DNA from: Sphyrna mokarran | Taxonomy: Eukaryota | DNA: 64,000 nucleotides | Assembly (NCBI GenBank): GCA_024679065.1 | Contig: JAGIQG010000009.1 | Location: forward strand, 73,222,001-73,286,000 | Reading direction: 5' to 3' | Part shown: positions 1 to 64,000 of the stretch, one piece after another | Layout of the letters: every line of letters begins with the position of its first letter | Position numbering within the stretch: the stretch's first letter is position 1 | Notes under the pieces: generated by a model | What the model was told of the DNA's origin: nothing | Seen by the model: the letters and a program-made list of their open reading frames with translations, nothing else | Database searches by the model: none | Made by a program: the position numbers and the translations under genes

Positions 1-800
1 CTGTCACCTGATTACATTTGCTGTGGTTCTCATCCTGTGAGATATGTCTCATGTGTAGTGCACGTAGTCTGGAGTCATTGGTGTCAGTGGTGCTAGGTTG
101 TGCACTTGAGTAACTTGATGCTGCATCCTGAAGTGGCCATTGCCTTCTGAGAGATATTCTTGCTCATCTGCCATCTTCCACTATTCCTCTGGCATCGTCA
201 AAGTGATATTAAGAAAAGATATTAATGACTGGGACATCGATGCTCCTCTTCCAGTTCACGGTTCTGAAATTGTCTCAATTGCCAAAGCCTGCGAAACAAT
301 AAATATGCTACATTGGTTAAATAAATGTGCCATCTTTCTTGCGCAAGACATGTTCCTTCCCTCAGTGGAACCTGTTTTGTCCTTTGCCACAGCCTGTCCT
401 ATTAAGGGTCCTGCAATTGCTAAGGCCTTCTCTTCCATCAATACAGCATTACAGACGATTTCACTACACACCTCTCTCTGGCAATGTGCATGCTCTTTTC
501 ATGTGCAGTTGATGAGAATACTATTCTGAATAATAGAGTCAACCTTGGCAGTCGAAATGGTATCGCACCAAAGAGCATCTCACATACTTTTGCTGTCAGG
601 CTGCCATACTCGTGTCTTCCATGGGCGGCTGTGCTGCCGGTGTTTCCTTCGTACACTGCCTGGGTGAGGCTGCATAAAGCAAAGCATTGCCAGGACTTAA
701 TTGGATGGTGAATGCCGAGGCAATAAAGTAATTGGCTCACTCCCAGAGGATTTATCCTGTGATCCCAACTTGCATTTAAATCTGATCACCATACAATTCT
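1..800 (-). mobile_element. Possible highly decayed Ty3/Gypsy gag fragment
   Basis: Minus-strand peptides DSIIQNSILIN, VLMEEKALAIA and ENHSKCNQV loosely resemble Gypsy gag motifs and a zinc knuckle; many stops and frameshifts. Confidence 0.3.
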
Positions 801-1347
801 GCCAAAATGTCCTCAGTGCAGAGAGAAACTCGACTAGCCTGTTGTAACAAAGAAAAATGAGATTGGTAGGTTTATCTGTGGCCCAGCAATGTGCTTCAGA
901 GATGTAATTCATTTGATGGATTTAGGTGCACGGTTAATGCTCTACTTATTACAATGAAAATTTTTGCCATGATTAGATATTTCTTGCTATTATAGGAGTA
1001 TTATTCATGATAATCGAACCAGACTTTATTATTTCATGATTTGGCCTGACTTGAAGCTGAATGAAGTATGTGAGCACCCATTAATTCTGAGCTCATCTGG
1101 TCTGTAATTTGAAAGTTCAATATCTTTCACTTCTTTTTGATTGAACTTTAATTGAAGTTCAGGGATGCTTCCAGCTTCCCTTTTGTTCAAATCAATAAAT
1201 AAGTTACCACCAGTGCAGGGACAGATTATACATTATTGTATTAGCTGAAGTGTTGTTATATTATTAAATTTGAAATTGCTTTCAGCATGCTCTGAGATTT
1301 TCACTTTCTTCAATGAAATTCCAAATCAATATGTTTGTTTTTCACAG

Positions 1348-1535
1348 AAATATCTGGCTCTGCAGAAGAGATTCCCCTTGTTCGCTGGAGGCAGCAATGG
1401 CTAGAAAATGGAACTCTGCTTTTCCACGTCCACCATCAGAATATAGCTCATCGTTTACCAGGCCTTATCCCGACTATCTACTCTCAGACTGATTCTGCAG
1501 AGGATGAACTCCGAATCCTTCACATTTCTGTCATG
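1348..1535 (+). CDS. ASTN1: Astrotactin-1 internal coding exon (equivalent to mammalian exon 2; precedes the first transmembrane segment)
   Basis: Translates (E)[62 protein letters not shown]. This matches recalled ASTN1 ([23 protein letters not shown]...[14 protein letters not shown]) better than ASTN2 ([20 protein letters not shown]). Acceptor tttgtttttcacag ends at 1347, donor ATG|gtcagt starts at 1536; the preceding intron is phase 1 and the following one phase 0. Confidence 0.93.
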
Positions 1536-2482
1536 GTCAGTCACTCCACTTTATCATTTTCTTCCCTTTTGATTATTAACTTCAAATTATTTTTATCTTC
1601 CATTGTTAAAATTTTCTTTGATCTTGAACACCTACCTATATGTTGATGTGGTTCTGAGCTGAGTCGAATGAGTTGTCTTGTTAGTTCTATCTTCATTGGC
1701 AGGTAGAAGTTGGTGAGTTGCTTTTCCATAACAATTTTGATATTGCAAGGATGATGTTTGGAGGAATTGTGCTTGGGAAGATTATCAACTGTCAAATAAT
1801 GAATAGATTCAAAGCATTTGGAGAGTGAAAGCTCTCACAGTCCTCACAGTTGAAGCAAATTTCAGTGATGTGTAACGCTGAGAGGATAAGCATAAACATC
1901 TTCTGATACTGTATTATTGATTTGGAAAGTTCCTATTGATTGACAACAGTATTGTTAACAATGTGTTCTTGTATTTTTGTTCATGGAAAACCCTGTGTCT
2001 GAGCCTCTTATTGTTGCACTCATACATATAGATAGTTTTAAAATAACTGATGTGGAACATTCTCTAATGATTATGGGTAGCAAAGTACCTCCATCCAAAG
2101 GATGCAAGTTCATATCTTTCTTAAAATGGGTAACAAGAGTATACTAATCTATGGCACAATGTGCACAGCTTCATCGAAATGCACAACATTTTTTTTTGTT
2201 TATTGGAATGTATTCCCTATCTTGTTTGATAGACAGCAGAGTACTTGCATGTTACAAATATTTGCATAATTACTGGGTCAAAATCATAATCATCTTGTGA
2301 TAATTGCAGTTGAAAAATGAATGGAATGATACAATTAGGACCGGATGATTCTGAGAGGTTTGGGTTGACACTAGGTAATTTTCCACTCTTCCAGCAATCT
2401 CACCAGGCCAGTGACAATGTAGCCATCCATTTCTCACTCAACTGACTTTAGCAGATGCTCTGAGGTCACATTAGCATTTGAC

Positions 2483-2722
2483 GTGGCATGGTGTCAGTAG
2501 TTAGCACAGCTGCCTTACAGCACTAGGGACCTGGCTTCGATTCCCAGCTTGGGTTACTGTCTGTTCAGAGTTTACACGTGCTCTCCATGTTTGCATGTGT
2601 TTGGCCATGCTAAATTCTCCCTCAGTGTAGCCAAATAGGCACAGGAATTGATTTTCACAGTAATTTAATTGGAGTGTTAATGTAACCTACTTGGGACATT
2701 TAATAAATGAACTTAAACTTAA
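2483..2722 (+). mobile_element. tRNA-derived SINE (V-SINE/HE1-like), internally deleted
   Basis: Head tggcatggtgtcagtagttagcacagctgcc...ggcttcgattccc; tail gtaacctacttgggacatttaataaatgaactt shared with other copies. Confidence 0.85.
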
Positions 2723-3235
2723 ATGCTGGTTCTGATCCTGCTAGGTTGGGTGAGAAAGGAAATTTTTTGGTGCAGTTAATGCCATTTTAATTATTTAAAA
2801 TCTCCTCCACTGTCTTAATACTGAACAACAAAACACAGTTGAATTTTTGATGGGAAAGAATGAACAACAGAAAATTTGTCAGCTGACGCGCTTCCATTAT
2901 TAACATTTTTTTTGAATGTGCCAAAAAGCAGTTGGTAAATCTTTGGAAGAACAAGGATTTGGAGTTGAGGTCTGTCTATTTTTGAATCTCAGTCAAGTAA
3001 CAGATGCCTTCTCAAGTTTCTATCTTTACTTTTCTGTGATTTATGAAACTATTTTTGTTTGCATATTCCAATCTATTATTGCATTTTAAATAAATACTTC
3101 CACAATCACACTTTTATCTGTTTATTTGCTGCAAATCTTCCACTGCAATGCAATTTGAACATCTCATTGTTGTAAATGCAAATAAAATATTCTGGGCTGA
3201 AGGTGAGGGTTTCAATTATCTTCCGGTACCTTAGT

Positions 3236-3580
3236 GGGTGGCACACTGATTAGTACTGCTGCCTCACAGCGCCAGGAACCTGGGTTCAATTCTGACCTTA
3301 AGGGACTGTTCATGGAGTTTGCATGTTCTTGCTATGCCTGTGTGGGTTTCCTCCGGATGCTCCGGTTTCCTCCTACAGTCCAGAGATATGCAGGTTATGT
3401 TATAAGTCATGCTAAATTACATTTACTTGTCTAAAGATATGTATTTTGGGTGGATTAACCATGAGAAATGCTTGAGGTTATGGGGATTGTTGGGGAGGTG
3501 GGCCGGGGTGGGATGTTCTTTTGGAAAGTCAGTGCAGATTTGATGCACGATATGGCCTCCTTCTGTACTAATGGGATTCA
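3236..3580 (+). mobile_element. tRNA-derived V-SINE with CR1-type tail
   Basis: A/B-box head, V-domain gtgggtttcctccggatgctccggtttcctcc, tail atggcctccttctgtactaatgggattc. Confidence 0.85.
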
Positions 3581-4520
3581 AAGATACACTAAGGCAGATT
3601 TTCATCTGTTTCCATAGGTTGTTATTCCTGAAATAGGTTGCTCATAGTTGGCAGGGTTATAGTTTGCAGTACACCACTCCACATCAAATGCAGCTGCCCA
3701 GGAGAATCTCCCACATTTAGTGCCAGCTATTGGTGTGATTGAAAGGATATGCAGTTTAACACACTCAACCTATTTGACTGCATGATGAACGTACCTTTCT
3801 TGACTATCAAGTCCTGCAGTGAGACTTGAACACAGACCTTCTGGATTACCGCTACCTGCTGGGTCGCAAGCCTCCCAAAATGAGGATTAATTTCTATATT
3901 TTTCCTGAAAATCAGACCACTAATAGATATGTGTTGGAAAGTAAGTTCCGGTTATGGTGAAGTCAGTTTCAAAATTTTGCTGGCAACTCTGGGACCCAGT
4001 GAACTATTGACTCCTGAACTACCCTGATCAAGTGAGCATTTATCAAATGAGAACAATTTTCCTTCCAGCTGAGTTAAACATTTACTGAGAATGAAGAGTT
4101 TAATTGCTTATTTTCAAAGATAAGTCTTGAAGTATTTGGATAAGGGGATATGCTGTCCGTAAAAGCTTGTGTTAACTTGTTTAAATTGATGCTTAATTTT
4201 AATGAGATAGCCCTCATAGATCTTGGCTTTCAGTTTGAAAGAAATCAAAAGGTATTTGTCATAAATTATTCCAGTGTCGATTGAAAGGAGCAAGACAAAT
4301 TTACCCAGTGGTTTTCCATTGTTAGAACTGGAAATGATGGGGATGATTTCACTTTCACCACCTCAGCAGTTATGTTGGTTGCATAAACTGCACTCAATAA
4401 GCACATCCATTGAGTCTGGTAGGACAAAATTGACCAAGTTGTGTAATGGTGGGCAATCTATGCTACCATATACTGTCCAGATGAAAGTAAATAATGTCCT
4501 TAGTGCAACCGTGAGTGTAG

Positions 4521-5222
4521 TGTTATGATTCAGGTCAGAAACTCTAAAATGTTTCATGAAGCACATCTGAATCATGAGATGTTTCATTTCAGGTATGATT
4601 GAAATGATCAACTAGGGAACTTTTATCAAACAAAGTTTATTTAAGAATATAGTTAATGTGTACAGTAAGAAAATTAGCAAGAACTTTTATCAATTACAAA
4701 TGAGAAACAAACAATCATGACAATGTAGAACCCTTAACAATGATCTCTGCAATGTTCCAAATCAAACCAATCCCATAGACAAAAGATCCCTTTCATAAGT
4801 TTAACATCACACAGACTAATGCTCATGTGATAATCGGATGGAGGCTATTAGTTAAGTTCTGCAGTCAAATGCTCTTGAGACTCGGAACGGTTTGAAGACA
4901 AGACGGCTTCTCAAAATACCAGAAAGACTCTGGTTGAGCCCCCTGACAACAGCAGTTTTTTACCCTTCAGGAAAATAAGGTCTTGTTTTCAGCTAACCAG
5001 GTGAATTTTCAAAGAAACAGTGAGTGAGGGAAAACACTTCCTTTTAGCTTGCTGTCCCTTCTGAAACTAAAAAACTCAAACCGCAGCTCCAAACGGAAAC
5101 TGAAAATGAATCCCTGTCAGCTAACCTGCCCACAGTTTTTTTTTTCCTCTCAATAATAACATCACCTGAGGCTGTGATCATGAATTTTAAGAAAAAAAAC
5201 TTAAAGGTACACTAACATCACA
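4521..5222. mobile_element. Solo-LTR-like element (TG...CA), homologous to 46464-47107
   Basis: Starts tgttatgattcagg and ends taacatcaca. Shares blocks such as aaacaaagtttattnaagaatatagttaa with the copy at 46464. Flanks gtag/atag are a near-TSD. Confidence 0.6.
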
Positions 5223-5274
5223 ATAGCAATTAATAGAGGTATGTGTATGTAATTGACATCATTAGTAAATGTGT

Positions 5275-7345
5275 AGAAGATTGTGTGCCAAAGAAACAAA
5301 TCTTTTTGTTCTCCAACTGGAAACCATGGATGAACAGTGATATTCACTGCTTAAAGTCCAGGTCTGAGATGTTCGAGTCAGGTGATACTAACCTACACAA
5401 GAAATGATGTGGAGAAGCCAGCATTGGACTGAGGCAAGCAAGCAAGAAGTCTCACAAACCCAGTTAAAATCCAGCAGGTTTATTTGGTTACAAAAGCCAC
5501 TTGCTTTCAGAGCGCTGCTTCAAAAAAAGGAGCAGCACTGTGAAAGCTAGTGGCTTTTGCAACCAAATAAACCTGTCGGACTTTAACCTGGTGTTGTGAG
5601 ACTTCTTACTGTACAAGAAAGCCGGATACGATCTAAGGAGATCTTTCAAAGATGCCAAAAGACAACACCGAACCAAGCTAGAATACCAGGCTTGCCACAT
5701 GTACCCTCGCCAACTATGGCAAGATTTGCAAGACATAAAGGCATGTAAAATCATTGGCTCCAATGCACCCCTCTCTGATGAACTCAATGCATTCTACGCA
5801 TGTTTTGAGCAAGAGGTAAGCAAGAGTAAGTCCTCCATCTTGGCAGACTTAGATGTATCTATTACCAGGTTCACCATTGCAGATCAGAGTTTTCTTGAAG
5901 GTCAACCCATGGAAAATGACTAGCCTGGATGGGGTACCTGGATGAGCACTCTGATCCTGTGTGGATCAGCTGGTGTAGGTATTCACAGACATCTTCAACC
6001 CCTCTTTACAACAATCTGAGATTCCTATCTGCTGCAAGAAGATAACCATCATCCTGGTACCTAAGAAAAACCAAGCAGTGTGCCTTAATGACTATCAGCT
6101 GGAGGATCTGACATCCATCATTATGAGTGCTTCGAAAGGTTAGTCATGGCATGAATCAATTCCAGCCTCCCGGATTGCCTGGATCCACTACAGTTTGCCT
6201 ACAGCTACAACAGCAGACACCATTTCTCTGTCCTGCACTCAACCCTGGAACACTTAGATAACAAGGACACTTATGTCAGATTTCTATTTATTGATTACAA
6301 CTGAGCCTTCAACACTAACATTCCCACAAAAACTTGTCTCCAAAATCTATGGCCTGGGTTTCAGAAGCTCCCTCTGCAACTGGGTCCTGAACTTCCTAAC
6401 TCACAGACCTCAATCAATAAGGAAAGGCAACAACACCTTCTCAATGATCATCCTCAACACCGGTGCCCCACAAGGCTGTGTTCTCAGCTCCTTACTATAC
6501 TTCTTATACACCTATGTCTCTGTGGCCAAAATTCTCTTCCAATTCGATTTTCAAGTTTGCTGACGACGCCACCATAGTGGGTCAGATCTCAAACAATAAC
6601 GAGACAGAGTACAGGAATGAGATAGAAAATCTGGTGAACTGGTGCAGCAACAATAATCCCTTCCTCAATGTCAACAAAATGAAGGAGATTGTCATCGATT
6701 TCAGGAAGGGAGGACGTGCTTCTGTCTACATCAATGTGAAAGAAGTAAAAAGGATCAAGTTTTTGGATGTCCAGATCACCAACAACCTGTCCTGGTCTCC
6801 CCATGCTGACACTATAGTTAAGAAAACCCATCAGTGCTTTACTTTCTCAGAAAACTAAGGAAATTTGGCATGTCAGCTATGACTCTCTCCAACTTTTACA
6901 GATGCACCACAGAAGTATTATTTCTGATTGTATCTCAGCTTGGTATGGCTTTGCACATGACCACAAGAAACTACAAGAGATTGTGAATGTCGCACAATCC
7001 ATCACACAAACCAGCCTTCCATTCATTGACTCTGTCTATACTTGCTGCTGCCGCGGCAAAGCAGACAGCATAATTGAGGACTCCATGCAACCCAGTCATT
7101 CTCTCTTCCACCTTCTTTCTTTGGAAAAAAGATATAAAAGTCTGAGGTCACGCACCAACTGACTTTTGAATGGACTTAACTTGCATTAAGTTGATCTTTC
7201 TCTCCTTCCTAGCTATGACTGTAACTCAACATTCTGCACTCTCTTTCCTTCTTTATGAATGGTATGGTTTGTCTACATAGTATACAAGAAACAATACTTC
7301 TCCCTGTATGTTAATACATATGACAATAATAAATCAAATCAAAAT
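5275..7345 (+). mobile_element. Rex1/Babar-type LINE, 5'-truncated decayed RT ORF plus 3' UTR
   Basis: Motifs KPWMN, LNAFYACFE, CLNDY, LDPLQFAY, LNTGAPQGCVLS, FKFADD across frameshifted ORFs 5699-7162; tail aataataaatcaaatcaaa. Confidence 0.9.
5405..5612. mobile_element. Fold-back (inverted) Penelope pseudo-LTR fragment inserted in the Rex1 LINE
   Basis: Two inverted arms (aagaagtctcacaa...tttatttggtt / aaccaaataaa...ttgtgagacttctt); TSD ACAAGAAA at 5397-5404 and 5613-5620. Confidence 0.85.
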
Positions 7346-8244
7346 GTATAAAGTGTTAGCTGAAAGTGGAAGATAAATGTGACCCAGGAAATAAAAGGAC
7401 TATAATAAATTGATGCAATGTGCCCGAAAGGTCAGAACTAGTGTTACAGAGGAAAACTACTACTAAACAACAGTATCAGAAGTTTTTGCATTAACATTGT
7501 CCAAGAGTTAAACATGAAGAGTTAGGCGGCTGCCTATAAATGGAAAAGAGTCAACTCTGTCAAGTCCGTTATCCTTTAAACTGACTGCTGTTAATAGACT
7601 AAATTGAAAGACATCGTGCTATATTTCAGGCTAGACGTTTGCTTTACAAAGTTAATGGAAGTATAAAAAGTCTGCAAATTAATGGCATTATATGTTTTGG
7701 CTGGCAAGTTTATGCCAGTTATGAATACTTTTGAGATGAAAGTCGGTCTGCAAGCATACCTTAAGCATTATCTGTGTCTTGACACAGCATTCACTAGTCT
7801 TCTAATATACTACCACAGTAAATAATAAAATGTTATCAATGTATCTTTCCTGGGTCTGATAATAGTGGGCAAGGTTTTCTCATCATGTCTACCCCAGAAC
7901 CATAAATTCTTGCCCGAGGTCAACTTGCCTTTAGCTTGTCTGTCAAATTCTCAGCCCTGCCTATGATGAATACTATGGCGCACAAGACTCGAAGATTTCC
8001 GTCAATATTGAGTGATCTGTGTTTTAGGCAAATAGCCATTTCTTTATGTGTAACCCTTAACATTGGCAATTTGTTTTGTCATGGTTACCGTCAGCGCCAG
8101 GATGCAGCCTTTCACTTCAAGTAGTTCAAGCTGAGGCCACCTGTGACTGTGTGGCCAAATTCCCCTCCAATTCGATTTTCAAGTTTATTAATGACACCAC
8201 CATAGCGGGTCGGATCTCATGGCACGAAACAAGAGTGGAGGGAA

Positions 8245-9165
8245 TAATGGTTATGTGACTGGATTAGTAATCCTGAGACTTAAATTAATGATCTGGTAAC
8301 ATCTTTTTATTTCCTGTCACAGCAGCTGAGGAATTGAAATTCAATGAATTAAATACAATTAGAATGACTATTTTTAATATCAGTAATTGTGACCTTATAA
8401 CTTTCATGGTAAAATGATGTTTGGTTCACTAATGTCCTTCAGGGGAGGAAATCTGCCTCCCTTACTTAGTCTGGCCTGCATGTGATTCAGACCCTCAAAA
8501 ATGTTATTGAGTCTTAATTGCCCTCTGAAATAACCCAAGCAAGCCACTCAATTGCCAAGAAGAGAAAAAGATTTAGATTCTTACAGCACTTTTCATAACC
8601 AACAAACATTTCAAAGTGCCTTACAGTCAATGAGTGAGTTAAGTATACATGCTGTTGTAATGTCAGAAACATGGCAACTAATTTGCATAAAGCAATTGTT
8701 TGTATTAACACCAACATGATAATGGCTAAAATGTGATGTTGTTTGAGGATAAATATTGGTCAAGACACCAAAGATAACCCTTTACTTCGCTTTTTACAAA
8801 AAACAGGACCTTTTTGCATCATGGATAGGTGTGAAACTGGAATTCAAACACAAATCTGCCATATTGAATATCAGAGCACGCTTAAGGGGCTAAACGGCCT
8901 ACTTGTATTTTTTTATGTTTGTCTCCATCTGAGCAGACAGAAAAACCCCAGTTCAATGTCTCATCCAAAAGGCAACACCTCCCGATAGTGCACCATTTCT
9001 TTGGTACTCCAGTGGAGTGCCAACCTTGCTTCTCATACTTATACCCTTCTGTGGGCAATTTGACCTGAAGCACAGCTACCACTCAAGAAGGTAGCTGACC
9101 ATTAGCTTCTCGAAGACAATTAGGAATGTACAAAAATGTTGGCTTTGTCAATGAAACACACATTA
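8245..9165 (+). mobile_element. tRNA-headed SINE (second family) interrupted by a minus-strand Deu-type SINE at ~8560-9095
   Basis: ggttatgtgactggattagtaatcc...ggttcactaatgtccttcaggggaggaaatctgcc, homologous to 32378 and 52270; tail resumes at aagaaggtagctgacc. The inner element matches 10480-10892. Confidence 0.7.
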
Positions 9166-9224
9166 AAACCAAAGTAAATGGCCCGTGTTTTCTACATTTT
9201 CTTCCCAGATTGTAATCAATATAG

Positions 9225-9540
9225 AATATCTACATCGCAGAGGAAGGAGGCCATTCAGTCCATCGAGCCTGCACTGCCAACAATTCCACCTAGATCCTAT
9301 TTTGTAACATTGTACATTTACCCTGCTACTCCCCTGGACACTAAGGGACAATTTAGCATGGTCAATCAGCCTAACCCATACATCTTTGGAAAATGGGATG
9401 GAATTGGAGTACCCAGAGGAAAGCCACAGGGACACATGGCAAACGGGCAAACTCCACACAGATGGTGACTCAAGGCTGGAATTGAACCTGAGTCTCTGGC
9501 ACTGTGAGGCCGCAATGCAAACCATTTTGCCATTGTGCAG
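9225..9540 (-). mobile_element. tRNA-derived V-SINE with CR1-type tail
   Basis: Reverse complement of the SINE head (gaattgaacctgagtctctggcactgtgaggc) and tail (ggaggccattcagtccatcgagcctgcac). Confidence 0.85.
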
Positions 9541-10479
9541 TCCAATGTATAGAGCTCATAGTACTTTCCAGATTGAAACCAGCCAACTGTGTATAGAGCA
9601 GCGATTTCAACCTATTCTGGATAGTGTAGCCCCACACAGAACAGTGGATTTGTTTGTTAATCTGTTTCGGAAACCACCAAGGTACCCTTAATTGAACTCA
9701 GCTGTTTTCAGTTGGTGGCTAGGTTAGTTTGCCAATCAGCTCCTGGCGAACGAGGTTCCTTTCGAAATAATTTGATATGTTGCGTGGGGTTGTAACTTAT
9801 GAGAAAAATAAACCATGAGACATGTCAGAATAATACCTCTGGCTGATGATTATGCTTCTTATTTGGAAATCTGCAGTGCTGGAATTCCCCAAAGGAAAAT
9901 ATTTCATATTAAAGCATTTAAATGAATAAAACATTTAAAACTGCTGCTTAAACCTCTTCTCCTGATTTCGGCTAGGAACTGGAGGATTGATGTATAATTA
10001 CACAATAATCCTGCAGTATTCACTCAAAACAAAGGAAGGATAGCCATTGAGAAGCTGATAAAGATATTTTGTAATGCCGTGCAAACACTGACCAAAAAAC
10101 AGCTGAAAAGCTATGTTAAAGAAAACTGTATTAAATACCTCGTTCTGAACTTAAAAATAACATTGCCTTAGCTGATGGAAAATGATATTTATTGCTTAAA
10201 TATTTCAATCCCACCCACCTCCAAAATTGTTGCGGGTGAGAAAGTTAATATGATGGATCAGTGAAAGGCCTCCTAACCTCGGGAATGATTTTCCAGTCCT
10301 GGGGCAGGCAAGAGGGACTGGAAAATCCTGCGCAAAGAAAATCAATTGTAACTTTTCAAACACGTTCATGCCATGAGCACAGTCACAAACTATTTCACAC
10401 TGAGTGAGACTTTCTCACTGCCTTCTATACCAACAGTGTTGTGAAATCAGGGCATAATTTGAAGGCTGAAAAGGAAGAA

Positions 10480-10892
10480 AGAAGGGCTTGCATTTATACA
10501 ACAATGACACACTTGTTGGAATATAGCCTCTGTTGTAATAGAGGAGACTTGGCAGCAAATTTGCCACCACCAAAGTCCCGTAATGAGATGGTGAGCTGAT
10601 CTCTGAATTTGGTGATGTTGCGGGGGAAGGTGGTGTTGTGGAGGATGAGGTGGTGGTGGAATATTGGTCAGGACACCATAGATAACTTCTGTTCTTTGAT
10701 ATAGTATACTGAAAACTTTTCTTTGCATCTAAGCAGGCTGGGCCTCAGTTTATCATCTCATCCAAAGCTGGAACCTCTTACAGCATGATGTTCCCTTGGA
10801 GTTGGCCTTAATCTTTGTGATCAGACCCTCGCATGAGACTTGAAGTCAGAGATTCAGAAGCAGATATGATGCCAACTAAGCCACGGCTGACG
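10480..10892 (-). mobile_element. Deu-domain-type SINE (SacSINE1-like) with L2-type tail
   Basis: cttgcatttata L2-type tail, atattggtcaggacacc core, gacttgaa...aagccacggctgac tRNA-like head; related copies at 8560 and 44095. Confidence 0.65.
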
Positions 10893-11616
10893 CTAGTTGG
10901 CAAGCTAAATTGATTTTCCTGGAGTTGCTTCTAAACTATTGGGTAAAGGAAATTAATTTCTTTTGTGAAATGTATTAATAATATTGAATTATTTTTGCTT
11001 TCAGCTAATGAGGGGAATGCTACACTGATAAGTGAAGTTAGCTTTATTGATGTAGTTTTTTTTGATGTTTTGCTTGTTTTATATTATTTTTAAATGAACT
11101 TAGAATCTTCACCACTGGAAAATTACCTTCTATCTATTCAATTTATTTATTTAAGAAGAATATTTTGAAGACAGTGTGATAAGTTTTCTGGTCTTGCCTG
11201 CTGTGGGAATTGTCATGGCTAGGATGGAAAAATTGCTGGGCCATTTAAAAGTTCATTGACCTTGGATAAATATATCCAATTTTGGAATATTAATTGCTGG
11301 GTCCCGACAGATAGCATCATATATAAGGATTATTTCTTATTACCAAGAATTTTCAATGACTATATCTTTTGTTTCTTTAATGTAAGTGTTGTTTAGCTGA
11401 TACATTTGTTTTAAATGTACTTAAGTATTCTTCTTCTTTAGTCTTGTGAAATCATGCCTCTGTTGTCAATTGACACAAACTTCTGCTCAAATTTCATTTG
11501 TTTCCCAATTTAGGTAGGATTCACTTTAGTTGAATGATGTTGTCTGGAATTCATCGATCTCGCTTGTCCTGTCACCACTGCCAGTGCAAATGGGGAATTG
11601 TGTTCAGCCAAATAAA

Positions 11617-11900
11617 GCCAGCACAGTAACACAGTGGTTAGCACTGCTGCTTCACAGTGCCAGGGACCCAGATTCGAATCCTGGCATAGGTCATTGTCTG
11701 TGTGGAGCTTGCACGTCCTTCCCATGTCTGCATGGATTTCCTTCTGATCCTCCGGCTTCCTCCTACATTCTGAAAAATATGCTCGTTAGGTGCATTGACC
11801 CAAACAGGTGCTGGTCAGATGATGGCGACTTGGAGAATTTCACAGTAACTTCAATGCGATGTTAATATAAGCCTTACTTGTGACTAATAAATAAACTTAA
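11617..11900 (+). mobile_element. tRNA-derived V-SINE
   Basis: cacagtggttagcactgctgcttcacagtgccagggacccagattcgaatcc head; tail ccttacttgtgactaataaataaactt. Confidence 0.88.
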
Positions 11901-12158
11901 GTCTCTCTTCACCACAATGGGACTGGAGGATTCCAGTTATGGATGAGGTGGGAGAATCCTGGCCATCATCTGGCGTTCCAATCCAATGTCAAAAAACTGT
12001 CACAGCCTCAGCTATGATGTGGAGATGCTGGCGTTGGACTGGGATAAACATAGTAAGAAATCTCACAACACCAGGTTAAAGTCCAATGGGTTTATTTGGT
12101 AGACTCAGTAAAGTTTTGCAACACCAATTTAAAATCCAACCAATTTATTTGATAGTAA

Positions 12159-12202
12159 ATCCACGAGCTTTCGACACTATGTTGTGCCTTCGTCAGGCAA
12201 AT
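12159..12202 (-). ncRNA. Minimal type I hammerhead ribozyme, intact core (Penelope-associated)
   Basis: Minus strand reads AUUUGC-CUGACGA-A-GGCAC-aacaua-GUGUC-GAAA-GCUC-GUGGAU: conserved CUGANGA and GAAA, 5-bp stem II, 6-bp stem I with wobbles, palindromic AGCU in place of stem III. Confidence 0.75.
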
Positions 12203-12650
12203 GCTTTATTTGGTAGCACAAGCCACTATCCTTTAGAGTGCTGCTCCTTCATGAGGTGAGTGGGAGTTCTGTTCATAAACGGGGCATATAAAGACACAAA
12301 CTCAATTTACAAAATAATGGTTGGAATGCAAATCTTTGCAGATAATCAAGTCTTAAAGGTATAGACTATGTGAATGGCAATTGTTAGGACACGCACATAT
12401 GGGGACAGCCTCAGCTGGGATCTTGGATTCATGTCACACGATCTGGAACTCTTGTTTGCTTAGGCTTGCAAATCTCACTAACTGTCCTGATTGGAAACAA
12501 TACATATCTCTTTAACCTGTGTTTAAACCTCTCTCCACTCACATTGTCTGTACCTTTCAGACTTGATTACCTGTAAAGACTCGCATTCCAACAATTATTT
12601 TGTCAATTGAGTTTGTGTTTTTATATGCCCTGTTTGTGAACAGAATTCCC

Positions 12651-12690
12651 GCATACCCGATGAAGGAGCAGTGCTCCAAAAGCTTGTGGC
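12651..12690 (+). ncRNA. Degenerate hammerhead ribozyme in pseudo-LTR (partner copy at 12222-12261, minus strand)
   Basis: CCGAUGA-A-GGAGC-agu-GCUCC-AAAA-GCUU-GUGGC: stem II intact, two core substitutions. Confidence 0.55.
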
Positions 12691-13139
12691 TTGTGCTACC
12701 AAACAAACCTGTTGGACATTAACCTGGTGTTGTGAGACTTCTTACAGCCTCAGCTGCCAGTTGCCTGTTTAGCATGTGAAAATGTTCTTCATGTGCAGAG
12801 TTGGGATCAAGTAATTCCCCATGGACAGATTGTAGTGTTAGAAGCAACATTCAGTGTCACATAAGGTGCCAAGATTGTTGCTGGTTCAGCCTCAAAATAT
12901 CCTCCATTCCTTGATCTTCAGTCTTAGAATGCCAATGCTCATTTCCAAGCTAAGCACAAGAATGAAGGATTCATAATAACATGGTAACAGAAGGTCTCTT
13001 TTCTCATGGAGAAACTGTTTCTTTTCAATCTGTAAACCAAATTCATTTCCAAGGGAACTTGTTTTCCTCCTTCTAATGATAATGGTTTGGTTCATGCATT
13101 TTGACAGTTAATATCCTAGCTGTCCAAATGCACAGCGCA

Positions 13140-13830
13140 TGCTTCAAGAAAAACAACTTCCTTTGGAGTACCTTTATCAGAATGAAATGTCCCAAGGTAC
13201 TTAATTAAGAGTGCTACCAAACAACATTTGACATCAGACCACATCAGGAGATATTGGGACAAGTGAACAAAGATTTTATCAAAGAGGTAGTTTTTTAATA
13301 AATGTGCTTTTGGAAGAGGTAACCAGATAGAGAGGCTTAGGAGAGAATCGCACTGTTCAGTAGCGATACAGCTGAAAAGTGTCAGTGCTAGGTTGAAAGA
13401 AACTGTGTTCCACAAGAAACCAGAATGCAGTGGTTCTTGGACAGTGCAGGCTGGTAGAGTTTACAGAGGTAACAGGGGCAGCGAAGCCATTGAGGGGTTT
13501 AAACATCAGGATAAGAATAATCAATTCACAAAACTGCCAGATGAACGAGATTTAGTTAGAATTTGGATATGGGCAGCAACATTTCACCTCAATTCCTGTT
13601 TACAGTGAGTACAAAGCAAGGGGTTAATCATGAGAGCATTGAATTAGTCAGATCCAGAGGAAAGAGAGGCCTGGATGAGGGTTGCAGCAGCAGATGAACT
13701 GAAGGAGGTTGGAGAAAGGTGATGTTACCGAGATTGTAACGGACAGATTATAGAGTTAGAAGCGACATCAGTGTCACATAGGATGCCAAGGTTGCCTGGT
13801 TTAGCCTCAAAGTAGCCAGAGAAAGGGAGG
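13140..13830 (-). mobile_element. L2-type LINE 3' fragment
   Basis: aacaactt...aaatgtcccaagg tail followed by typical decayed L2 RT sequence (agcattgaattagtcagatccagagg...ctggatgagggtt). Confidence 0.6.
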
Positions 13831-14582
13831 TGGTTCCTACTTCAAAGGAAAGATATACTGGCATTGGAGGCAGTCCAAGAAGGTTCACTAGGTTGATCTT
13901 GGGTATGGAGAGGTTTTCTTAAGTGGAGAAGTTGATTAGGTTGGGCCTGTACTCATTGGACTTTAGAAGAATAAGACGTGGCCTTATTGAGATATATAGG
14001 ATTTACATGATCAATACTGAAAGGCTGTTAACCTTAGTGGGAGAGTCTGGGACCAGAGGACATAATTCCACAGTATTGATCATGTAAATCCTATACCGTT
14101 CAATTTAGGACCGGCCATTAAAGACTGGGATGAGGATGAATTTCTTCTCCGAGGGTAGTGAAACTGTGGAATCCTTACCATGAAGGACTGTTGAAGCTGG
14201 ATCGTTAGATATGTTCAAGACTGAGACAAACAGGTTTTTCATCACTGAGATAAAGGCAAAATGTTGTGGATGCTGAAATCGGAATCTAAAATAAAAATAA
14301 AGTGCTGAAAAATCTTGGCAGGTCTGACGGCATCTGTGGAGAGAGAATAGAGCCAATGTTTCGAGAGGGTCATTCTGACTTGAAATGTTCGTTCTATCCT
14401 CTCTCCACAAATGCTGTCAGATCTGTTGAGATTTTCCAGAAATGAATCAAGGATTTTTGGGGATAAGGCAGGAAAGTAGTGTTGACGATAATCACGTCAG
14501 ATCAGTCATGATCTCAATGAATGGCAGAGTAAACTCAATGAGCCAAATGGCCCACTGCTGCTTGCATGTTTTATTCTATTGT
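13830..14582 (+). mobile_element. CR1 LINE 3' end, interrupted by a Penelope fold-back
   Basis: gatatactggcattggaggcagtccaagaaggttcactagg (KDILALEAVQRRFTR-like), ttcttctccgagggtagtg, CR1 3' UTR gagccaaatggccc. Confidence 0.85.
14251..14440. mobile_element. Fold-back pseudo-LTR fragment of a second Penelope family
   Basis: Inverted arms (aatcttggcaggtctgacggcatctgtggagagagaatag / ctatcctctctccacaaatgctgtcagatctgttgagatt) homologous to 39050-39180; retains hammerhead stem II-GAAA remnant GGGTC-attct-GACTT-GAAA. Confidence 0.7.
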
Positions 14583-16451
14583 GAACCAAAGTCAATAGCT
14601 CCAGTTTTCTCCATTTAATTAGACTAAATGTTTGCTCAAGCAGTACTGGTTGTCAGAAAAGCAGCATGACAAATTAAGTGCCGTGAACATGTCAAGAGAG
14701 GTGGTGCTGGGGTGCCAACAGTCTTTCTAACATAATTTCAGATGATGTTGCTGAAGGGCAGCCTGCTATTGAGAAAAAGGAAAGGGTCAAGTTGGATCCT
14801 AAGGTGATTTCAGAGGGAATCTTTGGAGGAAGTTTGACTTGATAAGGTGGAGAGAAGGAAGCAAGCTGTGAAGACATGAGCAGATGATATCAATCTACGT
14901 CACTAAGATATTCAGAATATTGAGGAGCTATCTAAATGCCAGTGCAACTTATATGTTTTAGAGAATAGGCAAGATTGGATTTTTCTATTTCATATTGCAT
15001 ATTTCATGTAGGATAGTATTCCTGACCATTTTTATGTGAAATTGATAATGTGGGTTTGACCTCAAGCTTGTGCTTGTGAAATATACTTCTATTTGTCATA
15101 TCATGTCATGTGCTTTGCCTGGAGGTAGTTACTTGACTCATTATTATCATATGATGTTTCATCCTGATGTGTTTTCTTGGCAGTTTTTATCAACAGTGAT
15201 TTGCCATTGTTTTCTACTCTTAGGGGCAGAGCAAGGAGGCAGGTCCCAAATCTGTCGAATAGGCATAAAATCCTTGCTGATTGACATCATTCTGAACCAT
15301 ATGCTGACCTTCCAGCTAAATGTGCTAACTGGCTCTGAAACTACTACCTTGGGCAAGTGAATTTAGACTTGAGGCAGCATTATATTGATAAATATGGGCC
15401 AGAATTTTACCACTTATTGGTTACTTAGGAGCGTGCAACCTTGATTACAGCAAATGATATAGGAACATTTCCTTTCTTAATTTATATATTGCAACAGAGC
15501 ACTATCTTTACTCCTGTAAGTTTTCTTGACTGTTATCTGAGTATGTGAGTAGGTGAAGTTGCATTCATTTTTTGGATTATTTTGTGTTTTTAAAATTAGA
15601 TAATCATTTTCTTTAAAAACACATTCTTGAAAATCTGCTGCTGAACAATTTTTTGGATACATGCTCAGGAGTGAAAGCTACTTATACACCATTCCAATTC
15701 TTTGAATTCACTGGTTACAAACAATCTGAAAAGACATTGTCATCAGCTCCCTTCCAACCTAACAAGGAAAGAGGGGCATATAGGAAAATTATACCAAATC
15801 AGCAAGTGAAAAAGGTGGAAATAGAAGTAAATATGCAAACAAACTAAGTTCAAAAAGTCTTGGAACATTAGAAATAAAAGGAAAAGAAGAGCGCAATAAA
15901 AATACTAATAGGCTGGAACAAAATTTAAAAAAAATTAATGAATCATTGATTTGGTCAAAAGAAGTAAGCATTAACATAAAATAACAAAACAGAATATGAA
16001 ATGTATTTACTGTGATGCTTAATCATGGATGAGAATGGAGAAAAGAAAGCAATTATGTCACAGAAGTGTATAGGGCAGTAACTTCCAGTGTTTGCTTACC
16101 TCAAAATCCAAATGATCTTATTTCCCTGACCTTCCAACTTAGGATGGTGAAATCTGTACAGTGCAGATTGCTCGTGGGGTCTACCATTGAGGGCAGCTCG
16201 TTTATAGGTAAATAAGGCAGTCTGAGCATAGAAAGTTAAAGAGTTGAGGGCGATGTGGGAGTCCCATGGAGGATGTGGCGGAGGTTGGAGTCTGTGCCCA
16301 CTGTGTCTGTGATGGCCTCCAAGCATTTGTATATTCTAATTCCATTTTCCAGCACTTGGTCCACAGCCTTATATGCTATGGTTTTTCAAGTACTCATCTA
16401 AATGCTTTAATGGTAGGGTAAATCCCACTGATATTTGTGTATAGGGGGTGC

Positions 16452-16675
16452 TCCTTCCACTCACATTGTTAGCCACTTTAAGACTTGAATAGCAGGTTAG
16501 GTGTAAAGATTCGCATTTTAATCAGTAATCTGTAAACTGTCTGTGCTGATATGTTTGCTATTGGAGGTCAGAACACCTCATTCGCCTGACAAAGGCCATA
16601 GAGCTGAAAGCTTGCGAGTTTACTATCAAATAAATCGGTTGGATTTAAAACTGGTGTTGTCAGACTTCTTACTGG
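16452..16675 (+). mobile_element. Penelope pseudo-LTR 3' fragment
   Basis: Homologous to 44868-45077; imperfect TSD gtatagggggtgc (16439-16451) / gtatagaaggtgc (16676-16688). Confidence 0.8.
16580..16619 (+). ncRNA. Minimal hammerhead ribozyme with one core substitution (G8 to A)
   Basis: AUUCGC-CUGACAA-A-GGC-cauaga-GCU-GAAA-GCUU-GCGAGU; stem I fully paired. Confidence 0.6.
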
Positions 16676-17149
16676 GTATAGAAGGTGCATCAGGGGTAGT
16701 CATGAGGTGGGTTTAATGCAATGGTTACGTCGAATCTAGAAGTGGTTTTAATTCTTCTACCTTTTTTAGCTAATCATTGCTGCAAGATAGTCGGAAATTA
16801 TTTGAAGTTTGCAATTGAACTCACATTTTTTTTGGAGAGTTCCCCAGAGCAGGTTTGCACTTCCCAGCACTTGCTGTGTAATCCTTATCTAGGAACCGCG
16901 AGTGTTGGGTTGGGTATGGGTTTGGTGGTGCTGAGGGGTGGGATGCTGCTGTGTCGGGGGGGCGGCGGGTGCTTGCTGGAGGCAGAGATGCTGAGGGGTG
17001 ACTGAAGGTTCTGGGGTGGGGGGGGGAGGGGGGAGGGGGGGTGGATGCAGCAGAGTTTCCCAGTGTCCTCTCCACTGAATTTTCAGCTGCATAGATTTAA
17101 TAAGACCAGCAAAATCTTGGCTGCAGACTGACCAGGATTAAAAGTTAAC

Positions 17150-19100
17150 CTATCAGTTTACAACCCTATGAAGGTCAGAATATTTAAGTAAGGAGCAGGA
17201 GTGGCAATATTGATGAAGGAGGGCGTAAAAGCTGCAGAGGAAGTATTGATGAGCACAATAGAGACATTGAGAATTTGAAGATAAAAAGAAGTTGTTACAT
17301 TAGTGGAATTGCCTCTCAAGCTCCACAAGACCTGGGTGGCAAATAGAAGAGGAAATCTGTAAATAAGGATAGAAATGATAAAATTCTGCTTTGAGGAAAT
17401 TTTTATAGCTCACATTGTTTGCAACATGTATAAAATAAAGGCAAAAAGGAAATGTATTTCCAGACTGACAGCAGAATTCTTTGCCTTAGCAGTGAGTTTG
17501 TACATTCACAAAGAACATGGTTTTGATGGACAAAGGCCAGAATTATCCAGCTGTTCATGCCCCGCCACCATTGAGGATTGAGAATTTGGCACTCAATCCA
17601 ACTTCTGCTCACTGCATCGGGAACCAAGAATTTCGCCAGTGTGAATGGATAGAGAATGTTGCCCATAGTTAGGAATGAAAAGATATATTGGGCAGAGGAC
17701 TTAACCAAAGGTAAACCACTTGGGAGAATAATATAATGAGATTTAAAGGTGCAGGCTGTAAATTAGAATGGCAAATATTTCAGAAAGATGATGGGCAAGC
17801 ATTCCAAGCTGCAATGGATAGAATGTTTTCACAAAAGATCGTAGATCCCAGAATGAAATGTTTTTGATCGCAGTGAGAGCAATGATTTTGTATAAATGCT
17901 CAAATTTACTGATGACATTTGAAAATAAAAAAAAGACTTCAAGTTGTGGAATTCAATAGTGGATGAATGAAGATGTTATAGAAACAGAATGAAAGCTAAG
18001 AGGAGGATACACAGGCTATACAGGAACAAATAAGAAATAGGAGGGAATGAGGCAGGAAACATGAGGAAAGGATTACAAACACAATGTCAAAAAACATATG
18101 CAGAAAGAAACAAATGCACATTCTTCAGGTACATCCTTTTCAAAGTCAGATGAGTTCCCTGTGGAGTAGTAGTGGTTAACTGGAAGTTTGTGGGGGAGCT
18201 GAGCTTTCTTCTATGTTAATGTAAGAAAAGAGTATTGAGGAAGGTGATTAAACCCTGATTGGGATGATGTATAATAGGCAACCCATGTGAAGCTGTCCAT
18301 TTTGTGCTACCTCAAGACAAATATTTACCCCTATAATGACTCCAGGACTTGGCTATAAAGGACCAGTGCTTTATTGTACAAAATGAAATAAAGCAAAACC
18401 AGAAGCATGTGGTGAACACAAACAGGTCCCAACCAGGATGATACAATAATGGACCCATTAAAGGGTCTACTTTACGTAGGGCTTGATGCACAAGCTTCAT
18501 CTGGTGAGTTGATTACCAATCCCCAGGGAGCTTGTGTTCGACAACTTGTACAAATCCTGACGGTTACTACAACCTCATAGCGTAGAAAGTTGTGATTCAT
18601 TGGTGAATCCATTAACAATCTTAGTAAGACCAAAGTAGAGCACTCTACACAGTTTGGGTTCCATGTTATGTGAACAATGCTGAGTCAATGGAAATGGCAT
18701 AACACCAATTCATTAGGAAATTGAAGAAATTGAAAAAAAAATTAAAGGTTAAACTATTGGCACTGTTATTCAAACAGAATAGATAAAGAGCTAATTTAAT
18801 AGCGGTGTTTAAAGAGGGATAGGAAAATATCAAGGGAACTGTTTTTTTCCAGTAATTGAAGGGCTTAGAATGAGGTCACAGGTATCAAACTGGATGCAAA
18901 ATAATGCGTTTACACAGAGGATTATGAGTCTGTGGCTGTCTGTGAAAGTTAGTGAAGATTGAAACAGAGAGTTAGCATTTAAGAGTCTAATAGATAATTA
19001 TTAAAAGAGGTATGGATAAAGGGATAGTGGGAACAAGATATGGAATTAGGACTGCCAGTCATGGAGGTTGACGACTGACCATGGCCTGGTTAATCCAGAA
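17150..19100 (+). mobile_element. Old, heavily decayed CR1 LINE with internal insertions
   Basis: Scattered CR1 ORF2 remnants, e.g. cttagtaagaccaaagtagagcactctacacagtttggg and tttacacagaggattatgagtctgtgg. Confidence 0.5.
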
Positions 19101-19624
19101 GGGAAAAAAAAACAGTAAAATGGAGAAAATTCAGAAATGGTCTGAACTGGTCGTGTATAGTTTAAAATGGAACACCAGTAAAATGAGGAAATAAGAATAC
19201 TGGACAGAGCAGTTTATTATCTTTGCAGTATTATCTGAGTATAGATCTGCTTTAATTTGGAATAATGGCTGGCAGGAATCTTGCACAGAGGCTGAGTGAC
19301 TTCAGTGATTCTGAGAAGTTTTTCATAAAAATAAAGTACAAAGAGAAGAAATAGGAGGAATTGAGTACAGGGGGCAGTGCCAAAGGGGAACCCCAATATT
19401 TTGAAACCCAACATGCTGGGAGGCAGCCCCAACAGTGTGACATCTTGGGACCCTGTAATTTTCTTGTAAGCGGCTAAAAGGACAGTAAAGAAAGCCATCC
19501 TTGGGGCCAATAGCTTCCACGCTATTCTTCCCACCTGCTGAGCTCTCTGCAAAAAAAAAGAGAAAACTCCATTCAATATGTTCTGTCTTTTCTCAAAATA
19601 AAGGAGGAAATATTAAAACTGCTT

Positions 19625-19925
19625 TAGGTTTATTTATTTATTTATTAGTGTCACAAGTAGGCCTACAGTAACACTGCAATGAAGTTACTGAAAATTCCCT
19701 AGTCACCACACTCCAGCACCTGTTCTGGTACACTGAGGGATAATTTAACTTGGCCAATCCATCTAACCACCATATCTTTTGGACTGTGGAAGGAAGTCAG
19801 TACGCCCAGAGGAAACCCACACAGACATGGGGAGAAAGTGCAGACTCTGCACAGACAGTGACCCAAGATGGGAATCAAACCCGGGCACTTGGTACTGTAA
19901 GGCATCCGATGTTCCACCATGCCAG
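19625..19925 (-). mobile_element. tRNA-derived V-SINE
   Basis: Reverse complement of the family at 11617 (tttattagtgtcacaagtaggc...ggaaacccacacagacatggggaga). Confidence 0.88.
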
Positions 19926-21779
19926 CGGGTTAAAAAACAGTCCAGATCAATCGAGCAAAGGTAACATTTTGAGATAGACAATTGCTTTTTTCAGTAAATA
20001 CAGCTTTCTTTCCACACCAGCACTTAATGCCTATCCCTCATTGCCCTTGAGAAGTTAATGGTGAGCTGTTTTCTTGAACCGCTGCAGTCTCCCTGCGGTG
20101 TAGGTACACCCATAGTGCTATTAGAGAGGGAGTTGCAGGATTCTGACCTAGAAGTGAAGGAACTGTGATACCATTCCAGTTATAGTGAACAATGAATACC
20201 TTTGTGCTGTAAAGAGATCTGCAATGGATCATAGGAGGGTGGGCTGAGACCCACAACACACATCTGCAAAAGTGAATATGGTGAGAAGCAATTCACACTG
20301 GGAGAGAGGGGAAGAGGTCCACAACAGGTGAGAGGAGATGTTTATTTTAAATAGAAGCATGATCTATGATGGAATAAAAAGAAGCACAATGAGAGATGAC
20401 TCAGAAAACAAAATTGACAACAAAGATAGGTGGGATGGAGTACTTGTTAACCTGAAATGTTGGGTAACTTTTCTGCCCTGCCCATCATGGGAATTGTAGC
20501 AGATGAGGCAAAAAATTTGGTGGATCATTTGAAGATCTGTTGACCTTGGACGGCTATTTTTGGTCTTGGGGGGTGTGTGGCTGGAAAATCCCACCCATTA
20601 ACTCTGTTTCTCTTTCCACAGTTGCTGCCAAACCTGTTGAGTAGATTCAAAATAGTTTTCTTGTTTGTCCTTGACAGAATCATCTTGGAAACTTTCTTGT
20701 ATATTTTCCGTGAACTTGTCCTCCACACTATTAGAGTCCATTTATCGTTTGTCTGATCTAATGCAGTTAAAATCATCCATAGTTACAGTATTAACCTTAT
20801 TACATACATTTGTACTTCCTTGATTTATGGCCTGTCCTGCACTGCAATCTCAGTTCAATGACAATTCCCACCAAAACCTTCTGCCCCTTGCAGTTTGCTA
20901 ATTTTACCCAGGCTGATTCAACTTCTTGGTTTTTTTTCTAGCTTAAAATGATTTTATTTAACCATCTTTATCTTGTCCCTTTTTTTTTGTTATCAGAGCT
21001 ATCCTTCCGCCTTTTTAATTTTGTCCAACTCTTCTCCAAGTTAGGTATCGTAGAGTATATAATTTTCTATCTTGCACTTCCTAATACCCATTGGATTAAA
21101 CATCTTAATTTTTATCTGTGCTATTAATTCATCTGATTTGTTACAAGCACTTAAGGCATTCAGGTGTAGTTTTTTTTTTAAATTTGCCTGATGTCACCTT
21201 AGTCACCCATGCCCTAGACAAGAATTCTCCGACCTTGTCGTGGCTAGGATTCTCCAGTCCCACTGCTGTGAATGAAGATTTAATGAACTCCATATTCTCT
21301 GTTTTGCTAGCAGCGTTGGTGGAGTCTACAGTGGAGAATTCCAGCACTAGTACTTCCTTTGTCACTCTTGCTATCCATTCCTGACCCAGTCTGCTTGTTT
21401 TGTTTTTGTCAGCACACCGCTCTACGCTAACATCTTGACGTGTCCTTTGCTGCTTTTGAATTTACCCTTTCCCGAATCCTCCCACTACCAACCTCCCACA
21501 AATTTATTATTAAAATCTACTGCCCAAGTTATTTAATTTGCCAGGACATTAATCCCAACCCATCCCATGGAACAACTTCACCTTTCACCAGTACCAGTGT
21601 CAGAAGTGAAACTCTATTATCTACACTGCACCTTGAGCTATGCATTTAGCCTTCTCATCTGTTTATCAACAGTACTTTTGAGGTTCCATTTATGAAATTG
21701 AATCAAATTCTCTCAACAGAACTTCATTCCGAGTTCTTATGTCTTTGGCTCCTATGTGGATGTTAAACAATAAATCCTA

Positions 21780-22425
21780 AAACATAAGAACTAGGAGCAG
21801 AAGTTGGCCGTCTGGCCCCCTCGAGTCTCCTCCGCAATCCAATAAGATCATGTCTGATCTTTTTATGGTCCCAGCTCACCATAACCCTGAATTCCCTGTT
21901 CAAAAATTTATCTATCCTTGCTTTAAACACGTTAATGAGGTAACCACAATTGCTTCAGTAGGCAGGGAATTCCACTGATTAACAACCCTTTGGGAGAAGA
22001 AGTTCTTCCTCAACTCAGTCCTAAATCTGCTCCATGTTATTTTGAGGCCATGCCTCCTAGTTATAGTTTCACCTGTCAGTGGAAACAACTTCCTTGCTTC
22101 TATCTTATCTATTCCCTTCATAAACTTAAGTTTCTATAAGACCTTCTCTTATTCTTCTGAATTCCAATGAATATAGCCCCAGTGTACACAATCTCTGCTC
22201 ATAAGTCAAACTTCTCCACTCCAGAATCAACCTAGTGAATCTCCTCTGCACTTGTTCCTCAAATAAGGAGACCAAAACTGTAGTCAGTACTCCAGATGTA
22301 GCCTCACTAGTACCTTATACAGCTGCAACATAACTTCCTGTTTTTAAATCCCATCCCTCCAGCAATGAACGACAAAACTCCGTTTACCACCTTAATTAGC
22401 TGTTGCACCTGCAAATCATCTTCTT
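21780..22425 (-). mobile_element. CR1 LINE 3' end
   Basis: ORF 21912..22121 MKGIDKIEARKLFPL...RTELRKNFFSQRVVNQWNSLP is the CR1 ORF2 C-terminus; tail aacataagaactaggagcag. Confidence 0.9.
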
Positions 22426-23118
22426 AACTTCACTCCAAGTTCTTCTGCAGCCTTGAGGAGATGTTATTGAACTCTCACTAGGCAGGCTACAGAACCTTCA
22501 GAGCGCCTGGACACAGTTGTAGAGAACAGCATGCATTCTCCTGACTATACTACCCTACATCACTATAACATTCCCCCCACATGAATGACCTCCTGATGGT
22601 CATCCTGTAGTGCTTGTTATCATCGTCATTGGTCTCAATACTCTCCACCAACTGCCAATTTGGAAGACATTGCCTGAGGTTTGTGTCGGAATAATTCTTT
22701 AACTTTGCCATAAAGGTTCGTCTAAGTCTTTCACATTTTGTGAAGCAATTATTCACAGTTTTAAAGCAATCCCTGTCTCCTTGAATATGGAGATCTAAAT
22801 AAATCTGTAAAACTAGATTGTCTAATGAATGAGAAAAGACACATATTCTCATTCCCAAAACTGAATTAGGAAGAATAACAAGCATGGTATGATTGACATT
22901 ATTATTATCCAACCCCATCCACCACTGTGATCGTCAACAGGCTTTTGGCCAGGCTGCTAAATCTCTGCAACAGTATGATGGAGCTGGAAAATCCCAGTCC
23001 TTTCTTGGCACATTATAATAAAAATAATGTGTAATTTTGAGTAAATCAGTGTACATCATTTTAAAATTAATTTCAGTCATAGGTGTAGCAGATTCCATTA
23101 AAACATAGCAACTTTATA

Positions 23119-23870
23119 TTATGGAGCCCCATAGTTCACTATGCAATGAAATTGATTGATCCAGTGATTAAGTGGTTGTCTGGTTCTACCTATCTCACTA
23201 TACATATCATTGGGTATGTGACCACCTTCCATCCTGCGCACTGCCTGAATGCTGGCAAACATATAATGAGGTTTTGAGCACAACTCAGACCTTGTAACCA
23301 TCAGTTGTGCCCCAAAGCTCAGCTTGATGTCATTCAGTGCATTATGTTGCCCCACTGAAATCGGCAGATGGCCAAGTTCTCTGGAAATATGTGTTCCTGC
23401 TGGATGGAACTCTGCTCCTACAGGACAGACATCTCCTTGTCCATGCTTATGCTCTCTTGCAGCTCCCTGTCATCAATGAGTTGAAGAACTTTCATCAGTT
23501 GAGCTCAAGTAGGCCATGGAATTCTTAGCAAACAGAAAGGTAACTGTCAAGGATGGAATTCCAGCTAAACTGCTCAGGAATGGAAAGTCCCATTTTTGCC
23601 ACACCTTTCATGATCCTTTCCTTCTCTACTGGAAGGTAGGTTCTAATCACAGGGGATGAGGAGTGCAAAAGTCAGCACTCTGTACAGAAACAAAGGTTAT
23701 ACAGTGTAACTACAGTGGCATCTGACTCCTTGGCATCACAGAGAAGGCCTATGGCATAGTCTTATATGCTATACAAGACTCCTGATTGTATGTTTGCAAG
23801 TGTCTTAAGACATTTACAGACATAGTGAAGCCAGAAGCACAGTGCCATTAGATCCAGCACAGCCATGAAT
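23119..23870. mobile_element. RTE-clade LINE fragments in inverted arrangement
   Basis: The + strand 23345-23870 gives PLKSADGQVL, DGIPAKLL, CNYSGI (RTE RT N-terminal part). The - strand 23119-23340 gives VRRMEGGHIPNDMYSE (RTE C-terminal HVxRMxDxRIPK motif). Confidence 0.7.
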
Positions 23871-24062
23871 GGCAGGGAACAGGATATGCTTTTTTTAACC
23901 TTCCCTTCTTGGATATCACTAAAACTACAACATATACAACATGCATCACATGCACTACATTACAAACCCTATAAGCTGTACAAATGAAACCACCTTTCAC
24001 ACCATAAACCATTCTAAGGCAGCATGAGACATCCACTTGAACAATCCAGTACACACCCTGAA

Positions 24063-24080
24063 GTGTGTGTGTGTGTGTGT
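24063..24080. repeat. (GT)9 microsatellite
   Basis: Direct reading. Confidence 0.9.
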
Positions 24081-25139
24081 CCCACAAACATGAATCTTAC
24101 AACACAAAACAGAATAATGCTCATATCAGCTGCATAGCACAAGGTGTCCAAAATAAATAAGTGATAATGTTAAAAGTAATTACACAGGACATGCCAGGCA
24201 ACAAGAATCATGAATAAACTAACAGGACACCTACAATAGCCACCATGAACCTCATTATGCCAAGTACACAACACTCAGCATTTGCTTCATAAAAGAGGGA
24301 CTTTTCCATTACTCAGAGTTATGACTCTTACAGTAGCTTATTGAATAGCACTATCCTGAATTGCTTTCAAAGCATTGTCTATTGACATAATTGGAGAGAA
24401 GCTCACATTTTGAATGTGGGCAGGGATGTTAAATATGCTCACCGCAGAGACATTTCTTCAGATCTACATGCTGAATAGCAAATTACCATTTTGAAGAGGG
24501 AGGAAAGACCATCAGAGTTAAAGGGGCTCATCAAATTCAGCTTGAAATATAAAAGAATTGCATTGAGATATGTGAACAGTGGCTTTAATACTGAAGCCAG
24601 TATTAAATTGAAAGTGCAATGGGTGATCATTTTTTTCAACTTCAATTAGCATCCTTAAGCTGAGCTGCTGAGGTTCAGAGCACATAATCTGTAATCAAAT
24701 CATAACCACAAAAAAATCAGGACAGTTGCCAGTTATTCTTCATGGAAGAGATGCAGTGCAAAGTGGGTTGTGAAAATGATGCTTTGCAATGTCAATCTGG
24801 TGGAAATAATTGTTTCATTTAGTTTGTGCGATCAAATTGCCAGTCGGAATTAGCTCCTTTGTAAGATATTCCATCATATTGAAAATCACACGCCCTGTTA
24901 CTTTCAATAATAAACACATTGAATTGACTAAAGGTTGGTCGCTGTATATAAAAAAAAATCCATAATTGCACAAGAACTTTAAAAAAAAGATTTCTCCTGA
25001 TTGATTTTAAAAGTAGGCTAAACTTTCAACGACCTTTAACTTTTATATTGTAGTCCAAATTGTCAATTAGAATGTTCTAACAAAAAGAAGAAGCAGGTCA
25101 TGCTGAACTATTTGAAAAATACTGTGTAAGTTTTTAAAA

Positions 25140-26170
25140 TTCTTTCACAGGATGTGGGCATTTTTGGTTAGGACAGCATTTATTGCTCATTCCTAATTGT
25201 CCTTGAGAAAGTGGTGGTGAGCTACCTTCTTGGATTACTGCATTTTGTAGTACTGATGCACGAACAGTGTTACTAGGAAGGGAATTCCAGGATTTTGACA
25301 GTGAAAAATCCTGTCACTGGATTTTTATACACTATATAGTTTCAAACCAGAATGATTTGTGACTTGGAGGGGAACTTGCAGGTGGTCGTGTTCCTGTGCA
25401 TCTTTTGCCCTTGTCCTTCTCAGTGGTAGAACTTGAAGGTTTGGAAGAAGACTGTATAAGTTGCTGCAGCGTATCTTGAAGATGGTATACAATGCTACAA
25501 TTATGTACCGGTAGCTGAGGAAGTGAATGCTTAAGGTGGTGGATGTAGTGCCAATCAAGTGAATCAATCATCCACTCAGCACTTCTGACTCAAGATAGTT
25601 GCAAATGCTTTAGCCTTGTCTTTTGCATTAATGTGTTGGGAATCTCCCATTATTTAGAATGAGAGCATTTATGGTGCCTCTTTTGTCAGTTAGTTGTTTA
25701 ACTGCCCACCACCATTTACGACTAAAGAGGACAATAGAGCTTAGATCTGATCTGTTGGTTGCGGAATCAGTTATCTGCTGCACAGTCATTCACTGTTTCG
25801 CATGCATGTAGCTTCACTAGGCTGACACTTGATTTTTAGATATGCCTGGTGTTGCTCTGGATATGCCCTTCTGCGCTGTGCATTCAACCAGGATTGATCT
25901 CTGGCTTAATGCTGTTGGGAGAGTGAGGGATATTTTAGGACGAGAGGTTATACTTCGTGAGGTTGAACACAATTCTGCTGCTGCTGATGGCCTACAGAAT
26001 GACGAATTTTAAGCTGCTAGCTCTGTTTTTGAACTTTTTATCTGTTCCATTTATCAGAGTGTGTTAATGGCACACTACTATGATAGTGGCTATCATCAAT
26101 GTGAAGATGAGATTTTGTCTTCAAAAGGAATCCTATCAATACTGTAATGGTCAGATACATCTGCGACAGA
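25140..26170 (-). mobile_element. Decayed non-LTR retrotransposon (clade uncertain; its tail is shared with the second SINE family)
   Basis: Tail ggatgtgggc...cagcatttattgctcattcctaattgtccttgagaaagtggtggtgagct; same family at ~20010-20190, 50480-50740, 58880-59170 and 62240-62990. Confidence 0.65.
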
Positions 26171-27429
26171 TTGGTGATATTGTTGTGTAACATTATAATT
26201 GAAATAAAAATCTAATATTCAAACCTTTCAACTTATTTTTACAATGGGGAGGAGGAGAGCAAAAATACTTTGTAAAGGTTTTAAGCTTGGAAAAATGCCT
26301 AAGTTACTCTAATAATCACGTACATCCTCCTTCTGTCAAAAGAGTAACTGCCTTTACTGCATTTGAGAAAATTAATGTATCAATGATTTCATTTTAAATA
26401 ATTTAATTGGTGTAAACCTATCAACATGTGTATGTAACATTCTATCATAGAAAAAGGTAAGTTGCGAATGACAATGCCTGGTTCTTACCAGGTTTGGACT
26501 AGCGATGGAAGTATATTCAAATCCTTGGGAGTAATGCCAATATTTTCAAAGTGGCATTCTTTATACATTTTCACAAGCAGTTTAAGATCTTAAGAACTTC
26601 AATTATTCCTGAATTTCAGGAATGAGAAAGAGAAGTTTGACTAATTGGGGAGAAAAAGCAAGCAAGGCCATATAAATTAGTAACATAGAACTCTTCATGC
26701 CTGTATTAAGGGTCTGGGAATACCCCAGTGCTACAGAGAATTTTCTGCACCACTGTTGTTTAAAACTATGAGGCTGACTTTGTACTGAACACACATGTTG
26801 CCAGAATAGTTGATTCTTTTTCTTTGCTAGGCAACAATTTCCCATTTCAAAATTTTATTTTTGCAACCGAAGTTCGCAATAAAATGGTTGTTTTTGAAAC
26901 TAGATAGTAGGGTTGTCCTGATCAGCCTTTGGTAGTTCACAAACAACATAAAGTTCATAAATGTTCAACATTTTCTGAGTGTGCCAAGTTTGAATAAAAT
27001 TGGGACTTTATTTCTTTCTTGAGACGGAGAAAGAGATCAAAACACTGAAAGAGTTGTAGGACTTTTCTAACATCTCTCTGAGCAAAAAGCACAGACAATC
27101 ATAATATAAGCTGTTCTATCTTGTTGATAGAGGGTGATAAATGTAAGCTAGTGGAGATTTAGGTGCTCTTACCTTCTGTTTAAGGTCGGCAGTGAGGACT
27201 TCCACATTCTGTTAGCTGAAATAAGCTTCTGATGAGAACTGATTAGTGAGGAACAAACTAAAATCCCATTTACAGAATGGTATGTCTCATTGCCTATTTA
27301 ATTCTCATTTACTACTTGGTCAGAGTTGTTTCAAATTCCCATAACTTACCATATCTCTTATTTCTATGGTCAAACTCTCTTATCATCATAGTCCTTGAAT
27401 ACTCTACTGATGCCATATCTCCCCAACAG

Positions 27430-29990
27430 GCATGCAAACACACAAACTAGGAGCAAGAATAGGCTAGTTGTCCCATCAAGTCTATTCCCCATTCAATGAG
27501 ATAATGGTTGATCTAATTTTAACTTCAAGTTCAAATTGCAGCTTATCCCTGATAACATTTCACTCCCTTGTTTATAATGAATCTATCTAATTCTGTGTAA
27601 AAGTTATTTTCATATGCCACCTTAACTAGCTTTTGGAGAAGAGAATTCTAAAGTTTCTCATCCCCCTGAAGAAAAAATATTTTCCCATCTCTATCTTAAA
27701 CGGGTGACACCTCATGGCTAAATAGGGATCGCTAGTTCCAGATTGTCCCATAAGACAAAACATAGGCTGGAATTGTCTGCCTGTTCAAGTCCTGCCACCA
27801 TTGCCAGCAACAATGGAAAATATGGTGCTCAGCCAAATCTCCATTCATAGCAGCAGGACTAGAGAACCCCATCTGTGAATGAGGTCAGAGAATCCGACCC
27901 ACTCCAACATTTGCTCATGAGACAGCCTGCCCAGTCCAGGCATTAACCTGCTTCCAGTGCATTTGTATCATTTTTTATATAAATAGACTAATAATGTACA
28001 CAGTATTCTAGATGTGGTCTCACCAATGCCCTATATAACAGAAGCATAACCCCCCCTATTCTTGTATTCAATTCCCATTGCAATAAATGATAACAGTCTG
28101 TTAGCTTTGTTGCAGCTGCACACTAATCTGTTGCAATTCACGTACTAGCACATCCTCTGCATCTCAGAGCTCTGCAATCTCTCATCATTTAGTTAATTTT
28201 TTTTTATTTGTCCTGCTAAGTTGGACAACCTCATCTTTAGCTAATCTATCTATATCCTTTCTGAACATCCTTCTGTTTCCTTATAATATATGCTAAGGCT
28301 TTCCTGCCCTATTGCGTTGGATTTTCCAATGGCAGATGTGGCAATCCTTTTAAATCCCTTGTGACTTGGCAGGACATGAAAAGCTCATCAGCAGTAGGGC
28401 CAAGGAAACCCTATTCTTTCTTTCTCATCTATCTTTATGTCATCAGCAAATTTAGCAATGGTACCATTGCCCTTGTGAGAGGTGCATGCTCCTGTTCCTC
28501 TTACTGATGATTCTTTAGTTCAGGATTTTGTAAAGGACAAAATTACTGGGTTTGGCTCAACCACAAACTTGCTGTCTATCTAACAAAAAATCTACTATGT
28601 TATACAAGAGTTTTAAACTAGTGTTAATGATGCCCTACAGCACTTGATTGGTTAGCTAGATTTAAATCCCTCCATGATTTAACCTCAGCTTCCACTTAAG
28701 CACATAGATCATCATAATATGTTACAAGGCTTTACTAAAAAGCCACAGGCAAACCCTCATGTTTCTGCCCCAAATCATTTTTTTCAATTTTAGGCTGACC
28801 TGTAAAAAGTTACTTTTAAACCTCAGCCCCGAAACCCCATGGATTTAGCTGATAAATTACAACTCCCTACACAATTGATCCTTCTGGTAAAAGTTTAGGC
28901 ATGCAAATCAGTTTGATGATTCTTGATCCTCCTTCTTGACTGTAATACAAAACCTTCAGGCCATTGTCACCCGCATATAGCTGAAAACACATAATATAGG
29001 TAACCAGTGTTGAAAGTAGGACTGAGTCAAGATAACCAGCCCTGACCTTCCATCAACTGCAGTACCAGATCCTTCGATCTTGGCCTTTTTATGATGATTC
29101 TTATCGAAAATATGAAAACACATTTCTTGAAGGCGTTCCAACAGATAGCCAGTGCTTAGTAAGCTTTTGATTTCATTAGTCTGTCACATGCCTTGGTCCA
29201 CACAAACCCATTTATCAGAGATGTTATTTCCACAACTGAAATAATGGACCTCCAATCCAGGTGAGATATCTCTGGCTTCCAATTTGACATGCATCTAACA
29301 AGTTTTGTTCTCCTTGATCATTGTTGATGTTTGTATAAAGCTGTTGTCTAGGGTCATTTGTTACAATGGCCTTTGCAGCTTCTTTGAGTTGTCTGATAGT
29401 CTGTATCTTGTGTTGTCATTCAATCCTACACTCTTCATCCAAATAATTTATATAAATTGTTGGGAGCTGAGGCCCCAGCACAAATTCCAATGGTACACTA
29501 CTTATCACATTCTGCCAACCAGAAAATTACCTTTCTATGCCTATTGTTCCCTGTCAGCTAGCCAATCTTCTATCCGTGTCAAATGGTACCAGCTACACCA
29601 TGAGTTTTCACTCTCCTTTTGAGGCACCTTAATCACTTTCTGAAAATCTAACAGCACCTGTAACTTAGAATCATAGAAACTATACAGTTCAGTCCATTGA
29701 GTCTATTCCGACCATGATCCCCTGACATTAGGCTTAAGTGAGCATTGCCAATCAACCTAACCTGAATTTTTCAAAGAACGTCAATAAATTGGCTAAAAAT
29801 TCATTTCATACCACCATGTTGACTCTGCTGTTCACTTTGACTTTATCTAAATGCCCTGTTATTACATGTAGTTCCTAACATTTTCCCTATGACAGATGTT
29901 AAGAAAACTGGCCTGTAATTTCCTGAATTCTGACTTCTTGCTCTATAAATACAAAAGTTGTATGAGCTATTTTTGAACCCAATGAAACCT
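27430..29990 (-). mobile_element. CR1 LINE remnant with nested insertions
   Basis: CR1 tail aactaggagcaagaataggc; KFADD remnant gtcatcagcaaattt at 28439; resumes at ~29415 (cttcatccaaataatttatataaattg). Confidence 0.75.
28474..29415 (-). mobile_element. LTR-retrotransposon remnant (Gypsy-like RT/RNaseH) inserted in CR1
   Basis: Interrupts the CR1. Minus-strand peptides GFVWTKACDRL..EIKSLLST and a downstream FDK resemble the Gypsy RT-RNaseH connection (WxWTxxCxxAFxxIKxLL). Confidence 0.4.
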
Positions 29991-30849
29991 ATGGTATTTT
30001 TCTGATAGCAAACTTAGTTAAAGTTCATCATTATATAAGATATGGTCTTGTAATAATGCAGAAGGTTCATAGTTAATTGAAATCTGAAACAAATTCTAAA
30101 ATACTAATTTCTCCAATTACTTTAAGTAAAATTCAACCAGCTATTTACAGGAGATAGTGCACATCCACTCTCACTGAAGATATTTGGGTCACACAGTCTC
30201 ATGTTATAGTTATAAATTTTGGGCCTGCACATTGATGTACTTCAGATTCACAGCTTTTTTATCATTCAAAAATGTTATATCAATCACATCTCTAATATCC
30301 ACTACTCTGCCATGATGGGATGATGAGATACGAGGCAGTGAGAAGAATGAACTGCTTGTCTGATTTTTTTCATTCCATTACTCAGCAGCCAATTCAATTC
30401 TTGCAATCTGTCTTACTTTTGTCAGTACACTGGTGATCCATGGCCCAGTACACAAAATGTTCAATACCGACCTCAGTGTAGTTCCCAATACAAAAGATTA
30501 AGGGTGAGAAGTTGAGCTCACTGGAGGTAGCATTTTTTTTTTAAGTGATATGAGTCACGGTAGATTTTCAAAATGACTTCCATGTCAGACACGCTAGATG
30601 CCATATTGTACACATGTTCACATATATACAGTGAAGGTTTGCTGGAAGTATGCAGAGCAGATGGTTCATGATACTACATAACATCAGTTGGATGCATGCA
30701 ATTACATAAATACCCTCTACTTACCAGACATAGCTGGACACATGTTCTGCAACAGGAATGTTCTCCACTTGTGCTCTTTTAGTGGTTCCTGAGCTTCCTT
30801 TCAAGTTGCTTGCGTGTTATTTTTTTCTTAATGTTGCTACAATTTTACA

Positions 30850-31108
30850 AGTGGAGTTTGCACGTTCTCCCCGTGGTTGCGTGGGTTTTCTCCGGGCGCT
30901 CCGGTTTCCTCCCACATCCCAAAAAATTCGCTCTTAGGCTGATTGGGAAACAAATTGTCCCTACATTGAGACTCTTACATATTAGGAATAACCTAAAATT
31001 AGAATAGGATAATGGAATTGTTACTATATAGTTATGACGACGGTGCGGGCTCGTTGGGCCGAAGGGCCTGTTTCCCGTGCTGTGTTGCTCTAATCTCTTA
31101 AAAAAAAA
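30850..31108 (+). mobile_element. CpG-rich headless V-SINE variant with CR1 tail
   Basis: V-domain gcgtgggttttctccgggcgctccggtttcctcccacatcccaaa; tail gcgggctcgttgggccgaagggcctgtttcccgtgctgt then A9; related to 54117-54432. Confidence 0.8.
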
Positions 31109-31119
31109 GTGTTCTCTAT

Positions 31120-31400
31120 ATTTAAAGTTTATTTCTTAGTGTCACAAATAAATTTACATTAACACTGCACTGAAGTTACTGTGAAAATCCTCTAGCTGCC
31201 ACACTTCAGCACCTGTTCAAGTACACTGAGGGAGAATTTAACATGGCCAATGCACCTGACCAGCATGTCTTTTACACTGTGGGAGGAAACCTATGCAGGC
31301 ACGGGAAGAAAGCGCAAATTCCACACAGACAGTGACCCAAGCCGGAATTGAACACGAATCCCTGATAGTGTGAGGCAGAAGCGCTAAACACTGTGCCACT
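31120..31400 (-). mobile_element. tRNA-derived V-SINE
   Basis: Reverse complement of the family at 11617; lies tail-to-tail with the preceding SINE. Confidence 0.85.
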
Positions 31401-31892
31401 ACTTCAATTTGCAATAGTTTAAGAAAATGGGCAGCAAGATACTTAATGACTTTTTGCTGACTTCGCAACTAAAGCACAATTTGGTTATTCATAGCCATGT
31501 GGGTGCATTTGTAGGTTCTCCCATTGGGATAAAACAAGAGCAGGAGAATGGCCCACACAGAGCAGGGCAAGCTTCAGGAAGAGGGAGAAAAGGGGGAGAG
31601 AGAAGAGTGTTCAGCAGGAGAGCACCAGGGTGTTTGGAAAAACATTGTCCAAGTTTTATCTAAGAGAGGAACAATGTGGGAGATGTCTGTTTTTCAGTGA
31701 CAGCTACTTGCTGCACTCAAAACTCCAACCTTCACATAGAATAAGGACAACATTGCCAATGTCTATGGAGGTGACTGTGATGATGAATGTTTGTTCACCT
31801 GGCTCACTTCATACTGTTCCTGGAGATATTCACGTCGTCTTGCAATTCACCATCCGCTGTTGTGTGAGAAAAGTCACTGAGGTTGCTGCATC

Positions 31893-32095
31893 CATAGAAC
31901 ATAGAACAATACAGCACAAACAGGCCCTTCGGCCCATGAGTTGCACCGATCACATCTACCAATCCACAGACCTATCTATAACCCGCTATTCTATTCTTTT
32001 CCATATACATCCAGAAGTTTTTTAAAAGACCCCAGTGAGTTTGCCTCAACAACCTCTGACGGCAGTCGGTTCCATTCACCACCATTCACTCATCA
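31893..32095 (-). mobile_element. Short CR1 3' end
   Basis: (catagaa)n tail, acagcacaaacaggcccttcggccc. Confidence 0.8.
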
Positions 32096-32377
32096 AAAAT
32101 AGTTGACCACGTTTAATTTTCTCCTACCAAAGAGGAGGCAGATTGAGAGTTTAAATTTGTTAGAGTTGCAGGCTTCCTACAGTGCAGGGTGCAATTGATT
32201 ACACTGAGATTAACTTGCAGGTGTAGCAGGCCTGCTCTGCAGTGTACCAGAACTGAAGCACAGCGACTAACTGATGCATAACCATCGGCAGTAAACCATG
32301 CAAGTGACCGTTTAATATTCTCACCCTGTGGCAGTCCATTATGCCAGATGTATCGAAGCCACAATGGCAAGGGAAGG

Positions 32378-32692
32378 TGATGGCCTCTTGGTATAATAAC
32401 TAGACTATTAAGAAACTCAACTCATGATCTGGGGTTCAAATCCCACCATGGCAGATGGTGGAATTTGAATTCAATAAAAAAAAACTTGGAATTAAGAATC
32501 TACTGATGATCATGGAAACCATTATCATTGATCTCCTTCAGGGAATGAAACCCGCAATCCTTACCTGGTCTGGCCTACATGTTACAACCAGTTACAGCAA
32601 TTGGTTGATCTCAACTGCCCTCCAAGGGCAACTAGGGATGGATAATTAATGCTGGCCAACCAGTGACACTCATGTCCCATGAATGAATTTTA
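32378..32692 (+). mobile_element. tRNA-headed SINE (second family)
   Basis: B-box ggttcaaatcccaccatggcagatgg; tail caagggcaactagggatggataattaatgctggcc...catgaatgaat. Confidence 0.8.
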
Positions 32693-33616
32693 AAAAATTA
32701 CTGGCTGTGAGGTGGCAAGCTGACACCCAGGCTGATACACTGTGACACAACTCACACTTGTCTGCAGCAGGCATACAATGAAAGTCATTCTACCACATGA
32801 AATATGATCAAGTAAACCATCAGCAAGCTGAGACAATGCTCTGTCTGCAGGAGCTGCAGCCCTCTGTTGAGCAAGCATAGGGATTGATAGTGGTCTGTGG
32901 CACACTGTAGAAACTCAAGTCCTGGGGGTGCAGGCTTTGCCACCAGTTAAAGGCAAACAACTGAGGAGCATGAGGAGGAATTAGGAAGGAAACAATCTCG
33001 ACAACCCCTTTCTGCCCCTGAACGATCTATCTGCATGCAACACCAGTAACTGCAACCTTAAATCTCTTTTGTCAATGACCATCACAGCATCCCCTTGGTC
33101 ACGATGCAAAAAATAAAAGCCATTACTAAATAAACATTCCAATCGAAATTTATAAATGAATTCATGACATATTGTAGACAAATATCAATGAATCATCTCT
33201 GAACGTTCCCTCAGTGTCTGTCTTCACGGTGTTTCTGCCTGTGCGACTGCTCAGTGCAACACTAGAGGCTGCAGCATGGTTTGGAGAAGCCACTTGACTT
33301 TTAGTGGAGGAAAATGCAAATTGAGGATGATCTCGAGCAGCCTAGCAAGGCAAGCTGTCGCCAGCATCATTTCAGCATGGGAAGTGGCAGGCTGAGCTGG
33401 CTTCCAGACAACAATAGGAACACTGGCAGAATGACAGAGGTGGGCGGATGATTGGTGTCTTCCTGAGAAAGAGGAGCAGGATTGTGCTCCATTAAATCAC
33501 TGTCACTCCACTGGGCCTGTGCCTCAGCAATTCCAATAATCTTCAGGAGAAAAGGCTGCTGGAGCCGTGATACCATGAAAACCTCATTGCTTTATACAGA
33601 ACTCTGTTACCGCTTG

Positions 33617-34117
33617 ATAGAACATAGAACATAGAACATTACAGCACAGAACAGGCCCTTCGGCCTTCGATGTTGTGCCGACCAAAATAAAAAGCAATGC
33701 CCCTCCAAACTAAACCATTCCCTTCTCTTCCATATACTTATCAATTAACCTCTTAAACGCCACCAAACTTGGCGCATCTACAACAGCTGCAGGCAGGGCA
33801 TTCCACTCCCTAATCACTCTTTGAGTAAAGAACCTACCTCTGATATCCGTCCTATAACTCATACCCCTTAATTTAAAGCTGTGTCCCCTCGTGCTAGCTT
33901 TCTCCATCCTAGGAAAAAGGCTATCACTGTCCACCCTATCTAAACCTCTAATCATCTTATATGCTTCAATAAGATCCCCTCTTAGCCGCCTCCTTTCTAA
34001 CGAAAACAACCTCAAATCCTTCAACCTCTCTTCATAGGACCTGCCCTTCATACCAGGCAACATCCTGGTAAACCTCCTCTGTACCCTCTCCAATGCCTCC
34101 ACATCTTTCTTATAAAA
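33617..34117 (-). mobile_element. Young 5'-truncated CR1 LINE with open ORF2 C-terminus
   Basis: Uninterrupted ORF 33710..34102 (EALERVQRRFTRMLPG...FSLERRRLRGDLIEAYK...FFTQRVIREWNALP); (ATGTTCT)n tail. Confidence 0.93.
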
Positions 34118-35004
34118 GTTGATGTTAGTTAGTTAGATGTTAGTTGCTTGCTTCTCTATTCCTTGCCACTGACTGCTGCTTTCCTGAAGGTTACTAATGC
34201 ACCAACAATTTTTGTTGTGCATTCCTAGCAATGTTTTTTTGCTCTGTAGGCTGCTCCATTTAAACCTTCATCTGAATGCCCTGCAGTGAGTTTGCCCTCT
34301 GATGAACTAGCATCTGTACCCTGATTGCAATGTACCAGGTCTTACTCTGTGCCAATCCTAGTCTGAGATGCATGCAGTTAGTGTCTGAGCTGGCGGCTGC
34401 GAGTGTCTAACCAAATTCCCTGTCATTATTCATGGTTGCTTCTTGGTGTTCCTTCACTGCCTGGCCAGGTTACATCACATGGGTGCCAACAAAGAAATGG
34501 TTAATAGGTTATACACAGTACTAGCATTTTAACTAAGAGTTGTGGGTGTAAAGCTTGCATCAGCACTAGACCTGTAAGGGTATGAGTTTTAGCTATGAGG
34601 CCAATTAGTAGAGATTGTTGCTAGATGAGGGATGGCAGAGGTTGATTTGAGAAATAATGGTGCTATGGAACTTGAAGGTGTATTCACTGACCTTGACCAC
34701 TTGTGAGACAATTCCTTGTGGCAATACTTCCAAAACCTTTGGGTTTATCTATCTCTGTGATCTCCACAATTATCTGCCCCCATTGATCTTTAACATCTTT
34801 CTCACTTACAGATACAGAATATCTGACTTCCTTCCCACCTCCATTAGCAAAAACTTCAGTGCAGTGCCTGAAAACCTTGGGAGTCTTCTCTCTCTCCATT
34901 GTTGTGTCATTCCTCACTCTTTCTCAGGTCAGATTCCTTCCAGCTATAATGTCTGCCACTTGGTCCAGCCACCACGCATTTCGTCTTTCAGCACAAGGTC
35001 ATTT

Positions 35005-35270
35005 ACAACATAGGAGGAAGCCATTGGGCCCATTGAATTTTTTTTTGCCAGCTCTCTGTGAAGCAATGAATTTAGACCCATATCACTGCTCTATGCCATG
35101 GCCTTACAAGCTCATTTCTTTCACATGCCCATTTCCTTCTGAAATCAGTGCCCATTTCTGCTTCCACTATACTTATGGGCAATGAGTTCCAATTCATTTC
35201 CACTCTTATTCCCTGCATCCCTTTTCCAAAACCTTAAATTCCTGTTCTTAGTCCTTGCACAGTTGACAAT
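35005..35270 (-). mobile_element. Decayed CR1 3' end
   Basis: acaacataggaggaagccattgggcccattga tail and ttccactatacttatgggcaatgagttcc. Confidence 0.6.
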
Positions 35271-38200
35271 TGAGTTTTAAGCAGCACAGGCTGGCTTTAA
35301 GTAATGCAAGCCACTCGCTGGTCTCTTGCTGATGCATTCCGATAGATAAGTTTGCATTAGCACTGACTGGAGAACATTTCCAAGGGCACCATAGAATCTT
35401 TTCTTCCTCAGTGGGCACTGCAGGGACTGGGATATATTATCAACACCTTTAAACACGTTTTAGTTTGATGTTTTGAGTTTTCTTTCTTCTTTATTTGCTG
35501 TTTTGGGTGGCTCCCTTCTTTTTGGGGGCCGCCCTTTTTAATTTGTCCCTCAGTTAATTTGATTTAGTCTATTCTTTTAGTCAAAAAGTTTGACTGGAGA
35601 ACATTCAAGTGAGTAATTGAACAAAGGTACCATGCTGCATTTCAGTATAATCAAAGGGCTAATCGTGCATCACAATCCTTGTCCCCATTTTCAGGAGTTA
35701 TTCAATTTAGCCGGTCAGAGGAATTGCGTGACCCTTCACCTCGTGTTGAATTAAGCCTTTTATGGAAGCTTTTACAATTGTTCTTTCCTTGAAAAGCAGG
35801 TGGATGTTGTTTCAGAGTTAGTCGAGGTTTATGTAATTGACAAGAATTCCAAATCTTCTATTTCATGGAACCTAGCTCTACTGGTACAGTTGGAACAAAT
35901 TGGACATTGACATATAGCCCACAGCAGCAGGGAAATAATTCAGAGTGCATTTCCTTCTTGAATGAAACAATGATGCAGTTTCCCTGCACAGTTTAAGGTG
36001 AAAATTACCACCTATATTTTATGGATCTCAGAATTTGACAGAACTCATGAAAATTATTATTTTTTGGAGTCACTTTCGTGCTAATTAAGTTGATGGATTT
36101 CAACGCAAAGTGGAACATTTCTCTGCTTCTGAGTACAATATACAAAAGGCCAAGTAACCCCTGTCTATGCATAGTGCCAATTAGCCGCAAGGTTAATGGC
36201 CCTGGCTTTATTTCTTAGAAGACATTTCGAGTGAAACTGGTCTTTGGTGTAGTATAAAATAGGTGACATTAGATCAGTAGCCTGTTTTGCATCCCACCCT
36301 GTTTTCTACTGAAGGCAATCAAAGAGAAAATTGGACAGGATGTAAAGAGGTGGCCAATTTTGTCCATTCTGCATTATAGCCCCATCTCTAACCTAAGACT
36401 AATTCCACTGAGTTGATTTCTTTGCAAAATGTAACATTTCCCTTCCTTTCATGATCTTTTTCCTCTCCTTATTTAGACTCACAACATAATGTCAATCAGA
36501 GATAAATTATAGAAGTTTTGTACTACTTTATGAGCAGTTTTGAGCCCACTTTGAAATGGTTCAAGATAATCCAGGGTCTTTCCATGAGATCCTTGAAGTT
36601 GGAGGAAGAGAGAGGAAGATTAACTTCCATCCCATCACTTTGGACTAGATTTGAACATTTGTTCTTAAATTGAAAAGACAACATTAAAGCCTGCCAATTC
36701 AATTAATCCTCAACAGTGTTGCAGCTAGCATCTACAATTGCGCTGTTACCAAGTACACTCCCCAATGTGAAACTGAGCCATGCAGATAAAGCCTCAGATT
36801 CAATCTCTAGGCTGTGCTTAGTGAGGAATAAACAGAAAAGACGACAAAAAGATGTGGTTACCTCTTCAATACTTCGTATGGGACCTTCAGTCATTAATTT
36901 TAGATTAAACAAAGGGCTCTCCAAATATCAAATGCAATTAAAAAGAAATCAATTGGAAGGATGGATCATTGAGTAGCTTAGTTATTCCATCTGGTCCAGT
37001 CAACCTCCCTGACTGGATTAATTTGTGTCAAGTTAAAACAAGGTCCTGGAATGCTGAATCCAATTTAAGACAGAGCACATGTTATTTTCTCCAAATTGTA
37101 CTCTTTCTCCGTATATTTCACGTGCACAGATTTAAATAAGAGTAGAATCTTAATATTCTTACCTCGTGCTGAAATGCCCTGATGTGATATGCCTTTAAAT
37201 ACAACATTAGCACAAAATGATGCATGCACATTGCACAGAAGCCTAGCATATGAAGTACATAGGATCAAATCAAACCTCTTAATAGATTTTATGGCAATTT
37301 CTTAACAATGAGAAACTTTGGGCACCAGTGAAAGAGATGATATCAAGAAGTTCCCTGGGCATCATTACCATTTTATGAAGAATTTATGTCTTAGACACAG
37401 ATGAGATTCAAGTTTTCTTCCAATCATGTTTAGTGGGTTAACTAAAGCTTTCTTTTCATTTGATTTCAATGGGTTTGCAATTTGATAAATTGGATTAGGG
37501 TAAGGCTATTACGAATATCCAATATTAATCTATTTCCATTTTGCACAGTCAGTGATAATTCTTCAATGGTGACAAAACTTGAATAAACCAAGATCTTACA
37601 GTCAACAATAACGTATGACAAACTACAAAGCTCACAAAATGTTAAGCTTTAGCAGCTTGCTTGATTGTGTTTTTTTTCCTCAGTAGCTAATCTGTCAGCT
37701 GTCTAAATTCTACCTTCTATAAAATGAATATAAAATTACATATATTGTGGTAGGAAGTAGCAAGTTAATAGTGTTTACAGCAAAATTTACTCAGAAATCT
37801 TGTTCTGGAGATCTTCCCCATTTCAAATATTCTGATCTTATCATGCTAACCAATGCACAATTTATAACCATTCCTGAGATTAAAATTTATGAAGGTAAGC
37901 AGTTCCAAGCACAAAGAAAAGGCTCCAATAATTCCAACATAAATTTGCTTCCAATGGTCTCACCCGTTATAGTCAAAAATGAGTAAAATTCCAGTTTTTA
38001 ACTCTGTAATTTTTACCAGCTCTTTCAACATGGAATTTAACAACTCTGTTCAGCCATGTTAAATGTCCAGCTTTTAAGTAACTCCAATGGATTAACCACA
38101 CCAATAATGTATAAACATGCATCTCAGAGACTTGAGAATGGAAAGCTGAGCCAGTAAAGAGAGAAGAGAATGAGAGAAGATTGCATTTTTATCTTATATG

Positions 38201-39046
38201 TTGTACATAGTACAACATAAAATAAGGTATATGAGGAAAGTTTAATTGGTGGCACAAAATGTTGCCAATCTTAGCCACAGGGGTTGACACATCTCATTGA
38301 GGAGAATGGTCTACACAAGCTATGCATTTAGATAGCTAGACTGTAAAGGTATCATGAGTGATTTTACCAAAAGAATTCTAAATCCCAAACGAGCATAAAA
38401 ATGGGAGAAAATTGCATTGTGTTTTGGGCGACTTAAAAATTGAATCTTATCACCCTCTGTGAAAGAGAGCTTAGCAAACTTGAAATTCACCAGGAGCATG
38501 AGTGGGCCAGCAAGTCACCAGAAAACTGGCTGACAGCAGCAGATGGTACACTTGTGCATATGCAGGTTTCTGTACTGTGAGAGCACAGAGACCTGTCAGT
38601 GCCTCTGCTGCTATCAGCTGGCCTTATGGCCTAAACCTGCTATTGTGGAAACAGCCAATTGCAAGATCCTCTCCCTCACAGAACGTTGTAGAATTACAGT
38701 GGCCCATCCCCTGGTCTATTCTACTTGCTCCCTCATTTGGACCCTCCTCCCCACCCCCTGCCTGCCGGTGAGCACTGCCAGAATGTCAGATTGAAAATGC
38801 TCATCTGGTATGACCTGAGGGCCTCATTGGCCTCCACTCCAACAGTGAGGCAATCATGTCTGATCCCTGTTGATAGGGGACCATCAAAGGAGACCTTTTT
38901 GGGGTGAGGCCAGATAATTGGTGCCATTAAGATAGTAAGGGGCAAGAAATCGGGCATGAACCTGATTTTGTGGCTCCCTTGCAATCTTACTGGCTCACTG
39001 CACCCATCGCAACATTTTGTCAGCATGCACCAAAGGGCTGGTGCGT

Positions 39047-40700
39047 CAAGAAAGCAAAATACTGCAGAAGCTGGAATCTGAAACAAAAACAGAAATGCTG
39101 GAAAATCTCAGCAAGTCTGTCAGCATCTGTGAGGAAAGAATAGAGCTAACGCTTTAAGTCTAGATGACCCTTTGTTGGAGTTATCCCCATCCACTACCAT
39201 TCTCCTCCATCTGGCTGAACTGGTTCTCTTGGCCAACAATTTTTCCTTCAGTTCATCTCACTTCCTCCAAATAAAATATGTGCCCATGGCACGCACATGG
39301 GTCCCAGATGTGCCTATCTCTTTATGGGTTATGTGGAGCATTCCTTGTTCCAGTTCTACACTGGCCTCCTCCCACAACTCCTTTATCGGTACATCAACGA
39401 CTATTTCAGTGCCACTTTATGCTTTTGCCTGAATCTGGAAAAGTTTATCAATTTTCCTTCCAATTTCTATCCCTTGATCACATTCACATTATCCATCTCT
39501 GACACTTCTCTTCCTTGATCTCTCTGCCTCCATTCCTGGTGATAAACTGTCCACTAGTATCGTGCAAACTCACCTACTCGCACAACTACCTTGATTACAG
39601 CTCTTCTCACCCCACATCCTGTAAGGAATCCATTTCCATTCTCTCAGTTTCTTCACTTCTGTTGCATCTGTTCAGATGATGCTTTCCAAAGCAATGTGCT
39701 GATATGTCTGCCTTCTTCCACACTTGTGATTTTCCATCCACTGTGGTTGACAAGGGTCTCAACTGCATAGAACCCATCACACAAGTTCTCACTCTCTCTC
39801 AGAACCATGCTAGGGTTCCTGTTGTCCTCGTTGTTCACCTCACCAGCCTTCGCATTTGAAAAATCATCCTCCGCCATTTCTGCCAACTCCAGCAAGATGC
39901 TACTGCACCTGCACCCCCCTCCCCGTCAGCATTCTTCAGCGACCCTTCTCTTGGGACACCCTTCTCCATTTTTCAATCAAACCCAATACCTCATTCTCTC
40001 CCTACAATCTTCCCATGCAATCGTAGAAGGTGTAACACTTGCCACTTTACCTCCTCTCAGATCACCGTCCCAGACCCGAAGTAGGCTTTTCAGGTGAAGT
40101 AGTGCTTCACATGCACTCCTTCAATCTTGCATTCATTGCTCCCAATGTGGTCTAGTCAACATTAAAGAGACCAAACACAGACTGAGTGACTGCTTTGCAG
40201 AACATTTTTGGTCTGTCGATAAGCAGGACCCAGACCTTCCTGTTGCTTGCCATTTCAACACATCACTCTGCTCTCCTGTCCAATATGGCCATTCTTGGCA
40301 ATGTTCTAGCGAACACCAGTGAAAACTAGAGGAACAGCATCTCATCCTCCGAGTGGGCCCTCTTCAGCCTTCTGGACTAAACCTTGAGTTCAACAACTTC
40401 AGGGCATAAACTCCCCTCTCCATCTTCACCCCATTTCCATTTATTTTATAGCATTTTGCTTCATCCTATTCATTCATTCCATCACCTCTCTGCCTCACTT
40501 CCATTTTTCCACTTCTGCATTCCGGGTCTCCTTCTTGCCATCCCCCTCCCCCCGCTACCCCCCATTTTCCCCTTCTAGACAATTGCCATAATCTAATCAC
40601 CAGACAGCCTTGTAACAATCTGTACCTGTGCCATTCACTTATTCTGATTGCTTAATGGACACTTTTAGCACCTTCTCAACATTCTATATCCTCATTTACT
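39047..40700 (+). mobile_element. Penelope-like element (second family): inverted pseudo-LTR piece followed by decayed RT and GIY-YIG endonuclease
   Basis: LAELVL.NNFSF..HFLQIK.VPM / MGP..AYLFMGYVE..RYINDY (PLE RT motifs) at 39190-39410; CSQCGL..ETKHRLSD.FAEH...PVACHFN (GIY-YIG) at 40135-40260; 39047-39180 is an inverted pLTR. Confidence 0.88.
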
Positions 40701-40704
40701 TTTT

Positions 40705-41500
40705 CTTCGTCCTATTCCCTGCTCTGCCATCAGGTGATTTATCCACCTTCAGACCTTTGAGTTTCTCCAGAACCACCTGCTTAGTGGCCACTACACTCAC
40801 CTCTGCCCCCCAACTCTCCTGAAGCTCTGGCATCCCACTGGTGTCTTCCACCGTGAAGACTAATGCAAAGTAACTGTTTAGTTCCTCTGACATTTTTTTT
40901 GTTTCCTATTCTTCTCCAGCCTCATTTTCCAGTGGTCCAATGTTTGTTTTTCCTCTCTCTTATCTTTTATATATTAAAAATAACTCTTCCTATCTTTTAT
41001 ATTACAAGTAGCTTACACTAATCTTCATCTTCTCCCCGCCCTCATAACCCCCATTGTTTTTTTAGTTCTGCTCTGCTCATTTTTAAAGGTTTCCTAATTC
41101 CCTGGCTTCCCACTAATTCTCACCACTCTGTATGCTTTCACTTTTTCATTTTTGCTGTCCTTGACTTCCTTCATCAACCATGGATACTTCACTCTCCCCT
41201 TAGCCTGTTTCCTCCTTTTCTAGATGAATTTCTATTGTATCTCCAGAATAACTTCCAAGTAACTTTGCCATTGCTGTTGCACTGTCTTCCCTGCTAGGCT
41301 CCCTTTCCAAACAACTCTGGCCAGCTCTTCCCTTATGTTTTTGTGTTATTTTTATTTAATTATAATACCATTACATCTGATTCCAGCATCTTCCTCTCAA
41401 GCTGCAAGGGTAAGTTTTGTCATATTGTGGTCACTGTTCCTGAAGGGTTCCTTTACCTTAAGTTCCTTAATCAAGTTTGTCTCATTACCAAATAGAGCTG
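40705..41500 (-). mobile_element. CR1 ORF2 internal fragment
   Basis: ORF 40696..40893 EELNSYFALVFTVED...LEKLKGLKVDKSPD is the CR1 EN-RT linker. Confidence 0.85.
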
Positions 41501-41929
41501 ATTTAAATCTGGTTTAGGTAAAGGGATAACACCCGTGTCACAGCATTTGCTGAGACCAAAGTAGGTTTGTGCCAGTAAACTATACAAACATGGAATGGGT
41601 TAATAATCTTTGTTACTGAAGACTCTGAGCTACATTTGATAAGAGCTCTCTTATGACTCCGATGGGCACCCTAGCACTAAGTATACAGGCATTTTGTTTG
41701 CTTGCAATAATCACCTAAGGTTCAATAAACCTTAAAAGAAGATGAAACTGCCCTATCGAAGCCTGTTGTTTTAAGTGTGTATTGAAAATCTTAACAGGTT
41801 TTCTTTTTTTCATTTTTCTATGACTTGTTAATGGATTAGCCTTTTCGTCTTTGCAAGGAAAATGATGGGATTAGATGGCTTTTGAGCTGTTCTGAATGTT
41901 TCGGTATTTTTTCATTTACCATTAGTTTT

Positions 41930-42277
41930 CCCATGGCAGGACAGTGCTTAGCATTTCTGCCTCACAATGTGGGGGACCCAGGTTTAATTCCTGGCTTGGG
42001 TCATTGTCTGTGCGGAATCTGCATGCTGTCCCAATGTCTGCATGGGTTTCCTGTAGGTACTCCAGTTCCCTCCCATAATCGGAAAGACGCGCTGGCATTA
42101 GATGCATTGGCATGCCAAATTCTGCGCCAGTGTACCCGAACGGGCACTGGAGTGTGGTGACTAGGGAATTTTCACAATAACTTCACTGCAGTGTTAATGT
42201 AAGCCTACTTGTGGGAGGAACCCGGGTCCCTGGTGGTGTGAGGCAGCAGTGCTAACCACTGTGCCATCATGCCACCC
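41930..42277 (+). mobile_element. V-SINE followed by an inverted SINE head (42213-42277, minus strand)
   Basis: Head, V-domain and tail at 41930-42212, then aacccgggtccctggtggtgtgaggcagcagtgctaaccactgtgcc. Confidence 0.85.
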
Positions 42278-42672
42278 AAACTCTGTGTTGTTTAGGTCAA
42301 TGTTGGGCAGAGAAAGCTGTACAACAAATCAAAATGGGTGTGAAGTTAACTTCCAGAATAATTAGTGATGTTGATTCTGAGACAATAAGATTCAAACATT
42401 TAATTTGGGAGCAGAATGAAGAGTAAGAACTGCATTAATTTCTGACTAGCAAGTATTAATCATAAAGTAAAATGAAAATATATTTTCCCTTTAGTATGAT
42501 TGGTTTGAAAATATAAATGCCCTGATGGCAGAAAGAGAAATTAAAATCAAAGTATTTCTGTGGCTGAGGTTGTTAAATTATGTCAATAGGTCAGAGCAAG
42601 AAGATGTAAGAAAAATCTAGAGAGTGAGGAGTAGGAAAACATTCACTCGTTACAGCTGCTACTTAAAAATAA

Positions 42673-43590
42673 TGGGAGCAATTCTCAGCCAGGAGACATA
42701 AGCGGAGACCATGTTACAGGCTTCCCGCAGAATATCAAGGCTTTCGCACTTCTCCGACTTCCAGATTTCCAGCGGCATCAGTTCCGTGCTGGAAGTTGGC
42801 GCGGAGTCGAATAAATTATTTAAAGCAACATTTTACTCTCATTAGCGGGCCGAAGGCTGAAGTCTTTGGGCCTATTACCCTCTTATACCTGAACCAGAAG
42901 TGTTTCAGTGAGTTTACAACAGGGAAGTAGTGACTTGACTGCTGCAGTGAAGGGGGCCATGGAGGATCCCCAAGAGGACAGAGGTAAGGGGGGTGTCCCC
43001 TGGGCATTGCCAGTTGGCAGTGCCAGCCTGGCCTCCTGGCACAATAAAGGGACAAAATGGCAATACCCAGGGCCACCTTAGCACTGTTCACTGGGCACAG
43101 GACAGTGCCGAGGGGACAAGGAAAGGAGGACGTAATCTTATGGGGCAGGGAGTTGGGGGGGGGTTTGAGATTGGTGGGAGTGGGGGAGGGGGGGTTGGTC
43201 AGGAAAATCAGGACTGCTTGGAGTGGGGGGAAATTGAAGCAGGCGGGTTGGGGTGGGACAGGTATTTGGAGGCCAGTGATCAGAGGTTGGCCAGCGATGG
43301 GGAATCATGGAGCTGACCAGCGATCAAGCTGGTTAGTGATCAAGAGGTCAAGGGTGAGGGACTACTGCGCATGTGGTGTTCTCGACACTGACAGATCAGT
43401 GCATGTGCCTGGTCTCTACCGCAGGAAAACGCTCTGCCCATTAATTTTTCATGAGATTCACACTAGAGCAATCTGTGAACCACAGAGTGTGGGAAATTCA
43501 TTTTGAAAATCCCACTGAAAAACGCAGACGCGTTTACTTCAGTTTTTACCTGAATTTGTCACTTAGAATTTTTTCGGGAGAATTCTACCC
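42673..43590. mobile_element. Non-autonomous TIR DNA element (probably Harbinger-related), GC-rich core
   Basis: Imperfect terminal inverted repeats gggagcaattctc / gagaattctaccc; G-rich centre; related remnants at ~16820-17120, 38360-39040, 51825-52260 and 59260-59520. Confidence 0.55.
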
Positions 43591-44094
43591 ACAAATGGTA
43601 AAAATAAGGTCAACTTAGAAATAGGCAAAACAAATTGTAAATACAAATCAACTTACAAACCGGTAAAATGATAATAAATAGGTAAAATACTTGTAAAAAT
43701 TGGATCGATTTATGAATAATGACCTGATTGAAATTGTCAAAGTATTGAGGCCAAGCAATTAACACCTTATGTTCTTCTCTAGGTGCTACTCTGTGGATCT
43801 GTACGTAGTTAATGCATGTGGAACAATGTGTACATGAATTCTAACTAGTGCTCCAGTCAATCATGAAATGGCAGTTGTGCACAGTTTAAAATACCAATGC
43901 ATTAATACACATTAAGCTTATGAATCCATAGACCTTTATATTTCAATATAGTATGCCGTAGCCAGCCAATTTTCTCCAGTGTGTCAAGAACTAATGCATT
44001 TTTCCAGACTTTTCAGTTGACATTAACACTTGAAAATGTAGTAGGTGTCATTAATAGAACAGCAGTAAAACAGTAGTAAAAAAGCAGAGCAAGA

Positions 44095-44440
44095 ATCTCT
44101 TGCATTTTTATAGTGCTTTAATGACTACAGAATGTATGATCTTATTGCAGTGAAGTACTTTTGAATGTAGAAAACACGTCGCCAGTTTTGCTCACGAAAA
44201 AGTCCCCCAAACAGCAATTTGGTAAGGACCAGATAATACATTCTTTTTGGACGCTGATTGAAAGACTAACGGATTAACTCTGAAAATCTTTATTACAAAT
44301 CATACCATTGATGTCAAACATTCACCCAAGAAGGCAGATGGGTCAGTTTAATGTTTCACCCAAGTGAAGACATTCCTGTCAGTGCAGCATTCTCTTGGTT
44401 CTGTAAGTGGAGATTCAGCATTGTGTTTTGTACTCAGGCT
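44095..44440 (-). mobile_element. Deu-type SINE remnant
   Basis: ttgcatttttatagtgctttaatg tail and tgaagtacttttgaa, homologous to the 8560 and 10480 copies. Confidence 0.6.
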
Positions 44441-44611
44441 TTCACAAAACAGGTAGAGCAAGCAAGTAGGAAGGCATATAACATGTTCGCCTTTATTGTA
44501 AAGGGATTGGCAGAAATACTATGGGGAAATTAATGATGTTGCCCTGATGTATTCTTGTTCTGCCCTTTCATTGTAGTAATCCTGGTACGAAAACTGGAGT
44601 TCTGTCAGGGA

Positions 44612-45079
44612 ACTCCAGGGAGTTCTCCAGGAACTGTCAAGGATTCTGTCAAGTAAGCATTCTCCAAGACAGCCCTTATGACACACGACAGTGCAGGGTT
44701 GCTGAGCAGAGACTGATAGCTAAGTTCCGCACACATGAGGACGGTCTCAACAGGGATTTTGGGTTCATGTTGCACTGTCTATAAACCCCATGACTTGCCT
44801 GGATTTGCTAAACCTCACTTACTGTACTGTCTGGAGACAATACACATCTCTTTAACCTATGCCTAATGCTCTTTCCACTAACATTGTCTGCATCTTTAAG
44901 ACTTGAATAGCAGGTTAGTTGTAAAGACTCGCATTCTAATCTGTAAACTGTGTACGCTGTTATACGCTCTGTCTGAAGCCAGAACTCTCTATTCACCTGA
45001 TGAAGGGACAAACCTCGAAAGCTTGTGAGTTTACTATCAAATAAATTGGCTGGACTTTAACCTGGTGTTGTGAGACTTT
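44612..45079 (+). mobile_element. Penelope 3' end: GIY-YIG C-terminus plus pseudo-LTR
   Basis: Translates SILQDSPYDTRQCRVAEQRLIAKFRTHEDGLNRDFGFMLH; 13-bp TSD GTTCTGTCAGGGA at 44599-44611 and 45080-45092. Confidence 0.88.
44991..45030 (+). ncRNA. Minimal type I hammerhead ribozyme, intact core
   Basis: AUUCAC-CUGAUGA-A-GGGacaaacCUC-GAAA-GCUU-GUGAGU; stem I 6 bp, short stem II, palindromic AAGCUU. Confidence 0.72.
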
Positions 45080-46079
45080 GTTCTGTCAGGGAGGCAGCCC
45101 AATTTGTAAACTGATTTTGCTAAGTGAGAATATCCATTCGAAGAGACAAACCAGCAAGATGATACCCAGTGGCTTTTGTGTGTTAATAATTCATGATAAA
45201 ACCATTTGGGTCAATCTCATCCCAAGACAGGTTCCAGCTTTGCTCTGGGACTACTTGTTTCAGTTAATTAAGACTTTCAGCCAGGTGACATGAACTTGTA
45301 TAGAATGCCTGCAGGTGGAATTCACTAATGCTCCAGGGAAGTTTAGTTGCTGCAAGTACTTTTGCTGCCTTTACTTTTATATATGGTCAACCTTCCTAGT
45401 GAATAGAAATGTTCGATAAATTCAAGGCAGTTTTCTTTTCCTGAGATCATCAAGGGAAAGATCAGAATAACCTGAAAAAAGGCAGTTGAAAATCAACATC
45501 AAATAAGATTATTGCTGAGGAATGTTCTTTCAGATCCTTTGCTACTTAGTATATTAGCAAAGAGTTTTATGTCATTAACACAAATTCACATGTTCTACAA
45601 ACCATTGTAATCTACATTTATGTTACAATTATATATCATGTTAGCTTAAAGCTTGCAAGTGACAGCATATTCTGCGCTCCTTCTGAAGTTCAGGCCATCA
45701 CCAGGGGGCTCATGACATTTCCAGTCATCTAACGAGATATATTAGATATGTGATGCACACTTTTGTTTGTAGGGTTGGCATTGAACAGAAATAAATTATT
45801 TGAGTGAAATCCCCAGAAATATCATTTCATCCTTATCCCTAAGGCATGACTGAATCACAGCTGGATATCACCGCAGGGAAATTTGATGTTTCTGTCCAGG
45901 AATGCCTTTAATGGTTGGAGAACTCAATATGTTGAACCATGCACGTTTGTACAGATGGCTTTTTCAGCTATCTTTGCTTCCTGTTGCCTCGAGTGAAAGA
46001 CATGCATTTCCCAAACCAAGGGTACTTATTATGAGCTACAAGTAAATATTTTGGTTTATTTGTAAACCTGGACCATCTA

Positions 46080-47425
46080 GTAAAGATATGGAACTTCTAA
46101 ATGCCAATGTTCAGAGGGACATCATGAGTGTTCTCATACAAGGAACACATAAAGTTAGTATGCAGCTAGAGCAAGCAAGTAGGAAGGAAAATGGCATGTT
46201 GGTCTTTATTGTAAAGGGATTGGAATATGAGAATAAAGACATTGTGCAACAATTGTACAGAACTGTGGTGTAATCACACTTGCTGTGTGTAATTTTACTC
46301 CCCATAATCTAAGAAAGGACGTACTCTCATTTAAAGATGCGTATTGAAGTTTCATTGGATTGATTCCTGGGATCAGAAAGTTGCCCTGTGATGGGGGACT
46401 GAGTAAATTGGGTCTATATTCTCTGGAGTTCAGAAGAATGAGAGATGACCTCATTTAAATGTATGTTATGGTTCAGGATTTAAAATTTTTTGAAGCCCAT
46501 CTGAATCATAAGTTTTACATCTTGACTTTGGCTAGGATAAGCATGAGATATTTCACTTTAGGTACGATTCAGATGATCCAGTGGGGAGCTTTGCCCAAAC
46601 AAAGTTTATTAAAGAATATAGTTAACATGAATAGTAGGAAAATTAACAAGAACTTTATCAAAAACAAACAAGAAACAAAACAACCACCATAATATATAAC
46701 TCTTAATGGATGTCTCTAATGTGTTCCAATTAAAACCAAAATTCCATAAACAAACTCTTTATACATATTTATCATTGCACAGGCTAAAGATCAGTTAATA
46801 CAGGAATCTAAATCCTAGAGTTGAATACTGATTTTAAATGATCTTGAAAACTCAGAGCATCATGGCAATAAGCTATGCATTCAGCCAACTGGTAAAAATT
46901 TCAAAATAATGAACAGAGAGATAAACTTCTTTCAGCTTTGTTTCTAACACTGCAACCAAAATGAAATTTAGAACAACTCTGATCATATGACCAGCACACA
47001 GTTTTTTTTCTATTTCACCTCCCACAATGACATCATCTAAGGCTGGGAGCTGCAGAGATCATTATTTTTTTTAAAAAAAAAATCTCTTATATGGGACTAA
47101 TAGCACATACAGAAAATTATGAAGTTGCTTGACAGGATAAACAGTAAAAGATTGTTTCCCATAGCTGGGGAATCTAAAACATGGGCATAGTTTCATATAA
47201 AACACTGATCACTGAAAGAAGAAAAATTTTCCTTTAAGTGTTGTAAATTTTTGGAATTCTCTCCCTCAAAATGTGGTGGTGGTTCCATTATTAAATATGT
47301 GTAAGGTTGAGATTTTTGGTCTCTGAGACTATCAAGAAATATGGAGGTGAGGAAAAGATCAGCCAAGACAGTATTGAGTGGCAGAGCAGGCTTAAGGGAC
47401 CATACAGTTGTCTCTAGTTTCTGTT
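46080..47425 (+). mobile_element. CR1 3' end split by a solo-LTR-like insert
   Basis: ORF 46088 ...QASRKENGMLVFIVKGLEY..LYRTVV; gagatgacctcatttaaatgta ... aaaattatgaag rejoin across the insert. Confidence 0.8.
46464..47107. mobile_element. Solo-LTR-like element, homologous to 4521-5222
   Basis: tgttatggttcagg start and ctaatagcaca end; interrupts the CR1 cleanly. Confidence 0.6.
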
Positions 47426-49119
47426 TGTTGTTTTCTTTTGATTCCAAACAGTAGTGATAAAGACCTTTTGATGCCTTAGCAAAGCTGAAAGATCCATGAC
47501 AAAGAAAATCCAAATTTTCCTCATAGTATATTGGAAGGCACTTATTAAGTAAGCCAACTTGATCTAGTTTCAGTTTTAGTCATCTTTTGCTAAGACCTGA
47601 GGATTAAATAGCAAACATTGTTATGTGATACATCTCACACTCAAAACCAATGTTGTCCCACCAAGTGCATGTTCGCACAAGTGCTGACCATACAAAAACT
47701 GCTACAGGTTCAATCCAATGTGTCCAAAAGGTTGAAATTATTTTGAGCATTATTTTCTCTGTTTGTAGAGTTTTCCTGTAATATTATTGTTAGAAATAAT
47801 GCAGTTCAGATGTTGGATTGTATGTGGAATTTGTGGAATTCGAATAAATTCCTTTCAGCAGGTAATGGCGATAATCTTACCTTCTCATCCTGATGGCAAG
47901 AAAGCCTATATAGTTCCACACTACACTTCTTCATTCATGCAAGGATAGCTTCGGAATCATACCTGATAGCAGCTTTCACCTTTGAGTTTCATGGGTCCAA
48001 TTTTTATCAGCAAGGCACACTTTTATAAACCCTTGCTCCCATGTGTCATGACTTTTCTGATGCTGTACGTGACTCCTGACCAACCAGTAAAATGATGCTT
48101 CATGTTTGGCAACTTCTGGGAAAATACCCAACCCATTAGCGTCTCCAAGTGTTTGCTTAGCTTTCCAGGTTTTATGCCTCTAAAGCCTGCTCACACATGA
48201 CCTCGCGAGTTCCTGGATTCATTTTAATAGCAAAATTGACCTCTTCCTCAAAGAGAATTGCTTTTTCTCACAAGAAGTCAGGATCTTTTTGCCTCTACTT
48301 CTTTGTTTTTATCTTTGCATCATGTACTGTTTTCCTTCTCCTTCCAGCTTTGTGCCACACATCTTAACCTCCTCTCTTTTGGCACAGCTTCCAGGTCAAG
48401 GGTCACATGGAATAATATTTCTTATTACCCCCAAAAAATTACAATAAATCACGGTATCAGCCCAGTAACCCTGGACAATGTTCCTGAGTGAGGCCAAGGT
48501 ATGAGACCATGGCAGGATTGGAAAGTGAGAATGAGACTCTGAAAAAGCAGCCTGCTTGTGTAAGGGGAACCAGTAGAACTTGACAATGTTGTGTTATTTA
48601 ATTGTTTGAGACATTGTACCATGAGGACACACAAATTCTGTTCATAATGAGATGTAACTCATGAAAGATGGGGAGTGAGGGATACTGGAAAGCTCTGAGC
48701 ACCTAAAGCTTGAGATGATAAAACTACACGGCGGAAGTGGAGGGTACATTGAAACTGAATTGCGCTCTGAAGAAGATGTACAGCAAGGAACTTTAAAATT
48801 TTAAAGGAACAGATGTAGAAATTGGAGATCTGCAGAACATTATAAAGTTCTATCCTGGTAGGTAACCAGCCAAGATGTGTTGTTCGAGGTTGGCCCAAAA
48901 TCACATGAGTATGATAGGAGTAGAAGAGAATAGCCTTGTGTTTTTGGCACCAAAATTGGGAAATGCTGGTTTACCTAGGCCTTAATTTCAGATGAACCAA
49001 TGAGCTTGTGCATTAACGGCAGGAGAGACTCATCCAGAATGAGACTCAGCCAGAGTGAGTTTGGGTCACAGGAATTTCGAGCTGTGTGGGAATTGAATTG
49101 GTCAGTCTTTCACTCTCTC

Positions 49120-49515
49120 TTTGTAAGAAGAAGATCAATAAGGAACTGATTCAGTTAGCTGAGTGACAGTCAACTATCAATAGAGTGGAAAGGATAAAAT
49201 TGTTTCTCTTGATGGAGAATTCTAGAACTAGGAAGCATAGGTTCAAGATAAATGACAGTAGGTGTAGAGGGGACATGAGGAAGAAATCTTTTACACAAAG
49301 CATAGTGGGTATGTGGAATTCACTGCCTGAGTTGTGGTGGAGGCAGATATCCTAACTTTTAAAAGTGGCTGGATCTGCACCTTAAGTGCTATAAACTACA
49401 GGTTTATGGGTCAGGTGCAGGAAGGTGGGATTGGAAAGACCACTTGGGTGTCCTTGGGTTGGTATGGACAAGATGGGGTGAACAACTGCCTTCTGTAGTG
49501 ATTTTTCAATGGTTC
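49120..49515 (+). mobile_element. CR1 3' end
   Basis: ttgtttctcttgatggagaattctagaactaggaagcatagg, ttttacacaaagcatagtgggtatgtggaattcactgcct. Confidence 0.8.
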
Positions 49516-50059
49516 AAAGGAATATATCAGCTGCTTAAAGCACCTAACAGCAGTGGCAGAAATATTAGCTTCCACAGACTGAATATCCTAAACAGTTTTC
49601 TTCTCCCCAGTTGAACTTTGCCTCCAGTCTAGCTGCAAAATGGAAGAGTCTCAGGAGTTTCTACTTCAGGAAGGTTATTATCAATACTTGCAAGTGCAAT
49701 AAAGTAACTAATTGAATGTTCCAGGGCATGTTCAGCCACGAGTCTCATTCAATCTCAGCAGCTGCAGGTGCACACCATGCTTACTGCAGATCCTGGCCCA
49801 CCTATTCAAGCAGATGGGATTGAAAGCCAGAGGCAAAAACACACTGGTAATAGTTGTCGATATTAAAGTCACTACACCAACATCTTATCACAGGGCAGAA
49901 TTCCTGTGGGATGCTGTTCAGAAACTGTAAAGATATAGAAATACTTTAGCTGTATGTGAGATCAAAAATGTATTTGATGATAGATCTGTGTCTCCATTTT
50001 GTAAGAGTATTATAGGAGAAGTGGGGGGGGGGGGTGCACGGAAGTGAAACAATGTCTGA

Positions 50060-50368
50060 TGAGGGTAGCACAGTGGTTAGCACAGCTGCCTCACAGCGTT
50101 GGGGAGTCGGGTTCAGTTCCATTCTCAAGTCACTGTCTGTGTGGAGTTTGCATGTTCTCCTTGTGCCTGTGTGAATTTCCTCTGGGTGCTCCGGTTTCCT
50201 CCCACAGTCCAAAGATGTGCAGGTTAGACTGAATGGCAATGCCAAATTCACCCTAGTGTCAGGGGATTAAATAGGTGGTGTTACAGGAATAGAGCCTGGG
50301 TGAGATTGTGGTTGGTGCAGACTTGATGGGCTAAATGGCCTTCTTCTGCACTGCAGGGATTCTATGAA
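50060..50368 (+). mobile_element. tRNA-derived V-SINE with CR1-type tail
   Basis: gtagcacagtggttagcacagctgcctcacagc head; tail gatgggctaaatggccttcttctgcactgcagggattctatg. Confidence 0.9.
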
Positions 50369-50827
50369 CTTCTTCATTTCACATTTTCTTATCCCTTTTG
50401 GCCGTATTGCCTCAAAAGTTTGCATCAGCAACAGGATGCATCAATTATAGTATTCAGCAAGTAACAAGACTTTTTTTTCCCCATTTGTTCATGGGATGTG
50501 AGCAAAGCTGGCTAAGCCATCATTCATTGACCACCTTTAATTGTCCTTGTGGTGTAGGTACATCCACGGTTATGTTACAGAGGGAGTTCCAGTTTTTTTT
50601 TGACCCAGCTACAGTGAAGGAATACATACATAATCCAAATTAGGATGTTGAATCAACTGGAGGGGAAACTGTGGATGGTGGTATTCTTATGCATTTGCTA
50701 CCATTGATCTTCTAGGCAGTAGAAATCATAAGTTTGAATCATAGAATGTCTACAATGCAGAAAGAGATCATTCAGCTATGGAGCCTGCACTGACAACAGC
50801 ATCAGCTTGGCCATGACCTCAAGTTTT

Positions 50828-51347
50828 TTAAAGTTTATTTATTAGTGTCACAAGTATGCTTACGTTAACACTGCACTGAAAATCCTCCAGTTGCCACATT
50901 CCGGCATCTGTCCAGGTACACTGAGGGAGAATTTATTACGGCCAGTGCATCTAATCAGCACGTCTTTCAGACTGTGGGAGGAAACTGGAGCATCCAGAAG
51001 AAACCCACACAGACATGGGGTCTGTATTTACCTTGAAAACCCGCTGACATTAAGACACAATTTATCATGCCAAACAATGTAACCTGCGTGTCTTTTGGAC
51101 TGTGGGAGGAAACCAGAGCACTTGGAGGAATCCTGCATGGGAAGAACATGCAAACTCCACACAGACAATAGCCCAAACCTGAAATTGAATCTGGGTCCCT
51201 GATGCTGTGAGGCAGCAGTACTAACCACTGCGCCACCATGCCACTTTTGAATGTGCGAACTCTACTCCGAGAATCACTCAAGGCTGGAATCGAGCCTGGG
51301 TCCCTGGCGCTATGTAAGCAGTACTTACTAAGTCACCATGCTGCCTC
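50828..51347 (-). mobile_element. Cluster of three nested or adjacent V-SINE pieces
   Basis: SINE bodies at ~50828-51020 and 51030-51245, extra head at 51270-51347. Confidence 0.8.
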
Positions 51348-52269
51348 ATGAAGGTGCTGTCAAAGTAGCCTTGCTCACATGGTGTGCTAGTCACTTAATT
51401 TAGGTGGTGGATGAAGCACTAATCAAGTAGACAGATTTGTCCTGGGTGGTGTTGAATTTCTGTACTTGTGCCAACTGTTCTTATCGGCACTTAGGAATGC
51501 AATTTCTCCTGGGATTAACCCATTACATTTTTCTGCAAATAACAGGGCTCGCCATTTGCAAGTATCCAAATAATAACAGGACTGTCAATTATAAAAAATT
51601 CTGCAAGAATTGTTGATTACAATTAGTTCAGTAATGAGAGAAGATTGTCAATTAGAATCATGTTCAGATAACTAGAATATTTAAAATTGTTGTAAGCGTG
51701 AAATGACATAATTTGTAACAGTCATGTCCTTATTCTGTGGACAAGGAAAGGGCCAGTTGTTAGTTATCAAGACGTGTGAAGGGGGATCTGTTCCCTTATT
51801 GGAATTTTTGATCAGTCATCATTATTATAACTTAGGCTTGATTCCTCTTTCTTGCATGATATTCTCACCTCAACTGGCCAATTTCTGCAAGTGACCCTAA
51901 CATCTGAAATCTCCCTTCTGTCTTTCTGTCTGCCTACCAAAGCAGGATGGAAAACACAGTAGCATGCAGCAGTACTTAAAATCATGTTTGCTATTAAATG
52001 ATTTCTCTGAGGCCTACATTTTTTAGGATGCTGGGATCTCAGCTCAGGGAACACATTCTCACCGACTCCGAGAGCCTCGCTACCATGTTATGCTCTCATG
52101 GGCGTTGAAAGGCATTAGACAGGATTTCATTGACTCATTTGGGATTGAGTCCCATTTCAGAGAACTGCCAACCAATCAAAATGTAGCTCTGCAGCCATCA
52201 GCAATGGGTACAGTAGCCAGAAAAGAACTGCATGGAGCTGCCGGAGACAAAGTCCCAAGAAGGTGAAGC

Positions 52270-52612
52270 GATGGTCTGGTAGTATTATCACTGGACTATT
52301 AATTCAGAAACTCAGCTAATGCTCTGGGGACCAGTGTCTAAATCCCGCTTCGGCAGATGGTGGAATTCGAATTCAATAAAAAGTACCTTGAATACCCTGC
52401 CTACTGATAACCATGAAACCGTGTTGATTGGAGGAAAAAATCCATCTGGTTCACTAATGTCCTCTTAGGCAGGACGTCTGCCACATTTTCCTGGTCTGGT
52501 CTCCCTGTGACTCCAGAGCCACAGCAATGTGATTGACTCTCAACTTGCCCTAGGACAACTAGTAATGGGCAATAAATGCTTGTCAGCAACACTCATGTCC
52601 TATGATTGCATT
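52270..52612 (+). mobile_element. tRNA-headed SINE (second family)
   Basis: Homologous to 32378-32692 (aaatcccgcttcggcagatggtggaattcgaattcaataaaaa). Confidence 0.8.
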
Positions 52613-53834
52613 AAAAATAGGAGAACTGGAGATCCATGTAAGCGTAAGGGATCTCAAGGCAAGAAAGGTAGAAAAAGCAGGTGGGATCATGAGGAGGACA
52701 ATTGGGGTCTCAGGGAATTGACTAGTCTGGTTGTCACCAAGTCTTAAGCAAGGACTTCCTAGTCTGATGGAAGCACGCCATGACCCCAACTCCCCTTTCT
52801 GCTTGAGATTGAACATCATTTATTTCTGGGTTTCCCCCTTGGAACATTAATCCATTTGCCACGGTGGTGAGTATGAAATTCTAGCCAATGTCTCTCAATA
52901 CTTCAAACAACATTGATATTTTCCAAGCTTCACTGTCAGGTTTGTTTATTCAGTTATGGTGTTTATTTGCAAGTACAAATAATACATGCAAGATTTTGAA
53001 CAATCCAATGTAGATCCTCTAATATTGGAAAAAGATTCCATAGGATTCATCAAAATATAGAAGCCGGATAAGTCTCTTTGAACTGAAAATAAAATGGCTC
53101 TCAGAAGATAATAAGGAATCCCGTTGCCCAAAAAAAACTACATAAATAATCACTTTAGAATTCCATACAGGGAAACTAGTCCATGGCGTTGTTTGGTTGG
53201 AGAATTAGGTCAATAATAATGTGACAATGCAATAACCTTTGATCCAAACTCTGATGAACATAACTTCCCACTGATCACACAAGGTTATAGAATCACCATT
53301 TGATTATTCAAGCTTGTACGTGTGGAACCTGATTGATAGTTGCTCACCAAAGACAAATGGAACTGCTAAAATTAGCGAGTGGTAAAATAATGTAGTTGTT
53401 GGAAACACAAAATATGAACAGAGAATGCTGGGAAAACCTTCACAGATCTGGTAGTAGCTGTGAGTCATATCCTACTTAAAAAAATTGGGTAGCATTTTCC
53501 GGGCCCTATGCGGTGTGTCTTCCAGCAACAGAGAGACTTGCTATTAGATGCTGGTGATGATAATGCCTGCGATGTTTTGTGTGCTGTCGGGGAACCCATT
53601 ACAGGGGTTGCCTTCAGCAGAACTGGTAGATCCCATTGGTAGGAAGCACCAGAAGATTTCACCAGTAAGAACGACCAGAAGATTCTGTCGACAGGATGGG
53701 TTGGAAAATTCCATCCATTAACTTTGTTTCTCTCGCCACAAATGCTGTCAGACCTGCTGAATACGTTTTCCCAATACTTTTTCTTCATATTGTTCAATAA
53801 GAGTTTTTTATTATATGGTTTCTGAGAACAACAG

Positions 53835-54965
53835 CCAGTTGCTTGAAAGTGATCTGAGTGTACAGTTACACGGGTCACTGAAAATGGCAATGCAGGTGGA
53901 AAAGCCAAGAAGGCATATGGCATTAAGTTTAAAAATTGGCAAGTCATGTTGCAGCTTATTGATGTATTTGTTTTTATCCTACAGGTGCTTTGGTCCACCT
54001 TGTTGTCTAATGAGGGGCATACACGTGATGGGTCGTGAGAGGACTGCTCTTGGATCTTTTTTGAGAGTATCCTACTGCATCACGTCGTTAGTGTACGCTT
54101 GACCTGGACCATCTGATGGGCAACACGACAGCTCAGTGACTATCGCTGTGTTGTGCAGAGACATGGATTTGGGCTTGTGTCTGTGGGAGTTTACGCATTC
54201 TCCCCGTGCTTGCGTGGGTTTTCTCCGGGAGCTCCGGTTTCCTCCCACATCCCAAAGATGTGCTCTTAGGCTAATTGGCAAAACATTCTCCCTAAATTGT
54301 CTCAAATTTGGTTTTTAATCCATAGATCTATAAACATGGACAGGGATCGCGGGTAGAGGTGGGAATATGGGGGTGGCGGCGCGGGCTCGTTGGGCCAAAG
54401 GGCCTATTTCCCGTGCTGTTTTTTCTTTGTTCTTTATAGAACTTTAGTTAGGTCGCAGTCGGAATATAGTGTTCAATTCTGGTCACCACACAATGAGAAG
54501 GATGTGGAGGCTTTGGAGAGGGTATGGAAAAGATTTACCAGGATGTTGCTGGTACGGAGGGCATCATCTATGAGGAGAGGTTGGAGAAACCTGGTTTGTT
54601 CTCACTAGAATGATGGGTATTGAGGAGTGACCTGATAGAAGTCTACAAGATTATGAGGCAGTTTGGATAGTCAGAAGCTTTTTTCCCAGGGTGGAAGAGT
54701 CAATTACTAGGAAGCATAGGTTTAAGGTGAAGATGTATGAGGCAAATCTTTTTACACAGAGAGTGGTGGGTGCCTGGAACTCGCTGCCAACAGAGGTTGT
54801 GGAAGCAGATACGATAGTGACTTTTAAGGGACATCTTGACAAATACATGAATAGGATGGGAATGGATGGATACGGTCCCCGGGGGCATGAGGTGTTTTAG
54901 TGCAGTTGGGCAGCATGGTCAGTGCAGGTTTGAAGGGCCTTAGGGCCTGTTCCTGTGCTCTAATT
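53835..54965 (+). mobile_element. CR1 3' end split by a composite insert
   Basis: gtcatgttgcagcttat | tatagaactttagttagg rejoin; ORFs LYRTLVRSQSEYSVQFWSPH..KDVEALERV and FTQRVVGAWNSLP. Confidence 0.88.
53961..54432 (+). mobile_element. Composite retroposon: unknown structured 5' module + degenerate-head V-SINE + CR1 tail
   Basis: Sits as one block inside the CR1. 54117-54432 has a V-domain and CR1 tail with retained CpGs; 53961-54116 is not SINE-like. Confidence 0.65.
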
Positions 54966-55696
54966 TTCTTTGTTCTTTGATAGGCATAATGCGTAATTGG
55001 TTAAACAATACTCACCACCTATGACATCCAAATGGACACAAAATACATCAAATTGACTATTCTGTAATGGTAGAGACTGCAAACTGTCATTTTCTAATGT
55101 TAAAAATTTTGGCACTGCCTTTGGTATGTGGCTCAAAGACTTAAAGCTCACTATGTCTGGGATATCTAATAGCCTAATCTTATGATCAAGTAACCCAGAA
55201 TGATAACAACAAGATTTCCTAATGCTATAGAGTGCCTTTTACAATAGTCCTCATTCGATATTCAACCAAGAGAACTTCAGATAATTTATTAAGCTAAGGC
55301 CAGAAAATCTGCTTTATTTAACAAAGAGAAAATGTATTTTTTTAATTTCATTCATGGAATGTGGGCAACACTGGCTGGCCAACTGATAACGAAGAATACA
55401 ATTTTAGACATCTTGTGCTGAAATCAATGTGTAGGTTACTCATAAAATAAAAGGTCGGAATGCCTACACTGATCCCCATTATCTAAACCATTCTGGTTGA
55501 GGCTTCTTTGATCTATATTTTGCAGCTGTACCGTTTTGTGAATTCATTTCCCAAAGACCTCTTAATAGTCATTTTGTTTTTTTTTTAAACATAAATTAGC
55601 TCAGTAAGCTCTAATGTCAATAATTCTTGAAATGCAACATCTTGGTGTGACAATTTGAAACTTTCAACAGATCTGGTTCATTCTCATTATTCAGAA

Positions 55697-55872
55697 AAGG
55701 TGGTGTCACAGTTGTTAGCACTGCTGCCTCACAGCACCAGGGACCCAGGTTCAATTCTGGCCTTGGGTGACTGTCTGTATGAAATTTGCCTGTTCTCCCT
55801 GTATCTGCATAGATTTCCTGCGGATGCTCCGGTTTCCTCCCATAGTTCAAAGATGTGCAGGTTAGGGATTCT
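55697..55872 (+). mobile_element. tRNA-derived V-SINE, 3'-deleted
   Basis: gtcacagttgttagcactgctgcctcacagcaccagggacccaggttcaattc head and V-domain. Confidence 0.85.
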
Positions 55873-56164
55873 GTGGGTTTTGTTTTGCAATTTCAAATGC
55901 TACACACAGGAGGGGAGTGCTCAGTGTTGCTAAGACTAGGTGCTTTGAAGTGGATTCCCCATCTCTGACATGGTATCCGTAAACCTAATGGCAAGTTAAT
56001 GACAATCCAAGAAGTTAGCAACATGACTATTCACAGGGTAATACATAGCAAAAGGAATAGCTGTATGAAAAATTGGTCTTGGATTGAAAGGCTAATTAAA
56101 ACACTCATATGAGAGATATCAGTCATGGAGAATCAAACTCAAAGAACCTGGTGTTAGAAACACT

Positions 56165-56530
56165 GAGCACTACAATACAAAAAAATGACACTGAGCCACA
56201 TAAGCAAAGACTTGGAACAAAGACTTGTGGTCAGTTTTAAGGAGTGTCTTAAAGGAGGAATGTGAAGAGGAGAAGTGGAAAGTGCAGGGTGGGGATTTTT
56301 AGAGCTTAGGTACTCAACAATTGACAATTGCTGTGACCACCAGTGTTGTGATTAAAATTGAGGTTGCTCAAGAGGCTAAAATTAAGATATCTTGGAGGTT
56401 TATGGGTTGGAGGAAATGGCATAGATTGGGAGTGATGAAGCCAGTTGAAGATTTGAAAACAAGGATGATGTTTTAAAAATCAAGACATCTCAAGAGCCAA
56501 AATAGATGAGTGAACAGAGGCATGAAACAA
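56165..56530 (-). mobile_element. L2-type LINE 3' fragment
   Basis: aaatgacactgagccacataag...gttttaaggagtgtcttaaaggaggaa; same family as 13140-13830. Confidence 0.6.
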
Positions 56531-58099
56531 GTAAGTGGAAATTGGGCCGGAATTTTCCTGTCAGCCCCATGGCTGAGCCAGTGAACTATTGAAATCTCCA
56601 TTCACATCAGTGAGACTGAAACATTCCTGCCAGCATGAAGGGGCTGGAAAATTTCAGTCTGGCTGTGTGTTCAGACATATGCCACAGAGTTTTGTATGAC
56701 CTCAAAATCAACACACTGAAAACAATATCATATGCATATGCACATAAAGGACAAGTGCATTTTGCGGTGGTGAAGGCAGTCAGCCCTTGGCCAATGATGG
56801 GATCTTCTGGTCGCAATGTCAATGGGTTTCCTTGTAGCCCGCATCTTCTGAATATTTGACGGAAAACTGGCATTGGTGGGGCCAGAAGATCCCATAAAAT
56901 GTCTATTCAGTTCAAACAGTAAAGTTGATTTAACTCCACCCCACGTATGGGGAACCCCAACATACATGTGAGGTAAGAGGGATGTAATGTTGTCTTCCAA
57001 CTCAAATGTATGCAAGTTCTCTAGAAGATGCCATGAAGCACCTGTCAAAAAGAGATACCTCGTGGATCTTAAGGGCTGGAGGTCTTACGTTGGTGCCTTT
57101 GGCAGTACCCGGATTTATACTTCAGTTTAGATATAAGGCTGTGTCTGAGATTCAGTGAAGGATAATGTTGGAGAGTACAAATATGAGCATGTAAGGATCA
57201 GATGTGTTCTGTACCTCTATGATGTAGTTGGTTCTAGTTCTGTTGCCCTAAGAAAGGTAAACCCACACGGGGAAAGTATTTAATAATAAGCACATATACC
57301 TTTACGCGTTCAGTCTAAACTGACAACGAATTCCACAAGAAGGTATCCTGGGGTGGAATATTACTACCCCTTCGCAATAGGAATGGGGGCCACAAGATGC
57401 GACCAACCATTCAAAAATCTGTTCGGCAGGTCTGGAAAATTGGGCTGGCAGGAAGGGCCTTATATTTCTGCCCCGAATGTTTTGATAGATGGTTAGACAA
57501 TCAGCAAGTCTCAGCCACAGCAACCCCTTCTCTGCATGATGTTATGCTGGAGAATTCAGAATTGTAAGCAGAATTGTAAGAACAGAAAAGCTTTTCAAAG
57601 TGAGAAGCCTGAAATAGATATGATTTACAGCTTGCCTGCCATTCTCCCTCTCCAGTATTGAACTGACTGCTGCTTGAACTGAAGTAATATATTTTAGAGC
57701 TAAAAGAGCCTGGTGCAATATATTTTCAATCATTATATTTGAAAAATACTACTTCAGTTTTTTGCTGACTATTAAATGTTACGAAATGGAAGTTTAAGTT
57801 AAGAATATTATCTGTTGCCAGCTTTTCACTTTTAATGCTGAAGTATTACATGGTCGTAAAACTGAATGGAAAATCTAGGCAGCAGAGAGCCGCACTGCAT
57901 TGTTCCAAATAGAATTTCTGTTTCACACATTCTACTCTTGAACATAAATTTGAAACTTAATTCGTTGAATATGGTAGCCCAAAATGTGTTGTGTATATTT
58001 ATATTCATTAATTTGTCAGAAAAGTGAATATCTTCTCAATTACAGCATCATGTGGGTTAAATTGGCTCCTTCCACTCCTGACAAAAGTTAAGTGGAGGG

Positions 58100-58345
58100 A
58101 TCATAACAGAACAAAGAAAAGTACAGCACAGGAACAGGCCCTTCAGCTCTCCAAGCCTGATCGATCATGTTGCCTGTCTAAACTAAAACCATATGCACTT
58201 ATGGAGTCCATATTCTTCCATTCCATCTTATTCGTGTATTTGTCTAGTCGCCCCGTAAATGACGCTCTCGTACCTGCTCCCACCACTTTCCACATTTCAG
58301 ACATTCACCACCCTCTGTGTAAAAAAAAAACTTGCCTTGCACAAT
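58100..58345 (-). mobile_element. Short CR1 3' end
   Basis: agaacaaagaaaagtacagcacaggaacaggcccttc tail; caccaccctctgtgtaaaaaa. Confidence 0.8.
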
Positions 58346-59514
58346 TAATCCCTGGCTTTTCAATGTCATAAGAGGCAGCATGGCATCTTCACATATTTCT
58401 ATGCTTTTAGTATACAGTCATGACAGGCGCACTGTTGATTGGTTGAACGCATCAAAAATAATCATTGCTAACACTATTTAAAGTAACTAACCTGCATCTC
58501 CTAACCAAATATGCATCACAGCTGAAGTAAGTATCGGGAATTCTTTGTAACATTCCATCTCTAATGAAGGGCCATCTTCTTTGTGGCATGATAACGTTTT
58601 GTGGAAAATTCCAGAGGTTTGATTCAGTGATGATGACAGTTCAAGGCAATGCAGAATACAACTTGTGGGACAATTTGGGCATGATGGTGTTCCAATTCAT
58701 CAGATAATTGAATTGACCTACCTCACACTAAGTTAATCTTTCTCTACACCCGAGCTAAGACTGTAACACTACATTCAGCACCCGCCTCTTTTTCTTCTCT
58801 ATGAACAGTATGCTTTGTCTGAATAGCACACAAGAAACATAATATACTAATACATGTGGTATTAATAAATCAAATCACATTCTCGTTTTTTCAATTGTAG
58901 AAGTGGTGAGCCTGGAGATACTGTCAAATTAAACTTGTTGAATTACTATAGTGTATGTTACGGATGCATATTGTAGTCATTTGGTAGAACAGTGTTGGAG
59001 AAAATAGATATTAAATCCAATGGGTCACCAATGAGACAAATTACTCTGTCCCAAATGTTATTTGAATGTTGTTGTTGCTACAGAACTGTTAAGCATTCTA
59101 TCACACTTGTGCCTTGTAAATATTAGACAGGCTTTGAAGATTTGAAACACTCACTGTGGGATATCCAACCTACACATAACCATATTACTAAAGCATTTGA
59201 AATGAAATGTGTAATTTTTTACATTTAACATTTTGTTTAAATGCTTACTTTAGCTTTGTGGGGGTGGAATTTTAGAGAAGTGCTGATTCTGACCAGGGGT
59301 GAAGGTGGGGTGGGGTGGGGTGGGGGGGTGCTGGAGATTTCCGGGATAGACTGAGGGGGAAAGTTTACCCAGATTCTGATCAAGGTGCCCTTTTAAAGAT
59401 GGCACCTGATCTCTGTGCAGTCAGGTTTTGTTGGCGTGAAATATGCCTCCTTGATTCTTTTTTAGATAAAGATCTGGAGAGAAACCCAACAGTTTTCTCT
59501 GGAAAGAAACAATT

Positions 59515-60125
59515 TGATGTGATTTAATTTATTATTATCACATGTGAATGGATAGTGTGACAAGTATTGCTGCTTGTGCACTGTACAAATAAAAACATAC
59601 CAGTCATAGAGTACATGGGGAGAAAGAAAGTAGAGGGTGCAGAATATAGTGTTGCCGTTATACATAGGGAGAAGAGAACATAGAACATTACAGCACAGTA
59701 CAGGCCCTTTAGCCCTTAATGTTGCATCGACCTAAGAAACCAATCTAAAGCCCATCTAACCTACACAATTCCAATATCATCCATTAAAAGTCATCCATTC
59801 AGAAAGATCAGCTTAATACATAATAGGTACATTGGCAGCAAGGAAGAAACTGTTTTTTTTAGGTCAGTTGGTACGTGTTCTCAGACTTTTGTGCCCATTG
59901 AATGAAAGAGAGTATGTCTGGGGTGCTTGGGGTCCTTGATTATGCTGGCTATTTTTCCAAGACAGTAGGAAGTAGAGATAGAGCCAATGGATGAGAGGTT
60001 AGCTTGTATGATGAAATGGGCTGCATGTACAACCTCTTGTAGTTTCTTGGGATCTTGGTCAGAGCAGTAGCCATATCAAACTGCAATACTTCCAGAAGGG
60101 ATGGTTTCTATGGTGCATCTGTAAA
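59515..60125 (-). mobile_element. Rex1/Babar LINE 3' end with a small CR1 tail inserted (~59672-59790)
   Basis: Reverse complement of 7140-7345 (tttattattatcacatg...tcagttggtacgtgttctcagactttt); a further + strand 3' UTR copy lies at 58710-58878. Confidence 0.75.
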
Positions 60126-62239
60126 CATTTCCCTTCCATCACTGGTTTTTTGCCAGAAGCAATATTTTTTGATGAGATTCCCTCCATTGAGTGCAAAAAG
60201 AACACTTTCTCCTTTCAAATCGCATGTTGGAACTGAAATACTATGCTACGATGTGATTCTGAAACTTGAGAAACCTGTGTTTGAAATTACTCTGATGTAA
60301 GTAGTTGATTGTAACACTATGAAATTAAGTGCTCAAAGTGACCTGTTGATGTATCAGTTTGAATGTGATGTCACTGTAAGTGACTGCACGTTGCTCTTTT
60401 AGAAGTTCAAAATAGCCATTTCAATGCAGCTTCACTCCACGCAGACTTCATTTTATAAATATTGAGTTGAATGAATGTGATTTCGACTGAATTCACAAAA
60501 GCAGCACAAACACTAACAGTTGGTACCAGAAAAGCGACAATGGGCTATTAGGGTTGTTCTGCTCTGCATCGCTTTCAAAATCCATTTAAACAAATGGAGA
60601 ATATCTGCTGTGTTGCCTTATGTTTAAGAGGCATTCCAAGGAGATGGTTGACTGTAATTTTCTGTATGTTGCCCAATAACTAGGGAAGTGAATTAAATAA
60701 CTTTTTTTATCATTATCACTTTATCTACTTCTTGGCAATGTAGGATGGAAGGCTCATCATGGGGAATTTATTCCACTCAGGTCTCCTTTCTGGATTGTTT
60801 CCTTGATCCTTCTATAATAATGTCATGTGCTGGTATTATAGTCTTTGGAAGGCTAAGCTGACTAAATTAGTTTGGACACATTTATGCACTTGCTCAAATC
60901 GAGGTAGTTTAAGTGAAATGTCAGTTTCCAGTAAGAAAACTGTCAGTCCATGCTGGAAGTTCCCTTCCTTTCTATTCTGACGTTAGCGCCTGGAATATAA
61001 ACGAGATGCTGATTTCACTGAGCAACAACCAGTCCATTTTCAAATGGTTGTGAGTCACCAATGCACTTCTTTAAAACAATTTAAGATGCAGTTTTCTTAC
61101 AAACTGGACTGATCGATTTGCCCAGTCTGCATCTAACAAGCAATGATAACATAGCAATTATTGATGTTAAGGAAATGCCTCCAAATGCTCACAGTTAAAA
61201 TGATATTGAGTTTATAAAGATGTAAATAATATTCGTTAAGAATGTGAAAATTCTAGAGGAAAAGAAACCATTGCATGGTCTTTTCAGAAGTTGGATTTGT
61301 TTTAGTGCTTGGAGGTTTAAAAGGCAGAGTGCATTCAGAGTCTAAGATGACACATTTGTATCAAATGCCAGGGAATAGGTTTGCCTTTGGTAACAGGCTT
61401 CAGACTTTTGAATGTTTTTGAATCCAGCCCCCTACCAATTTAAAAGCAGACCCTCAGATACCAAGAAACTATGAGATTTGAATTTAATGTTGTTGACAAT
61501 AGCACTGTAATCCTATTATTGGAAAATTGATAGATCATCACTGGTATAAAAAAGTTTGTAAAGAGGAAAACAACCAGTTAGCCTCTGCCACCTCTCAAAT
61601 CAAAAGGATGAGAGCAGCTCTCTACCCTGCCTTCTAACCAGTGAAAGGTACAGATTTAAAATAACTGACAGACAGAGGGAATCCACACAAGAACTCCAAG
61701 TTTCCAAAAGCCACAAAACCTGGTTTTAATTTTTGAAAGTGATGGAATTTGATTATTTTATTTTTGGTTAATGAAAGAGTATTGTATTTTATTTTGAACA
61801 GCATTCCAGTAGAATCTTATTCTATTCAGTATGTTCCTTCTCTAGTTAAAGTTCCCTGTTAGTTAAATAAATAAAGTATGAAATGTTCATGTAAAGTGAG
61901 TATTCAGTGTTTCTGTTAAGTAACCACTAAACATTATCGAAGGACAGTCCACCTGCCCACAAATTTTTAATGAGTTGAAGCATTCCTCTATGGGGGATTC
62001 GGCATTGTGTCTTAAAGGGGAACAGCCTCCATATCGTAACACTGACAATATGAAATGTGCAATATCCAGTATGAAAAATAATTCAATGTGAATTGTTTGT
62101 ACACCTTTGCCTCTTTTAATTGGCTGATTTGAATTGCTTTTGGGCTGTTGAAACAGCAGAGGCACACAAGAGACTGTCCAACTGTGTTTAGGAATGTATT
62201 GAGCCAATAGCAGAAATACGCTCGTATTGTGGAATCAAG

Positions 62240-62990
62240 AAAATTGGTGACTCAAATGCTTGTGCTATGGGAGTGACTGAGTGTAATTATGAAGCAGGTC
62301 ATGTGAACATGCCAATCCTCCTTTACGTACTCCAGCCATAAGAAGCAACAAGATCTGGACAATGTCCAGAGCCTGCAAGTGGCAAGTAATATTTGCACTA
62401 CATAAGTGCTGAGCAATGACCATGTCTCACAAGAGATAATCAAACCGTCACCTCTTGACATTCAATGGCAACACTATTGCTGAATCTCCCACTATCAATA
62501 TCCTGGGGGGGTGAGCATTGACCGGACACTGAACAGTAGCAGTAGCTACAAAGCAGGCCAGAGACTCAAAGTTCTGCACCAAATAACTCATCTTCTGACT
62601 CCCCAAAGCCTGTCCAGCACCTACAAGTCAGGAGTGTAATGGAATAGTCTCCACTTGGCTGGATTGATTGGCACCCCATTTACAAACAGTCACTTCTTCC
62701 ACTGCTGATGCACAGTGGCAGCAGTATATACCATCTACGAGATGCACTGCAGGAACTCACCTAGGCTCCTTCAACAGCCACCTTCCATGCCCATGAATGA
62801 TAACATCTAGAAGCACAAGGGCAACAGATGCTGGAGGGTCCACCACCTAGAAGGTCTCCACTAAACCATTCCGACTTGGAAATCTATTACTGTTCCTTCA
62901 CTGTTGGTGAGTCAAAATACTGGAATTCCTTCCCTAACAGCACCACATTCATTGCCCATTCTCATTTGTTGTGAGAAGTTAGCTGTGGGA
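62240..62990 (+). mobile_element. Decayed non-LTR retrotransposon 3' part (same family as 25140-26170)
   Basis: caacaagatctggacaatgtccag, atcaatatcctggggggtgagcattgacc, gagtcaaaatactggaattccttccctaacagcac. Confidence 0.7.
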
Positions 62991-63659
62991 TGTCTATTTA
63001 CTTTGATTTGGGAGGCTATACTAGTCAACATCAAGACTCAACCACACAGTGCAGTCCTGTTGGTTTGCTTGGATGAAAAATTGAAATTTTTTGCAATGAA
63101 AAATTGTCTCCCTGAAGGATGTTAGTAAACAATTTTGTTTTCTTATTAAATGGAGCCTGTTGACAGATTATTGTATGTCAAAATTGTAAGGGATTCATTG
63201 CCGTCTGTGAATGCTCTTCTGATTGAAGGGTCTGATGTAGCATCTGTGTGGGCATGCACAGAACTGACAGTTCATGTTGTCATTGTCATTGCTGGGGGAC
63301 CTTTACCCTCTATACTCAAATTCTTTACCGTAGATTTAGCAAGAAAATCTAACCTCGCAAAGTACAGTATAACAAAAGTCCTGTGGTGATGGAAAGCGAT
63401 GCAGTGATGGCTGCAGTCATGTTGGAAGTCCTAGCCCTCAAGCTCCACATGAGCAGTCCTTAAATAAAGTTGGTGACTAGATGTACCTGAAGCAGTATAA
63501 ACACCATGCAGCACTCAATGATTACCTAACCACTCTATTTAAGGATGTACAGCTGACCAGTTCTTCATTTGAAGGCCAGATAGGAGGAGGAAGAACAAAG
63601 CTTACTCTTTATGATGCAGCTCAGCATATGCCATCTGGGAGTGATTCAATCCAGCAGCA

Positions 63660-63960
63660 AGAAATCACTGAAAAAAACAAAGACAATATTAAGTCGCCAG
63701 CCATGACTGTGGCATGCTGGAATGTCTGCACTCTACTAGATCCTCAAACCAGCAGTCAACATGAACACTATTCAACACTAGTAGCCAGGGAGCTACAGAA
63801 CGTAGAGGGATAGAGGTTGGCCTGCATTCCGGAGTGAGGTTACAAAGAATCTGAAAATCCTTCCAAAGGCCAAAGAACAACTGATGATCCCACACCTTCT
63901 CCTGCAACAGAATGGATGACACACAAAACTCACAGTGCATCTGCTCTAACAATGACTAAT
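63660..63960 (+). mobile_element. RTE LINE 5' (APE endonuclease start) remnant
   Basis: MTVACWNVCTLLD...STLVARELQ matches the RTE N-terminal WNVRTLLD...TALVARELARY motif. Confidence 0.7.
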
Positions 63961-64000
63961 ACTGATGATTTAAAGGAATTTAAGCTTCCATAATCTCATA

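What the first reader, a model, noticed from the sequence alone, without database searches (positions are those of the whole stretch)
53982..54115. Unassigned ~120-nt three-way-junction RNA at the 5' end of a composite retroposon
Seen in sequence, pairing done by eye on the + strand. P1 TGGTCCA(53991-53997)/TGGACCA(54105-54111), extendable by CAGGT/ATCTG. P2 hairpin CCTTGTT-gtct-AATGAGG (53998-54015). A long P3 arm: GCATACAC(54017-24)/GTGTACGC(54091-98, one mismatch), GTGATG/CATCAC, GGT/ACT, AGGA/TCCT, bulged C, TGCTCTT/GAGAGTA, GGA/TTT. The two large bulges lie in near-identical motifs GTCGTGAG (54032) and GTCGTTAG (54084). Many G-U pairs favour the + strand RNA, and CpGs are retained in a CpG-poor intron. 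I cannot match it to 5S, tRNA, 7SL or a hammerhead. Inference: a structured RNA module (ribozyme, protein-binding or stabilising element, or captured ncRNA) carried by a non-autonomous element.
Basis: partly seen in the sequence, partly recalled or inferred. Interest (0 to 1): 0.75.

Follow-up and report, generated by a model that had tools for sequence, protein, structure and literature searches.

The report
Folded RNA in CR1 retrotransposon tails
The predicted RNA fold sits in the 3' untranslated tail of a very abundant family of self-copying CR1 retrotransposons, just behind a splice-acceptor-like signal, and the two have been kept together across ten subfamilies, so it likely helps the unspliced transposon RNA get exported or handled rather than acting as a ribozyme.

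Summary
The helices are at the stated coordinates and fold better than shuffles (123 nt, z -3.9). The context is misread. This is not the head of a non-autonomous retroposon: the window copy (53957-54435) is a 5'-truncated CR1 LINE in an astrotactin intron. In G000, 80 of 100 unselected copies run on into ORF2, and near-full-length copies carry an esterase ORF1, endonuclease and RT. A 26-mer beside the module has 28,035 exact matches. The module lies in the 3' UTR between a pyrimidine tract + CAG|G and a captured V-SINE body. Ten subfamilies (pairwise module identity down to about 70%) keep the acceptor consensus, closing helix and long arm, with 8 of 46 pairs doubly changed, while flanking spacers turn over. 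The small arm is eroded in one subfamily and deleted in another, so the conserved core is a long irregular hairpin, not a three-way junction. The twin bulge motifs and one helix rest on private mutations. There is no Rfam or ribozyme match, and at most 1 spliced-looking copy in 70 examined. Best guess (0.4): a cis-acting export or RNP element paired with an orphan 3' splice site. No RNA data were obtained.

The parts
53957..54435 (+). 5'-truncated copy of a CR1-clade LINE (subfamily A1); 3' UTR only; TTAT at both junctions (53956-59, 54434-37)
   Evidence: 95.6% identity over 481 columns to L024, which continues into ORF2
53959..53985 (+). 3' splice-site consensus: branch-like TTGAT (A at 53962), pyrimidine tract, CAG|G; use in RNA untested
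   Evidence: Tract (8-10 pyrimidines of 10) and CAG|G in 10 of 10 subfamily majorities; yTnAy at -20 to -27 in 8 of 10
53992..54110 (+). Structured module, closed by P1 (53992-53997 with 54105-54110)
   Evidence: z -3.94; GGTCC/GGACC invariant in all subfamilies; helix 100% paired
53998..54015 (+). P2 side hairpin; dispensable (eroded in D1, deleted in D2)
54016..54099 (+). Long irregular P3 arm, about 33 pairs; family register 54016-24/54091-99, 54025-30/54083-88, 54035-38/54075-78, 54041-54/54060-73
   Evidence: 90% of cells paired; 7 of 33 pairs changed on both sides
54119..54270 (+). Captured V-SINE body: decayed tRNA-like head (box B lost) followed by V-domain-like core; end approximate; name HE1/V-SINE recalled
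   Evidence: Aligns from its first bases with free SINE copies in the window; 85-99% identical between families A, B, C, D; ARAGORN finds no tRNA
54374..54435 (+). CR1-type 3' tail stem-loop and (GTTCTTT)n end
   Evidence: Shared by all families; D ends in another repeat; also at the end of the host LINE
53880..53956 (+). Left part of an older CR1 ORF2 fragment of another family, interrupted by the insertion
   Evidence: Translation ..KNWQVMLQL continues as YRTLVRSQ.. after 54436
54436..54975 (+). Right part of the same older CR1 fragment; its short 3' UTR has neither acceptor nor module
   Evidence: model R1 finds only one module in the window

Best explanation
The stretch is a predicted ~120-nt hairpin-based RNA fold in the 3' UTR of an autonomous CR1 LINE clade, placed 7 nt behind a conserved splice-acceptor consensus, and it likely acts in cis as an export or RNP-licensing element for the unspliced LINE RNA. 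Shown: the LINE context, the copy number, the order ORF2 stop - variable spacer - acceptor consensus - fold - V-SINE body - variable spacer - CR1 tail, and retention of folding stability across subfamilies. Inferred: selection acted on the active source elements, not on this dead copy. Inferred mechanism: the orphan acceptor recruits 3' splice-site factors (U2AF/SF1, recalled to couple to TREX/NXF1). The stable stem starting 7 nt into the would-be exon limits completion of splicing and offers a protein-binding surface. The intronless RNA is then treated as processed mRNA while ORF2 stays intact.
For: LINE context: 80 of 100 copies reach ORF2; 52 of 90. Constraint on the fold: subfamily majorities give z -3.1 to -6.0 in 9 of 10, with C at -1.5 (-3.3 with a larger C set and tighter ends). 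When the substitutions between families are placed at random, the real sequence folds better in 15 of 15 comparisons (z -1.8 to -6.2). For A2/B/D0 the six values are -2.9 to -5.6, against +1.2 to -3.4 in 24 control comparisons. 92% of cells pair against 38-46% for slid partners; 8 of 46 pairs are doubly changed. Acceptor: CAG|G is invariant while the bases just after it and the tract letters vary; it survives spacers that range from about 20 to 170 nt; 30 such sites occur in 128 kb of background. Splicing is rarely fixed in DNA. Precedent for position: an L1 export element spans the ORF2 end and 3' UTR start (PMC3045867, passages).
Against: No RNA, binding or export evidence was obtained. Held-out covariation is weak: above the null mean in 11 of 12 tests but P<0.05 in only 1. 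The structure was derived from these same related sequences. Module identity is not above ORF2 four-fold sites in 2 of 3 pairs (0.81 vs 0.87, 0.73 vs 0.76, 0.84 vs 0.70). The random-placement null is biased towards negative z. The twin loops of an MPMV-type CTE (recalled) are absent. The host CR1 at 54436-54975 spread without acceptor or module. The L1 element was dispensable in intron-bearing reporters.
Confidence: 0.4

Rival explanations
1. The acceptor is used: splicing from an upstream donor makes an ORF2-less RNA (ORF1-only or non-coding), or traps host exons in sense-intronic copies, and the fold is an exonic element of that product.
For: Acceptor consensus in 10 of 10 subfamilies. Family B has GTG|GTAAGT before the ORF1 start in most of 30 5' ends, and GTAA follows ORF1 in both families. 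L337 joins ORF2 GAG|GTG exactly to the acceptor. Family-A 5' ends cluster 11-42 nt above the AG: 11 of 88 against 4.5 expected, P 0.007, window chosen after the fact. That is where a branched template would stop RT.
Against: 0 genome matches for the B 5' UTR donor exon within 12 nt of the module. 0 of 60 5'-end loci are joined at a donor. Only 1 of 70 examined (of 190) non-native module starts is a LINE-internal junction, and it has a 6-nt microhomology. Family A lacks the 5' UTR donor. The cluster is absent in B/D (1 of 29) and U-rich microhomology joining explains it too (PMC4245944, passages).
Confidence: 0.2
2. The fold is a second binding site for the LINE's own ORF1p/ORF2p that improves RNP assembly or template choice; the acceptor-like run is a U-rich linker.
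For: Stringent LINEs bind 3' RNA stem-loops through ORF2 (PMC4176376, passages). The fold co-varies with LINE subfamilies. B/D copies are far less truncated than A copies.
Against: The known-type tail stem-loop is present separately and is shared with elements lacking the module. This reading does not explain the invariant CAG|G.
Confidence: 0.18
3. Acceptor, fold and SINE are an inert relic of one capture of a host or SINE-containing exon into the 3' UTR, kept only by descent and general selection for folded UTRs.
For: Module identity is close to neutral levels; held-out covariation is weak; P2 was lost without harm; the lineages are few and related.
Against: Spacers on both sides were rewritten or deleted while the block stayed colinear. 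Folding stability is retained beyond controls. No free source of the module appeared among 70 non-native starts.
Confidence: 0.14
4. The long arm is a Drosha/Dicer or dsRNA-protein substrate that limits the element's own RNA.
For: About 33-36 pairs from junction to loop, near the recalled pri-miRNA size; the loop begins with UGU in most subfamilies.
Against: The base is closed by P1 instead of single-stranded flanks. The recalled basal motifs are missing or misplaced. Family A has no UGU loop. No miRNA family matches the module.
Confidence: 0.05
5. The module is a self-cleaving ribozyme.
For: A UUCACGU loop-like run and a CNRA run recall HDV-like ribozymes (recalled; sequence).
Against: My HDV-like descriptor (not validated on a positive control) and the hammerhead cores find 0 of 10 subfamilies. 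80 of 100 copies read through; no position inside the module has more than 2 5' ends. [quoted passage not shown]
Confidence: 0.03

Closest known systems
CR1-clade LINEs of sharks and rays (HER1) and their partner V-SINE HE1
   Same: Esterase ORF1, endonuclease + RT ORF2, stem-loop and microsatellite tail; V-SINE body and tail in the same order. HE1/HER1 pairing is listed in PMC3747384 (passages); esterase ORF1 as a canonical CR1 trait in PMC13343379 (passages).
   Different: Here a whole decayed V-SINE plus a 150-nt acceptor + fold block sits inside the LINE's own 3' UTR. I could not compare with HER1/HE1, Repbase or Dfam sequences (paper not held).
L1 NXF1-binding export element; retroviral CTE/MTE
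   Same: Structured cis element right after the last ORF of an RNA that must stay unspliced (PMC3045867 and PMC11379458, passages).
   Different: No twin internal loops (feature recalled for MPMV CTE); tied to an acceptor consensus; export activity untested.
L1 internal splice sites and SpIREs
   Same: Splice signals inside a LINE (PMC5860796, abstract and outline).
   Different: L1 acceptors there lie in the 5' UTR/ORF1 and leave spliced retrocopies; this one lies after ORF2 and leaves at most 1 candidate in 70 examined.
MER6 MITE carrying a V-SINE
   Same: A V-SINE captured and spread by another transposon after losing independence (PMC6887750, passages).
   Different: The carrier there is a DNA transposon; here it is an autonomous LINE and the captured part is transcribed in its RNA.
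HDV-like ribozymes of R2/RTE/Ingi LINEs
   Same: Similar size; carried by a non-LTR element.
   Different: 3' rather than 5' position; no double pseudoknot found; copies read through.

Membership tests
CR1-clade LINE (carrier) | ORF1 with esterase domain | tested here: met
   PF13472 E 6e-8 (above cut-off) in L071, 4.5e-5 (below cut-off) in L079
CR1-clade LINE (carrier) | ORF2 with endonuclease and RT | tested here: met
   PF03372 in L071 (family A); PF00078 in L074 and L076 (family B); A and B ORF2 about 80% identical
CR1-clade LINE (carrier) | 3' stem-loop and short tandem repeat instead of poly(A); staggered 5' truncation | tested here: met
CR1-clade LINE (carrier) | Placement in an RT tree with named CR1 references | not tested
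   No named references on hand
Head of a non-autonomous composite retroposon/SINE | Shared discrete 5' end at the module | tested here: not met
   5' ends are scattered; 80 of 100 copies reach ORF2
Head of a non-autonomous composite retroposon/SINE | Intact Pol III promoter or small-RNA-derived head | tested here: not met
   No Rfam or ARAGORN match; box B lost in the tRNA-like part
V-SINE body (54119-54270) | Similarity to free tRNA-head + conserved-core SINEs | tested here: met
   Aligns with several free copies in the window; the name V/HE1 is recalled
V-SINE body (54119-54270) | Match to the published HE1/V-domain consensus | not testable with these tools
   Paper not held; no Repbase or Dfam
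U2-type 3' splice site | Branch motif, pyrimidine tract, YAG|G, AG-free zone | tested here: met
   Tract and CAG|G in 10 of 10; branch motif in 8 of 10; no other AG within 30 nt in 9 of 10
U2-type 3' splice site | Use in splicing, seen as spliced retrocopies | tested here: inconclusive
   0 matches, 0 of 60, 1 ambiguous of 70
U2-type 3' splice site | Junction reads in RNA | not tested
   No read or contig alignment was obtained
Conserved three-way junction | All three helices kept in all lineages | tested here: not met
   P2 eroded in D1 and deleted in D2
HDV-like ribozyme | Nested double pseudoknot with C75 in CNRA | tested here: not met
   0 of 10 subfamilies with my descriptor, which had no positive control
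HDV-like ribozyme | 5' ends of copies at one cleavage site | tested here: not met
HDV-like ribozyme | Self-cleavage in vitro | not testable with these tools
   Needs bench assay
Hammerhead ribozyme | CUGANGA and GAAA cores (recalled) | tested here: not met
   Neither motif in 10 of 10 subfamilies
Any Rfam family (5S, tRNA, SRP, snoRNA, miRNA, SECIS) | Covariance-model match | tested here: not met
   No hit on the module in families A, B2, B, C, E, D
MPMV-type CTE | Two identical internal loops (recalled) | tested here: not met
   Twin motifs differ outside family A and are largely paired
MPMV-type CTE | NXF1 binding and export of unspliced RNA | not testable with these tools
   Reporter assay described in PMC11379458
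pri-miRNA hairpin | About 35-bp stem with single-stranded flanks and basal motifs (recalled) | tested here: inconclusive
   Stem length fits; flanks are paired by P1; motifs checked by eye only

The most novel reading that the evidence does not exclude
A CR1 clade keeps a live 3' splice site behind ORF2, gated by a hairpin. Spliceosome engagement licenses export of the full RNA. Occasional branching creates RT stops that seed promoterless acceptor-bearing copies just above the AG, and tens of thousands of such copies act as exon traps in host introns. That would be a splicing-coupled LINE life cycle not found in my searches.
Probability: 0.1. Interest if true: 0.78.

Novelty: new variant of a known kind. 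Interest (0 to 1): 0.45.

Why it matters
CR1-group elements make up 22-34% of shark and ray genomes (PMC13343379, passages). Apart from the short tail stem-loop, cis-acting RNA elements in their 3' UTRs did not turn up in my searches. A fold plus acceptor kept through ten subfamilies, with a natural arm deletion and register shifts, is a ready-made allelic series for testing how intronless LINE RNA is exported. It is also a potential source of many cryptic acceptors in host introns. This copy itself is an ordinary dead insertion.

Tried and rejected
Rfam: three searches, no hit on the module. ARAGORN: none. Tandem repeats: none here. Exact patterns in metagenome and viral contigs: 0. Earlier scan notes: none. 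Coding reading: the open frames over the module are not kept in families B or C. Box C/D reading (ATGATGA ... CTGA): the C-like motif is confined to family A's spacer. SECIS reading: the RUGA motif is only in family A and there is no partner GA. Ribozyme readings: see rivals. Excess mutation at the AG in inserted copies: 5 of 122 positions, not clearly above other sites. One L005 fold was cut short of P1 (z -2.3) and is not used. Ogiwara 2002 is not held. Supplements of the papers were not read; the consensus libraries of PMC13343379 may already contain these LINE families.

Full report
Observation. RNAfold returns the three-helix fold: z -1.97 for 53982-54120 (9 of 200 shuffles as good) and z -3.94 for 53990-54112 (0 of 200). 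The minus strand gives z -1.2 and -1.7. Rfam has no match on the module for this copy or for relatives. The window begins with an astrotactin exon on the + strand and the next matched exon is about 260 kb further on, so the insertion is sense-oriented in an intron.

Context. A genome search gave 876 candidates; the 40 scored were 96-100% identical. Of the 29 other loci fetched, 26 share at least 64 more bases upstream and 23 run into a reading frame ending ..GMEGYRKLI*. Near-full-length copies of about 4.5 kb (L071, L079) carry an esterase-like ORF1 and endonuclease, and sister copies carry RT. This is the canonical CR1 layout (PMC13343379, passages). A 26-mer just 3' of the module has 28,035 exact matches. 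Among the first 100 listed, about 90 keep the module and 80 reach ORF2; a few are segmental duplicates. In a second sample anchored nearer the tail, 66 of 90 keep the acceptor and module and 52 pass the ORF2 stop. The window copy, 53957-54435, is therefore an ordinary 5'-truncated insertion, sitting inside an older CR1 of another family. The host is shark-like by inference from these elements.

Anatomy of the 3' UTR. In families A, B, B2, C, D and E the order is: ORF2 stop, spacer of about 20-170 nt, pyrimidine tract with CAG|G, the fold starting 7 nt later, a tRNA-like and V-domain-like SINE body, a second variable spacer, and the tail stem-loop with a short repeat. The spacers differ in length and sequence; the central block is colinear. 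The SINE body aligns from its first bases with free SINE copies in the window but has lost box B. The names HE1 and V-SINE rest on recall plus the table in PMC3747384 (passages). A loose pattern for acceptor + closing helix has 13,136 matches against 191 for its control and revealed further subfamilies.

Is the fold selected? For: per-subfamily majorities fold with z -3.1 to -6.0 in 9 of 10 (C -1.5, old and CpG-decayed). Placing the inter-family substitutions at random destroys stability in 15 of 15 comparisons. The six A2/B/D0 values (-2.9 to -5.6) mostly lie beyond 24 control comparisons (+1.2 to -3.4). On 13 real copies 92% of cells pair, against 38-46% for slid partners, and 8 of 46 pairs change on both sides (11 of 500 shuffles reach this). 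Against: that structure came from these related sequences; an earlier alignment without family D had only 2 of 34 such pairs. Structures predicted from one family and scored on another beat the null mean in 11 of 12 cases but reach P<0.05 once. Module identity (about 70-94%) is not above ORF2 four-fold sites in 2 of 3 pairs. Registers slip between lineages, which weakens column statistics. I judge a selected fold likely but not proven.

GTGATG/CATCAC needs two private changes; the family pairs 54025-30 with 54083-88. The twin motifs are specific to family A. P2 is eroded in D1 and deleted in D2, a young subfamily with 9 copies in hand at about 1% divergence. The conserved core is thus a long irregular hairpin closed by GGUCC/GGACC, with an optional side arm. 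CpGs decay normally in inserted copies.

The acceptor. CAG|G and a tract of 8-10 pyrimidines in 10 are present in 10 of 10 subfamilies, and a branch-like yTnAy at -20 to -27 in 8 of 10, while the bases just after the G vary. In B and D the spacer has shrunk to little more than this signal. Evidence of use is thin. The strong donor in the family-B 5' UTR is never found within 12 nt of the module. None of 60 5'-end loci is joined at a donor; one has a microhomology deletion elsewhere and one an assembly gap. Of 190 module starts with non-native upstream bases I examined 70: the first 30, plus 40 chosen mostly for ending in AG. One, L337, joins ORF2 at GAG|GTG to the acceptor but shares 6 nt of microhomology. 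The rest are mutated native sites, truncations or fold-backs; some unique flanks could not be assigned. Family-A 5' ends are enriched 11-42 nt above the AG (12 of 66 in the 50-nt bin; 11 of 88 against 4.5 expected, P 0.007 with a post hoc window), and the window copy starts there. B/D show 1 of 29. A branched template or U-rich microhomology joining (PMC4245944, passages) could each explain it. No RNA evidence was obtained.

Mechanism. I commit, at 0.4, to a cis-acting export or RNP-licensing element: an orphan acceptor attracts 3' splice-site factors, the adjacent stem restrains splicing and binds protein, and unspliced RNA is exported with ORF2 intact. The placement resembles the L1 NXF1-binding element (PMC3045867, passages); the factor-level steps are inference from recalled biology. 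Rivals: productive splicing or exon trapping (0.2), ORF1p/ORF2p binding (0.18), inert relic (0.14), small-RNA precursor (0.05), ribozyme (0.03). The ribozyme reading fails on read-through, scattered 5' ends and descriptor searches; LINE ribozymes are reported at 5' ends of other clades (PMC5786205, passages).

Novelty. The carrier is a known kind. The fold has no Rfam family. Five paper searches on CR1, V-SINE, 3' UTR, splice acceptor and export terms (listings, with passages of the papers cited) did not describe it. Repbase, Dfam, most subscription papers and supplements were not seen. Verdict: real feature, wrong context, new variant of a known kind of retrotransposon cis element; interest 0.45.

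Noticed in passing
window 1347-1574 (+): Astrotactin (PF19441) exon; the gene spans about 880 kb of C1548, with a paralogue on C827.
   Followed up: partly
window 30853-31100 (+): A family-D copy of the same LINE clade truncated inside the V-like core, ending in (CTCTTAA)-type repeats; also sense to the host gene.
   Followed up: partly
L079:5085-5270 and L082-L111: Family-B 5' UTR has a TATA box and a strong donor GTG|GTAAGT before the ORF1 start; family A keeps the TATA-like motif but lacks the donor.
   Followed up: partly
window 54119-54270 and homologues: The decayed SINE body is more conserved between LINE families (85-99% for A, B, C, D) than the module or ORF2 four-fold sites, suggesting constraint on the V-like core inside a LINE RNA.
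   Followed up: partly
L302-L331 versus L372-L461: B/D copies are much less 5'-truncated (4 of 29 within about 500 nt of the acceptor) than A copies.
   Followed up: no
L160, L221, L338, L352: Several 5' junctions are short fold-backs or duplications of the P2 hairpin sequence, as expected if RT or repair stalls at that hairpin.
   Followed up: no
L154, L157, L162, L361-L364: Copies often start directly behind the (GTTCTAT)n tail of another LINE family, suggesting targeting of or template jumps to those tails.
   Followed up: no
L003:1437-1500, L005, L022, L150: Four copies begin at nearly the same point just after the ORF2 stop.
   Followed up: no
L105:350-1750 (-), L337, L113: Internally deleted derivatives joining 5' LINE parts to the module or tail through microhomology.
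   Followed up: partly
window 11600-11800, 50060-50245, 55690-55870: Free tRNA-headed SINE copies with the same conserved core.
   Followed up: partly
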